In this document: in pieces, positions 1-44,727 of the stretch
Position numbering within the stretch: the first letter of the stretch is position 1
How the letters are laid out: each line of letters begins with the position of its first letter
Assembly (NCBI GenBank): GCA_963827755.1
Contig: CAWHCQ010000036.1
Coordinates: 1 to 44,727 of the forward strand
Length of the DNA stretch: 44,727 nucleotides
DNA from: an uncultured Gammaproteobacteria bacterium
Lineage (GTDB): Bacteria > Pseudomonadota > Gammaproteobacteria > UBA9214
Direction: 5' to 3'
Translations under genes and position numbers: made by a program
The notes under the pieces: generated by a model
What the model was told of the DNA's origin: nothing
Database searches by the model: none
Seen by the model: the letters and a program-made list of their open reading frames with translations, nothing else

Positions 1-12
1 TGGAGCCAACCC

Positions 13-42
13 AAAGGCTGCTTATGGCCGAACTCGGACTAG
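13..42. repeat. 30-bp dyad site (AAAGGC-tgctta-TGGCCG-aactcg-GACTAG)
   Basis: Fits the AAYGDC-N6-core-N6-GNCNTT pattern seen about 20 times in 1-8.2 kb; TGGCCG core at offsets 13-18. Confidence 0.6.
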
Positions 43-73
43 TCGGCAGATTGATGGTATCAAGGAGCATTAG

Positions 74-739
74 ATGACATCTCGGTCCTGCAAGAATATT
101 GCATGTGCTGCAGCCATGGCTACTGTGCTTCTATATGTTGAGACAACCTATTCCGCCACACAATTTCGTGACGAAGGGATAGCAGCGGAAGCCTCGATTA
201 ATGAGTACATTGGCTCTAATGCATGTTCAGAGTGCCATCAAGGAAAATATGACGACTGGTCAGGAAAGCACATGTCCCATTTTGTTCGTTACAGGGATGA
301 TATTACCGAGTCACTTCCGGTAACTCTGAGTAATGCTCCGATTAACGGGGATGAGGTTTTCCTTGTAGTCGGTGATAAAAAGAAGATGGCTTTTGTAGAC
401 AAGCACTGGCAGGTGTTCCCGTATCAATATCACATTGGAAAACAGAAATGGATAAAGAGAAATGAGTGGCGCAATCAAGATTATCGTCTGCGTTGCGGGT
501 CTTGCCATACTGTCGGATTAAATCCAAAAACGAGACAATTCGTTGAACTTAATGTCGGATGTGAGGCGTGCCATGGCCCTGGTAGAAAACACGCTGAGAA
601 CCCAGCAGAGAAGAAGATGAAGGTGCCGGGAAAAACAGATGGACGCGATGTGCTTTTTACCTGTCGTAGGTGCCATAACGAAAGAAGGAAGCATTCTCGC
701 CCCATCCAAACGTTTAGCGGTGTATTCCACGGGAAATAA
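74..739 (+). CDS. Secreted tetraheme c-type cytochrome (c554/c552-like)
   Basis: SD AGGAG upstream; signal-like N-terminus; motifs CSECH, CGSCH, CEACH(GPG), CRRCH; visibly AT-richer than the core genes. Confidence 0.85.
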   Translation: MTSRSCKNIACAAAMATVLLYVETTYSATQFRDEGIAAEASINEYIGSNACSECHQGKYDDWSGKHMSHFVRYRDDITESLPVTLSNAPINGDEVFLVVGDKKKMAFVDKHWQVFPYQYHIGKQKWIKRNEWRNQDYRLRCGSCHTVGLNPKTRQFVELNVGCEACHGPGRKHAENPAEKKMKVPGKTDGRDVLFTCRRCHNERRKHSRPIQTFSGVFHGK

Positions 740-786
740 AGGTAACGGTTAAACCGTCATTTACACAATCGGCCTATATTTATCCA

Positions 787-1019
787 ACACCTCATCATCA
801 GCCGATTTGCGACTTTGTGAATGTCTGGTTCTGCCGGTGTCTCCGTTGCCGGTCTCAAAAACAATCGTTATTCAGGGTGCGCCGAAGGGTAAGTGACTGC
901 TCAAAAAGGACGTTACCGGGGGAAGCAGTTGAGTTTTCAGCTAAACGCGTACTTCCAACCCTAAACGGAAGTACAGCATCTTATATTGTATGCCCGAGAT
1001 TGAGGCGAAAGCTGACATC
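787..1019. repeat. Cluster of dyad sites: half-sites at 787 and 820; full sites at 885-914, 944-973, 989-1019
   Basis: Example 944: AACGCG-tacttc-CAACCC-taaacg-GAAGTA. Starts are spaced 59 and 45 bp, as in the other clusters. Confidence 0.6.
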
Positions 1020-1210
1020 TGTGTTAACCCACTTGGAAACGCAGCGTCAAATATAACCGCAGCACTGCAGTCGGCAAACCCCGGAAGACAAATGACGAGC
1101 TACTCTAGCGCTTTTCTTTTGATTTGTCAGCCAGACAACTAGTCGCGTGATTGCAAGACGGGAACAAGACGGCTAAATTGCGCATGATTCATGCATGGGG
1201 AGAAAACGCA

Positions 1211-1780
1211 ATGAGCATGCTCGCAACCGGTTTACTGCTTTGGGTGGTGGTGCACCTGTTTCCGTCGCTGCTGCCGGAGCAGCGGCAAAAACTGATAAGT
1301 CGCATCGGCGACAAGGCCTACCAGGGTATCTTCGCGCTGTGCATCCTGGCCGGGCTGCTGCTGATCGTATTCGGTTGGCGCAGCGCGATCCCGACGCCGG
1401 TTTATACTCCGCTGGCCGAGCTGCGTGAACCTGCGATGCTGCTCGTGGTCATTGCTTTCGTGCTGCTGGTCGCCGCCAACTTCCCGTCGACACGCATCAA
1501 GCGCGTGATCCGGCACCCCCAGCTCAGCGGGGTGCTGTTGTGGGCGATCGCGCACCTGTTGATGAACGGCGACAGCCGATCACTGCTGCTGTTCTCGGTG
1601 CTGGGCGTCTGGAGCCTGGTTTCGATGCTGACCATCAACCGTCGCGATGGCATCTGGATCAAGCCCGGCAAACCTGACGGCTGGGGCCAGGATATTATTA
1701 TCGTGATCGTGGCGCTGGCAGTATCAGCCCTGGCAGTCTATTTCCACGAGTACCTGGCCGGTATCGCCCTGATCACCTGA
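1211..1780 (+). CDS. nnrU: NnrU family membrane protein
   Basis: GLLLWVVVHLFPS...YQGIFAL and RHPQLSGVLLWAIAHLLMNGD signatures; ATG 1211 follows GGAG. Confidence 0.85.
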   Translation: MSMLATGLLLWVVVHLFPSLLPEQRQKLISRIGDKAYQGIFALCILAGLLLIVFGWRSAIPTPVYTPLAELREPAMLLVVIAFVLLVAANFPSTRIKRVIRHPQLSGVLLWAIAHLLMNGDSRSLLLFSVLGVWSLVSMLTINRRDGIWIKPGKPDGWGQDIIIVIVALAVSALAVYFHEYLAGIALIT

Positions 1781-1844
1781 GTGAGAATAATTCGACAGCC
1801 CCGCCGACTGGCGACGATAGCCGGGCCCGAGTATTCGGCCTACA

Positions 1845-2131
1845 AATGTCTCTTGTGGGTCGGCGAAGAGCGCAACCAGGTTATGAATGTCTTCTCTGTG
1901 TATGAACTTGCCGTTCAGACCAGTACCCGGGATGGCTAGAGTTGGCCGACTCCAGTCTTCGTCGGGCATTGCAACAATCGGTGAGAGGTGGGCCAGGAAC
2001 GGCAGGTATCAGCCCGCAACCAGCCGTTAAGCAAATAACTATCTAATAATTAGCTAAAAGACAGCAAACGACCCAACTGCGACATTCAGCGTAAGTTACT
2101 GTATGTCTTAAACGTACTGGAACCTGTCGTT
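1845..2131. repeat. Cluster of dyad sites: half-site at 1845; full sites at 1886, 1931, 1998, 2057, 2102
   Basis: 1998: AACGGC-aggtat-cagcccg-caacca-GCCGTT. 2057: AAAGAC-agcaaa-CGACCC-aactgc-GACATT. Spacings 45/67/59/45. Confidence 0.75.
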
Positions 2132-2204
2132 CCCGGGCCGGGTTCTGGACCGAGACTATCGATCCATACAGGACCTTCACAGTCCCTGATTTGAATGGGG
2201 CATC

Positions 2205-2786
2205 TCAGGCAACCGCTCGCCAAGCCGCCAGTAAAGCGAACACCAGGAAGACACCACCGCTCATCCGGTGCAGCCAAAGATGAGGAAGGCGCTGCAACAT
2301 CGTGCGTCCGGCCCATACCCCAAGCACTGACACCATTACCAAAGAGGCAGTGGCACCCAACCACACTGGTATAGGATCTAAACTACCTGCCAATCCCGCT
2401 ACCGCGATCTGTGTCTTATCGCCGAATTCGGCCACAAAGATCAACAGCAGTGTAGTAAGGAAAATGCCGTGGCCCGACCTCTCCGCCACATCCCCTGACT
2501 CGTCATCATCCTGTTTGCATAAGGCGTGAATACCAAAGACACCGAACAATACGGCTACCAATCCAGCAGTCACACGTTCAGGCACCCAGGCAGCCACTCC
2601 CGCGCCGAATAATACTGCCAAGGTATTAAGCACAAGAAATGCTGTCGTCGCTCCCAGTATCACAGGCCAATGACGGTGACGGGCCGCCAAGGTCATGCAC
2701 ACCAACTGGCTCTTGTCACCGATCTCCGCCAGAGCAATGAGGGTAAAGGTCGATAAGAAAATGGAAAGTGATTCAGGTGGAACCAT
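2205..2786 (-). CDS. TMEM165/GDT1 (UPF0016) family Ca2+/Mn2+ transporter
   Basis: Two E-x-G-D-K-[ST]-Q motifs (AEIGDKSQ, AEFGDKTQ); hydrophobic. Confidence 0.92.
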   Translation of the reverse strand: MVPPESLSIFLSTFTLIALAEIGDKSQLVCMTLAARHRHWPVILGATTAFLVLNTLAVLFGAGVAAWVPERVTAGLVAVLFGVFGIHALCKQDDDESGDVAERSGHGIFLTTLLLIFVAEFGDKTQIAVAGLAGSLDPIPVWLGATASLVMVSVLGVWAGRTMLQRLPHLWLHRMSGGVFLVFALLAAWRAVA

Positions 2787-2920
2787 ATATGAATGACAGT
2801 TTTGCTATGCCAGGGAGGAACTTTATTATACAAAGCTCACATCGCGAGACCGATCAAAGGTAAGAGCAATCTATACCCCACTATGACAAAACGAATACAG
2901 ACTTGCCTGGGGATAATCCT

Positions 2921-3862
2921 TTACTCCTGGCAAAGATGAACTTCCACAATTGTGTGAACGATGCCAAGATCCCTGGGGATGAGACTTTTGTAGTACTCCG
3001 GCTGCTTGGGTGTGTCACTCACTACAGCTAGTGTGGCTGAATAGATTCCAGGCCCAATGGACCAGATATGTAGATCAGCAATTCGGTTATCATCAACACT
3101 CTCGATGGCGGCACGAGTTTGTTCCAGCATGACACTAGGGGCCTGATGATCCAGCAGTATGCCACTTGTATCGCGAATCAACCCCAAGGACCACCGAGCC
3201 ACCAAAATAGCACCAACGATTCCCATTACCGGGTCCATCCAATTCAGACCCATAAATTTTCCAGCAAGCAGAGCGAAAATTGCTAGCAACGATGTAAGTG
3301 CGTCTGCCAAGACATGAAGATAAGCGGCACGGAGGTTGTGATCCGTATGCTCATGGCGGTGATGGTGTGGGTCTGCATGCTGGTGTTCATGGTCGTGTCC
3401 ATGATGATGCCCCCCCAACATAATCATGCTGACACCATTAACTATTAAGCCCAGAACTGCAACTACAATGGCTTGATTAAAGGCAATCTCGACAGGGTTA
3501 AATAAACGGTTAATACTCTCCCACGCCATTAGGAGTGCAAAGAGGGCAAGTAATACCGCACTCGTATAGCCAGCGAAGGCATTGACCTTGCCTGTCCCAA
3601 AACAGAAACGCGAATCTGCGGCACACCGACGAGTATAGACATAGGCGATGGTTGTGATGCCGAGGGCTGCTGTATGCGAGGCCATATGCAAACCATCTGC
3701 CAGCAGAGCCATTGAGCCGTATACGAGGCCCGCAGTAATCTCGATGACCATCATCGTCGCGGTGATGAGTATTACCCAAAGGGTGCGGCGCTCACCAGGT
3801 CTTACCTTGTCCTGACCGAAGATATGGTCGTGTTGCCATTGTCGTGTGGTTTTAGTGTGCAT
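2921..3862 (-). CDS. dmeF: CDF family Co/Ni efflux transporter, DmeF-like
   Basis: SMALLADGLHMASH, His-rich loop, NLRAAYLHVLADALTS. Confidence 0.88.
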   Translation of the reverse strand: MHTKTTRQWQHDHIFGQDKVRPGERRTLWVILITATMMVIEITAGLVYGSMALLADGLHMASHTAALGITTIAYVYTRRCAADSRFCFGTGKVNAFAGYTSAVLLALFALLMAWESINRLFNPVEIAFNQAIVVAVLGLIVNGVSMIMLGGHHHGHDHEHQHADPHHHRHEHTDHNLRAAYLHVLADALTSLLAIFALLAGKFMGLNWMDPVMGIVGAILVARWSLGLIRDTSGILLDHQAPSVMLEQTRAAIESVDDNRIADLHIWSIGPGIYSATLAVVSDTPKQPEYYKSLIPRDLGIVHTIVEVHLCQE

Positions 3863-4106
3863 TATGCTTTCCTTTCTGACTTGCTACCTGAATTGAGGGG
3901 CATGGCACTGTACCAAAGGAACAGTAAACACAGCAGTCACCATATTTGGGGCGTAATATCACACCGCAGCCCTTACACTCGTAGTAGAACTGGCAACAAT
4001 CAGTTGGCATCGTTTCAGTCTCACAGTGTCCACATTCAGGGCATGTGATAGTGGATTGCTGCACCACCGCGACATTTGCCTTAATTTGATTCTTGTTCTC
4101 ACTCAT
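3852..4106 (-). CDS. GDCCVxC domain-containing Cys-rich protein
   Basis: CPECG...MPTDCCQFYYECKGC...GDCCVYCSFGTVPCP; overlaps the dmeF start. Confidence 0.85.
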   Translation of the reverse strand: MSENKNQIKANVAVVQQSTITCPECGHCETETMPTDCCQFYYECKGCGVILRPKYGDCCVYCSFGTVPCPSIQVASQKGKHNAH

Positions 4107-4158
4107 ATTTCGATAATATCAACAATGGCTTATTCGGGAGCCGTTTTCATTTGTGCTG

Positions 4159-4390
4159 AATGTCCTGTTTTGCCTCTCCCCGCAAGTGTGAATACAGATT
4201 GCTGGGTGTGAACGGTCACTTATGCTGCTACTGAGACCTCCACATGCTGGCTGGGAATGACCGGTTCTGGCCGAACTGAGAAGTAGATTGACCAATCACA
4301 TATCCAGGTGTCTGGCGTATATCCGATATTGGCCCGAACTCGGAACTACATGAAATTTTTATATAAGATTCAGCTAAACGACGGGTGTCG
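4159..4390. repeat. Cluster of dyad sites: half-site at 4159; full sites at 4211, 4256, 4318; left half at 4377-4390
   Basis: 4256: AATGAC-cggttc-TGGCCG-aactga-GAAGTA. 4211 to 4256 is 45 bp; 4318 to 4377 is 59 bp. Confidence 0.7.
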
Positions 4391-4879
4391 GTCCTTTCCT
4401 ACGTCCTGCGTTTGTCTTGAACTGAGGTCCCTTCCCTCCACCGGCATTACCCGGCTTCCCCGGTACTACGGACCTCTCCGCCACCCCAAGGCGCCCGGCC
4501 TGTCCCTCACGGGCGTCCGGTTGGTCATCCTTCACCACGCCAAGGGGCTTCCCGTGTTGCGTGCGTTTCCCTTGTGTACATGCTGTCGCCACTACCCCGG
4601 CACAGTGACTGAGGGCACTGCTTTGCTCATTCCCCCCAGTCATATCAGCCTTCCCCGCATGGGTGGGCGGGTCGGCCTGTGCAACGTCCTTTTCGAGGAT
4701 TGCTCAGCGTTCACTCACGTTACGGCCTGCACACTCACTGGATCATCTAAAATGATCTTTTACATCAGAGGCTTCAGCCACTTCGTTACCTCCATGACTG
4801 CTCCGATTGCTTCCGGCTGGAGCAAAATTGCCGGGTGGGACTCTCACCCACTGGAAAACGCCGCCTTCGCACGGCGCAC
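4391..4879 (-). mobile_element. Group II intron 5' fragment (about DI-DIII; no RT ORF, no DV/DVI)
   Basis: Minus strand begins GTGCGCCGTGCGAAGGCGGCGTTTTCCAGTGGGTGAGAGTCCCACC. DIII-like segment AGTACCGGGGAAGCCGGGTAATGCCGGTGGAGGGAAGGG. A stem-loop at 4654-4671 has ACCCA in its loop, complementary to the 5' exon end TGGGT. Confidence 0.85.
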
Positions 4880-4895
4880 ACCCAAGTGGGACGTT
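4880..4895. repeat. Half dyad site forming the intron 5' exon (ACCC-aagtgg-GACGTT)
   Basis: Matches offsets 15-30 of the CGACCC-core sites at 2057 and 5811. Confidence 0.65.
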
Positions 4896-5058
4896 CAGTA
4901 CGACTGGTCTCTTTCCATACTTTCTATACCTGATTTCCGAGTATTTAAAAACTCTACTGGCTTGATCTGCTCAAGACTTGCTGCAATAGTACTGAAAATT
5001 TCGCTCATTAAAAAATGGGTTCGTGTAGCCATTTGTTATCTATGCTGCTTCCTGGAGT

Positions 5059-5676
5059 GTGATTTTGGAAACGTTAGGACAAACGGAAGTGAAACGAGTT
5101 TTGAACGTGGGAGGCAATAACAAGGCGATCCCACTGCCCTCTCAATATACTGAGTTTGAGCATTTGCTGCTTGATATAGACCCGAAAGGCTCGCCAGATA
5201 TTGTGTGTGATGCACGCCAGCTTACATCTCTTGAGGCTGGTCAGTTCGATGCAGTTTATTGTTCACATAATCTTGAGCACTACTATAGACATGATGTACC
5301 GAAGGTTCTTGCTGGATTCTTGCACGTTCTTAAGGACGGTGGCTTTGCGCAAATACGAGTACCAGACATAGCAGAAGTGATGAAAGTCACTATCGAGCGA
5401 GGTTTAGATATAGATGATGTACTTTACGAGTCGCCGGCTGGGCCGATTATGGTTCTAGATGTACTGTACGGTTATAGCGTTGAAATAGAGCAAAGCGGTC
5501 AAGACTTTTACGCCCACAAAACTGGTTTTACACAGAAATCCCTTTTGACAGCACTACGAAAAGTTGGATTCTCAAATATATACAGTATGACAGGTAACCT
5601 CGAAATTAATGCTATAGCGCTTAAAGGGATACCCGACCAACACACACGCACACTATTCAATCTTCCAAATAGCTAA
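5059..5676 (+). CDS. Class I SAM-dependent methyltransferase-like protein
   Basis: VLNVGG motif I-like, DIVCDA, FDAVYCSHNLEH, VLKDGG; GTG start after GGAG. Confidence 0.7.
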   Translation: MILETLGQTEVKRVLNVGGNNKAIPLPSQYTEFEHLLLDIDPKGSPDIVCDARQLTSLEAGQFDAVYCSHNLEHYYRHDVPKVLAGFLHVLKDGGFAQIRVPDIAEVMKVTIERGLDIDDVLYESPAGPIMVLDVLYGYSVEIEQSGQDFYAHKTGFTQKSLLTALRKVGFSNIYSMTGNLEINAIALKGIPDQHTRTLFNLPNS

Positions 5677-5684
5677 TAACTCTG

Positions 5685-5885
5685 AATGTCCGAAAGTGGC
5701 CGAAGGTACGCGTTTACTGTTTCAGCCAGGAACCAGGTTCATGCGATCGGGAACGGCAAGTATCCGCTCGAAACCGGAAGTACATGATTTACCCATATAA
5801 GATTGGACTAAACGACGGGAGTCGACCCAACCACGACCTTCATCGTAAGTGTCTGCATGTCTTAAAAGTACTGTAAGTAGTCGTT
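5685..5885. repeat. Cluster of dyad sites at 5685, 5752, 5811, 5856
   Basis: 5685: AATGTC-cgaaag-TGGCCG-aaggta-CGCGTT. 5811: AACGAC-gggagt-CGACCC-aaccac-GACCTT. Spacings 67/59/45 are identical to 1931-2102. Confidence 0.75.
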
Positions 5886-6026
5886 CCCGAGCCGGACTCT
5901 GGTCGGCAACCTTTGACATAATTTGTTATAAAACTCCTCGTACTTCTTGTTGAACTCAAAGAAATTCAGAGGGTTGCCGATAACCTCGTATTGTACGGAA
6001 AAGGGCTTTTATTCTTTCTTTAATCA

Positions 6027-8063
6027 ATGAACTCGGAGCAGAAAATACCATATCGCCCTGACATCCAGGGCCTGCGAGCGATTGCTATCGCGATAGTAGT
6101 GCTGGCACACGCGAACATCCCTGGCTTTGCAGGCGGATTTGTTGGCGTGGATGTGTTTTTCGTACTCTCCGGGTTTCTGATTACCGGCCTTTTAGTAAAG
6201 GAGCGTCTGGAGACCGGGACGATCCGTTATGGTACGTTCCTTTCCCGACGGTTACGGCGCCTGTTGCCCGCACTGCTTGTCATGCTGGTTACGGTGCTTT
6301 TCCTGGCATCGATGCTGCTGTCCAGTTATGAAGCGCAAATGCAGACCGGTTCATTAGTGTATTCGGCGACCTGGACCAGCAACTTCTACTTCGCCTTCGC
6401 CGAGTTTGACTACTTTGCGGCTCTGAAGGCCAAAGATGTCTTCCTGCATACGTGGTCGCTGGGCATCGAGGAGCAGTTCTATGCCGTTTGGCCGTGGCTG
6501 GTATCGCTTTCCTTTGTAATCGCTGCCGCCAGCTCCAAACCGGATCGTGATTTCCGGTCTCTGTTCACCGTCATTGCCATCTTTTTCGTTATCGGTATCG
6601 GCCTTTGTCTCTACTGGGCGCAAACTGCGCCGTTGCTTTCGTTCTACATGATGCCATCCCGCGGCTGGCAGTTTGCCCTGGGCGCGAGTGTATTCGTCTA
6701 CTCGCACAGATCTCGATTGGGGTGGTCTGGCGACTCCGGATTCCTTCACTCGACCACTACGATGCAACTGGCTGGCGCCCTGGGCCTGGTACTTATTATT
6801 GGCAGCGCGGTGTTGCTGCATACCGAGCTTAACTACCCGGGCTATTACGCACTGTTTCCGTCCATTGGTGCGGCGCTACTGATACACGCTGGAACCGGCA
6901 CGCAAGCACCCGCCGTGAGCCGCATACTCGCAGGCAGGGCCTTCGTCTGGCTGGGTGACCGCTCGTATTCTCTGTACTTGTGGCATTGGCCGGTCCTGTT
7001 GCTCGGTGGTGCATTCGGCCTGGCGGAGCTACCGGCTGGTATTGCCGCTCTTGTAGGCATTGCAATCCTGCTCGCAGTAGTGAGCTATCACTGGATCGAA
7101 AGACCGTTCTGGAAGGGTCGCTTCAGTGCGACTCCCACGCGACTCGTAACGTTGACGTCTGCACTGGCTATAGTCGTTACGTTCGGGCTGTCACACTCGC
7201 TGAGTACCGTGGTTTTCAGGGACGCAGTTGCATCGGCCAATCACGGCGACACTGATTCCCGTGCCGATGCACCCAACATCTTTGTGGCGTTCAAGTGCGA
7301 TAGTTGGTACCACAATTCAAAGGTTGTGCCGTGCGTGATCGGCGACAGCAATGCCAGATATACCGCTGTGCTGATCGGAGACAGCATCGGCACGCAGTGG
7401 GCTTCATTATTGCCGGAAATCTACAAAGAGCCTGACTGGCAAGTATTGGTTCTGACCAAATCTGCGTGTGCGATCGCAGACCTTGAATACTACTACAAGC
7501 CCGCAGGCAAGATGTATGACGTCTGCACGGAGTGGCGGAACAGAAGCATCGAGTATATCGAAAGGCTTCAGCCGGATATTGTGTTTATCGGCAGCTCATC
7601 CACTTATAACTTCTCAAAGTCCGAATGGGTTGGAGGCACAGAGCGTGTAATCGCAAAGCTCGCCTCGGCCGTGCGACACGTCGTAATCATTGCGGGCACG
7701 CCGGTACTCAGTTTCGACGGGCCGAGCTGCCTCAAAGAGCCGTACCGTTTCACGTCTCGTCTGCGCAACAGTCAGCACATCTGTGAAGAAGCGTTGATGA
7801 ATACAGCCAGCGATGATGTTGCTACGTACATGGGGCGGGCGGCGAGCGGCATTCCCAATGTACATATACTGAACCTCAACGACCTGGTCTGCCCCGGACG
7901 AAGCTGCGCAGCGCGTAGCAGGGACGGACTCACCGTATTCCGCGATCATCAGCACCTGACCGCCTCTTTCGTGGTGGCCCAGACACCGGCGGTGTTGTCC
8001 AGGCTTAACTCGATTGGCCTGGGGCCGTCGTATCTGAAAGACATCGTGTCCCTGGCAGACTAG
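6027..8063 (+). CDS. Acyltransferase-3 with C-terminal SGNH domain (OafA/YrhL-like O-acetyltransferase)
   Basis: YRPDIQGLRAIA, GGFVGVDVFFVLSGFLIT, HTWSLGIEEQFY, IGDS and DHQHLT. Confidence 0.92.
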   Translation: MNSEQKIPYRPDIQGLRAIAIAIVVLAHANIPGFAGGFVGVDVFFVLSGFLITGLLVKERLETGTIRYGTFLSRRLRRLLPALLVMLVTVLFLASMLLSSYEAQMQTGSLVYSATWTSNFYFAFAEFDYFAALKAKDVFLHTWSLGIEEQFYAVWPWLVSLSFVIAAASSKPDRDFRSLFTVIAIFFVIGIGLCLYWAQTAPLLSFYMMPSRGWQFALGASVFVYSHRSRLGWSGDSGFLHSTTTMQLAGALGLVLIIGSAVLLHTELNYPGYYALFPSIGAALLIHAGTGTQAPAVSRILAGRAFVWLGDRSYSLYLWHWPVLLLGGAFGLAELPAGIAALVGIAILLAVVSYHWIERPFWKGRFSATPTRLVTLTSALAIVVTFGLSHSLSTVVFRDAVASANHGDTDSRADAPNIFVAFKCDSWYHNSKVVPCVIGDSNARYTAVLIGDSIGTQWASLLPEIYKEPDWQVLVLTKSACAIADLEYYYKPAGKMYDVCTEWRNRSIEYIERLQPDIVFIGSSSTYNFSKSEWVGGTERVIAKLASAVRHVVIIAGTPVLSFDGPSCLKEPYRFTSRLRNSQHICEEALMNTASDDVATYMGRAASGIPNVHILNLNDLVCPGRSCAARSRDGLTVFRDHQHLTASFVVAQTPAVLSRLNSIGLGPSYLKDIVSLAD

Positions 8064-8115
8064 CTTCGAGTTAAACTGATCCTTCCCCGCCTTTGCAGAA
8101 CGATTGCATGACGGG

Positions 8116-8190
8116 AACGGCAAGTTTTGCTGCTACTGCGGCCTTCGCTGCAATCCGGCAGATGTCTCTTTCTGGCCGTTACTCGCCCTT
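8116..8190. repeat. Terminal pair of dyad sites at 8116 and 8161
   Basis: AACGGC-aagttt-TGCTGC-tactgc-GGCCTT, then 15 bp, then GATGTC-tctttc-TGGCCG-ttactc-GCCCTT. Same cores as the 4211/4256 pair. Confidence 0.7.
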
Positions 8191-8318
8191 TTATTGATCA
8201 ACGCTAGATTACGAGACCAAAGGTACTGAATACACTCGAAACCTGCCCTTCGGCCTTCCAAATAGTGCCATTAAGAAAATCTGAATATTAATAGTAATTT
8301 CCACAGTCGACCAGCATT

Positions 8319-8466
8319 CTACTTCCCGCAATAAACTGCCGTGATCTGCTCGCGCTCATGACCCAGCTCCCGGCTGATAGTAAGCCGTGCCTGGCGGTCA
8401 ATCTCGCGCTGTTCAGTGGTTAGTACTTTGACTTTCGGCCCGCCAGCAGCCGGGGCCTTCCACCCA
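8319..8466 (-). pseudogene. C-terminal remnant of an Integrase_1-type tyrosine recombinase
   Basis: GWKAPAAGGP...DRQARLTISRELGHEREQITAVYCGK* with box II LGH and terminal catalytic Tyr; upstream sequence no longer resembles an integrase. Confidence 0.75.
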
Positions 8467-8616
8467 TCCGCTTTGGAAGGATGGATCCACAGCATTCTGC
8501 CGTTGTGCATCACAGGATCCGAATACGCTCAGTTGCCACGAGTACACGCAGTAGCCACGGTTAAAATCGATCGAGGGCAACAGCGTAAGAACACGAACCC
8601 GGCCTGGCATTCATGA

Positions 8617-9120
8617 TTACCACGCCGTGGCCTCACTGATAACGCTTTCGATCAATTGCACGACTTTCTGCACGGCCGCCCCTGAGTTTTCATCAGGCAA
8701 TGTAAACGGGCGACGATAGGACAGGTAGACGTGCTTCGGGTCAGCCGTCAGCACATAGATGCTGATGGTGAACGGGCACAGCAGGATATTCTCGTAGTTC
8801 GCCTGCGCAAGCTGGTGGGAAATACTTGCACTGCAAAACTCGACGGTCTCGGCTGCAATAAAAACATTCTCGGTAATACCAAACGCCTCGCCTGTCCGGT
8901 TCAGCATATCGCTGGCCGGCAGGGTGTGGGCGATATTGATACCCTTGCCCACGATGGCTGTCTTGACGCTGTCAAGCACATCCGCGAAATCACCCTCCAC
9001 CTTGAAGGACCTGACCGGTGGATCGTCGGCACAGCCGCTTACCGGCAGTAACAGACTGATACAGGCCAGCAGGATAACCTGGTACAGCCCGGTTCGCAGA
9101 GTTTGTTTGAATTGATTCAT
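8617..9120 (-). CDS. DUF302-like exported protein
   Basis: Signal peptide, then GDFADV...VEFCSA...LCPFTISIY pattern; SD GGAGG. Confidence 0.65.
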   Translation of the reverse strand: MNQFKQTLRTGLYQVILLACISLLLPVSGCADDPPVRSFKVEGDFADVLDSVKTAIVGKGINIAHTLPASDMLNRTGEAFGITENVFIAAETVEFCSASISHQLAQANYENILLCPFTISIYVLTADPKHVYLSYRRPFTLPDENSGAAVQKVVQLIESVISEATAW

Positions 9121-9251
9121 TCCTGGCCCTCCTGACTTAGTCATGGTTGTAATAACCAAAAGACAGAAAGGTATACCGGCCAGTTGAAAACTGCAATTCA
9201 GACCGACCATTGCAAGGCCATGCGAATGATGGCAAACGGCTTGGCATTTGC

Positions 9252-9294
9252 AAAAAAAAAGCCACTCCCCGCGCAGGTCGCACGGGGAATGGCT
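9252..9294 (-). terminator. Rho-independent terminator of the HAO-family gene
   Basis: AGCCACTCCCCG...CGGGGAATGGCT stem followed by T9 on the minus strand. Confidence 0.7.
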
Positions 9295-9329
9295 GCATAC
9301 AGAAACCAGGCCAGGTTAGCCCGACTGCC

Positions 9330-10739
9330 CTATTTGGCTTTCGTACGCTGGCCAAGATACCACTTGTGGTTCTCCGAACTCAGAACCTCGTCCAGCTTGT
9401 TCTTGAGATCACGTGCAGCCTTGGCCTTCACCGGATCGGTGGAATTATGGTTCGCCTCGATCAGGTGCTCCAGCTCCGGCACCATCTTGGTGTAGAAGTG
9501 CTTGGCGAGATCATAGGTACCATGCCAGTGCGTGTAATCCGGGGCCTGCATGGAAGCGGCCATGCGGGCACGGCGCCCCTCGTGATGCCAGAGCTCGAAC
9601 CAGGTCCACTCGACCTTGTTGCTGAACTTGGCCGGCTTCAGCAGGGGTTTGGCCGCGGCCATGAGTGCCTTGCCGGGCTTGGCGAACTTCTCGTTATAGA
9701 GTTCGATCAGCGCATCGTACTGGATGTAGAACTGTTCGGTATGATTCTCGCTGTGACAGGCATTACATACGTCAACCATCTTATCACGCCGCTCGTCCCA
9801 CTTGAGGTTGGCGCTGGCGAGCCCCATCTTGGCATCCATGACCTCGGGACGTACGGATACAGGCGGACGATTGGTCCAGCTGATGCGGTCACCGACGTTA
9901 TGACTGGACGGCTGGTTCCTGGTGGCACCCATGTGACAGGTGGCACAGGTGGGCGCCGCCGTGTAATCCACGCCAACGATCCACTTGGCACTGTCCATGT
10001 TCAATTCGTCCTTGTAGGCCTTGAAGGCAATGCCATGCTTGGATTCCTCGTAGATCTCTTTTTGCGGGTGATCGGGTCCGAGGTGACACTTGCCGCAGTT
10101 ATCCGGCTCACGGGCCAGTGCCGTCGAGAAGGCATGGCGGGAGTGACAGGCCGTGCAGCTGCCCTCTGAACCGTCGGGATTGATACGTCCGACACCGGTA
10201 TTCGGGTAGGTTGCCGGGTCCAGCCGGCCGTCTTTCAATACCTTTACCTTGGAACCGTGGCATTGCCAGCAACCGTTGACTGCTGCGGCAGAGTTTCCGC
10301 CAGGGAATCCTTCCGTGACCATTCCACGGTTACCCTCGACCACCTCGGCAAGCAGGTTATCCAGTGAATCAAGGATATGTCCGGCCTTGGCATGCCGGGA
10401 GCTGGTCATCTCTTTGGCGGCCTTCTCATGGCAATTGCCACAATCCTTGGGCGTCACCAGGATGGATATCAGCTTCTTGACCTTTTTATCGTCGTGGATG
10501 TAGGCATCGACATCACCCTTGTCGGCCGCGTGGCATTCGTAACAGCCGACATTGGCGCCATAATGCTTGCTCTTGCCCCATTCCTGGGTGATGCCGGGAT
10601 TGAGCTTTGCATGGCACTTAACACATTCCCTGGTCTCTTTGGAAATCTCGCCCGGCGCCGATTTGACCGATGCAATCCCCGCACTCTGCATGCCAAACAG
10701 GACCAAACCCGCAATCCAGAACCACCACTGTCTAGTCAT
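9330..10739 (-). CDS. Octaheme HAO-family cytochrome c, probably reductive type
   Basis: 8 CxxCH (CVKCH, CYECH, CGNCH, CWQCH, CTACH, CGKCH, CATCH, CNACH); GPDHPQKEIYEESKHG; APDYTHWHG; signal peptide. Confidence 0.88.
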   Translation of the reverse strand: MTRQWWFWIAGLVLFGMQSAGIASVKSAPGEISKETRECVKCHAKLNPGITQEWGKSKHYGANVGCYECHAADKGDVDAYIHDDKKVKKLISILVTPKDCGNCHEKAAKEMTSSRHAKAGHILDSLDNLLAEVVEGNRGMVTEGFPGGNSAAAVNGCWQCHGSKVKVLKDGRLDPATYPNTGVGRINPDGSEGSCTACHSRHAFSTALAREPDNCGKCHLGPDHPQKEIYEESKHGIAFKAYKDELNMDSAKWIVGVDYTAAPTCATCHMGATRNQPSSHNVGDRISWTNRPPVSVRPEVMDAKMGLASANLKWDERRDKMVDVCNACHSENHTEQFYIQYDALIELYNEKFAKPGKALMAAAKPLLKPAKFSNKVEWTWFELWHHEGRRARMAASMQAPDYTHWHGTYDLAKHFYTKMVPELEHLIEANHNSTDPVKAKAARDLKNKLDEVLSSENHKWYLGQRTKAK

Positions 10740-10800
10740 AACCCCCCCTTGTAAGTACTTGCTGATCGAAACCAGGAAACTTCAAGTTATTTCTTATTTT

Positions 10801-10860
10801 CTTATACAAAAGCTGCATCAACACACAACTCTTGTACAAAAGTTGTACCAACACATAACT
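10801..10860. repeat. Tandem 2 x 30 bp repeat upstream of the HAO-family gene
   Basis: cttatacaaaagctgcatcaacacacaact / cttgtacaaaagttgtaccaacacataact (25/30 identical). Confidence 0.8.
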
Positions 10861-11259
10861 ACTACCCATAACTACTAATGTAGACGGTCGCGACAGCAAT
10901 GCAAGATGATAATGCTGGCAGTAAAACACTGAAAAAAATTATCGCCAGCGTGAGATATTCTGCTGCCGCAGCACCTGACTTCGAGACCGGACAGAACCTT
11001 GTGACAATCGTTTGCCAGGCGTGTGAAATTCAGTTTTTAAGACTTTGACTTGCTGATGATTAAATACTAAAGTCGGTACTCAAAATATTAAATAATCCGG
11101 CTGCAAAAAAACCGGGACGAGTGATGGTCATGCATACATCACCATGACAAGAAGCGGTAACGAACTTATGCGCGGGGGCAGGAAATCACACTTCTGTTTC
11201 CCGATGCCGAGACTGCAGTACGGCTGTTGATAAATCGACATAAACAGAGGAGACGCTCC

Positions 11260-11838
11260 ATGCCTTCAAGAAAAATACTATCCATACTCCTGGGGTCCGG
11301 CTTGCTGCTGGGGTCAGCCCATGTTGCGGCCGCCCCGACCGGCACCATGCTGGCCGATACCTGTGCCGGATGTCATGGCACCGATGGTGCAAGCACTGGT
11401 CCGGCGATACCGAGCATTGCCGGTCTGTCGGAAACCTACATGGTAGACACCATGAAGGCTTTCAAGAGCGGTGATCGTCACAGTACGGTGATGGGGCGCA
11501 TTGCCAAGGGCTACAGTGACGAGGAATTTGCACTGATGGCCGCCGTGTTCGCCAAACAACCGATTGCGACCACCAGTCAGAAGACCGATTCGGCCAAGGT
11601 CGCGGCCGGTCTGAAATTGCATGAGAAGAACTGCGCCAAATGCCACGACGAGAACGGCGGCCTCCCGGACGACGATGCCGGCATCCTGGCCAGCCAGTGG
11701 GCGCCCTACCTGAAGTATTCCCTGATGGATACCAAGGCGGGTACCCGGGAGATGCCCAAGAAGATGATGAAGAAGGTCAAGGGGCTCAGCGATGCCGACA
11801 TCGATGCCCTGGTGCATTTCTACGCAAGTCAACAATAA
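11260..11838 (+). CDS. fccA: Flavocytochrome c sulfide dehydrogenase, diheme cytochrome subunit
   Basis: Signal peptide; CAGCH and CAKCH; STVMGRIAKGYSD; directly upstream of fccB. Confidence 0.9.
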   Translation: MPSRKILSILLGSGLLLGSAHVAAAPTGTMLADTCAGCHGTDGASTGPAIPSIAGLSETYMVDTMKAFKSGDRHSTVMGRIAKGYSDEEFALMAAVFAKQPIATTSQKTDSAKVAAGLKLHEKNCAKCHDENGGLPDDDAGILASQWAPYLKYSLMDTKAGTREMPKKMMKKVKGLSDADIDALVHFYASQQ

Positions 11839-11854
11839 GGGGAGACACTGAATC

Positions 11855-13132
11855 ATGAAGAACATTAACCGCAGAAATTTCATCAAGGCCGCAAGTGCAG
11901 CTGCTGCTGTCAGCGCCGTCGGTTTCCCCGTGATTGCCGCAGCCGGCGGGCATAAAAAAGTGGTCATCGTCGGTGGCGGTACAGCGGGCGCCACGGCCGC
12001 AAAATATATTCGCCGCGCCGACTCGTCAGTCGATGTCACGCTGATCGAGCCGAACAAGCACTATTACACCTGCTATCTCAGCAACGAGGTGCTCGGCGGC
12101 GACCGCAAGCTGGAGTCCCTTAAATTTGGCTATGACGGCCTGCGCAAGCACGGTGTCACGGTGGTCCACGATACGGTCACTGCCATCGATGCCCGGGGAC
12201 ACAAGGTCAAAACCAGCGGCGGCAAAAGCTTCAGCTATGACCGCTGCATTGTCGCGCCTGGTATCGCTTTCCGTGACAACATCGAAGGCTACGATGCCGC
12301 TGCCATGGAGCGATTCCCGCATGCCTGGAAGGCCGGTGCGCAGACTGGACTGCTGCGCAAGCAACTGGAAGGTATGAAGGATGGCGGTACCGTTGTAATC
12401 GCCCCGCCACCGAACCCGTTCCGCTGCCCGCCCGGGCCCTATGAGCGCGCCTGCCAGATTGCGTATTACCTGAAAAACCACAAGCCGAAATCAAAGATCC
12501 TGATCCTGGACAAGAAGGACAAATTCTCCAAACAGGGGCTCTTTACCCAGGCCTGGGAACGTCACTACCCCGGCATGATCGAATGGCGCAAGGCTGCTGA
12601 CACCGGCGGCGGGGTCATGCGCGTCAATGCCAGGGCCGGTACCGTGTCTACCGATTTCGAGGAACTGAAACCGGACGTGGCCAATATCATCCCGGCGCAG
12701 AAGGCCGGTAACATTGCCGAGACAGCGGGCCTCACCAATGATACGGGCTGGTGCCCGGTCAGCGGCAAGACTTTCGAGTCCACCATACACAAGGACATCC
12801 ATGTCGTTGGCGATGCCGCCATCCAGTCACCGTTACCGAAGTCGGGCTATGCGGCGAACTCGGAAGCCAAGGTGGTTGCCGCTGCGGTGGTCGAACTGCT
12901 AAATGGTCGCGAAGCGCCTGCACCCTCCTGGGTCAATACCTGCTACAGCATCGTAGCCCCGGAGGACGGCGTCTCGGTGGCCATGGTTTACAACCTGGTT
13001 GACGGCAAGGTCGCCAAGGTCAAGGGATCCGGCGGATTGACACCGATGGACAGCTCGCCGGAAGATCGTGCGCGTGAGGTCCTGTATGCCCACAGCTGGT
13101 TTAACAATATCACCCACGATATCTTTGGCTGA
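11855..13132 (+). CDS. fccB: Flavocytochrome c sulfide dehydrogenase, flavoprotein subunit
   Basis: Tat motif NRRNFIK; GGGTAG; YYTCYLSN; [10 protein letters not shown]; PKSGYAAN; NTCYS. Confidence 0.93.
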
Positions 13133-13159
13133 GGCCACAGGTCATCACCGGCAACACTG

Positions 13160-13186
13160 GACCCGCCAACTGGCGGGTCTTTTTTT
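13160..13186 (+). terminator. Rho-independent terminator after fccB
   Basis: GACCCGCC-aact-GGCGGGTC followed by T7. Confidence 0.85.
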
Positions 13187-13225
13187 GTCAACGGCATGGC
13201 GCGCCCGGCGTGTCGGTGTGATCGT

Positions 13226-15701
13226 TTATTTCAGCCGCAGGGCATTCAGGACGACCAGCAACGAGCTTAATGACATACCGATGGCCGCACCCCAGGGCGG
13301 GATCCAGCCGGCCGCGGCAAACGGCACGGCACACAAGTTGTAGATTCCCGCCCAGGCAAAATTCTGCATGATATTGCGGCGAGTCTGGCGGGCAAGTCGC
13401 CGCGCCTCCACCAGCGCGCCGGCATCATCACCCAGCACCAGGAAGTCACTGCTGGCGTTGGCCAGGTCGGTCGCCTCGGCAAAAGAAATCGATATATCGG
13501 CAGCGGCCAGTGTCGGGGCATCGTTGATGCCGTCACCGAACATGGCCAGCTGACGTCCCTGCTCCTGCTGTGCCCGCGTCCAGGCCAGCTTGTCCGCGGG
13601 CGACTGGCCGCCAATGGCATTCTTGATGCCCAGTTGCCTCGCCAGTCGCTGCACACTGTCGGGCGCATCACCGCTGAGTAACACGATATCGCGCACGCCG
13701 CTGTGCTGCAGACCGGCCAGCATGCGCTCCACGCCAGGCCGCAGCGGATCATCGAAGGACAGTACGGCCTGCACGCCTGCATCGTTGGCCAGCACCGAAA
13801 TCAGCTGACCGCGGGCGCGAGCCTCTGTAATCAGCTTGCGGGCAGCATCGTCAAAGGCACTGGCATCGGCGGCAAACTCCGGTTTTCCAAGGCGCCATTC
13901 CCGACCCGCAATGTCGGCCAGTATCCCGTCGCCCGGCACGTTCTGCACTGCGGCGGTGACAAGCCCGGGTGTCGGTACGCGATCGCGCAGCGCATGGGCC
14001 ACCGGGTGGGCCGATTCGGCCGCAAGGGCGGCGGCGTGACGCAGGCAGGTATCTGCATCCAGGTCCGCGGTGGGCCACACCCCGGCTACAGCCGGCTGTC
14101 CGCGGGTGAGCGTACCGGTCTTGTCGAAGACAAACAGATCCGCGCGCGCCAGGGCATCCAGGGCACGCATGCGCAGCGGCAGGACGCCCAGGTCGATGAA
14201 TCGCCCGGCACTCACCGCCAGCGCCACGGGTGTTGCCAGCGCCAGTGCACAGGGACAGGTTACGATCAGCACGGCAATCGTACTCGACAGCCAGTTGGAC
14301 GGCTCCACCTGCCACCAGTAAAGCGCCGTGGCCGTGGCAATCAGCAGCAGTACGACCACAAACCCGCTGGCCACCCGCTCGGCCAGAATGGCATAGCGCG
14401 GCCGCAGCTCCAGGCCACGTTCCACCAGCTGGCGGATTTCACTGATCGCGGACTGTTGCACTGCATGGGTTACACTGACGGTGACCGGCTGGTCGCCGTT
14501 GACCGAGCCCGCAATTACGGCATCGCCCGGCTGATGCAGCACCGGGTGCGCTTCACCGGTCAGCAGCGATTCATTGAAGCTGCTGATACCATCAACAAGG
14601 ATGCCATCGACCGGCAGGGTTGCACCGGGTAACAGCCGGATGCGGTCCCCGGCCACCAGTTCGTCGACCGGTACCTCGTTCAGGTTGCCGTCACTGTCCA
14701 GCCGCGATGCCGTGCCCGGTGTAACCCGCGCGAGCCGCTCGAGCCGGTCGGCCGCACTCAGCTTGCCGCGCAGCTCATAGCGCCGCGCCAGCAACAGAAA
14801 GAAGATGAACATGGCGATGGAGTCGAAATAGACCTCGCCCCGCCCCGTGACCGTGGCATGCAGGCTGCCGAGAAACGCGGCCGACAGGCCCAGCACCACG
14901 GGCACATCCATACCGGGACGACGCCGGCGGAGATCACTCCACGCGCCGGCAAAAAACTCCTGGCCGGGATAGGCCAGCAGCATTATTGCCAGCAATACAC
15001 TGGTCCAGCGTCCGACAACAATCCACAGCGGCAACTCCCCGGCCGGGCCGGTTTCACCCATGAGATAGGTGGTCAGGGAAAAATTCATCACCAGCATGCC
15101 GACGAGTCCGGCAAACAGCAGCCGTTCGGTGCTGCGCCGGCGCCGCAGCCGGTTCAGCTGTTCGCTGCGTGAGGCATCGTAGGGGTGGGCGATATAGCCG
15201 ATAGCGGTGATGGCACGCAGGATCTCGCTGAGGCGAATGGCATGCGGGTCCCAGCGCACACGGGCCCGCTGCGTGGTGTCATCGATATGTACATCAAGCA
15301 CGCCGGGCAGGCTGCGCAGGTGCTTTTCATTCAGCCACAGGCAGGCCGGGCAACGGATATTGTCGAGCAGCAGTGCCGCCTCCCGACTGTCACCGACGCA
15401 CGTGACGAAGTCCTGCTGGATTTCCGGCCGGTCGAACAGTTCAACCTGGTCGAGGAAGTCGGGTACAAACTGGCGGCTGGCGGAGACGGCCGGGTCGGTG
15501 CGATGGCGGTAGTAATCGTCCAGCCCGGAATCGACGATGGCCTTGCACACGGCATGACAACCATGACAGCAGAATTCACGGCCACTGGCCAAACACCTCG
15601 AGGCGCGGCGATACAAAATTGACCGGCACCGGCAGACCGCAATGAAAACACCGGGCGCCTGCGGCGTCGGGCGGTTCGCTCTGAAAGCTGTGCAGCGGCA
15701 T
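13226..15701 (-). CDS. P1B-type ATPase, CcoI/FixI-like (frameshift near 15585)
   Basis: CFHCGLP in one frame joins FCCHGCHAVC in another; CPACLW, TCPCALALATP, DKTGTLT, GDGINDAP. Start is approximate. Confidence 0.85.
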
Positions 15702-15801
15702 CCGTGGACATGCTTCAGGATAACAGGAAAAGACGAGGCACCCGGTCCGACGGTGGTGCACAGCTCGGGGAAACCCGCAGGAGTGTGACGGATGCGCGCC
15801 G

Positions 15802-16473
15802 TTATTCTTCCGGCAGTGCCGCACTGTAATAGGCAGCCAGCGCCTCGATCTCCTCCTCTGTCAGTACCTCGGCAACCGTGCGCATGCGCCCATAGATATC
15901 GTTGGCCCGGTCACCTTCCTTGAACTCCGTCAGGGTGGTGATGAAATACTCCGGGTACTGACCGGTCAGGGGTGGACTGTCAAACTGCCCGCCCTGGCCA
16001 CGCTGGCCATGACAGGAGGCACAGGACTTGAGCAACCGGGTCGGGTCACCACGAAACACCAGCTCCAGCACGGCGGGATCCCCGGCCTGACCCGTGGCCT
16101 GCGGTGCAGGCTCCAGGGTGGCATACCAGGCGGACAGGTCTGCCATCTGCTGATCATCGAGATCACGCACCTGCTTCTTCATATCCCGGTTATCGCGCTG
16201 CCCGCCCCGGTAATCCTTGAGTTGCTTGTAGAGATAACTTGCCCTTATCCCGGCTATGTTGGTGTCCAGGGAATCATTCGAAACACCGGCATCACCATGG
16301 CACTTGCTGCACTTCTTTTCCTTCGCCAGCGCTTCGCCCCGCGCCGGGTCCGCATCACGCAGCAGCCGGATGGTCGGCACATCAAACGCAACTTCCGATG
16401 AGGGTTCGGCCGATGCCGTCGCCAGCGGCAACACCATTGCGGTCAATACAGCCGCTATACGCATCATGATCAT
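15802..16473 (-). CDS. Diheme cytochrome c4-like
   Basis: Signal peptide; CSKCH and CASCH; ATG overlaps the stop of oxidase subunit I (ATGA). Confidence 0.85.
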   Translation of the reverse strand: MIMMRIAAVLTAMVLPLATASAEPSSEVAFDVPTIRLLRDADPARGEALAKEKKCSKCHGDAGVSNDSLDTNIAGIRASYLYKQLKDYRGGQRDNRDMKKQVRDLDDQQMADLSAWYATLEPAPQATGQAGDPAVLELVFRGDPTRLLKSCASCHGQRGQGGQFDSPPLTGQYPEYFITTLTEFKEGDRANDIYGRMRTVAEVLTEEEIEALAAYYSAALPEE

Positions 16474-18141
16474 ATGCTCCATGGTACCGCTCCGTAAGTC
16501 TCCATCAGGAAGAACTGGGCAATCGGGTAGCCGTAGCTGGCCACCATGTAAACAACTACCAGCAACACCCAGAAACCGAAGCTGTTCATCAGGTGCGGCA
16601 TGCGCTGTATAGAATGCAGCGGCTCGGCATACTCCACCTCGAGCCTGGTTTCTGCCTGCGCATTGCCATGGGTCTTCACCAGGTTATAGATCAGCATCAC
16701 TGCCGACAGGAACAGGATAGCCCCGCCGACGATCATGGCGAATTCGGCCGGCAGCCAGGCCTGCACGAGGGACTCGTCATAGGGCGTGGACGAGATACGC
16801 CGCGGCTGGCCGGCCAGACCGAGCTGGTGCCAGGGCAGTGTCAGGATCAGCATGCCGATAAACCACAGCCAGAGTTGCCTGATCGCCATGCCGGTGGAAT
16901 ACAGCTGCCGGCCGGTCAGCTTCGGCCACAGGTAATAGGCAATGGCGAAGTACATGATCACCGTGGTGCCTGCAAATATCAGGTGAAAATGGCCGGTGAC
17001 CCACTGGGTGTTATGCACCATGGTATTCATGGAATAACTGGCATTGATCATGCCGCCAAATCCACCGAAGGTGAGCATCAGCATCGCCAGTATGGCGGCG
17101 AGCACCATGGGATTCCCCCAGGGCAGTGCAGCTGATCCAGCCAAGCAGCCCCTTGCCGCCGCGCAAGCGCCCGGCGATTTCCAGCGAGGCGATGATGGTG
17201 AAACCGGTAATCAGGGTCGGGACCGCCACCATGAAGGTGCCCGTCATGTGCAGAAACTTCCAGCCGTCTGCCTGGAACGGATCCATGTACAGGTGATGGA
17301 AGCCGATTGGCACCGAAAAAACCAGCAGCATGATAAAGGCGAGCCGGCCCATCTGGTCGCTGAACAGCCGGCCACCGGCCGCCTTCGGCAGCAGGGTGTA
17401 GAGTGCGATATAGGCCGGAAACAGCCAGAAATACACAATGGCGTGCAGCGTCCAGGAAAACAGCGTCCTTGCCAGTCCGACATCGACGGTTTCGATGATA
17501 CCCAGTGACCAGGGGATCAGCTGAAACAGCATTTCCGAGGCAACACCGAGGCTGGTAATAAACCAGAGGATGGCGTTCGCCGTGGTGCCGTACATCGCCA
17601 GCGGCACGGTCTCACCCGGGTGCGCCTTCTTCCAGATGGAGAACATCATGACCATCTCCAGACACCACACCCAGGAACCCACCACCAGCAGGGTCGCGCC
17701 GATATAGAACGCCGGGTGTGCCATCAACGGCGGGTAGAAGGTGTACAGCACCGAGGCATTGCCCGTCAGCAGGGGTCCTGCAGCCAGGAGCACACCAACC
17801 AGCGCCAGCCAGAAACCGAACCAGGCGAGCGGCTTGTTCCACAACTCCTGCTTGAGGCTGGTCGTCGCCGTGTAATAGCCATACCCCATCACCAGAAAGG
17901 TGGTCAGCACGAACCCCATCAGCACCCCGTGCGTCGACACCGAGCCGAAATACAACGCCGGTGATTTCAGTGCCGGGATCAGGTCGATCCTTACGATGAC
18001 CTGGTAAAAACCCAGCAGGGCAGCCACGACAAAGGCAATAAACCCGACCCACATGCTTGCCAGACTTATACCGGCAGCATCTCCGCTAGCGACCGATTAT
18101 GCTGGCGAACCGGCAGCATTCATGCGGCACTGATGATTCAT
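16470..18141 (-). CDS. B-family (ba3-type) heme-copper oxidase subunit I (frameshifts near 17130 and in the N-terminus)
   Basis: STHGVLM, FSWTLHAIVYFWLFPAY, GFHHLY, WVTGHFHLIF across ORFs 17011-18054 and 16470-17144. Confidence 0.85.
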
Positions 18142-18657
18142 GATGTTTCTCCCCCGGCGGACTTTTCAGTCACGACCAGGCGCGACCACATGGCGTCATG
18201 TCCAAGCCCGCAGTATTCGTTACACAGCAGCGAAAACTCCCCGGCCCGCGGGAATGTGGTCGTCACTTCGGAGATGTAGCCCGGTACAACCATGGTCGTC
18301 ATGTTGGTGCTCGGGACATGTACACCGTGCAGGACATCCGCACTGGCGATACGAAACGTGACCCGGGTATCGATCGGCACCTCGACACGCTGGGGATAGA
18401 AGCCGTAGCGGGCCGCCACCAGGGTCACGGTCAGGCTGCCGTCGTGCGTTGGTCTTGACCCCGAGATTATCCTCGGCGAATTCATCGGACAGGTGCAGGC
18501 GCGTGGAATCGATGGTCTCGACATTGCTTGGCGGATGAATGTTATTGGCAAGGGCATAGAAACCCAGCAACCCGCCCATCAGGAAGGCCAGGACAAGGGA
18601 CAACCATATCCATTTCCGCTCCAGCGGGTCTTCACAAATTGCTCGTAGAGGATCCAT
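18138..18657 (-). CDS. B-family oxidase subunit II with CuA (frameshift near 18450)
   Basis: One N-terminal TM helix; DVLHGVH and CNEYCGLGHDAM CuA motif. Confidence 0.85.
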
Positions 18658-18675
18658 GCATGGTATCGCCCTCCC

Positions 18676-18828
18676 CTAGTTGACCGGTCCGTGTTCAAGA
18701 AACATGTAGAAAAACATGAAGCCCCAGCCGGCAAGCATCAGGGCGGCAAAAACCAGCAACAGGGCAAAGGTCCCGACCGGCTTGCCATCGAGAATCTTCT
18801 GTTCCTCTTCAGGTGAGAGTTGACTCAT
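18676..18828 (-). CDS. B-family oxidase subunit IIa (single TM)
   Basis: 50 aa, PVGTFALL...WGFMFFYMF; SD GGAGG; lies directly upstream of subunit II. Confidence 0.7.
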   Translation of the reverse strand: MSQLSPEEEQKILDGKPVGTFALLLVFAALMLAGWGFMFFYMFLEHGPVN

Positions 18829-19140
18829 GTTTTCCTCCGTTATTTTTGCCGGGACAGGCAACAGCTACGACATTCGTCCCGGTATCCCCGCGGTTATTTT
18901 CAACTGATAATCGCCAATTACGCTGTAACATTCAAGTGAAAGGCGTTAGCATTTTGCCTGCCGGGGAAAAAACCGACACACACTTACCCGTCAGCATCGG
19001 GTATTTAATAACAGGCCCTTCAGAGAAAAAAATCATGGCAGATAATCCGGAGCAGAGAACCGGCAACCTGGGCCATGCGCCTGCCGGGATATCGCAGCAG
19101 AGACACCGGCTAACCCGCTGGACAACACCTTCCGGTAATT

Positions 19141-19653
19141 ATGGATAGTGGACGCAGGGCCTTTCTGCGCGGCGCATTACTGACCCGCGCCGGCCGCACA
19201 AAAGAGGCCGTGCGGCAACGGCCGCTCGGCCCGCCCCCGCCCTGGCACCAGGGCCTGGCGCTGATGGAGCAATGCCCGGATTGCACCCATCCCTGTGTCA
19301 GTGCCTGCGAAACGGACATCATTCGCCTGCACCCGGCCGACCATGAACTGGCCGGCATCCCCTATCTGGATTTCAGCCACAGCGGCTGCACCTTCTGCCA
19401 GGCCTGCGTCGAGGCCTGCCCCATGGAACTGGATGTTGCCGCAGATGACCGGCCGGTGATCGGCACGGCGGAACTGAACCAGGCTACCTGCATTGCCTGG
19501 GATGACGTGATCTGCATGAGTTGCCACGATCGCTGTGCTTACCAGGCCATCACGACCGTTCACCAGCGCCGCGCACGGGTCAACATGGAGGCCTGCACCG
19601 GCTGTGGCATGTGCGTGTCGGCCTGTCCGGTGGATGCCCTGAGAATTATTTAG
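19141..19653 (+). CDS. napF: NapF-like polyferredoxin
   Basis: N-terminal RRAFLRG...PPPW; four Cys clusters including CTFCQACVEACP and CTGCGMCVSACP. Confidence 0.7.
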   Translation: MDSGRRAFLRGALLTRAGRTKEAVRQRPLGPPPPWHQGLALMEQCPDCTHPCVSACETDIIRLHPADHELAGIPYLDFSHSGCTFCQACVEACPMELDVAADDRPVIGTAELNQATCIAWDDVICMSCHDRCAYQAITTVHQRRARVNMEACTGCGMCVSACPVDALRII

Positions 19654-19689
19654 CCTGGCTGTTGCAATTGAAATGCACCCGGCCACACC

Positions 19690-21102
19690 TTACACGGGCA
19701 CCAGTTCGGTAATCGGCGTTGCATTCTTCGCATCGACCTTGTCATACAGATCATAAAGTGCAGCCTGCAGCGCCTCCTCGATCACCGGGTGGTAGAACGG
19801 CATCTGCAGTATTTCGCCAACCGTCATCTCCTGCTGTATACACCAGGCGAGCAGGTGGCCCAGGTTTTCACCCTTCGGGCATGCCATCTCGGCACCCAGC
19901 AGGCGGCCACTGGCCTTTTCTGCATAGACCCGTATCAGACCGCGATTTTTGGCCATGATCATGGCACGACCGACCGGCCCCATCTGGACCTGCCCGATTG
20001 CCGTGCCGGCCGGGTCGAGGTCGGCAAAGCGGGTGCCGGTCACCACGATGTTGGGATCACAGAAGGTGATGCTGAGCGGCGTCTTTCTCCTGAAGGCCAT
20101 CGGCTCGGCGGAAATCGCGTTGTAGCCGGCAATGCGTCCATCGTCACCGGCCTCGTGCAGCAAGGGCCGCACGCCGCTGACATCACCGGCTATATATATC
20201 GGGGTCTCGCCAAGGCGCATTGTGGCCGGGTCAAACACCGGTATGCCGCGCGCATCGAGCTCGACACCGATATCCGCCAATCCAAGTTTTTCGAGATTGG
20301 GCGAGCGGCCCATACTGGCAAATACGCGCTCCACCTCGACTACCTGCTCGCCCGCCTTTACCCGCAGCATGCCGTTATCTGTCTCGGTGACCTCTGCCGC
20401 ATGCCCAAGCCACAGCGGCATCTCCTTGCCGATGACCTCGATGGCGGTGCGGGCGACCTCCGGATCACTCAGACCACCGATCGTCATGAGTTGGTCGATG
20501 CCCGTGACCTCGATCCCCAGGCGCCCGAGCGACTGGCCGATTTCCAGGCCGATCACGCCAAGCCCGATGACCGCAATCGACTGCGGCAAGTCCTCCAGCT
20601 CGAAAAATTCATCGCTTGTGATGACCCGGTCACGGAAGGGTTCCCATGCCCGCGGCACGAGCGGGCGCGACCCGGTAGCAATGATGATGCGTTCCGCACG
20701 TATGCGTTCCCCGCTGTCGATTTCCAGCAGGTTGGTCTCGATAAACCGGGCATAACCCTCGATGAAGTTTTCCCCGGGCAACTTGTCGGTACTGTTGGAA
20801 AGCACCCGCTCGACAAAGAGGTCGCGTAAATCCTGCACATATTCCATGGCCTCCGGAATGGAGAGCTTCATGTCCTCATGCCCCTCGATGCCGTAGCGAT
20901 TGAAGACACTGCGCCGGTGATAATCCTCGGCAACCTGGATCACTGCCTTGGAAGGCATACAACCCACGCGCGCGCAGGTGGTCCCCAGCTCACCGCCATT
21001 GATGAGCACAAATGATTTTCCCGAGGGACGCACCTTCCCCAGCGCATACAGCCCGGCACTGCCGGAGCCTATGATTGCAACGTCGACCTTGCGTTCTTTC
21101 AT
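19690..21102 (-). CDS. Dihydrolipoyl dehydrogenase-like flavin disulfide oxidoreductase
   Basis: GSGSAG, GTTCARVGCMPSK, GLGVIG, YHPVIEE. Confidence 0.85.
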   Translation of the reverse strand: MKERKVDVAIIGSGSAGLYALGKVRPSGKSFVLINGGELGTTCARVGCMPSKAVIQVAEDYHRRSVFNRYGIEGHEDMKLSIPEAMEYVQDLRDLFVERVLSNSTDKLPGENFIEGYARFIETNLLEIDSGERIRAERIIIATGSRPLVPRAWEPFRDRVITSDEFFELEDLPQSIAVIGLGVIGLEIGQSLGRLGIEVTGIDQLMTIGGLSDPEVARTAIEVIGKEMPLWLGHAAEVTETDNGMLRVKAGEQVVEVERVFASMGRSPNLEKLGLADIGVELDARGIPVFDPATMRLGETPIYIAGDVSGVRPLLHEAGDDGRIAGYNAISAEPMAFRRKTPLSITFCDPNIVVTGTRFADLDPAGTAIGQVQMGPVGRAMIMAKNRGLIRVYAEKASGRLLGAEMACPKGENLGHLLAWCIQQEMTVGEILQMPFYHPVIEEALQAALYDLYDKVDAKNATPITELVPV

Positions 21103-21285
21103 CTCAACTCCTCATGCAAATATTTACGAACGACAATAAATACCAGACAAAACAACCTGATAAAAAATAAACTGAAGAAACAGCTATAACGGCCTAAAGA
21201 TATCCCTGCACCTGACGATATGATCATATATTAGAACTTTATTATTTGCTATTTCTCTAAACTTTAACCTGAAAGGAGCTCTACC

Positions 21286-21399
21286 ATGTACTGGGATACC
21301 CTCACCGCGACCGGCATTTTCGTGTCGATTGGACTGATCTTGTGCGCGTTTTACCTGGAATTGCGCAAGCGACCGGGCGGACGTCGGGAAGATCGCTAG
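21286..21399 (+). CDS. Small single-pass membrane protein (37 aa)
   Basis: SD AAAGGAG 7 nt before ATG; MYWDTLTATGIFVSIGLILCAFYLELRKRPGGRREDR; below the ORF-track cutoff. Confidence 0.55.
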   Translation: MYWDTLTATGIFVSIGLILCAFYLELRKRPGGRREDR

Positions 21400-22569
21400 C
21401 CTGAAGGGGGCTGCGCTGCCTGCAGGCAAAAACGCCGGATCAGTCCGCCCAGCACCTCGAGGGTTGGCTGGAATGTGTCAAGGCTGATGAACTCGTCAGG
21501 CTGATGGGCCTGGTCGATATGACCGGGACCAAGGATCACCGTCTCCATTCCGAGCTTATCAAGATACGGGCCCTCGGTGCAGAAGGCGACCGCTTCCGGG
21601 GCGTGACCGGTGAGGCGTTGAGCCTCGCGAACGATGCTTGATGTGACATCGGTATGCATGGCCGGCGTGCCGTGAATCAGGGCCCGTCTTTGCCACTTGA
21701 GTTCGGTGTCGGCGAACAGCCGTTGCAGGCGCGCATCCAGCGTCTGGCGCAGCGACTCCATGTCCATGCCGGGCAGCGGCCGCAGATCGATGTGCAGTTC
21801 GCACTCGCCGCAGATCCGGTTGGGATTGTCACCGCCGTGAATATGCCCGAGGTTCAGGGTTGGCACCGGTACCTTGAAGGCGGCATCGTGGTGGGCGTCC
21901 TGCAACTGCTTGCGCCAGGCTAGCAGATCCGCGATCACCCGCTGCATGCCTTCCAGCGCACTCACACCCAGCATTGGGTCGGACGAGTGGCCGGATCGAC
22001 CGGTCAGATGGATCGCCTCCATGAGGATGCCCTTGTGGGCATTGACCGGATGCAGGCCGGTCGGTTCGCCGATGACTGCGTAACGCGCCCTCGGGCGGCC
22101 CAGTTCCACCAGTGCCTGTGCCCCGTCCATGGAGCTTTCCTCATCGGCGGTGGCGAGCAGGATCAACGGCTGTTGCAATGTTTCATCCTTGACAGCCCTG
22201 GCCGCTTCAAGTGCAAAAGCGAAAAAACTTTTCATGTCACAGGTGCCCAGCCCGTGGAGTGCGGCCATCCACCTCGGTGAGCCTGAACGGATCACTGTTC
22301 CAGCGCCCCTCGTCATAGGGAACGGTGTCGGTGTGGCCCGACAGGACCAGCCCTCCCGGCCCCTTGCCCAGGGTGGCGATGAGGTTGGCCTTGTCGGGCT
22401 GGCCGGGTAGCGGCAGGATCTCCACCGCGAAGCCGAGGTCCTCGCACCAGTGCGCGAGCAGGTCAATTACCGGGCGGTTGCTGCTGTCGAACTCCGGACT
22501 GACGCTGCTCACGGACGGGGCCGCGATCAGCGCCTCCAGCATCTGCAGCAGTGATGGAATGCTCTTCAT
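21396..22569 (-). CDS. argE: Acetylornithine deacetylase (frameshift near 22260)
   Basis: LVLSGHTDTVP, GLGTCDMK, ADEES, IGEPT, GHIHGGDNPNRICG, AHQPDEF. Confidence 0.88.
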
Positions 22570-22794
22570 GGCGCCAGTGTGAACGTCCCGTGCGCCAGCG
22601 GCAAGCCTGAAAAAATATTTTCATTCCCATGGATCAGCTTTCGCCATATCCTCACCAAGGGGCACGGCGCGACGCTGGTCGAAGAGCAGGACGGGATAGT
22701 CCGCGGTCGGGCGTGTGCCGCGCCAGTCTTTCACCTGACATCAGCAACAGACCTACGGGGTATACTGGCCGCCTGTTCATAACCGGGGATTTCC

Positions 22795-24616
22795 ATGCCA
22801 CCATTACCTGATCAGCACGCACTGGCCGTGCTCCTGCTGACTGTTGTTGCGCTGTTCCTGTTCACGCGCGAGCGTGTTCCGCTGGAGACCTCGAGCCTGG
22901 TCGTGCTGGTACTGCTGACCCTGGGCTTCGAGTGGTTTCCCTATCACGACGGTACGCAGACCCTGCACACCGTCGATTTCTTCAGCGGTTTCGGCCACGA
23001 GGCGCTGGTGGCGGTGTGCGGCCTGATGATCGTCGGGCACGGCCTGGTGCGCACCGGTGCGCTGGAGCCGATCGGGCGGATGCTGGCGCGCCTCTGGTCG
23101 CACAGTCCGCAGCTTTCCCTGCTGCTGACGCTGATACTGGCCGGCCTGCTGAGCGCCTTCGTCAACAATACCCCGGTCGTGGTCCTGCTGTTGCCGATAC
23201 TGGTCAGCGTTTCCCTGCGCACCGGTACCAGCGCCTCCGGCATCCTCATGCCGATGGGGCTGTCCACGCTGGTCGGCGGCATGGCGACCACGATTGGCAC
23301 CTCGACCAACCTGCTGGTGGTCAGCGTCGCGGCCGACCTCGGCCTGCGCCGCTTCGGAATGTTTGATTTCTTCGTACCCGCCGTCACTGGCCGGCAGCCT
23401 CGGTGTGCTCTACCTGTGGCTGGTTGCACCACGCATCATGCCGGAACGCCAGACTGCGCTGACCGATACCTCGCCGCGCATCTTCTCCGCCCAACTCAAA
23501 ATCACCGAAGAGAGCTACGCCGACGGCCGCACATTTGCGGAGCTGCTCAAGAAAACCGGCAGCGGAATGCAGGTGCAGCGCATCCAGCGCGGTGAGAGTG
23601 TGCTGTTGCCGCTGCCTGACGTAACCATCAGGGCGGGCGACCAGCTGATTCTCAAGGATACCCCGGTGCAATTAAAGGAATACGAGCAGGTGCTTGGCGC
23701 GACGCTCTGTTCCGGCGAGTGCGCCGTTGACGAGGAGCACCCGCTGGAGGCAAAGGACCAGCAAATGGCGGAACTCGTCGTGGTACAGGGTTCGCCGCTG
23801 GTCAACCGCACGCTGAATGCAAGCCGTTACATTGATCGCTACCAGCTTGCCAGCATCGCACTCCACCAGGCGGGCCGCACGCTGCATACACTGCTCAAGG
23901 ATATCGGCGACGTCCGCCTGCAGGTCGGTGATATCCTGCTGGTGCAGGGCTCGCGCGAACAGCTGGCACAAATCAAGCGCGAAGGCGACCTGCTGGTTCT
24001 GGATGCAACCGCCGACCTGCCCTCGACGAAGAAGGCGCCGCTGGCCTTGCTGATCATGGGACTTGTGATCGTCAGCGCGGCAACCGGTCTGCTGCCGATC
24101 GCGGTCAGCGCCGTGGCCGGCGCCCTGCTCATGCTGCTGTTCGGCGGCCTCGCCTGGCGCGATGTCGGCAACGCCCTGAGCACCGCGGTGATCATGATCG
24201 TGGTGGTCAGTCTTGCGCTGGGCATGGCGCTGACAAAGACCGGCGCGACCGGCTGGCTGGCCGATGTCTATCTTGCGCTGACCGCCGGGCTGGCGCCGGC
24301 CTACATCCTCAGCGGCCTGATCCTGCTGATGGCCGTGCTGACCAACATCGTCTCCAACAATGCCGCCGCGGTGATCGGAACGCCGGTCGCCATCTCGATC
24401 GCCAACGGGCTGGGCCTGCCGCCCGAGGCCTTTGTGCTGGCCGTGCTGTTCGGCGCCAACATGAGCTACGCAACGCCGATGGCCTACAAGACCAACCTGC
24501 TGGTGATGAATGCAGGCGGCTATACCTTCGGTGATTTCGTGCGCATCGGCCTGCCACTGACAATAATCATGTGGCTGGCGCTGAGCTGGCTGCTGCCGCG
24601 GCTGTACGGGTTTTGA
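22795..24616 (+). CDS. SLC13/CitMHS-type permease with TrkA-C domains (frameshift near 23390)
   Basis: SAFVNNTPVV, TTIGTSTNL, NIVSNNAAA, YATPMAYKTN. Confidence 0.85.
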
Positions 24617-24651
24617 TCAAAAAATAAAGGTTGGCTCCGGCTGCATCGGTT

Positions 24652-26110
24652 TCAGTCCTCGAACTCGACTTCATCGGCGATACCGTCAGGTACCTGGTTG
24701 TCACGGAACCGCACCAGGTCACCATCACTGGCAGTACCGAAGAAGGTGTCGCCGGTAATCGAGGCATCATTGACATTTTCGAAATCGGTATTCGAATCTG
24801 TCGCAATCGTGATTCCGAGGATACTGACTGTACCGCTGCCGCTGGTACCACCGGTTGGCGGTACATCCACCGGGCCTTGCAGCTCAATGTCATCCAGGTC
24901 GTCGCGCTCGATCTGCGTGGCAATCAGCATGCCGCTGCCATCCACGTAGGCCTCGACGTCCAGAAAATCACCATTCTGCATGTTGACGATAGCAAATGGC
25001 TCAACACCATCGCGCTCGTCCTCGATTTGCGTTTGTGTACTGGTATGTACCGTCAACAGGCTGCCGGCGATTGACAATGTCACCGTGCCGGCAGCAGGAT
25101 CCCGGGTGTCGACAATCGCGCTGACCTTGACCTCGCCTCCGCGTTGCTCGACCTCGTCGGCCATCAATACCCCGGCAACGATTGCGCCTTCAACCTCGAC
25201 CCTGTCGCCATCTGCAATCGTTGCTGCAAGACTGGCAGGTTCGAAAACTGCAGCAGATGCATCGACGGCCTGTCCCGACACTTTGAAATCAGCGATATTG
25301 ATAAAGTCACTGACAATACCTTCAATACTGATCTCGTCGACATCGTCACCGAAGCCTTCATCTTCAAGTTCAATACGGGTCGCGAGGATCGCGGCCGGAC
25401 CAGTCAGCGTTCCCTCGACCTCGACAAACTGGGTATCGGTCACAGTGCCCGGCAGGTCCTCGAACTGCGTTGTGCCGTCAAATGTGACCGTTATCGCACC
25501 CAGCATGAATGTATCGATGCCGTCAAAGCCGGTAACCGTGCCCCGGGTTTCGACTTCCGTACCCGGCCCTTCATCTTCCAGCCGTGTCGCCAGCAGCTGG
25601 CCACCGGCATAGTAGCCACTGATCTCGACCCTGTCGTTTTGCAGCAGGACTGTCATAATCGGTGTTAACGAAGACGGTATCGTTGCGATCAACGACAATG
25701 GTGATCCCCAGGACAACGAATGTCTTGGTCACCATATCGGCATCTTCAACCGGGTTGGCGGCAATCGGCCCTTCGACCTCGTCGTCGTACTTGATACTGG
25801 TCGCGGTCCCGGTCACGCCATCACTGTTTACCACGCCAACAACCGTGACGACCATGCCGATGTCCAGATCGCCTTCCACGGCTGCAGGGTCATCATCGAC
25901 ATCGAAACTTGTACCGCTGGTCTCGAACTCGACACCGTTGACGAAAACACTGCCGAATCCGGTGACTGTTCCGTTCGTTATCCCGGTGCCGCCGATTCCG
26001 CCGCCGGCGACACTGCCGCCACCGCCACCACCGCCACAGCCGGCGATAACAATTGACAACAGTGTGAATGCAAAAAATACCTTGCACCTGGATGATGAAA
26101 GTTTAAGCAT
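24652..26110 (-). CDS. DUF5666 repeat lipoprotein (frameshift near 25650)
   Basis: Lipobox IAGC + Gly tract; GGGIGGTG...GFGSVFVNGV; repeated VEVEG...ATRIE units. Confidence 0.75.
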
Positions 26111-26112
26111 GG

Positions 26113-26922
26113 TTATTCCTCGTCAGAATCATGTTCGTGATAATAAATACCCAGGCTGATGTATTTCCCTTCCACTTCATCTTCCTCGGCAAGTTCGTGT
26201 TTTCCAAACTCCGTGTTTAGCTGCTCAAGCAGTGCCTGTGCCTTTTTGAAAGACAGCTTCTTGAGCTTCGCGACTGAGCGGGGATCAATATTGTCCCAGG
26301 CAACCTTGCGCTGAAATAACAGCTCGGCATCATCTGCCGTCAGGTTATGGTCTATGGTGGCAATCAGTTCAGCTGCATCGGTGCCAAGAATGCGGATCTT
26401 CTCGATTGAATCACCACCGGGTATGTAGGCGTGGCGGACCAGCCGCACGCTGTTATCCTGTCTTTTGACACTGCCGGCATCGACCAGCATGTCCAGCATT
26501 GCCATGGTCGGAATATCACCGCTGTATTCCTTAACCAGCAGGGTGAATGACTTGCGCTTGCCCTCAACAGGCAGGACTGCGGGTTTGCCACTGGTATCGT
26601 GAAATCGCTTGTCGCTAATCCAGCCACTGACCACGCGTACTGCACGGTTGTAGCGGTCCTGCCCGCCTGCACCATCCGCATCGCTGCTGTCCAGCAGGCG
26701 TTTAACCTCCTTGCGTGTCAGGCCTGTCAGGCCCGACACCCTCGACACCGTCTGCTTCTTGCCATCAGGTGGAAATTCGTTGTAAGCCACCTCGACATAA
26801 ACCTTACGAATCTGTTCCGCCAGGGCGCCATAGGCATAACCGTTTCGCAGCAGAATGCGTACCAGTGGCCGCATCAGGCGACGCACGGAGGAGGCAAGCA
26901 CCTTTTCCAGTTTCATGCTCAT
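26113..26922 (-). CDS. DUF6502 family protein
   Basis: LMRPLVRILLRNG, SRVSGLTGLTRKEV, W-x-SDKRF; usual upstream partner of DUF5666 genes. Confidence 0.7.
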   Translation of the reverse strand: MSMKLEKVLASSVRRLMRPLVRILLRNGYAYGALAEQIRKVYVEVAYNEFPPDGKKQTVSRVSGLTGLTRKEVKRLLDSSDADGAGGQDRYNRAVRVVSGWISDKRFHDTSGKPAVLPVEGKRKSFTLLVKEYSGDIPTMAMLDMLVDAGSVKRQDNSVRLVRHAYIPGGDSIEKIRILGTDAAELIATIDHNLTADDAELLFQRKVAWDNIDPRSVAKLKKLSFKKAQALLEQLNTEFGKHELAEEDEVEGKYISLGIYYHEHDSDEE

Positions 26923-27061
26923 GCCATGATCAAGGCTTCAGGGTGTCTGAAACCCTGCGGGCGTTTACGAAACAGGTCAGTCTCATTTTGTTTTCCCCTG
27001 TTCATGGGTGCCAGCCATGAACATCCTTGTCGGGCTGGCAATTCACAAACCTGGTAACTGT

Positions 27062-28315
27062 TCAGGCAAAGGTATCCGAAAACAGATTCTTCGCCCATTC
27101 GAACATGGTGTTGTAGTGCTCCGCGGAAGCCGAACTGGCACCACCCATGGATGCCGGCACACCTTGCATGCTACCGCTGACGGCATCATAGGCGAAGGCG
27201 GCGGTAAGCCAGGTGGCTGTGCTGGCGGTGATCGGACTGTAGCACGCCGAATTGGCCACCGGTGATTCGTAGGGCGTACCGCCGGACAACAGGCGGATGA
27301 TCGCATCGGCGCAGATCTTGGCCTCGGAGTTGGCGATGTGACCGGCCTTGGGCATGCCGGTGGCCTGGGAGTCGCCGATAACGTGGATATCGGCGGCGGC
27401 AGTGCTCTGGTAACTCAACGGGTTGACGACTGCCCAGCGATTATCAGTGGAATTGGCCAGGTTGTTATCGGTGATGATAGAGCCGGCCTGCATATTGGGA
27501 ATGACATTAAGTACGTCGGCAGTGAACTCCCCGTCGCTGGTGGTAACTTTCAGGTTGTCTGAATCCACGGCTTCCAGGGTAACGTCCGGATAATACTCCA
27601 GCATGTCGCCGTAAAGATTTATAAAGGCATCACTGAACGTCTCCCGCTCAGCAATGATGTGACTGTTGGCGTCCAGCACAATAACCCGGGAGCCGGGCTT
27701 GTTGGTGCGCAGGTAGTCCGCTACCAGGCAGGCACGCTCGTAAGGGCCGGGCGGGCAGCGATAAGGTGCCTTGGGAATGGTCAGTACAAAGTCACCGCCG
27801 GGCGACATGGCCGCCAGCTGGGACTTGAGCAGCAGGGTCTGGTCGCCGGCCTTCCAGGCATGGGGCACCTTGCTGTGATCCAGTCCCGGCACACCCTGGA
27901 AGGCCACGCCGGGGGCGATAATCAAACGATCATAGTCAATCAGCTCACCACCGCTTAACTCAACACGGTGGCCAGTGGCGTCCACGCCTGCCACCCAGTC
28001 ATTGATCACCTCGATGCCATAGCGGGACTTCAGCAGGTCGTAGCTGAAGGTGATCTCATCAAGCGACAGGCTGTTGTTCAGCACCAGGTTGCTGAGGATG
28101 CAGGAGTTGTAGCTGGCATTGGGTTCTATCAGGGTCACGTTGAACGAGGGTGCCCACTTGCGCAGGTACTTGGCAGCGGTGGCGCCGGCAAAGCCGCCAC
28201 CGATGACCACCACCTTCGGTGCTGCTGTAGCGGCACTGATGATGGACGGGAAGGCGGCGACAGCGCCGGCAGCGCCCAGTGACTTGATGAAATTACGGCG
28301 GTTAATCTGTGTCAT
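27062..28315 (-). CDS. Second FCSD-type flavoprotein (FccB/SoxF-like)
   Basis: Tat motif NRRNFIK; GGGFAG; YNSCILSN; [10 protein letters not shown]; PKAGHIAN; SACYS. Confidence 0.88.
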   Translation of the reverse strand: MTQINRRNFIKSLGAAGAVAAFPSIISAATAAPKVVVIGGGFAGATAAKYLRKWAPSFNVTLIEPNASYNSCILSNLVLNNSLSLDEITFSYDLLKSRYGIEVINDWVAGVDATGHRVELSGGELIDYDRLIIAPGVAFQGVPGLDHSKVPHAWKAGDQTLLLKSQLAAMSPGGDFVLTIPKAPYRCPPGPYERACLVADYLRTNKPGSRVIVLDANSHIIAERETFSDAFINLYGDMLEYYPDVTLEAVDSDNLKVTTSDGEFTADVLNVIPNMQAGSIITDNNLANSTDNRWAVVNPLSYQSTAAADIHVIGDSQATGMPKAGHIANSEAKICADAIIRLLSGGTPYESPVANSACYSPITASTATWLTAAFAYDAVSGSMQGVPASMGGASSASAEHYNTMFEWAKNLFSDTFA

Positions 28316-28385
28316 GACGGTATCCTCTTAAGCCGTGCAACATAATTTAATTGGTGAGTTCGGGTTTTGTTCGAGGCCGTCATAT

Positions 28386-29525
28386 TCACTCCTCGCCGCC
28401 CGGGATCGTCGCGAAGTGGTCGCTGATCTGCTGAATCTGGATATCGGTGTACCCGGCTGCCTGCTTGTGCATGATGTCGTCACGATTGGTGCTGTTCTTC
28501 ATTTCGATCATCTCGGATCGAATCTCGTCGCCCTCACCCACGAGGCTGTCGATATCACTCACGGAGCGGCCGTCGCTACCGTGACACTGGGCGCACTGTG
28601 ATGCCAGCAGTCGACCGGGGGTGGCTTCGCCGGGTTCTGCCGGGATAAAACCGCCGCTGCCATCATCGTCGCCGGATTCTTCATCACTGTCCTCATCGAG
28701 GTTTTCGTCGTCCTCGTCTTCGTCGCGCGTGCCGTCATTGTCGTCGTCACTGTCCAACTCGTCGCTGACGCCGTCGTTGTCGTCATCGGAATCGGCCTCA
28801 TCCTCGACGCCATCGTTGTCGTCATCAACATCGATGTCGTTGGTCACGCCATCCCTGTCGAGATCATCTTCCGGATGACCGTCGTTGTCATGGTCATTGT
28901 CATAGAGATCGAGAATGCCGTCCTCGTCATCATCGGTATCGTACTGGTTGGGCATGCCGTCGCTGTCATCGTCCTCGTAGACCTCGATTATCCCATCGCC
29001 GTCTTTATCCATGGGGTCATTGTCGCTGTTGTTGATTTCCACCTTTCTGGATTCGTCATCATCCAGGGCAACCTCCCGGGGAATATCCTCCACACCGTCA
29101 GCATTGCCATCCGAGAACATGGTGGCGCGGCTCATCGCCAGGTTTACATGTCCCAGGTCAATAACTTCAGCACTGGTAGTTATGGCAATACCGCTCTGAC
29201 CGTCCTGCTTGCGCAGTGCGAGTGGTGTGATCACCCTGTCGTCCGGATCATCCTCGTTGGTAATCATGACAATGCGGCAGGCCACGTCCGCGGGCAGATC
29301 CAGGGAGAAAGGGTGTTGGACGGTGTCGTTATTTTCAGAGGCTGTGAGGTAATAACTGCCATCATCACAGAATGCCTCGATCAGCGTGCCCGGAACGGTG
29401 CCCTGAAGGGTGTAGCCGGCGCCACTTGCGCCTTCAAGGCCCCCTCCCCCGCCGCCGCCGCCGCCACAAGCGGTGAGTGCAACACTAATTGCTGTAGCCA
29501 GTGGAACGTAAGCTATTGTCTTCAT
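28386..29525 (-). CDS. Lipoprotein with Asp-rich Ca-binding-like repeats and a C-terminal monoheme FccA-like cytochrome c
   Basis: Lipobox LTAC-GGGG; repeated DxDxDG units; GRLLASQCAQCHG...IMHKQAAGYTD. Confidence 0.8.
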   Translation of the reverse strand: MKTIAYVPLATAISVALTACGGGGGGGGGLEGASGAGYTLQGTVPGTLIEAFCDDGSYYLTASENNDTVQHPFSLDLPADVACRIVMITNEDDPDDRVITPLALRKQDGQSGIAITTSAEVIDLGHVNLAMSRATMFSDGNADGVEDIPREVALDDDESRKVEINNSDNDPMDKDGDGIIEVYEDDDSDGMPNQYDTDDDEDGILDLYDNDHDNDGHPEDDLDRDGVTNDIDVDDDNDGVEDEADSDDDNDGVSDELDSDDDNDGTRDEDEDDENLDEDSDEESGDDDGSGGFIPAEPGEATPGRLLASQCAQCHGSDGRSVSDIDSLVGEGDEIRSEMIEMKNSTNRDDIMHKQAAGYTDIQIQQISDHFATIPGGEE

Positions 29526-30117
29526 GATGTAATCCTTGTATTTTCTGTCTGACCTGCGAAGCAGGTTCATGTGGTGATGTGAAGTGTCTGCTTATACGGA
29601 TATCTTAATTTGGGAATAATTTCCCATATTTTACACCGCTTGTCAATAGAGGTTTTATATTTAAGGAGCCTCGCACCACCATGTCACTGCTCAGGCGAAC
29701 ACCTCTCCCCGCCGGATTGCCGCTGGCCTGGCACGCATCCTGACTTTCGAGCGTTGCCCGACCTGCACCCGGAAGCGCCCCCATGACCCTGTTAGATCAG
29801 GCGCTGGATAAAATACAAGTCACTCATCCGTGCGATTGATAAAGGGATATCGAGGCGCGCGCTCTGTAACAGAGATCCCGACTGCCGCGCCTGTACGGAT
29901 TCCGAGTGACAGGTATAATCATAGTTGTTGAAAAATTCCCGCCATGGTGAGCATAGCGTGGCAATCATATACGATGGAATGAGTACCCTGGAGATGGCTT
30001 TGCCTGCAGAGATGCAGACAAGGGGCGTATGCAGGACACGGAAGCTTCATCCCCTTGTTCTTCACAATGACGAATCAACCAGGGTTTCCTTGAAATAGTC
30101 ACCAGGCATAACGGTCA

Positions 30118-30589
30118 ATGCAGAAGACAAATATAGCAACATTCCTCCTGCTCATATTTCTGATCACCCCAGCCGGGCTGGCTGGCGGCCGACACGACCA
30201 GTCACAGGCAAGCAGTGGAAATGCTCTTCAGGCTCGACCTCCACGCAACAAAAGATAGATGCAAGCGTGGATAATGGTGCTGGCCCGACAGCTTCAGCAG
30301 AACCCTGAACTGCGCGCACATGAAGGTGCAATTGCTCTCGCGTTCCTTTCTGGAAAAATATATCGGCTGGGAAAGCCTGAAAAATGAAATTACATCGATG
30401 TACCTGCAGGCATTCACAGAACAGGAACTGAACGAGATTAATGATTTCTACGCATCACCCGCAGGTCACAAGCTGATCCTGAAGATTCCCGAACTGGTAA
30501 GGCGGACGCCGATGGCATCGCAGTGCAGCGTCTGCAGGGAGCATATCAATGAACTGCAGAGCAGGATTCAATCTAACAGCAGGAAATAG
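30118..30589 (+). CDS. DUF2059-like exported protein (frameshifted)
   Basis: Signal-like start MQKTNIATFLLL; YLQAFTEQELNEINDFYASPAGHKL. Confidence 0.6.
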
Positions 30590-30592
30590 CAA

Positions 30593-30976
30593 CTACCTCA
30601 GACACGCCGGTACATGGAACTCATCATCGAGACCATAGACCTCATCGAAGATGCCGTCACAGTTGCTGTCGCGGATAACATAGTTCTCCGGGCCGGTCTC
30701 GCTATCACGCGTATCCAGGCTCCAGGCCCAGAGTCGTTCGTTGCTGGTAAAGCTGACGATGCTGTTGCCGATTGTGTTCAGGTATTGCGTGATCCGGGTC
30801 TCGTTCCTGCCATCGCTGTCACCGTCGGCGTCGCGCTCATCATGCAGGGAAAAACCCTTCAGGTCGGGCGGTGTAAATTGTCCCGCTTCGAGAAGCGGCA
30901 TGCCAGCGATCAAGACGGCGAACCCCGTAACCAGTCTCCTGCCCAGCCAGCCCCGGTTTACGCGCTGCATTTTCAT
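30593..30976 (-). CDS. Hypothetical exported protein with DxDxDG motifs
   Basis: Hydrophobic N-terminus; DADGDSDG and DSNCDGIFDE; co-oriented with the rhodanese and PPIase genes. Confidence 0.6.
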   Translation of the reverse strand: MKMQRVNRGWLGRRLVTGFAVLIAGMPLLEAGQFTPPDLKGFSLHDERDADGDSDGRNETRITQYLNTIGNSIVSFTSNERLWAWSLDTRDSETGPENYVIRDSNCDGIFDEVYGLDDEFHVPACLR

Positions 30977-31043
30977 GTCGAGCACTCCCAAAGTGCCCGC
31001 AGAAGCAGCCCCGGCCACATCCATGCAGACGCGAGACGCGTGA

Positions 31044-31444
31044 TTACCACCCGGTTTTTTTCACGCCGCCCTTCTCGAAGGGACGCCGGTCTTTGATCCA
31101 TTGCTGAAAAGCCCCCTCGAGATGATAGAGGTTGTCGATACCATTGGCATAGAGCACCGGTTCAGCCTCGCGGGTGCGTGAACCGTTGATGCAATAAATC
31201 AGCATCGCCGTTCTCGTGCTCCAGTTCATGAGGGCGCGCCTAGAGCTACCGGCTGATGGGATGTTGATTGCGCGGGTATCTGCGCGACCGAATTCCTGCG
31301 GCGCGCGCAGGTCTACGACCAGCGGCGCAGTTCGATGTCCAGTCTTGCCTGGAGCTCGGCGGGCAACATGACCGGCGACAGATAGTCATCGGCCTGTACC
31401 AGCAGTGGTAGCAGTAATAGTGCAGCAGACTGTGCAGATTCCAT
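31044..31444 (-). CDS. Exported rhodanese-like protein (frameshifted)
   Basis: LIYCINGSRT active-loop-like motif; LYHLEGAFQQW; signal-like LLLPLLVQA. Confidence 0.65.
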
Positions 31445-31651
31445 TTGATCACTCGCTGTTTGCTCACGGATCTCTCCCGCATGAGCTAATAAAGCCGTCT
31501 TGTCGGAGCGCGCCATCCCTCGGCGCGAGGGTACTGGAACACCCTCGCGGCCAGGAGGCTGCTCCTGCGGTTTGAACATCATCAGCTGTGCCCGGTTCCG
31601 TTTTCCGCATATGCCGATGCGTAGAGGCGGATTCTCCTGCGCCGGCGTTAG

Positions 31652-33196
31652 TTACTGCGTCGGCCGAGGTGGCGTGACAAACTTCTGCAGTTCCTCCAGA
31701 CGCTGCTCGGTCACCGAGCCGGGCTCTCTTCGCCTTCTCGGCCAGCTGCCCGACCATGTCGGCCTCCTGCTGCGCCAGCTGCGATGATCCTGTCCTGGTA
31801 GACCTCGACCTTGAAATCGTTTTTTCTCAGGTTGACCGTGTATTCATTGAGTTTGGCATGAATGTACTTGCGCCGCGCCTCCTTGCGGGTGGCCGCCTCG
31901 TCGAGGCTTTCACGCTGCGCGTCGCGCACATCCTGCACGGTCATCAGGTGCCATTCCTCGCCGACCTGAACCGGGCCACCGATCTCACCCGGCCCGAGCG
32001 AAAACACCACCTCCTGCAGCCCGGGCAGTACCTTGCCCTTCTGTACCCAGCCGATCTCGCCCAGGTCCTTCTTGGCATCGGGCACGATCGAATGCCGCGA
32101 TGCCGCCTCGTACATGGTCATCTCCCCGGTTTCGATCCTGCGCTTGATGTCCTTCGCCTCTTCCTCGGTTGCCAGCACCACCATCTGCACCTTGCGGAAT
32201 TCGGGTATGGTTATCATGCTTTTGTTCGCGGTGAAAAATTCTTCCAGCTCGGCATCGCCCGGCTTCCATCTCGCGCGCGAGACTGTCGCGGTGAATATTG
32301 ATCAGACGGGTCTTTTTGTACTCGTTCAGCCGTGCCTGATACACCCGATCCTGATCGAGGCCGGCGGCACGCGCCTTCTGCGCCATCAGGCGGGTATCGA
32401 TTTCGCGCTGCAGGACATGCAGCCGGGCGTCCATTTCCATGGCGAGGGGATTCTGTGAGTCGCGGCGATGCCGGCCGCAATCAGCATGCCGCCGATCTCA
32501 CCCCAGGTGATCGTTTCTTCCCCGATTTCGGCGACCGACGACATCGTCAGCTCGCCCGTCATCGCCTTCCGGCTGGAAATTATTCTGGTAGACCGTGACG
32601 TCGATGCCCTCGCGCAGCTGTTCGCGCTGGCCGGCCCGCCGTGCCTCGAGTTTTTGCTTGCGCAGTACCGATTCGATCTGCATGCGGGCCTCGGGGGTGA
32701 ATTCCGTACCGGGTGCGACCGACTGCTTGAAGTAGGTCTCGATTTCTTCATCGCTCACCGAGACGTCGCCCAGCTGCTTGAGCAGATACAGTTCTGCCAG
32801 CATCCCGCGGGTCAGGCGCCCGAGGTCGTCCCGGTATTGGGGTTCCTTATCCACGCCTTTGCGCAGCGCATCCAGATAGATCAGGTTGGCATCGACGATC
32901 TTGTCCAGCAGGGTGATGCGCACCGTATCACGCTCCGGTGTACCCAGGGCAGGGATGGAAAGCCCGACCACGGCGGCACTGTTGAGCATGATATTGATCT
33001 CGCCGAAAGTGATTTCCTGGTCGCCGACACGGGCGATGACATCATTGATTGCCGCGTTGGCGGCCGGTTTCACGCTATCCGCCACGGCCTTCGGGCGCTC
33101 GGCAGCGACTGCGGCCGGTTCTTTGGAGCAGGCCGCCAGTTGCAGGGCAAGCGGGAGCACGGTTGACAGGATGGCTAGACGAATCGGGTAAATCAT
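31652..33196 (-). CDS. PpiC/SurA-like peptidyl-prolyl isomerase lipoprotein (several frameshifts)
   Basis: Lipobox LAAC; VIARVGDQEIT; EAASRHS...GEIGWV...VFSLGPGEIGGPV. End is approximate. Confidence 0.75.
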
Positions 33197-33344
33197 GAGG
33201 GTTGCCTCGCAATAATTATTGATCTGGTTGACGCTCTTGTAATGACACCATTAGATGCTCACAGTTCGCATTCATCGGCGCCCGGATGCTGCCATTCTAA
33301 CCCGTCATCGGAATGACAGATAGGCCAACCGGTGGCCGAAATAT

Positions 33345-33610
33345 GTAGGTTGGGCAAAGGAGCGCAGCGACGTGCCCAACAGTGCGAACCTCATTGTTGG
33401 GCACGCTGCGCTTTGCCCAACCTACATTTTCCGGTCGTAGCGGCGGAACCTCCATTGCCCATCCGTGCCGCCTGCTTGCAAGCGTGTCTTGTTGCCCTGT
33501 AGGAGCGGCCTCCTGCCGCGAGGACGGGATGCACGGCGTACCTCCATCCTTCCGGCGCATCGCTTCAACGGACAGGATGTCCTCCGTCACTGGCAGCGGC
33601 CATGCCGCGA
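33345..33610. repeat. GTAG-family REP-like palindromes
   Basis: GTAGGTTGGGCAAAG...GTGCCCAACA / TGTTGGGCAC...CTTTGCCCAACCTAC (33345-33425); GTAGGAGCGGCCTCCTGCCGCGA (33499); GCAGCGGCCATGCCGCGA (33593). Confidence 0.7.
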
Positions 33611-33631
33611 TGTACCTCCATCCCTGGAGGC

Positions 33632-33671
33632 AAAAAAAGGGAGGGGAAGTAAACCTTCCCCTCCAGTTTTT
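33632..33671. terminator. Bidirectional rho-independent terminator
   Basis: A7, then GGAGGGGAAG-taaac-CTTCCCCTCC, then a T-run; just downstream of the large cytochrome gene. Confidence 0.8.
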
Positions 33672-33707
33672 GGGTTGTACCGCTCCCCGCAGGGAGCGGA
33701 TTACACG

Positions 33708-36700
33708 TTACCAGCCGCAGGTCGAACCGCCGTTCTGCGTCTCGGAGATGAACTCCCAGGTCTTCTCGGCAATGCGGCCCTGGATCAGGTGGTTCTTCCA
33801 GGTGGTGTTGTCGCAGGTTGCGAGGGTCAGGAAGCGCCTGGCTCGGACCACCTTGCAGCGAGTGGCAGGCGGTGCAGACCGTGTTGGCGATCTGCAGTGC
33901 CGTGCGATCGGGGATGCCGTCACCGTTGGTGTCGGGATCGCCGGCCACGTAGCCCAGGTGCTCGATCTCGGCCTTGTCCTGGATCTTGCGACCGATGCGG
34001 CCGAAGTACGAGTGGCGCAGCCACTTGCCCTTGTTCTCGGCGATCTTGTTGCTTCGGTCACCGTGGCAGTTCTGCACACGCCGCCATCCTGCAGCACGCT
34101 GGCATTGTCGGTGAAGGTATGCGCCCAGGAGACCGCGTCCTCGTAGGTCGTTGACGCTCGAGCCGTTGTATTTCACCTTGCTCATCCACACCGGTACGCC
34201 ATTGCTGTTGACCTCGTGGCAGGTGGCGCACTTCAGCGGACCGTGCGAGCCATCCGGGTTGAGGGAGGCCGCCTGCGCATAAGACGTGCGTGTCGATGGT
34301 CGGGGACACGGGATAGAGACCGTGGATCGACTCGTGACAGGACTGGCAGGTCAGGTCCTGGTGACCGCGCGAGTAGCGCATCAGGCTGGCCTTGCGCGGG
34401 TAGTTGAACGGCGGGTACGGGTTGAGGTTGCCGCTCTGCTCGGTGTACGGTGCCGCATGGCAGTCCGCACAGTGCGGTTCACCCGGCGCCAGCCAGTGAT
34501 CACGGCCGTCGGTGGCCGCATCGAACGGTACCGGGGCGGCGATACTGCCGTTGCCTTCGGCGTCCAGCGTGGCCTGGGCAACTGCAACACAGTCCGGCGT
34601 GGTGCAGAAGTCGAGGATGCGTACGCTCGGGTCACCGGCACCGGCGACCGCGCCGCCCGGATCGCCGTCGAAGTCAAGACAGGCATAGCACACCGAAGCG
34701 CGGCACCGGAACGGGAAGCGTGGACCGCAACCGGTGGACCGGCGCTGACTTCGATGGTCGCCACGTTGGCATCCGGGTTGGCTACCACATCCGGGTTCCA
34801 GATGGAGTGGGTGAAGTCACCCTCGCCGTTGGTATCGGTCGGATCCAGCCAGGCGATGACCTTGGCCTCGTGACACCGGATTCTAAGCGCAGCGGCGATG
34901 GCCGCCAGGCGTCGGCAGTGCACGTATATTGACTGCATCGGTGACCAGATCGGCTTCCTTACCCGGGACGTTATTGATCAGGTCGACCATGTTCTCGGCA
35001 GCCCATATCGACTGGCCCAGCTGGTTGTGGCAGTTGGTGCACCAGAGACCGCGGTTATCGGCATCGCTGCCGGCCAGTCCGGCCTGGTTGTTGTACACGT
35101 TGTCGGACAGCCACTGGCCGACCGCGTTCAGGTACTCGGGCGTCTCCGCCCCGTCGACGTCCTTCAGCGGGTTGGAGTGCACGTCACGGCCGACGAAGCA
35201 GCCACCGAGCGCCAGGCGGTTATCACTATCGGCCTGGTAGTTATCACCGTCCAGGGTGATCGGGTAACCGTCGGTAACACCGTCGGAGCGGTGCGCCGGG
35301 TGACAACCCTGGCAACCGCCGTCACGGCCGAGACCGTCGGAGAAGGAGATCAGGCCACCCTCATCGGTGCCGCGGTGATTCCAGTGGATCGCCTCGGTGA
35401 TGGGCTGGATGATCTGGCGCGTGCCCGGACCGGTGTCATCAGGACACAGCACGGTGGAGCTCGGATCAACCTTGCAGCCGGACTTGACCACGGCGATGAC
35501 GTTGTCGGCGTGGCACTTCTGGCAGACCACGCTCTCGAAGCCAAGGCGGGTGTTCTGCGGGATCACACCCTGCTCTTCCTGACCCGGGTAGTTCTGCGTG
35601 AACACGGTACCGTTCTCGTCGTCGTGCAGCGCCATCATGTTGATGGCCGCGGCCTTCAGCCGGGCGTACCAGTCGCTGTCATCCGGCGTGAGGGTGTAAT
35701 AGGCATACCAGTACTGGTACTCGACGTCGGTCAGGCCTTCGAGGTCATAGCCCGGTGCGCCCACGGATCGCCGAAGGGGTTGGGACCGTCCGCACGTTTC
35801 TGGTAGCTCGGGCTGTTGACGTTCGGGTCTCCGGTCACCGGGTTGATGGCCGGTGCCGAGTGGCAGCGCTCGCAGTTCGGGATGTCGATCGGCGCCGTGC
35901 CGAAGCCGATCACCGGCTGGCCGTTGCTGCCAACGACCGCGTTGCCCGAGGGATACTCGTGCAGGGCCGCCTTCATGGCGACATACGGCCGGATCGTGTC
36001 CTCGTCCACCGCACCGGGATCGACCGAAGAAGTTGATGCTGTCCTCGAACGGCGTCAGCGGCAGGCCGAGGGCCTCCCAGATGCGCGGCGAGGTCAGCAT
36101 GACCGGCAGGTTCTCCAGCACCTTCATCTGGGTGTAGACCACGGTGCCGGTGTCGGTGGAGAAGGTCAGCACATTGTCGAACGCGCTGACGTTGCCCTCC
36201 GGGCCCAGCGGATGCAGCGCTGCGCCGACGTTCTTCGGGTACTCGACCATGCCCTGCACACCGAGGCGGATCTTGTCGGCCTCGTGGCTGGTATTGCCTT
36301 CAGGTTGCCGGCCGGTGTCGGATGCCCTCAGGTCGGCATAGATATAGAAGTGGTTCAGCCAGGCATTGGCGTAGTTGTCGGTCGGGTCATCGAAATCACC
36401 GTCACCCTGCCAGACGCCATAGGCTACCGCCGGCCAGGCCGTCCGCGTAGAGCCGTAGATCAGCTGACCATCAGGTCCAATCGCGGCCGAGTCGGCGCGG
36501 GTGCCGTGATACAGCAGCGAGTTGCCCTCGGCGTCACTGATCAGGGTCTGCCGGGATCGTCGGCTTGCCCTGGCCCTCGACGCGCGGTTGCGCATCGTGG
36601 TAGTACTTGACCTGGTAGCGCTTGAAGTTACCGCGCCGTCGAGCGACAGGTCGCGCAGCACCGTTTCGCGGCAGCAGGCCGCCCCTCGGTGTCGGACGCA

Positions 36701-37920
36701 TCCAGCAGGCGCGGGAAGGCCGCGGCCGGGTTGGACGGATTGCGTCCGTTCGGCGTCGGGATGGTCTGCGGCTTGGTGATCTGCGCCACGATGGAGTTAT
36801 AGGGCGGCAGCACGCAGCAGTAGGCGAACTCGAAACCGGTGCAGTGCATGCCCAGCTCGTAGTTCATGGTCATCTTGTAGTCCGGCTGGTCGGACAGGAT
36901 CTGCACGGACACGATCGCGGGGGCGGACAGGTCGCCCAGGGCATCCTGCGCCTGGTAGGTGAAGGTGTCGACCTGGTTGTCGACCGCGCCGCCAGGCGGC
37001 GTGTAGTTGAACGAACCGTCCGCGTTCAGGGTCACGCTACCCTGGGTACCAGCGGTATCCAGGTTGACTGCCGTCAGCGGCCCCGTGCCGCCGAAATCGT
37101 TGTAGAGCACACCCGAAACCCGCGAAGCCGCGACGTTCAGGGTCTTGCCGATCGGGGTGGCATAGGTGTCGCCGCGGGCGGTCGGACCCGCACCGGCAAC
37201 CGCGATGGTCGTGGTCACCGCATCGCTCTGCGCCTGGCCGGCATGGTTGACGTTATCGCTGGCGGTCACGGTGGAGGTGAGTGCGTCGCCGTCGGCCCCG
37301 TGTTGTTGCCGGTGACGGTCAGGGTTGCCGTGGTATTGGGGCACCCGGTGCCACGCTGACTGACCCGGCTGACAGGCTCGAGGGCAGGCTGAAGCTGCCG
37401 GTATCACCCGTTTCGCTGTCGATCGCCAGGTTGAAGCTCGGGTCGGGCAGGACGCGGTGTCGTTGTTGGTGACGCTCAGCGTGTACACGGCCGAGCCATC
37501 GGGTGCGATGGTCTGGTCGGCGCCCATGCTGAAGGTTGGCGGGTTATAGGTACACTGACCGCCGCAGGGCGTCCCGGTGACGGGGATGGTCGGGCTGACG
37601 ACACCGTCCTGCCGGGCGAATACATTTTCAGCGCAAGTGGAGGTGCTGATCGCCCAGCGGTGATTTTTCTTGACCGTGGTGTCCGTGCCAATGACGGCGC
37701 CGGTGGCGGCATCCACCAGTTGAACCGGTCCACCGGGCGGTATTTGTTCGGCCCGGCCATTGGCGGTCAGGGTAATACCGTCCCAGTCGGCGTTGTGGAT
37801 GCTCACGCCGCCGTCGTGGCGGGCCATGCGCATGCCCGTGGTGAAAACCAGAACTGTAGCGGTACCCACGACCAGGGCCAGGACCTTTTGCGCGATACGT
37901 GCTAGTGAAGTTAAGTACAT
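33708..37920 (-). CDS. About 1400-aa exported multiheme cytochrome c with N-terminal Ig-like domains (multiple frameshifts)
   Basis: SD GGAGG; signal peptide; Big_9-like GSVTLNADGSFNYTP...DTFTYQA; NYELGMHC...CCVLPPYN; CERCH, CQKCH, CQGCH, CTNCH, CADCH, CQSCH, CATCH, CTACH plus one CxNCH broken by an indel, spread over successive frames. Confidence 0.8.
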
Positions 37921-38030
37921 GACCACTCCTCCCGATATTTTTTAGTACGGCTCCGTTCCCCTTGCAGCTTGCCCCTTGGGAAATGGGCCGGTGCTTTAAC
38001 ATTACAAATTTGAATTCTGTTATATGACCA

Positions 38031-38046
38031 AGCAACATTCAGGCCA
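38031..38046 (-). promoter_or_regulatory. Sigma54 -24/-12 promoter of the large cytochrome gene
   Basis: Minus strand TGGCCTGAATGTTGCT (GG-N10-GC); IHF-like AATCATGAACTTA at 38063-38075. Confidence 0.75.
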
Positions 38047-38110
38047 TCCGGGCACATAGACGTAAGTTCATGATTCATTTAACACGCGGCGCGGATCACC
38101 TTCTGACCCA

Positions 38111-38169
38111 TGCGACAATTGTCATGCGGTACTGACATCATTGTCAGTGACTGACTGACAGAACTGTCG
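38111..38169. promoter_or_regulatory. Putative enhancer: three TGACA-N4-TGTCA-like boxes
   Basis: TGCGAcaatTGTCA (38111), TGACAtcatTGTCA (38133), TGACAgaacTGTCG (38156); 22-23 bp apart. Confidence 0.65.
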
Positions 38170-38226
38170 ATAACCGACCGGCTGTTTCGGGATACACTGC
38201 AGGGTATGGGCGGAGCCCGGGATGCC

Positions 38227-38851
38227 ATGAAACTTCACTTACCCCTGCTGCAATCAACAAGCCTCCAGGGCGGTCCGCCGCGCCGGCAAGCCGGGCGCCT
38301 GAAAAAAACCACCCGTTATTTTTCAGGCCTGCTGCTCGCCACCCTGCTCTGGCAGGCAACGCCCGTGTTGGCGGGTGAACTGGAGGCCTACCCGGACGCA
38401 GGCCCGACACCGGAACTGGCACTCAAGGATCTTGGTGGTAACACCCACACGCTGGACGCTTACCATGGACAGGTGGTACTGCTGAATTTCTGGGCCACGT
38501 GGTGCCCGCCCTGCCTGATCGAGATGCCGGCCATGCAGCGCCTGCAGGCGGCGTTCCCGGAGACGGCATTCAGCATTCTTGCCGTCAATGTGAAGGAATC
38601 ACGGGAAAAGGCGTGGCGCTTCCAGAAACTGCTGGATGTGAATTTTACTGTGTTGCTGGATAAATCCGGGCAGGCTGCAGAGGACTGGAATGTGGCCGTC
38701 TATCCGACCAGTTACCTGATCGATACAAACGGGGCGTGTGCGCCATGTGGCCTACGGGGCACTGGACTGGGACAGTGCAAAGGTAATACGGGCGATCGAA
38801 CGTCTGCGGGAAGATAATCGGCAGCCACTGCTGACCACGACGACAAGGTAA
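38227..38851 (+). CDS. TlpA/ResA-like thiol-disulfide oxidoreductase (frameshift near 38735)
   Basis: LLNFWATWCPPC; YPTSYLID; the C-terminus GALDWDS is in the shifted frame. Start is uncertain. Confidence 0.85.
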
Positions 38852-38938
38852 CACTCGTCTATAGGTGTGTTTGTGGAGAAAGCCCCGTTACAGGTTCCCC
38901 GCAAGGACGAAGATTTCAGGACTTCCCGGCATCCCCGC

Positions 38939-40321
38939 TCAACCCAGCGCGTAGCGTTTGAGCTTGCGGTACAGCGTGCGTTCACTCACACCCAGTGCCG
39001 CCGCCACCTGCTTGCGGTTGCCGCCATGCTGCTGCCAACAGCCGGTTGATGTGCTGCGCCTCCACGTCATGCAGTGTCGCCGCCATCGGTTCCGGTGCAG
39101 GTGCCGCTGGCGTGACGGCCGCTTCCCTGGCCCGGGATGGACAGGGCTGTTTCTTCGTAGTGCGCATGCACCTGCATCACCTCATCGATCGCTACGGCAT
39201 CGATTTCGCCGCTCTTGCTGTGCGTCGCGGCAATGGACAGGATATTGCGCAGTTCGCGCACATTGCCCGGGTAGTCGTACTGCTTGAGCCGTTCCAGCGC
39301 GTCATCGGTCAGGCTGTAGTGGCGCGACATGGCGCTGCTGATCGGTTCCAGCAGATTGGGTGCCAGTAGCTGGATATCGTCAATGCGTTCCCGCAGCGGC
39401 GGCAAGCGCACCGCCAGACAGGCAATGCGGTAGTACAGATCCTCGCGAAACCGGCCGGCCTTGACATGATCCCAGAGGTGCCGGTTGGTGGCGCAGACAA
39501 TGCGCACATCGGCCTTGCGATTGCTGCGGCCGCCGACCCGGCGGTACTGCCCGCTCTCCAGCACCCGCAGCAGCTTTGCCTGCTGCGACATTGGCAGCTC
39601 ACCCACCTCGTCCAGGAACAGGGTGCCGCCATCGGCCTGTTCGAACAGCCCGATGCGCTCTCCCACGCTGCCGGTGAAGGCACCACGCACGTGGCCGAAC
39701 ACCTCGGACTCGAACAGCGACTCGGTCAGCACGGTGCAGTCCACGGTCAGAAACGGCTGGCCACTGCGCGGTGAATTGTGGTGGATGTAATTGGCGGCCA
39801 GTTCCTTGCCGGTGCCGGTCTCCCCCTGCAGCAGCACCGGCGCCTGTGCGGCCGCCACCATCTTCAACTGGTCCATGCAGGCCGTAAACGCCGGTGTCTT
39901 GCCCACCATGCGCCGGCCATTGAGGCGCCGCTCATCGCGGGGCCGATATTTCCTGGATCAGTTCGCCCATATACAGCTCACCATTACTGCCATGCAGCGG
40001 ATAGGCGGTGACCCGTACCTGGCACATGCGGTGGTTCACGTCGTAGTGAATATGCACGCAGGAGTCCTGCTGGCCGGTTTCAAACAGGTTCAGGTGCGGG
40101 CAGTCCTCGCCGGACTCATGGCAGGGTGCGTCGTTATTGTGGCTGACCTTGTAGCACGGCTGCCCGACGGCCTGCTCCCGGCTGACCCCGAAAGCGCGTT
40201 CATAGGCGCTGTTGACGGCCATGATGCGGTAATCGTTGTCGATCACGACGAACGGCTGTTGATGACTCTCAACCAGTGACTGCAAATCGATTGCTGAGGT
40301 TTTTGTGTTTTTGAGTGCCAT
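38939..40321 (-). CDS. PAS-domain sigma54-dependent activator with Fis-type HTH (frameshifted)
   Basis: PAS-like N-terminus (39932-40321); GETGTGKE, GAFTGS, LFLDEVGE, PGNVREL; GVSERTLYRKL. Confidence 0.88.
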
Positions 40322-40394
40322 GATATGCCCCCCGGCATATTTTGCGTTTGCTGCGCATCTCCCCTGGTCCAGGTCTGGCAAGGGATGCTGCTTA

Positions 40395-40450
40395 TGACAA
40401 TAGTGTCTCTAACCTGACGTTAAGCAGATTATGAACTGACATAATTGTCA
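40395..40450. promoter_or_regulatory. TGACA-N4-TGTCA boxes upstream of the activator gene
   Basis: TGACAatagTGTCT (40395) and TGACAtaatTGTCA (40437). Confidence 0.6.
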
Positions 40451-40621
40451 TGTCTTTGACCTGGATCATGGAAAAGACAGCCTGCCTGACATGTGTGCTG
40501 CCAGAGGGTTCTTTTCTCCTGGCTGGCATGACGTTAGGGTTCGATATATCAATGCCCTGCGTGCCGGCCTCCATGAGGGCGGCCGGGCGAAAGCTGGGCA
40601 GGTAAAGCTGGCGACAGGCTC

Positions 40622-42379
40622 CTAGGGGACCCTGCTGTCGATGTTCAGCTCGATGGGCTGTGCGGCGCCCGGCACAACGGGTGTCACCAGTCCCTGCAGA
40701 TCACCGCTTCGCGGCATGGCCGTGCCCGATTTTGAAATCCGCGCGCCCACCGCGACCTTGTCGAAGTTCGACAGCTTCATACCCGGCGCCATGGCCGTCG
40801 AGTCATCCAGCGTTACCGTGAGCGGCAGATCGCTGACCTGTTTGCGCACAATGGCCAGCGGCATGCGTGGCCCGCTGACTGCACGTGCGAAAATAAACAG
40901 CGTGTCTTCAGGTGCGGCAGCGGCCGCGACCTGCGGGTCCAGGGTAATGCGGACGGTAATGGCCTTGCCAGCGGCAGCCACAGCCTTCACGGCTGCCGTC
41001 GGCTGAGTGGCCTCGACCACCTCGCCGGGCGCGAGGTGTCCCCGGGCCTGGCGGATCTGCTGGGCAATCACCGGGGCGTCTTCACCGTCGGGCGGCAGCT
41101 GTTCGGCAGCACGCTGCCAGTAGCGAATCGCACCGGCATAGTCACCCTGCTGGTTTTTCCAGTGGCCGGCCAGCCACAGGGCCTTGATATTGTCGGGATC
41201 GGTTTCCAGCGCCTGCATCAGCAAGGCACCCGCCTGGTCGGTGAATCCCCGGCCATTGGCCATCACCAGGGCATCGGCATAATCGGCCAGCAGGTCGGCA
41301 TTGTCACCGACAAGCCGGTGCGCCCTGGCGTAGGCCACGGCGGCATCGTCGTATCGCTGCAGTGACGTGTAACTGCGCCCCAGCATCACCCAGCCCTCGG
41401 CATTGTCCGGCTCCTGCTGCATGCGCTCGGCCAGGCGCTGCACCATTTCCTCGAGCGAAGGCGCGGCAGCGGCCGGCGGCGTCGACTGCCTTGGCGCAGG
41501 TGTGCCAACATTGGCAAGCAGCGGAATGATTTGCTGGGTCCCGATATAGTGATAGAGACCGATCGTTAGTCCCGGGATCAACACGACCAGCAGCAGCGCT
41601 GCCCAGCGGCCACTGCGCTCCCTCGCCTCGCCGTCCTCTGTCGATGCAGCCGAAAGATCGCTCAACAGCTCACGTTCCAGGTCCTCGCATGCCGCAAGAT
41701 ACTGGGCCTCGTCGAGCCGGCCGTTGTCGAGGTCGGACTCCAGTTCGGCGAGTTGCGCCTTGACCACTGCGGTATTAACGGCATCCAGGTCGGTGTCCGG
41801 CTGCCGCTGGCTGCGCAACAGCGCGGGCAGCACGAACAGCAACGCGACAATGAGCATGATGCCCGCCAGCCACCAGAAGACGGTCACGTGTCTTTTCTCC
41901 TGTTTGCCGTGGTCCGGCTTGCCGAGCAGCGCATCCAGGCGTGCGCGCTCCGCGACAGAGATCGCGGCCGCCGGCGCCTGACGCTGGCGGCGCAGCGCGC
42001 GCAGCAGCACCAGGGCGGCGATGGCCAGCAATACAAAGGGCCCGAACCAGATGAGCCAGGTGGCCGGCTTCACCGGCGGATTGTAGAGTACGAAATCGCT
42101 GTAGCGCTCGACCAGGAAGTCGATGATCTGCGCGTCACTCTGCCCTTGCTGGACCATGGCGTAGACCTCGGCGCGCAGGTCGTGCGCCAGCTCGGCATCC
42201 GAATCGGCCAGCGACTGGTTCTGGCAGACCAGGCAGCGCAACTCCGCCAGCAGGTCCTTGAAGTGCTGCTCCTCGGCCTCGGTCGCGAAGGTGAAGGACT
42301 CCAGCGTGGACGCGGCCGGCAGCGGGGTCGCAGCAAGCAACAGCCACACGGTAAGCAGTGCAGGAAGTAGTCGTTTCAT
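40622..42379 (-). CDS. ccmH: CcmH-CcmI (in-frame as given; internal GTG start at 41887)
   Basis: LRCLVCQNQSLADS; CcmI TM segments, TPR region and C-terminal GPRMPLA Ig domain. Confidence 0.85.
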   Translation of the reverse strand: MKRLLPALLTVWLLLAATPLPAASTLESFTFATEAEEQHFKDLLAELRCLVCQNQSLADSDAELAHDLRAEVYAMVQQGQSDAQIIDFLVERYSDFVLYNPPVKPATWLIWFGPFVLLAIAALVLLRALRRQRQAPAAAISVAERARLDALLGKPDHGKQEKRHVTVFWWLAGIMLIVALLFVLPALLRSQRQPDTDLDAVNTAVVKAQLAELESDLDNGRLDEAQYLAACEDLERELLSDLSAASTEDGEARERSGRWAALLLVVLIPGLTIGLYHYIGTQQIIPLLANVGTPAPRQSTPPAAAAPSLEEMVQRLAERMQQEPDNAEGWVMLGRSYTSLQRYDDAAVAYARAHRLVGDNADLLADYADALVMANGRGFTDQAGALLMQALETDPDNIKALWLAGHWKNQQGDYAGAIRYWQRAAEQLPPDGEDAPVIAQQIRQARGHLAPGEVVEATQPTAAVKAVAAAGKAITVRITLDPQVAAAAAPEDTLFIFARAVSGPRMPLAIVRKQVSDLPLTVTLDDSTAMAPGMKLSNFDKVAVGARISKSGTAMPRSGDLQGLVTPVVPGAAQPIELNIDSRVP

Positions 42380-42387
42380 CGAGGTAA

Positions 42388-42921
42388 TCAGGATTTCAGT
42401 TCGGCAATCAGTGGCAGCAGCTGCTGCTGCAGTACCTCGGTGGTCAACGGCCCGATGTGCTTGTGGCGGATAATACCCTGCCGGTCGATGACAAAGGTTT
42501 CCGGGGCGCCGTAGACGCCCCAGTTGATCCCGACCCGGCCGTCCTCGTCGAAGGCATTGGCCACGTAGGGGTCACCCAGCTGGCGCAGCCAGCGCTGCGC
42601 ATCGGCGCGGTTGTCCTTGTAGTTGAGTCCGTAAATCGACACCTGCCCGGTGCGCGCCAGTTGCAGCAGGACATCGTGCTCGGCACGGCAGGAGACACAC
42701 CAGGTCGCCCAGATATTCAGCACGCTGACCTCGCCCCTGATATCGGTATCACTGATGGTGGTATTGGCATCATCGAGACGCGTCAGCGTAAAGGCCGGCA
42801 TGGGCTTGCCCACCAGCGGCGACGGCACCAGCTTCGGATCGAGACCAAGGCCGCGGAACAGCAGGACAACGAGTACGGCGAAGATGCCCAGCGGCACCAG
42901 GTAGCGCAGGTAACGCGCCAT
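42388..42921 (-). CDS. ccmG: Cytochrome c maturation thioredoxin CcmG/DsbE
   Basis: NIWATWCVSCRAEH; GVYGAPETF. Confidence 0.93.
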   Translation of the reverse strand: MARYLRYLVPLGIFAVLVVLLFRGLGLDPKLVPSPLVGKPMPAFTLTRLDDANTTISDTDIRGEVSVLNIWATWCVSCRAEHDVLLQLARTGQVSIYGLNYKDNRADAQRWLRQLGDPYVANAFDEDGRVGINWGVYGAPETFVIDRQGIIRHKHIGPLTTEVLQQQLLPLIAELKS

Positions 42922-44727
42922 CAGGAATGTCCCCCGGCAGCCAGGCCGCCCGTGGCCGGCACGCCGGCGCGCTGCCGAATGACCATACGGTAGCGTTTGT
43001 CCGAGGCCGCCAGCAGGCCGCCGAAGGCAATGAGAATGCCGCCCAGCCAGATCCAGCGCACCAGCGGCTTGTAGTACAGCCGCAGGCTCCAGTCACCGCC
43101 GCCAAGCCCCTCGCCGAGTGATACATAGATGTCGCGCATGAAACCGGCATCGATACCGGATTCTGTCATCGGCTTGGTCTGTACCAGGTAGGTGCGTTTC
43201 TCGGGTTTCAGCACTGCAACTTCGCGCTCGCCCTTGTAGACGCGCACGGTACCCAGGTCCGAAGTGTAATTGGGACCGCGGTGGGCCTCGACGCCGTCAA
43301 AGCGAAAGCCATACCCGGCCACCTCGATGGTCTGCCCCGGCGACATGCGCGCGTCCTTTTCGACATCGAACAGGGTGGCCGCCGTCACCCCGAGGATAAA
43401 CACCGCGATGCCGAAATGCGCCACGACCATGCCGTAGTAACTGCCGCTGCCCTTGAGGCGCAGGTCCCGCAGAATCCCGGCGAAACCCCTGCGGTTACGC
43501 AGCCGCTGGCGCAGCCCGATAAACAGCGTGGCAACCAGCCACACCGACAGCATCGCGGCCTCGCCGATCCAGATCGACCAGCCTTCATGCAGCAACGGCA
43601 TTGCGACCACGAACCCGGCACCGACACTGAGCAGAAACGCGAGGCGCAAGCGGCGCAGCAGATCGCCGCTGTCCTGGTGCTTCCAGCGCGCCAGCGGCCC
43701 GATGCCCATGATCAGGATCAGGAACGGTGCAAAGATAATCAGCATGCTGGTGAACCAGGGAAACCCCACCGAGATCTTGCCCCAGCCGAGGGCGTCATAG
43801 ATCAGCGGCGCCAGCGTCCCGAGCAGGATGAAGGCGGTGATCACGACCAGCAGCAGATTGTTGCCGAGCAGCAGGGTCTCGCGCGACAGCAGCTCGAAGC
43901 GCCCGCCGCTGGTAACGTCCGGCGCCCGCCAGGCGTACAGGGCAAGTGAGCCGCCGATGACGATGCAGAGGAAGACGAGGATGAACAGGCCGCGCGCCGG
44001 ATCGGCCGCAAAGGAATGCACCGAGGTCAGCACTCCGGAGCGCACCAGGAAGGTACCGAGCAGGCTGAGGGAAAAGGCCAGCAGCGCCAGCAACACCGTC
44101 CAGCGCTTGAACGCGCCGCGTTTCTCGGTCATTGCCAGTGAATGAATCAGCGCGGTACCGGCCAGCCAGGGCATAAAGGACGCATTCTCCACCGGGTCCC
44201 AGAACCACCAGCCGCCCCAGCCCAGCTCATAGTAGGCCCACCAGCTGCCCAGCGTGATGCCGATGGTGAGGAACACCCAGGCCACCGTGGTCCAGGGTCG
44301 CGACCAGCGTGCCCAGGCGGCATCGAGCTTGCCGCCGATCAGCGCGGCAATGGCGAAACTGAAGGCGACCGACAGGCCGACGTACCCCATGTAGAGCATC
44401 GGTGGATGAATCGCCAGGCCTAAATCCTGCAGCAGCGGGTTGAGATCACCGCCTTCCAGCGGCACCGGAAAGGTACGGTCAAAGGGGTTGGAGGTAAACA
44501 GCAGAAAGCTAGAAAGCCGATGCTGATCATCCCCATGACCGACAGCACTCGCGCCAGCACTACGGCAGGCAGGTCGCGCGCGAACAGCGAGACCGCCACG
44601 GTCCAGCCACTGAGAATCAGCGCCCACAACAGCAGCGAACCCTCGTGTGCACCCCACACGGCGGAGACCTTGTAGATGAGCGGCAGCTGCGTGTTGCCGT
44701 GTTGCGCGACGTACAACACCGAGAAGT
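42921..44727 (-). CDS. ccmF: Heme lyase CcmF (5' end outside window; frameshift near 44510)
   Basis: WGAHEGSLLLW, HPPMLYMGY, WGGWWFWDPVENAS, VRSGVLTSVHSFA. Confidence 0.93.
   Translation of the reverse strand, partial: LLGVVRRATRQHAAAAHLQGLRRVGCTRGFAAVVGADSQWLDRGGLAVRARPACRSAGASAVGHGDDQHRLSSFLLFTSNPFDRTFPVPLEGGDLNPLLQDLGLAIHPPMLYMGYVGLSVAFSFAIAALIGGKLDAAWARWSRPWTTVAWVFLTIGITLGSWWAYYELGWGGWWFWDPVENASFMPWLAGTALIHSLAMTEKRGAFKRWTVLLALLAFSLSLLGTFLVRSGVLTSVHSFAADPARGLFILVFLCIVIGGSLALYAWRAPDVTSGGRFELLSRETLLLGNNLLLVVITAFILLGTLAPLIYDALGWGKISVGFPWFTSMLIIFAPFLILIMGIGPLARWKHQDSGDLLRRLRLAFLLSVGAGFVVAMPLLHEGWSIWIGEAAMLSVWLVATLFIGLRQRLRNRRGFAGILRDLRLKGSGSYYGMVVAHFGIAVFILGVTAATLFDVEKDARMSPGQTIEVAGYGFRFDGVEAHRGPNYTSDLGTVRVYKGEREVAVLKPEKRTYLVQTKPMTESGIDAGFMRDIYVSLGEGLGGGDWSLRLYYKPLVRWIWLGGILIAFGGLLAASDKRYRMVIRQRAGVPATGGLAAGGHS

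Follow-up and report, generated by a model that had tools for sequence, protein, structure and literature searches.

A repeated composite junction element, with exchange at its centres, points to a possible gene-shuffling system, integron-like yet distinct, in a sediment gammaproteobacterium

What separates the unrelated gene modules found at one end of a contig (C36) of an uncultured sediment gammaproteobacterium, and could these separators be the places at which modules are exchanged? A preliminary description of the window (the whole stretch of 44,727 nucleotides that was analysed) had listed about 23 equivalent 30-bp dyad sites within its first 8.2 kb, and had proposed a cassette-capture platform run by Integrase_1 (PF12835) recombinases. 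The analyses reported here suggest that a repeated junction element, with exchange at its centres, constitutes an integron-like but separate gene-shuffling system. Positions 1–8200 form the end of an array whose gene modules measure 0.4–5 kb; since the window is the entire contig, this array probably extends past the window's start.

The enrichment of the motif over shuffled DNA is directly observed. Strict matches to AAYGDC-N18/19-GNCNTT on the forward strand number four within 1–8466 (1886, 1998, 5811 and 8116), versus a mean of 0.13 in 200 dinucleotide shuffles of this segment, none of which reached four or more. The remaining 36,261 nt of the window contain no strict match, and the three matches on the reverse strand all lie within 1–8.2 kb. 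A relaxed pattern (at least nine of the ten specified positions, right hexamer GNCRTT) retrieves 11 sites, versus 2.38 ± 1.59 in the shuffles (11 reached in 0/200), and six sites in the other 36 kb of the window; three of the 11 (4115, 7031 and 7148) were missing from the earlier list. The 23 starts of that list score 10/10 (two), 9 (six), 8 (five), 7 (six), 6 (three) and 5 (one), and the majority of the listed sites are therefore degenerate. At the scale of the genome (2.85 Mb), a weight matrix for the site termed a below, trained on 18 sites all taken from other genomes, yields nine hits of at least 18 bits, whereas three simulated genomes gave 0, 1 and 0. All but one of the nine fall in three arrays, on contigs C36, C14 and C4.

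Rather than being equivalent, 20 of the 23 listed starts sort into five classes at fixed spacing, X, a, b, c and d (table 1), and only 787, 1845 and 4159 do not match the unit profile. The listed sites are real, as sub-sites of one composite unit, and the break points seen at sub-sites fall on a and c, not on all of them. The composite unit X-a-b-c-d is a row of approximately 30-bp dyads with a half-site motif close to AAYGRCNGG; these 9-bp motifs stand 12 bp apart, a distance that is large compared with classical tyrosine-recombinase core sites and counts against the recombinase reading proposed below. Site a consists of 12-nt arms flanking the centre TGGCCG, and site c is an a-like site in inverted position, with centre CGACCCA. 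Among 43 distinct independent units, located by a b–c spacer pattern of which site a is no part, TGGCCG stands at its predicted position in 40 and CGACCC near the expected c centre in 31, the a centre being nearly invariant and the arms variable. Stand-alone a sites lacking b-c-d also exist, at 13 and 8161 in the window and at C4:91876. The unit is itself a mosaic of interchangeable sub-types, similarity being interrupted at +80, within b, and again at the c centre; in unit-versus-unit comparisons, 31 of 96 HSPs start at the a centre (0 or −1) and 18 of 96 end at +131 to +134, i.e. at the c centre.

Table 1. Sub-site classes and features of the array end (contig C36).
Feature	Position	Strand	Details
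Class X sites	1886, 4211, 8116		45 nt to a
Class a sites	13, 820, 1931, 4256, 5685, 8161		62–67 nt to b
Class b sites	885, 1998, 4318, 5752		59 nt to c
Class c sites	944, 2057, 4377/4880, 5811		45 nt to d
Class d sites	989, 2102, 5856		
Site a alone, no b-c-d behind	13–42	+	centre TGGCCG 25–30
Module 1, multihaem cytochrome c-like gene	74–739	+	Pfam PF13435, PF14537, PF14522; GC 0.46
Junction unit 1	820–1019	+	nhmmer 59–160 bits; a 820 (variant, with centre TGCCGG), b 885, c 944 (centre CAACCCT), d 989
Module 2, NnrU-family membrane protein	1151–1780	+	PF07298, 163 bits; GC 0.60
Junction unit 2	1886–2150	+	X 1886, a 1931 (centre 1943–1948), b 1998, c 2057 (centre 2069–2075), d 2102
Module 3, cation transporters (GDT1-type, CDF-type), 84-aa Cys-rich ORF	2205–4106	all −	PF01169, PF01545
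Junction unit 3, left	4211–4390	+	X 4211, a 4256 (centre 4268–4273), b 4318, c left arm and start of centre (4377–4390)
ORF-less group II intron, in centre of site c	4391–4879	−	RF02003, 109.9 bits
Junction unit 3, right	4880–4937	+	remainder of c, degenerate d
Module 4, SAM-dependent methyltransferase	5059–5676	+	PF08241, PF13649; GC 0.43
Junction unit 4	5685–5905	+	a 5685 (centre 5697–5702), b 5752, c 5811 (centre 5823–5829), d 5856
Module 5, AT3-SGNH acyltransferase	6027–8063	+	PF01757, PF19040
Terminal junction	8116–8190	+	X 8116, a 8161 (centre 8173–8178), simple right arm, no b-c-d
PF12834/PF12835 ICE-type gene scrap, last 51 codons only	8319–8528	−	69-aa frame
Second displaced ICE fragment, next to the PF12835 scrap	8469–8600		

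The layout of a tyrosine-recombinase core site is present in these units, namely two inverted arms enclosing an overlap region of 6–8 bp, the same in both partner sites. It shows in the 12-nt arms with their common outer motif, in the constancy of TGGCCG and in the location of break points at the centre. The arms do not covary: complementary positions average 5.39 versus 5.03 for site a (114 of 2000 permutations reach the observed value) and 6.19 versus 5.99 for site b (333 of 2000). Folded as single-stranded DNA, the modules and the a-to-c stretch do no better than shuffles in 16 of 18 cases (z from −2.2 to +1.6, these 16 values lying between −1.1 and +1.6, the two outliers at about −2.2 being the two strands of 933–1040). 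Taken together, the absence of arm covariation and of a fold fits a double-stranded protein-binding site.

Two further observations of the preliminary description hold. The sites do end near 8190, the terminal a site being the last in the window, and the modules do differ in GC content (0.43–0.60, the remainder of the window being at 0.60).

Units are not restricted to this locus: 15 were identified on six contigs of this genome (G000) and 117 in 59 metagenome contigs, and 18 of the 36 further genomes compared within the genus have units too, G000 and the related genome G012 being the richest. Co-orientation is the rule, with a single orientation within each array (C36, C14 and C4 here; C208, C30, C39 and C182 in G012; C138 in G015) and in 31 of the 34 multi-unit metagenome contigs, the other three corresponding to overlapping hits on both strands. 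An exception is G022, in which units are spread over 70 kb in both orientations. The C4 array is flanked by housekeeping genes, with no integrase nearby.

Comparisons between relatives support the view that the dyads mark where unrelated gene modules meet, and that what distinguishes one relative from another is the presence of entire modules, with breaks at dyad centres. From 1943 to 8178, C36 and contig C39 of G012 share a block at 96.7–98.4% identity, both ends of which fall on an a centre; its flanking neighbours differ on each side, module 2 being missing at the corresponding position of G012, where a full unit is found past 8178. The blocks shared by C4 and G012:C30, and by G012:C30 and G017:C6, each end at a c centre. 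Overall, blocks common to different genomes are 93–99% identical and end exactly at a or c centres. Across 76 sequences, collapsing leaves 28 internal alignment ends, of which 13 are no more than 3 nt away from a centre, versus about 0.6% (0.63%) of positions by chance, it being understood that two of these 13 are intron flanks and that four rows represent one event (L522); about half of the 28 ends are not at any recognised centre. Logan metagenome contigs from four studies likewise diverge or stop at 1942/1943, 5830 and 8178, with varied sequence to the left of 1943 and divergence right after 5830. No circular or excised product was seen among these data, where a single low-depth joint going back from 4370 to 2111 occurs in one contig. 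All genomes are short-read MAGs, so that some module orders could be assembly errors; such an error is unlikely where units no more than 90% alike are joined at a 6-bp centre.

The centres also receive mobile elements. The group II intron of C36 interrupts a c centre (TGGGT|CG, reverse strand) and that of C14 interrupts an a centre at the equivalent position (TGGC|CG). Both G012:C39 and a contig from run X1 (joint 4390>4880) lack the C36 intron exactly, and its family reaches a summed depth of hundreds to thousands in the same sediments, versus about 8 for the flanks. The genus also has IS91-type elements that carry a tyrosine recombinase, and these insert at dyad centres as well: their conserved integrase-side end is followed by the dyad centre and right arm in four copies from G051 and one from G052 (alignment read by eye), and at L545 such an element separates the left arm of c from its centre, within an otherwise complete unit. 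Most junctions contain no inserted element, among the 15 units of G000 and the 117 of the metagenome contigs.

A cassette-like platform is supported by these results. The best explanation, which we hold tentatively and at slightly less than even chances, is that a conservative site-specific recombinase shuffles modules at the centres of the composite units. Such an enzyme would act on double-stranded DNA, bind the half-sites and exchange strands inside the invariant 6–7-bp centre, with sites a and c as crossover points, a recombining with a and c with c. It would most likely be a tyrosine recombinase provided in trans. As units are co-oriented, a module could leave as a circle and re-insert at another unit, and the X, b and d dyads may serve as accessory binding sites, like those of the Tn4430 IRS.

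If a recombinase is at work, which one? The Integrase_1 family was the initial proposal, on the basis of a tyrosine-recombinase remnant at the array end. This remnant is of the PF12835 type, at a distance of 130 bp from the array's final a site, but it proved to be only a 51-aa ICE scrap: residues 19–69 of the 69-aa frame are 63–75% identical to the C-termini of 288–294-aa proteins of relatives, one of which scores PF12834 and PF12835, and the frame itself has no Pfam hit. Among 36 genomes of the genus, PF12835 (present in eight) shows no association with the motif, units being found in 4/8 positive versus 14/28 negative genomes (Fisher p = 1.0). Furthermore, G012 (97% complete, the genome richest in units) has no PF12835 hit, other arrays lack such a gene, no unit lies in the loci L140 and L143, whose intact genes stand in an ICE context with none behind their 3′ end, and none occurs in G002 and G023, two relatives with intact PF12835 genes. 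That this family operates the platform is accordingly extremely improbable.

Integrons are the textbook platform of gene capture, dif modules being a recent second; the attC sites of integrons are 57–141-bp imperfect palindromes with R″-L″…L′-R′ boxes that fold as single strands, and integron cassettes usually hold one co-oriented ORF. The arrays resemble integrons in that co-oriented elements lie between unrelated promoter-poor genes, neighbouring strains differing by whole cassettes. One could imagine an atypical integron or CALIN, whose units would be unusual attC sites used by the IntI of the genus, which scores above the family cut-off in 18 of 37 genomes; G000 has only a deleted intI, on C40. 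The introns found at the recombination sites recall group IIC-attC introns, integrons also drawing group II introns to their recombination sites (PMC3001079). This reading is nevertheless very improbable. Units occur in 8/18 IntI-positive and 10/18 IntI-negative genomes, and four intact intI genes have none within the adjoining 20 kb; two such stretches that were checked (L039 and L040) contain canonical 60–70-bp attC sites of the TAACAA…CGTTAG kind, the genus also possessing ordinary integrons. In the units, no RYYYAAC/GTTRRRY pair was found by eye and no attC-like fold is seen, in agreement with the initial view that they are not attC. They are double-strand-type dyads with a central crossover and no adjacent integrase, unlike single-strand hairpins cut at one end, and they bound modules of one to five ORFs on either strand.

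Alternatively, no dedicated machinery might be involved. REP/BIME elements occur as hundreds of dispersed copies of hairpin-forming units, with a cognate RAYT flanked by such units, and specific IS elements insert into REP palindromes. The units are similar in forming mosaic palindrome clusters with defined linkers between genes, and in receiving specific elements. They could be genus-specific BIME- or NIME-like repeats, acting as landing pads for introns and IS and undergoing occasional illegitimate or element-mediated rearrangement, a reading that we consider unlikely yet worth taking seriously: it would account for the interchangeable sub-types, the insertions into dyad centres, the arrays without linked recombinase and the dispersed units of G022. 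It sits poorly with the few, clustered copies, the co-orientation across kilobases, the near-invariant centre between variable arms, the breaks exactly at centres and the absence of hairpin covariation or stable fold; the flanks of the four Y1/RAYT-like gene loci inspected contain no such dyads. Membership of the REP/BIME class itself was rejected (nine strong a sites in the genome, no dispersion, no covariation, Y1-type genes unflanked). Neisserial mosaic elements (dRS3 plus RS repeats) offer a comparable case, with intergenic arrays of short dyads and conserved linkers, dyads targeted by the recombinase of a mobile element, and a suspected role in gene insertion and rearrangement. Their dRS3 repeat, a target of prophage insertion, is 20 bp long with about 700 dispersed copies per genome (PMC3898611), unlike the units, which exist in tens of clustered, co-oriented copies with an invariant centre. 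In another version, introns and IS91-type elements would home into centres, copies would recombine homologously and then be lost, leaving breaks at centres. The equivalent intron positions in C36 and C14, the abundance of the intron family and the IS91-type ends at centres go in this direction, but precise loss would be required at every junction, most of which carry no element, and neither the conserved multi-dyad unit nor its co-orientation would be explained, which makes this version improbable. Quite improbable too is a MITE-like origin, in which the approximately 133-bp stretch from a centre to c centre would be a non-autonomous transposon and the similarity boundaries its ends. Many HSP limits coincide with these ends, and the stretch bears terminal inverted repeats, as the a matrix also finds c on the opposite strand; however, genome comparisons revealed no empty site with conserved flanks and no target-site duplication, and instead show kilobases in common on one side of a centre and different flanks on the other, and the a sites at 13 and 8161 occur without the element.

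Returning to a site-specific recombinase acting in trans, the best candidate, on weak evidence, is the tyrosine recombinase of the IS91-type elements of the genus, whose integrase-side ends abut dyad centres. Its co-occurrence with units (7/9 versus 11/27 genomes) is not significant (p = 0.12), and it is absent from G000 and G012. No other recombinase was detected in 90 kb of G022:C8, and only one of the 59 metagenome array contigs contains a tyrosine-recombinase frame. Serine-resolvase res sites are not supported either, since resolvases (PF00239) were found in only one of five array-bearing genomes (G017), these MAGs being incomplete. A single canonical dif-like site occurs in the genome, at C34:42936 (three mismatches to a 28-nt consensus). 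Its arms and its centre are both unlike those of sites a, b and c, and a dif-like reading was discarded.

Two known systems come close in organization. The pdif (XerC/XerD) sites of Acinetobacter plasmids are 28–30 bp long, with two arms and a 6-bp centre (PMC6449649, PMC13141974, PMC7399989), and such short sites likewise bound accessory modules shuffled between replicons by an enzyme acting in trans; the units differ in being distinct from their genome's own dif, chromosomal, co-oriented where pdif sites alternate, and each accompanied by about 200 bp of further dyads. The Tn4430 IRS, a single 116-bp site inside a transposon with the gene of its recombinase TnpI adjacent (PMC2847244), has a core in which a 6-bp staggered cut is made between two inverted binding motifs, and one-sided extra copies of the motif that are accessory and impose directionality on directly repeated sites; unlike the IRS, the units are repeated between modules, with no neighbouring recombinase gene.

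Should the preferred reading be correct, the chromosomes of abundant sediment bacteria would harbour, beside ordinary integrons, an independent platform with its own site grammar, and cassette-style gene shuffling would have evolved more than once. That bacteria have here, in addition to integrons and dif modules, a third kind of gene-cassette system serviced in trans by an IS91-borne tyrosine recombinase is a more speculative and rather unlikely proposition; it would provide a function for the long-unexplained ‘extra integrase’ of some IS91 elements, and would make IS91-type elements a route for arrays to move between genomes. The defined 30-bp site with its invariant centre is directly testable in recombination assays. 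Since both an intron and an IS family target it, this site would join attC as a second natural example of a recombination site hunted by mobile elements.

The dyads that separate the gene modules at the start of the window belong to one longer repeat. Alignment of the intergenic regions revealed a unit of five dyads at fixed spacing, in which X is followed after 45 nt by a, then after 62–67 nt by b, after 59 nt by c and after 45 nt by d. The dyad motif of the preliminary description is indeed enriched over shuffled DNA, as its strict pattern has four plus-strand sites in 1–8466 against a mean of 0.13 in 200 dinucleotide shuffles, none of which reached four; the strict form is also confined to this region, as had been noticed, with no match in the remaining 36 kb. 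When relaxed to at least nine of ten positions, the motif yields 11 sites versus 2.4 in shuffles. Among the 23 sites originally listed, 20 have starts that fit the unit classes, whereas 787, 1845 and 4159 lie outside them, and most are degenerate (scores of 5 to 10 out of 10 across the list); the degenerate sites are nevertheless real, because they are sub-sites of the longer repeat. The modules between units are unrelated and of mixed orientation and base composition, as described, with the cargo given in the table and a GC content of 0.43–0.60, where the remainder of the contig has 0.60. A promoter and terminator scan of 1–8600 gave the same counts as in shuffles, and Rfam searches (whole window at gathering threshold; 1–9000 at E ≤ 1) matched a group II intron alone.

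Coordinates of features in the window and in other sequences (Gxxx:Cyy, contig yy of genus genome xxx, G000 being the source genome; Lnnn, extracted locus)
Feature	Position	Strand	Remarks
Module between units: multihaem cytochrome			
Module between units: NnrU			
Module between units: GDT1 + CDF + small Cys-rich ORF		−	
Module between units: methyltransferase			
Module between units: AT3-SGNH acyltransferase			
Cys-rich ORF, 84 aa	3852–4106	−	overlaps CDF gene start; in Pfam only weak zinc-ribbon-like PF07282, E = 0.17
Group II intron, ORF-less, 489 nt	4391–4879	−	RF02003, 110 bits
Recombinase remnant, 69-aa frame	8319–8528	−	
Intron pair	G000:C14:1718–4534 (L009)		
pgpA, broken into two ORFs (150 aa, 122 aa)	G000:C4:86784–87658 (L010 2785–3659)		both PF04608; just before the C4 array
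Inverted repeats, ~250 bp	G000:C4:87500–87830 and 98840–99080 (L010)		bracket the C4 array
Group I intron match	G000:C28:61506–61744 (L011 1507–1745)		RF00028, 81.8 bits; few kb from a contig-end unit
IS200/IS605-like element, small Y1-transposase frame	G000:C11:211370–213840		flanked by two identical 34-nt palindrome-bearing sequences
Integron-integrase gene with internal deletion	G000:C40:95643–96103 (L001 1154–1712)		keeps N-terminal ~110 aa and C-terminal ~66 aa (TIGR02249 positions 15–82, 249–314)
IS91-type elements, tyrosine recombinase upstream of transposase	G022:C8:411842–412717; G051:C13 and C14 (L544–L547); G052:C20 (L548); metagenome L494		

Site a consists of 12-nt arms on either side of TGGCCG. 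Our first set of a sites was anchored on this hexamer, which 27 of 35 units had where expected, the eight without it being excluded. The metagenome units were found without using site a and thus provide an independent test of its centre: 40 of 43 distinct units have TGGCCG where predicted, the other three deviating from it by one or two letters, and the arms are of several types. A matrix derived solely from the sites of other genomes gives nine matches of at least 18 bits in the source genome versus 0–1 in simulated genomes; eight of the nine fall in the arrays of contigs C36 (the window), C14 and C4. Site c is matched by this matrix on the opposite strand, with the centre TGGGTCG (CGACCCA on the plus strand), and is therefore an inverted a-like site; 31 of the 43 units have CGACCC close to the predicted position. 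Sites a, b and c have half-sites with a common motif, read by eye as close to AAYGRCNGG. With the a-site matrix, the flanks of the C11 element (see table) reach 14.4 bits, probably a chance match.

When 25 units were combined into a profile, it detected 15 units in the source genome (four each in C36 and C4, three in C14, two in C35, one each in C28 and C12). A single unit as BLAST query has matches in 18 of the 36 other genus genomes, including 22 places in the close relative G012, and a separate search found units in 15 of 24 genus genomes and in none of 16 genomes of other families in the class. An exact b–c spacer pattern retrieved 59 metagenome contigs with 117 units and none from viral contigs; BLAST retrieved none from plasmid or phage collections. 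One orientation is shared by the units inside each of eight arrays, and 31 of 34 multi-unit metagenome contigs are co-oriented, the three exceptions being overlapping matches on both strands; in genome G022, units are spread over ~70 kb in both orientations. No protein family recurs with the arrays, the clusters obtained being ordinary cargo or redundant contigs, and the closest named relatives of the acyltransferase have no units. Concept-level searches of open-access text did not turn up any account of sites of this kind. The C4 array is flanked by pgpA and folE2 and is without an integrase, and the C14 array adjoins another integrase, itself next to a tRNA-Val gene. About 72 nt of the repeat bracketing the 11-kb C4 array, with a perfect hairpin, occur in many copies per genome across the genus at 93–99% identity and are not called as tRNA by ARAGORN.

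The window is a whole 44.7-kb contig of a 2.85-Mb MAG (52 contigs, 92% complete), every assembly used being a short-read MAG or contig; since the finding sits at the contig start, the array probably extends past it. The runs holding the stretch are sediment metagenomes, and the closest named relatives of a housekeeping protein in the window come from uncultured sediment Gammaproteobacteria (e.g. Thiogranum sp., Ectothiorhodospiraceae MAGs).

Module boundaries in related genomes repeatedly fall in the sites, as the preliminary description would have it. A block shared with G012 (its contig C39) spans 1943–8178 and is bounded by a centres, at 96.7% and 98.4% identity with the exact absence of 4391–4879 as sole interruption. 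Identity begins at the T of TGGCCG, upstream of which the window has NnrU and G012 a different 200-aa ORF, and stops with the final G of the last TGGCCG, after which G012 has a full unit and the window unrelated DNA. Likewise, the 1.34 kb common to the C4 array and G012:C30 (95%) start exactly at CGACCCA, and a block common to G012:C30 and G017:C6 stops at a c centre. We then surveyed 76 array-bearing sequences, which total 541 kb and carry 226 annotated centres, for alignments of at least 400 bp and at least 93% identity between different sources. The 36 internal alignment ends collapse to 28, of which 13 lie within 3 nt of a centre (three at a, ten at c), against 0.63% of positions, and 15 lie away from any recognised centre. 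Two of the 13 are intron flanks and four rows represent one event involving L522, so that roughly eight independent centre events remain. Logan contigs from four studies, read in the window parts that have contig cover, agree with these break points: seven from run X1 match rightwards from 1943 and vary to its left, those from X6 and X7 diverge past 5830, and at 8178 contigs break off or change; the intron is missing from one X1 contig. A single low-depth X4 contig (depth 5.8) links 4370 back to 2111, a joint that would arise from a circular or tandemly repeated GDT1-CDF module or from another module order in a relative, to which we attach little weight.

The evidence best supports conservative site-specific recombination, with double-stranded dyads as substrate and strand exchange within an invariant centre. 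This reading rests on a centre that stays constant where the arms vary, on break points at centres, on co-oriented units, on a sites that stand alone and on the absence of single-strand structure. Its main rival is a BIME/NIME-like repeat family that would merely attract insertions and rearrangements. We infer the further parts of the scheme, namely the enzyme, a circular intermediate and a role for X, b and d. The layout resembles the IRS of Tn4430 (PMC2847244), with a crossover dyad and more copies of the same motif on one side, and the module arrays work like integrons or dif modules; membership of any of these families fails on the features tested.

The view that the sites are not attC was upheld, as neither the modules nor the a-to-c stretch folded clearly better than shuffles as single-stranded DNA (16 of 18 z-scores within −1.1 to +1.6, both strands of 933–1040 at about −2.2) and the pairing of left with right arms did not covary beyond the consensus. 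Ordinary integrons do occur in the genus: IntI exceeds the family cut-off in 18 of 37 genomes, and both intI-side stretches examined for repeats contain canonical 60–70-bp attC. An IntI-run system was rejected, as the 20-kb stretches next to four intact intI genes contained no unit. The one canonical dif-like site of the genome is located elsewhere, and the units are not dif-like. A serine resolvase, suggested by TGTC-like outer motifs and the palindromic GC centre, was not found in four of five array genomes, and Y1/RAYT-type genes are not flanked by unit dyads. As for tRNA-derived att sites, neither the window nor the vicinity of the C4 array contains a tRNA, and the tRNA-Val beside the C14 integrase has nothing in common with the sites.

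The frame next to the last a site has no Pfam match as a whole; over its last 51 residues it matches the C-terminal ends of 288-aa proteins scoring PF12834 and PF12835, so that its identification as an Integrase_1-type recombinase remnant was right. It is a mere scrap next to a second displaced piece of this ICE region, and no empty attB was seen beside it, the first 140 nt to the right of 8178 being without relative in the genus. The proposal that Integrase_1 recombinases run the array did not hold, with units in 4 of 8 PF12835 genomes versus 14 of 28 without, i.e. no association.

Nine genus genomes encode a tyrosine recombinase of ~304 aa with an IS91-type transposase after it; the two genes are adjacent in 17 of 18 loci examined. 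In five of the 18, the profile search places a unit at most 200 bp upstream of the integrase. In the elements listed in the table, the conserved integrase-side end borders on dyad centres of type a, b or c. G051 has four identical copies of the element. In alignment A2, this end runs into the centre and right arm of a dyad in the four G051 copies and the one in G052; judged by eye, two or three of these dyads belong to the c type, one to the inverted a type and one to the b type. At L545, the element lies between the left arm and centre of c in an otherwise complete unit. This integrase could recognise the dyads, or the element could merely hunt them; co-occurrence with units is not significant (7/9 versus 11/27, p = 0.12), and neither the source genome nor G012 has a copy. 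Two more distant IS91/integrase copies (G048:C6, G047:C341) lie divergently, directly beside intact intI genes.

The group II intron of the window sits in a c centre, between TGGGT and CG on its own strand. On C14, an 86%-identical copy and, after it, an RT-bearing intron whose RVT_1/GIIM ORF is frameshifted together split an a site between TGGC and CG, and the right flank of the pair carries an arm of the type seen in the a site at 5685. Contig depths summed over the intron reach hundreds to thousands in four sediment runs, versus ~8 for its flanks, and most copies there have a different, shared 3′ flank.

Follow-up and report, generated by a model that had tools for sequence, protein, structure and literature searches.

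A truncated group II intron copy in what appears to be its natural homing site, an intergenic repeat of an uncultured gammaproteobacterium

The minus strand of positions 4391–4879 carries what we consider, with a probability of about 0.85, to be a dead, 3′-truncated copy of a mobile group II intron lying in its natural homing site. The window analysed here is the whole stretch of 44,727 nt from an uncultured Gammaproteobacteria bacterium, whose source assembly comprises 52 contigs and is 91.8% complete with 5.4% contamination. We propose that the copy arose by retrohoming into a low-copy intergenic repeat, in which recognition would depend mainly on base pairing between intron RNA and target DNA, and that it would have entered TTGGGT/CGAC recently (a solidus within a motif marks the insertion point). 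The feature is an ordinary homing event, unusual only in the clean truncation of the intron.

The intron fragment and its boundaries

An Rfam scan of the whole 44.7-kb window returned a single match at gathering level, RF02003 (group-II-D1D4-4) at 4853–4715 of the minus strand, which scored 109.9 bits (E 7.8e-24) against a gathering cut-off of 49 bits and spans model positions 1–138 of 138. The model for domains V and VI, RF00029, had no match in the window because the copy ends at intron position 489, and of the reverse transcriptase (RT)/maturase gene only 19 codons are retained. With domains V and VI and the RT absent, the window copy can neither splice nor move. The parts of the fragment are:

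4391–4879, minus strand: group II intron fragment, domains I–III and the start of domain IV, corresponding to the first 489 nt of a ~1985-nt intron
4715–4853, minus strand: 5′ part of domain I, the Rfam group-II-D1D4-4 match (109.9 bits)
4391–4447, minus strand: remnant of the RT reading frame, ATG and 18 codons (MPVEGRDLSSRQTQDVGKD) followed by the break, as judged against the 464-aa ORF of a complete copy in a relative (L046)

At the 5′ junction the minus strand reads ...GTACTGAACGTCCCACTTGGGT/GTGCGCCGTGCG..., the final exon base being 4880 and intron base 1 being 4879; a longer reading, ...GTACTGAACGTCCCACTTGGGT/GTGCGCCGTGCGAAGG..., likewise places the first intron G at 4879. The intron begins GTGCG (4879–4875, minus strand), in agreement with the group II 5′ end GUGYG. 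The closest relative, G033, has an orthologous locus on its contig C39 that is without exactly 4391–4879 and reads ...CCCACTTGGGT followed immediately by CGACACCC..., or at greater length ...GAACGTCCCACTTGGGTCGACACCCGTCGTTTAGC.... Aligned to this locus, window positions 2600–4390 are 98.8% identical and positions 4880–6379 are 99.6% identical, and since the two blocks abut directly in G033, 4391–4879 was inserted cleanly, as 489 nt between T and C, with neither target duplication nor target loss. A preliminary description of this DNA had put the intron 5′ end at 4879, inside the core of a site, and the empty orthologue together with the RF02003 match shows that placement to be exact.

The 3′ end is that of a broken element. 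Intron copies of six relatives continue past ...GTAGGAAAGGAC with AGGAGATTGGG... into the reading frame, where the window reads CGACACCCGTCGTTTAGC instead; in full copies AGGAGATTGGG... comes after GGAAAGGAC, and in the window GGAAAGGAC abuts CGACACCC. As the relatives' copies run on into the RT frame and the window copy does not, the window keeps only the first 489 nt, the break falling 57 nt into the RT gene. The notion that the last 30 nt of the piece form a second left half-site was dropped because full copies show the same sequence running on into the RT gene.

Matches to 4391–4879 occur in 27 of 54 genomes of the bacterial family. The window's own genome (G000) has three, namely the window copy, one on contig C14 that is 86% identical across the full 489 nt, and a stub of 91 nt on contig C35. 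G033 carries a copy at a different site, on its contig C96, that is 100% identical over positions 1–408, up to the contig end. This identical copy in G033, taken with flanks that are 98.8–99.6% identical to an empty orthologue, marks the insertion as recent.

The full-length element in relatives

The complete copy L046 measures 1985 nt and encodes an RT of 464 aa, in which a domain search recovered RVT_1 (117.8 bits) and GIIM (57.5 bits) and no further domain. The full element thus combines a compact domain I–III ribozyme with an RT/maturase that lacks an endonuclease domain; its ends are 5′ GUGCG ... CUCUAC 3′, its domain V is canonical, with AGC and GAAA in the hairpin, and its domain VI is unusually long at ~115 nt. 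RF02003 was matched in all seven relatives' loci scanned and RF00029 in three of the seven, with 43.3 bits in L052, 39.2 bits in L051 and 33.7 bits in L046, the latter two being below the cut-off of 40.

At least 534 relatives of the RT are present in species-representative genomes. The best 80 of these 534 share 73–100% amino acid identity and belong, by their record titles, to Bradyrhizobium, Paraburkholderia, Caballeronia, Cupriavidus, Mesorhizobium, Methyloglobulus and many metagenome-assembled genomes. The introns of these best 80 occupy one and the same motif, typically GAATGTCCGCTTyGGGT/CG, which also flanks RT homologues of 74–80% identity in other Proteobacteria. The literature searched yielded no description of the lineage or of its target, and the Zimmerly intron database may well catalogue the lineage.

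The target site

The 26 distinct 5′ exons from the bacterial family mostly consist of GAAnGnC, five or six variable bases and a terminal TGG(C/T), the GAA lying 17 nt (at times 16 or 18) upstream of the insertion point. Among the 30 distinct 3′ exons, 24 begin with CG, and roughly half resemble CGAyTCCyGTCnTTTAG over a longer stretch. The intron lineage is specialised on the site family GAAnGnC-N5-TGGY/CG. Such specialisation had been claimed in the preliminary description; it is upheld both by these exons and by the recurrence of the motif in other Proteobacteria, and distant homologues, which might have been expected in unrelated targets had the claim been wrong, sit in the same motif. The occupied site and the empty sites of the window are:

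4880–4898, minus strand: 5′ exon, the left half of the target (CTGAACGTCCCACTTGGGT), defined by sequence and by contiguity in G033
4373–4390, minus strand: 3′ exon, the right half of the target (CGACACCCGTCGTTTAGC), 16.5 bits, contiguous with the left half in G033
1929–1964, plus strand: empty site, 22.8 bits, its core forming the left end of the block common with G033
2053–2088, minus strand: empty site, 26.5 bits
4254–4289, plus strand: empty inverted partner (GGAATGACCGGTTCTGGC/CGAACTGAGAAGTAGATT) ~120 nt from the occupied site, 19.1 bits
5683–5718, plus strand: empty site, 20.6 bits
5807–5842, minus strand: empty site (TGAAGGTCGTGGTTGGGT/CGACTCCCGTCGTTTAGT), 29.8 bits, the best in the genome
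8159–8194, plus strand: empty site, 21.3 bits, its core forming the right end of the block common with G033

Sites were scored with a weight matrix built only from the intron flanks of other genomes (23 5′ and 28 3′ exons), with reversed sequence as the control; the 3′-exon matrix was derived from full-length copies and has a background 99th percentile of 7.5 bits. In G000 the scan found 17 sites of at least 20 bits (2 in the control); with the threshold lowered to 18 bits it found 23 (8 in the control). Six of these 23 fall within the first 8.2 kb of the window, with cut points at 1946+, 2070−, 4271+, 5700+, 5824− and 8176+, and the remaining sites of the genome cluster on contigs C4, C14 and C35. 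The sites form inverted pairs ~124 nt apart within repeats of ~150–220 nt, and the genes between them are ordinary, encoding a cation-efflux protein, GDT1, a methyltransferase and an acyltransferase. Two of four distant genomes scanned contain 15 and 11 empty sites (control 1) and the other two contain none. A strict pattern scan of the genus failed to separate signal from control in most genomes (3 against 5 in G000) and was set aside as evidence. The sites had been put forward in the preliminary description as a real and abundant target class; their reality stands, the count of 17 against 2 at 20 bits or more bearing it out, but with ~20 sites per genome the class is low-copy and not abundant.

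The same description spoke of a dyad site, a term that fits the window copy, although weakly. Once reconstituted, the window site folds at −4.4 kcal/mol (z −0.3), the 17 empty sites of G000 have a mean z of −0.43, and 40 reconstituted distant targets have a mean z of 0.01, with at least six pairs across the junction in 18 of the 40. These weak folds, in empty sites and distant targets alike, rule out the target as a hairpin class. Whole paired elements do not fold as one hairpin either (z 0.5, 1.1, −0.9 and −2.6 for the four elements folded), and the 5′ exons (−45 to −5, n = 26) contain no stem-loop as a class, their mean z being −0.28 with two of 26 below −2. The dyad is a property of the window copy and not of the site class, whose constant feature is sequence.

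Exon–intron base pairing

The elements that pair, or may pair, across the two junctions are:

4654–4671, minus strand: hairpin CCCGC-CCACCCAT-GCGGG containing the EBS1, ACCCA at 4664–4660, from covariation and the consensus fold
4880–4884, minus strand: IBS1, TGGGT, the five bases that end the 5′ exon, from sequence and covariation
4683–4689, minus strand: candidate EBS2-like stretch GGACGTT, an unpaired joiner 15 bases upstream of the EBS1 junction, from complementarity and the consensus fold
4889–4895, minus strand: candidate IBS2, AACGTCC, exon positions −16 to −10 and inside the conserved GAAnGnC block, from complementarity
4592, minus strand: candidate EBS3, the G of ...CCGGGGUAG/UGGCG at intron position 288, which would face exon base +1 (C at 4390), from covariation

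In the window copy TGGGT and ACCCA form five of five pairs. Across 46 distinct pairs of exon and intron the best 5-nt match averages 4.04 of 5, compared with 3.38 ± 0.09 after shuffling, and none of 2000 shuffles reaches the observed mean. Twelve of 13 family copies match at the last two exon bases, exons ending in GT facing ACCC(A/T) in four copies and exons ending in GC facing GCCA(A/T) in eight, and the single mismatch belongs to one old copy (80% identity). More distant copies pair through other letters (TTGC with GCAA, ACGT with ACGT, GGAG with CTCC, CACC with GGTG). In the consensus fold of 23 diverse copies an 8-nt EBS1 loop caps a 5-bp stem, which belongs to a three-way junction within the final third of domain I (the domain closes at alignment columns 26–28 and 290–292); at four of the five stem pairs both partners have changed in at least one copy. 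Textbook architecture likewise places EBS1 near the 3′ end of domain I, a part of the domain that the Rfam model does not reach. The covariation shows that the ACCCA loop is the EBS1 and pairs with the last five exon bases. The preliminary description had noted this stem-loop at 4671–4654, with ACCCA at 4664–4660, had seen that ACCCA is complementary to the exon end and had assigned it to the EBS1 position; the coordinates prove exact, the complementarity is complete in the window copy and exceeds every shuffle over the 46 pairs, and the fold of domain I, with its covarying stem near the domain's 3′ end, agrees with the assignment.

A second contact is probable. GGACGTT and AACGTCC are complementary at seven of seven positions in the window copy, and over the 46 pairs the match is 4.33 of 7 against 4.13 ± 0.07 after shuffling, a modest excess that 14 of 2000 shuffles reach. 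Covariation is seen in three copies where GGTC accompanies GACC and in one where GGCC accompanies GGCC, and the pairing fails in some copies, namely L020 (one of seven) and, with poor matches, L024 and L140. GGACGTT is probably an EBS2-like contact, which would account for part of the conserved GAAnGnC block. Some four variable bases separate the candidate IBS2 from the IBS1, which is 5–6 bp long.

On the 3′ side, 39 of 43 copies have C at exon position +1, and the four exceptions (G, A, A and T) carry C, T, T and G, respectively, at the EBS3 candidate. Only these four copies are informative, so the single G at 4592 is tentatively paired with exon base +1. In the consensus fold the candidate follows the closing helix of domain I, whereas EBS3 normally lies inside that domain.

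Site cores and recombination

The 489-nt piece might have arrived by another route, in which recombination at the site core, either site-specific or homologous between repeat copies, delivered a left half-site with an intron remnant already in it. These elements are repeated and mosaic, and the cores do behave as breakpoints. The only block common to G000 and G033 at 97–98% identity, window 1943–8178 (6.2 kb of gene modules), has both ends exactly at TGGC/CG cores (1946+ and 8176+, corresponding to 1797 and 7540 of locus L197 on G033:C39), with different half-sites beyond. We nevertheless hold this route to be very improbable. On both sides of the piece, sequence 98.8–99.6% identical to the empty G033 locus runs collinearly right up to the junctions, so that neither half-site was exchanged, and TGGGT and AACGTCC fit the EBS1 and the EBS2-like stretch of this particular copy perfectly, as if the RNA had chosen the site.

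The ends of the common block are what site-specific recombination at the cores would leave, or else an accident of two draft assemblies, and with two breakpoints in two such assemblies core recombination is only a lead. We think it unlikely that the sites are more than a passive landing pad and act as the crossover points of an undescribed recombination system that shuffles modules, the intron entering exactly where crossover takes place (TGGC/CG); if they did, the clean 3′ truncation could also reflect core events. A break in the synteny of close relatives exactly at site cores may outweigh our main finding in importance, as may the exact truncation.

Positions 1–9000 of the window, which hold all seven sites, have a G+C content of 0.44–0.57 compared with ~0.6–0.66 for most of the rest, and this region looks like an island of gathered modules. 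Its GDT1 and cation-efflux genes are adjacent, and in two relatives their nearest homologues (76–86%) lie ~100 kb apart on one contig. Comparison of the second site cluster, on contig C4, with four relatives mapped no breakpoints, the relatives' contigs being too fragmented. A search of the 91.8%-complete G000 found no serine recombinase. A 339-aa tyrosine recombinase is present in two copies (G000:C14:11755–12768 and G000:C15:2322–3336, the latter frameshifted), and its homologues, at 86–93% identity, are scattered through eight other genomes of three genera, a patchy distribution that suggests a horizontally moving island. The C14 copy adjoins a site and was considered as the site recombinase, but the candidate was rejected because the link does not recur: none of 20 other loci, comprising the homologues in other genomes and the C15 copy, has a target site beside the gene.

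Intron class and the integron alternative

Introns of the IIC-attC type home into the attC sites of integrons, imperfect hairpins of the form R″-L″...L′-R′ in integrase-linked or CALIN arrays, and the preliminary description had offered them as a parallel. Taken literally, the parallel would make the window element a true IIC-attC intron and the 30-bp sites the attC sites of a chromosomal integron. In 25 of 54 family genomes an integron integrase scores above the curated cut-off, contig C40 of G000 carries a remnant of such a gene, the target sites occur between gene modules in array-like clusters, and the closest solved RTs are IIC enzymes. The available text of PMC3001079 also reports IIC-attC introns from chromosomal arrays of environmental Proteobacteria.

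Several observations tell against this identification, to which we attach very little credence. The attC sites in the integron of a relative are canonical (ATAAC...GTTA, ~55–70 nt) and do not resemble the target sites, and neither of the two integron loci scanned contains a target site. In G000 no integron integrase exceeds the cut-off and no repeat array lies beside the remnant. The paired elements do not fold into a single hairpin (z 0.5, 1.1, −0.9 and −2.6), and the 5′ exon has no stem-loop (mean z −0.28, two of 26 below −2). Insertion occurs at TGGY/CG, in the centre of the site, and not at the base of an attC bottom-strand hairpin, whereas the published IIC-attC insertion point is TTGT/T in the available text of PMC7923331. 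A candidate EBS2 exists as well. The integron reading of the sites was rejected on this evidence of integrase, attC, fold and site scan, and the proposed parallel survives as an analogy only, the attC sites being unlike the targets, the 5′-exon stem-loop missing and the insertion motif different.

The integrase remnant itself occupies G000:C40:95643–96103 (locus L013) and matches TIGR02249 at positions 15–82 (24.7 bits) and 249–314 (105.9 bits), the middle being missing.

The features expected of class C (IIC) introns in general, a 5′-exon stem-loop directly upstream of an IBS1 of 3–4 bp and no EBS2, are not those found, the IBS1 being at least 5 bp. Three features make a typical IIC intron less likely: the missing upstream stem-loop, an IBS1 of greater length, and the probable EBS2. 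Similarity of the RT to enzymes of solved structure, 172.9 bits to GsI-IIC, 161.7 to 7uim and 151.1 to a IIB enzyme, does not resolve the class, and in tblastn searches the RT is 30–34% identical to those of plasmid-borne introns of Sinorhizobium and enterobacteria. The best member of the Rfam clan is D1D4-4 in eight of eight loci scanned, the top clan match alone being visible, and the solved Oceanobacillus IIC intron belongs to Rfam group-II-D1D4-3 in the available text of PMC3965019, D1D4-3 being the one D1D4 family that papers allowed us to match to an intron class.

Origin of the 3′ truncation

The break joins ...GGAC to CGAC..., and since ...CUAC precedes CG... at the end of the full intron, the joined parts have only AC in common (GGAC/AGGAG inside the intron and CTCTAC/CG at its end, the solidus here marking the break points). 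One account is that the window copy was born truncated by an RT template jump, to which we give just short of an even chance. During target-primed cDNA synthesis the RT would have jumped from the terminal AC to the internal AC at 488–489; the observed product would follow directly if cDNA synthesis changed template to the internal AC once the final two bases had been copied. Group II intron RTs switch templates readily. The other account, whose chance we set only a little lower, is that a full copy later lost position 490 to the end by a deletion at the same 2-nt microhomology; such a deletion would have ended exactly at the intron–exon boundary, which would be a coincidence. Of 20 family copies that begin at position 1 but end prematurely, 3′-exon-like sequence follows the window copy (16.5 bits) and perhaps L048 (10.3 bits), so that an exact 3′ junction exists in at most two of 20 and a process that produces born-truncated copies is not common. 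The loss of 1.5 kb at the 3′ end with single-base precision is relevant to how intron RTs switch templates in vivo.

Contigs from four public runs covering 4250–5000 include none that bridges 4391, and in all four runs the loose contig end at 4391 continues as full-length intron. With no public read or contig spanning it, this junction rests on one assembly. That the junctions or the complementarity are no more than artefacts of assembly or chance is barely credible, even though the assembly has 52 contigs and 5.4% contamination and the metagenomes holding the stretch contain numerous, diverse intron copies and no contig across 4391, because the joined parts share two bases, which we infer to be too few for mistaken k-mer assembly, the 5′ junction and both flanks are reproduced, intron apart, in the independent assembly of G033, and chance is excluded by the shuffle statistics for the pairing and the weight-matrix statistics for the site family.

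Comparison with known systems

The endonuclease-less retrohoming intron RmInt1 resembles the window lineage in its recognition through EBS1 and the candidate EBS2 and EBS3, in an RT without an endonuclease domain, and in a homing site that is a multi-copy element and so provides many safe landing places. The target of RmInt1 is the insertion sequence ISRm2011-2. The window lineage differs in its RT, which is ~32% identical to the Sinorhizobium plasmid copies, and in a target that is a ~36-bp intergenic repeat rather than an insertion-sequence gene, with ~4 variable bases between IBS2 and IBS1.

IIC introns behind terminators have the same compact ribozyme, RT without an endonuclease domain and intergenic residence, and they include the closest solved RTs; the window lineage, however, has neither a hairpin upstream of IBS1 nor a T-run, and its target is set by sequence and not by structure. 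With IIC-attC introns (S.ma.I2 and relatives) it shares an endonuclease-less lineage and a repeated, partly palindromic intergenic site between gene modules, as well as a short IBS1/EBS1 pairing, a one-base IBS3/EBS3 pairing (tentative in the window lineage) and truncated copies in arrays, as far as the available text of PMC7923331 and PMC3001079 describes them. It departs from them in that its targets are not canonical attC sites, in inserting at TGGY/CG in the site centre instead of at TTGT/T in R″, and in having no upstream stem-loop, an IBS1 of 5–6 bp, a likely second pairing and a ribozyme with D1D4-4, not the family of the solved IIC intron, as its best Rfam match.

A repeated extragenic landing pad is likewise used by insertion sequences that target REP elements (ISPpu9, ISPpu10 and IS1397; available text of PMC1525189), which depend on a transposase and not on RNA-guided reverse splicing. 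Set against the pattern of REP and REPIN elements (short stable palindromes in high copy number, inverted doublets and an associated Y1 transposase), the target sites form inverted doublets ~124 nt apart, but their copy number is ~20, their hairpins are weak and the four Y1 genes of the genome lie beside other repeats.

The available text of PMC4424553 distinguishes three target specificities of bacterial group II introns: homing sites, terminators and attC sites. The target described here falls under homing sites, with the peculiarity of being a repeat, and hence fills a gap without adding a category. The lineage is a natural example of endonuclease-less group II introns persisting through pairing-guided homing into harmless intergenic repeat sites, and the natural covariation of its EBS1 reads like a retargeting experiment.

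Other elements in the genome

A classical REP family (GTAGGAGCGGATCTAATCCGCGAT) flanks a Y1 transposase gene at G000:C17:32862–36080 (locus L178) and also occurs on contig C40 (positions 7181–7309 of L013). It is unrelated to the intron target sites, and three further Y1 genes carry repeats of their own. A link between the target sites and RAYT/REP systems was rejected because the genome's four Y1 (RAYT-like) genes are flanked by other repeats.

The C14 copy of the intron is part of a nested arrangement at G000:C14:1718–4536 (locus L012), in which a copy of the same intron (86%) that lacks its ORF contains a second group II intron. The second intron lies between GATGAGGA and GGATGTGG in the joiner of domains V and VI, 8 nt behind the domain V hairpin; it matches RF02005 at 137.8 bits and has the unusual ends UUGCG...GGU and an RT gene with one frameshift. 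On contig C4, positions 87473–87806 (3473–3806 of locus L014) form a ~330-nt repeat that has at least 15 matches in G033 at 69–94% identity. The 91-nt stub of the intron, at G000:C35:13549–13641 (locus L003), stands directly behind the end of a gene (exon ...GTGCCGGGT/) and is followed by unrelated sequence.
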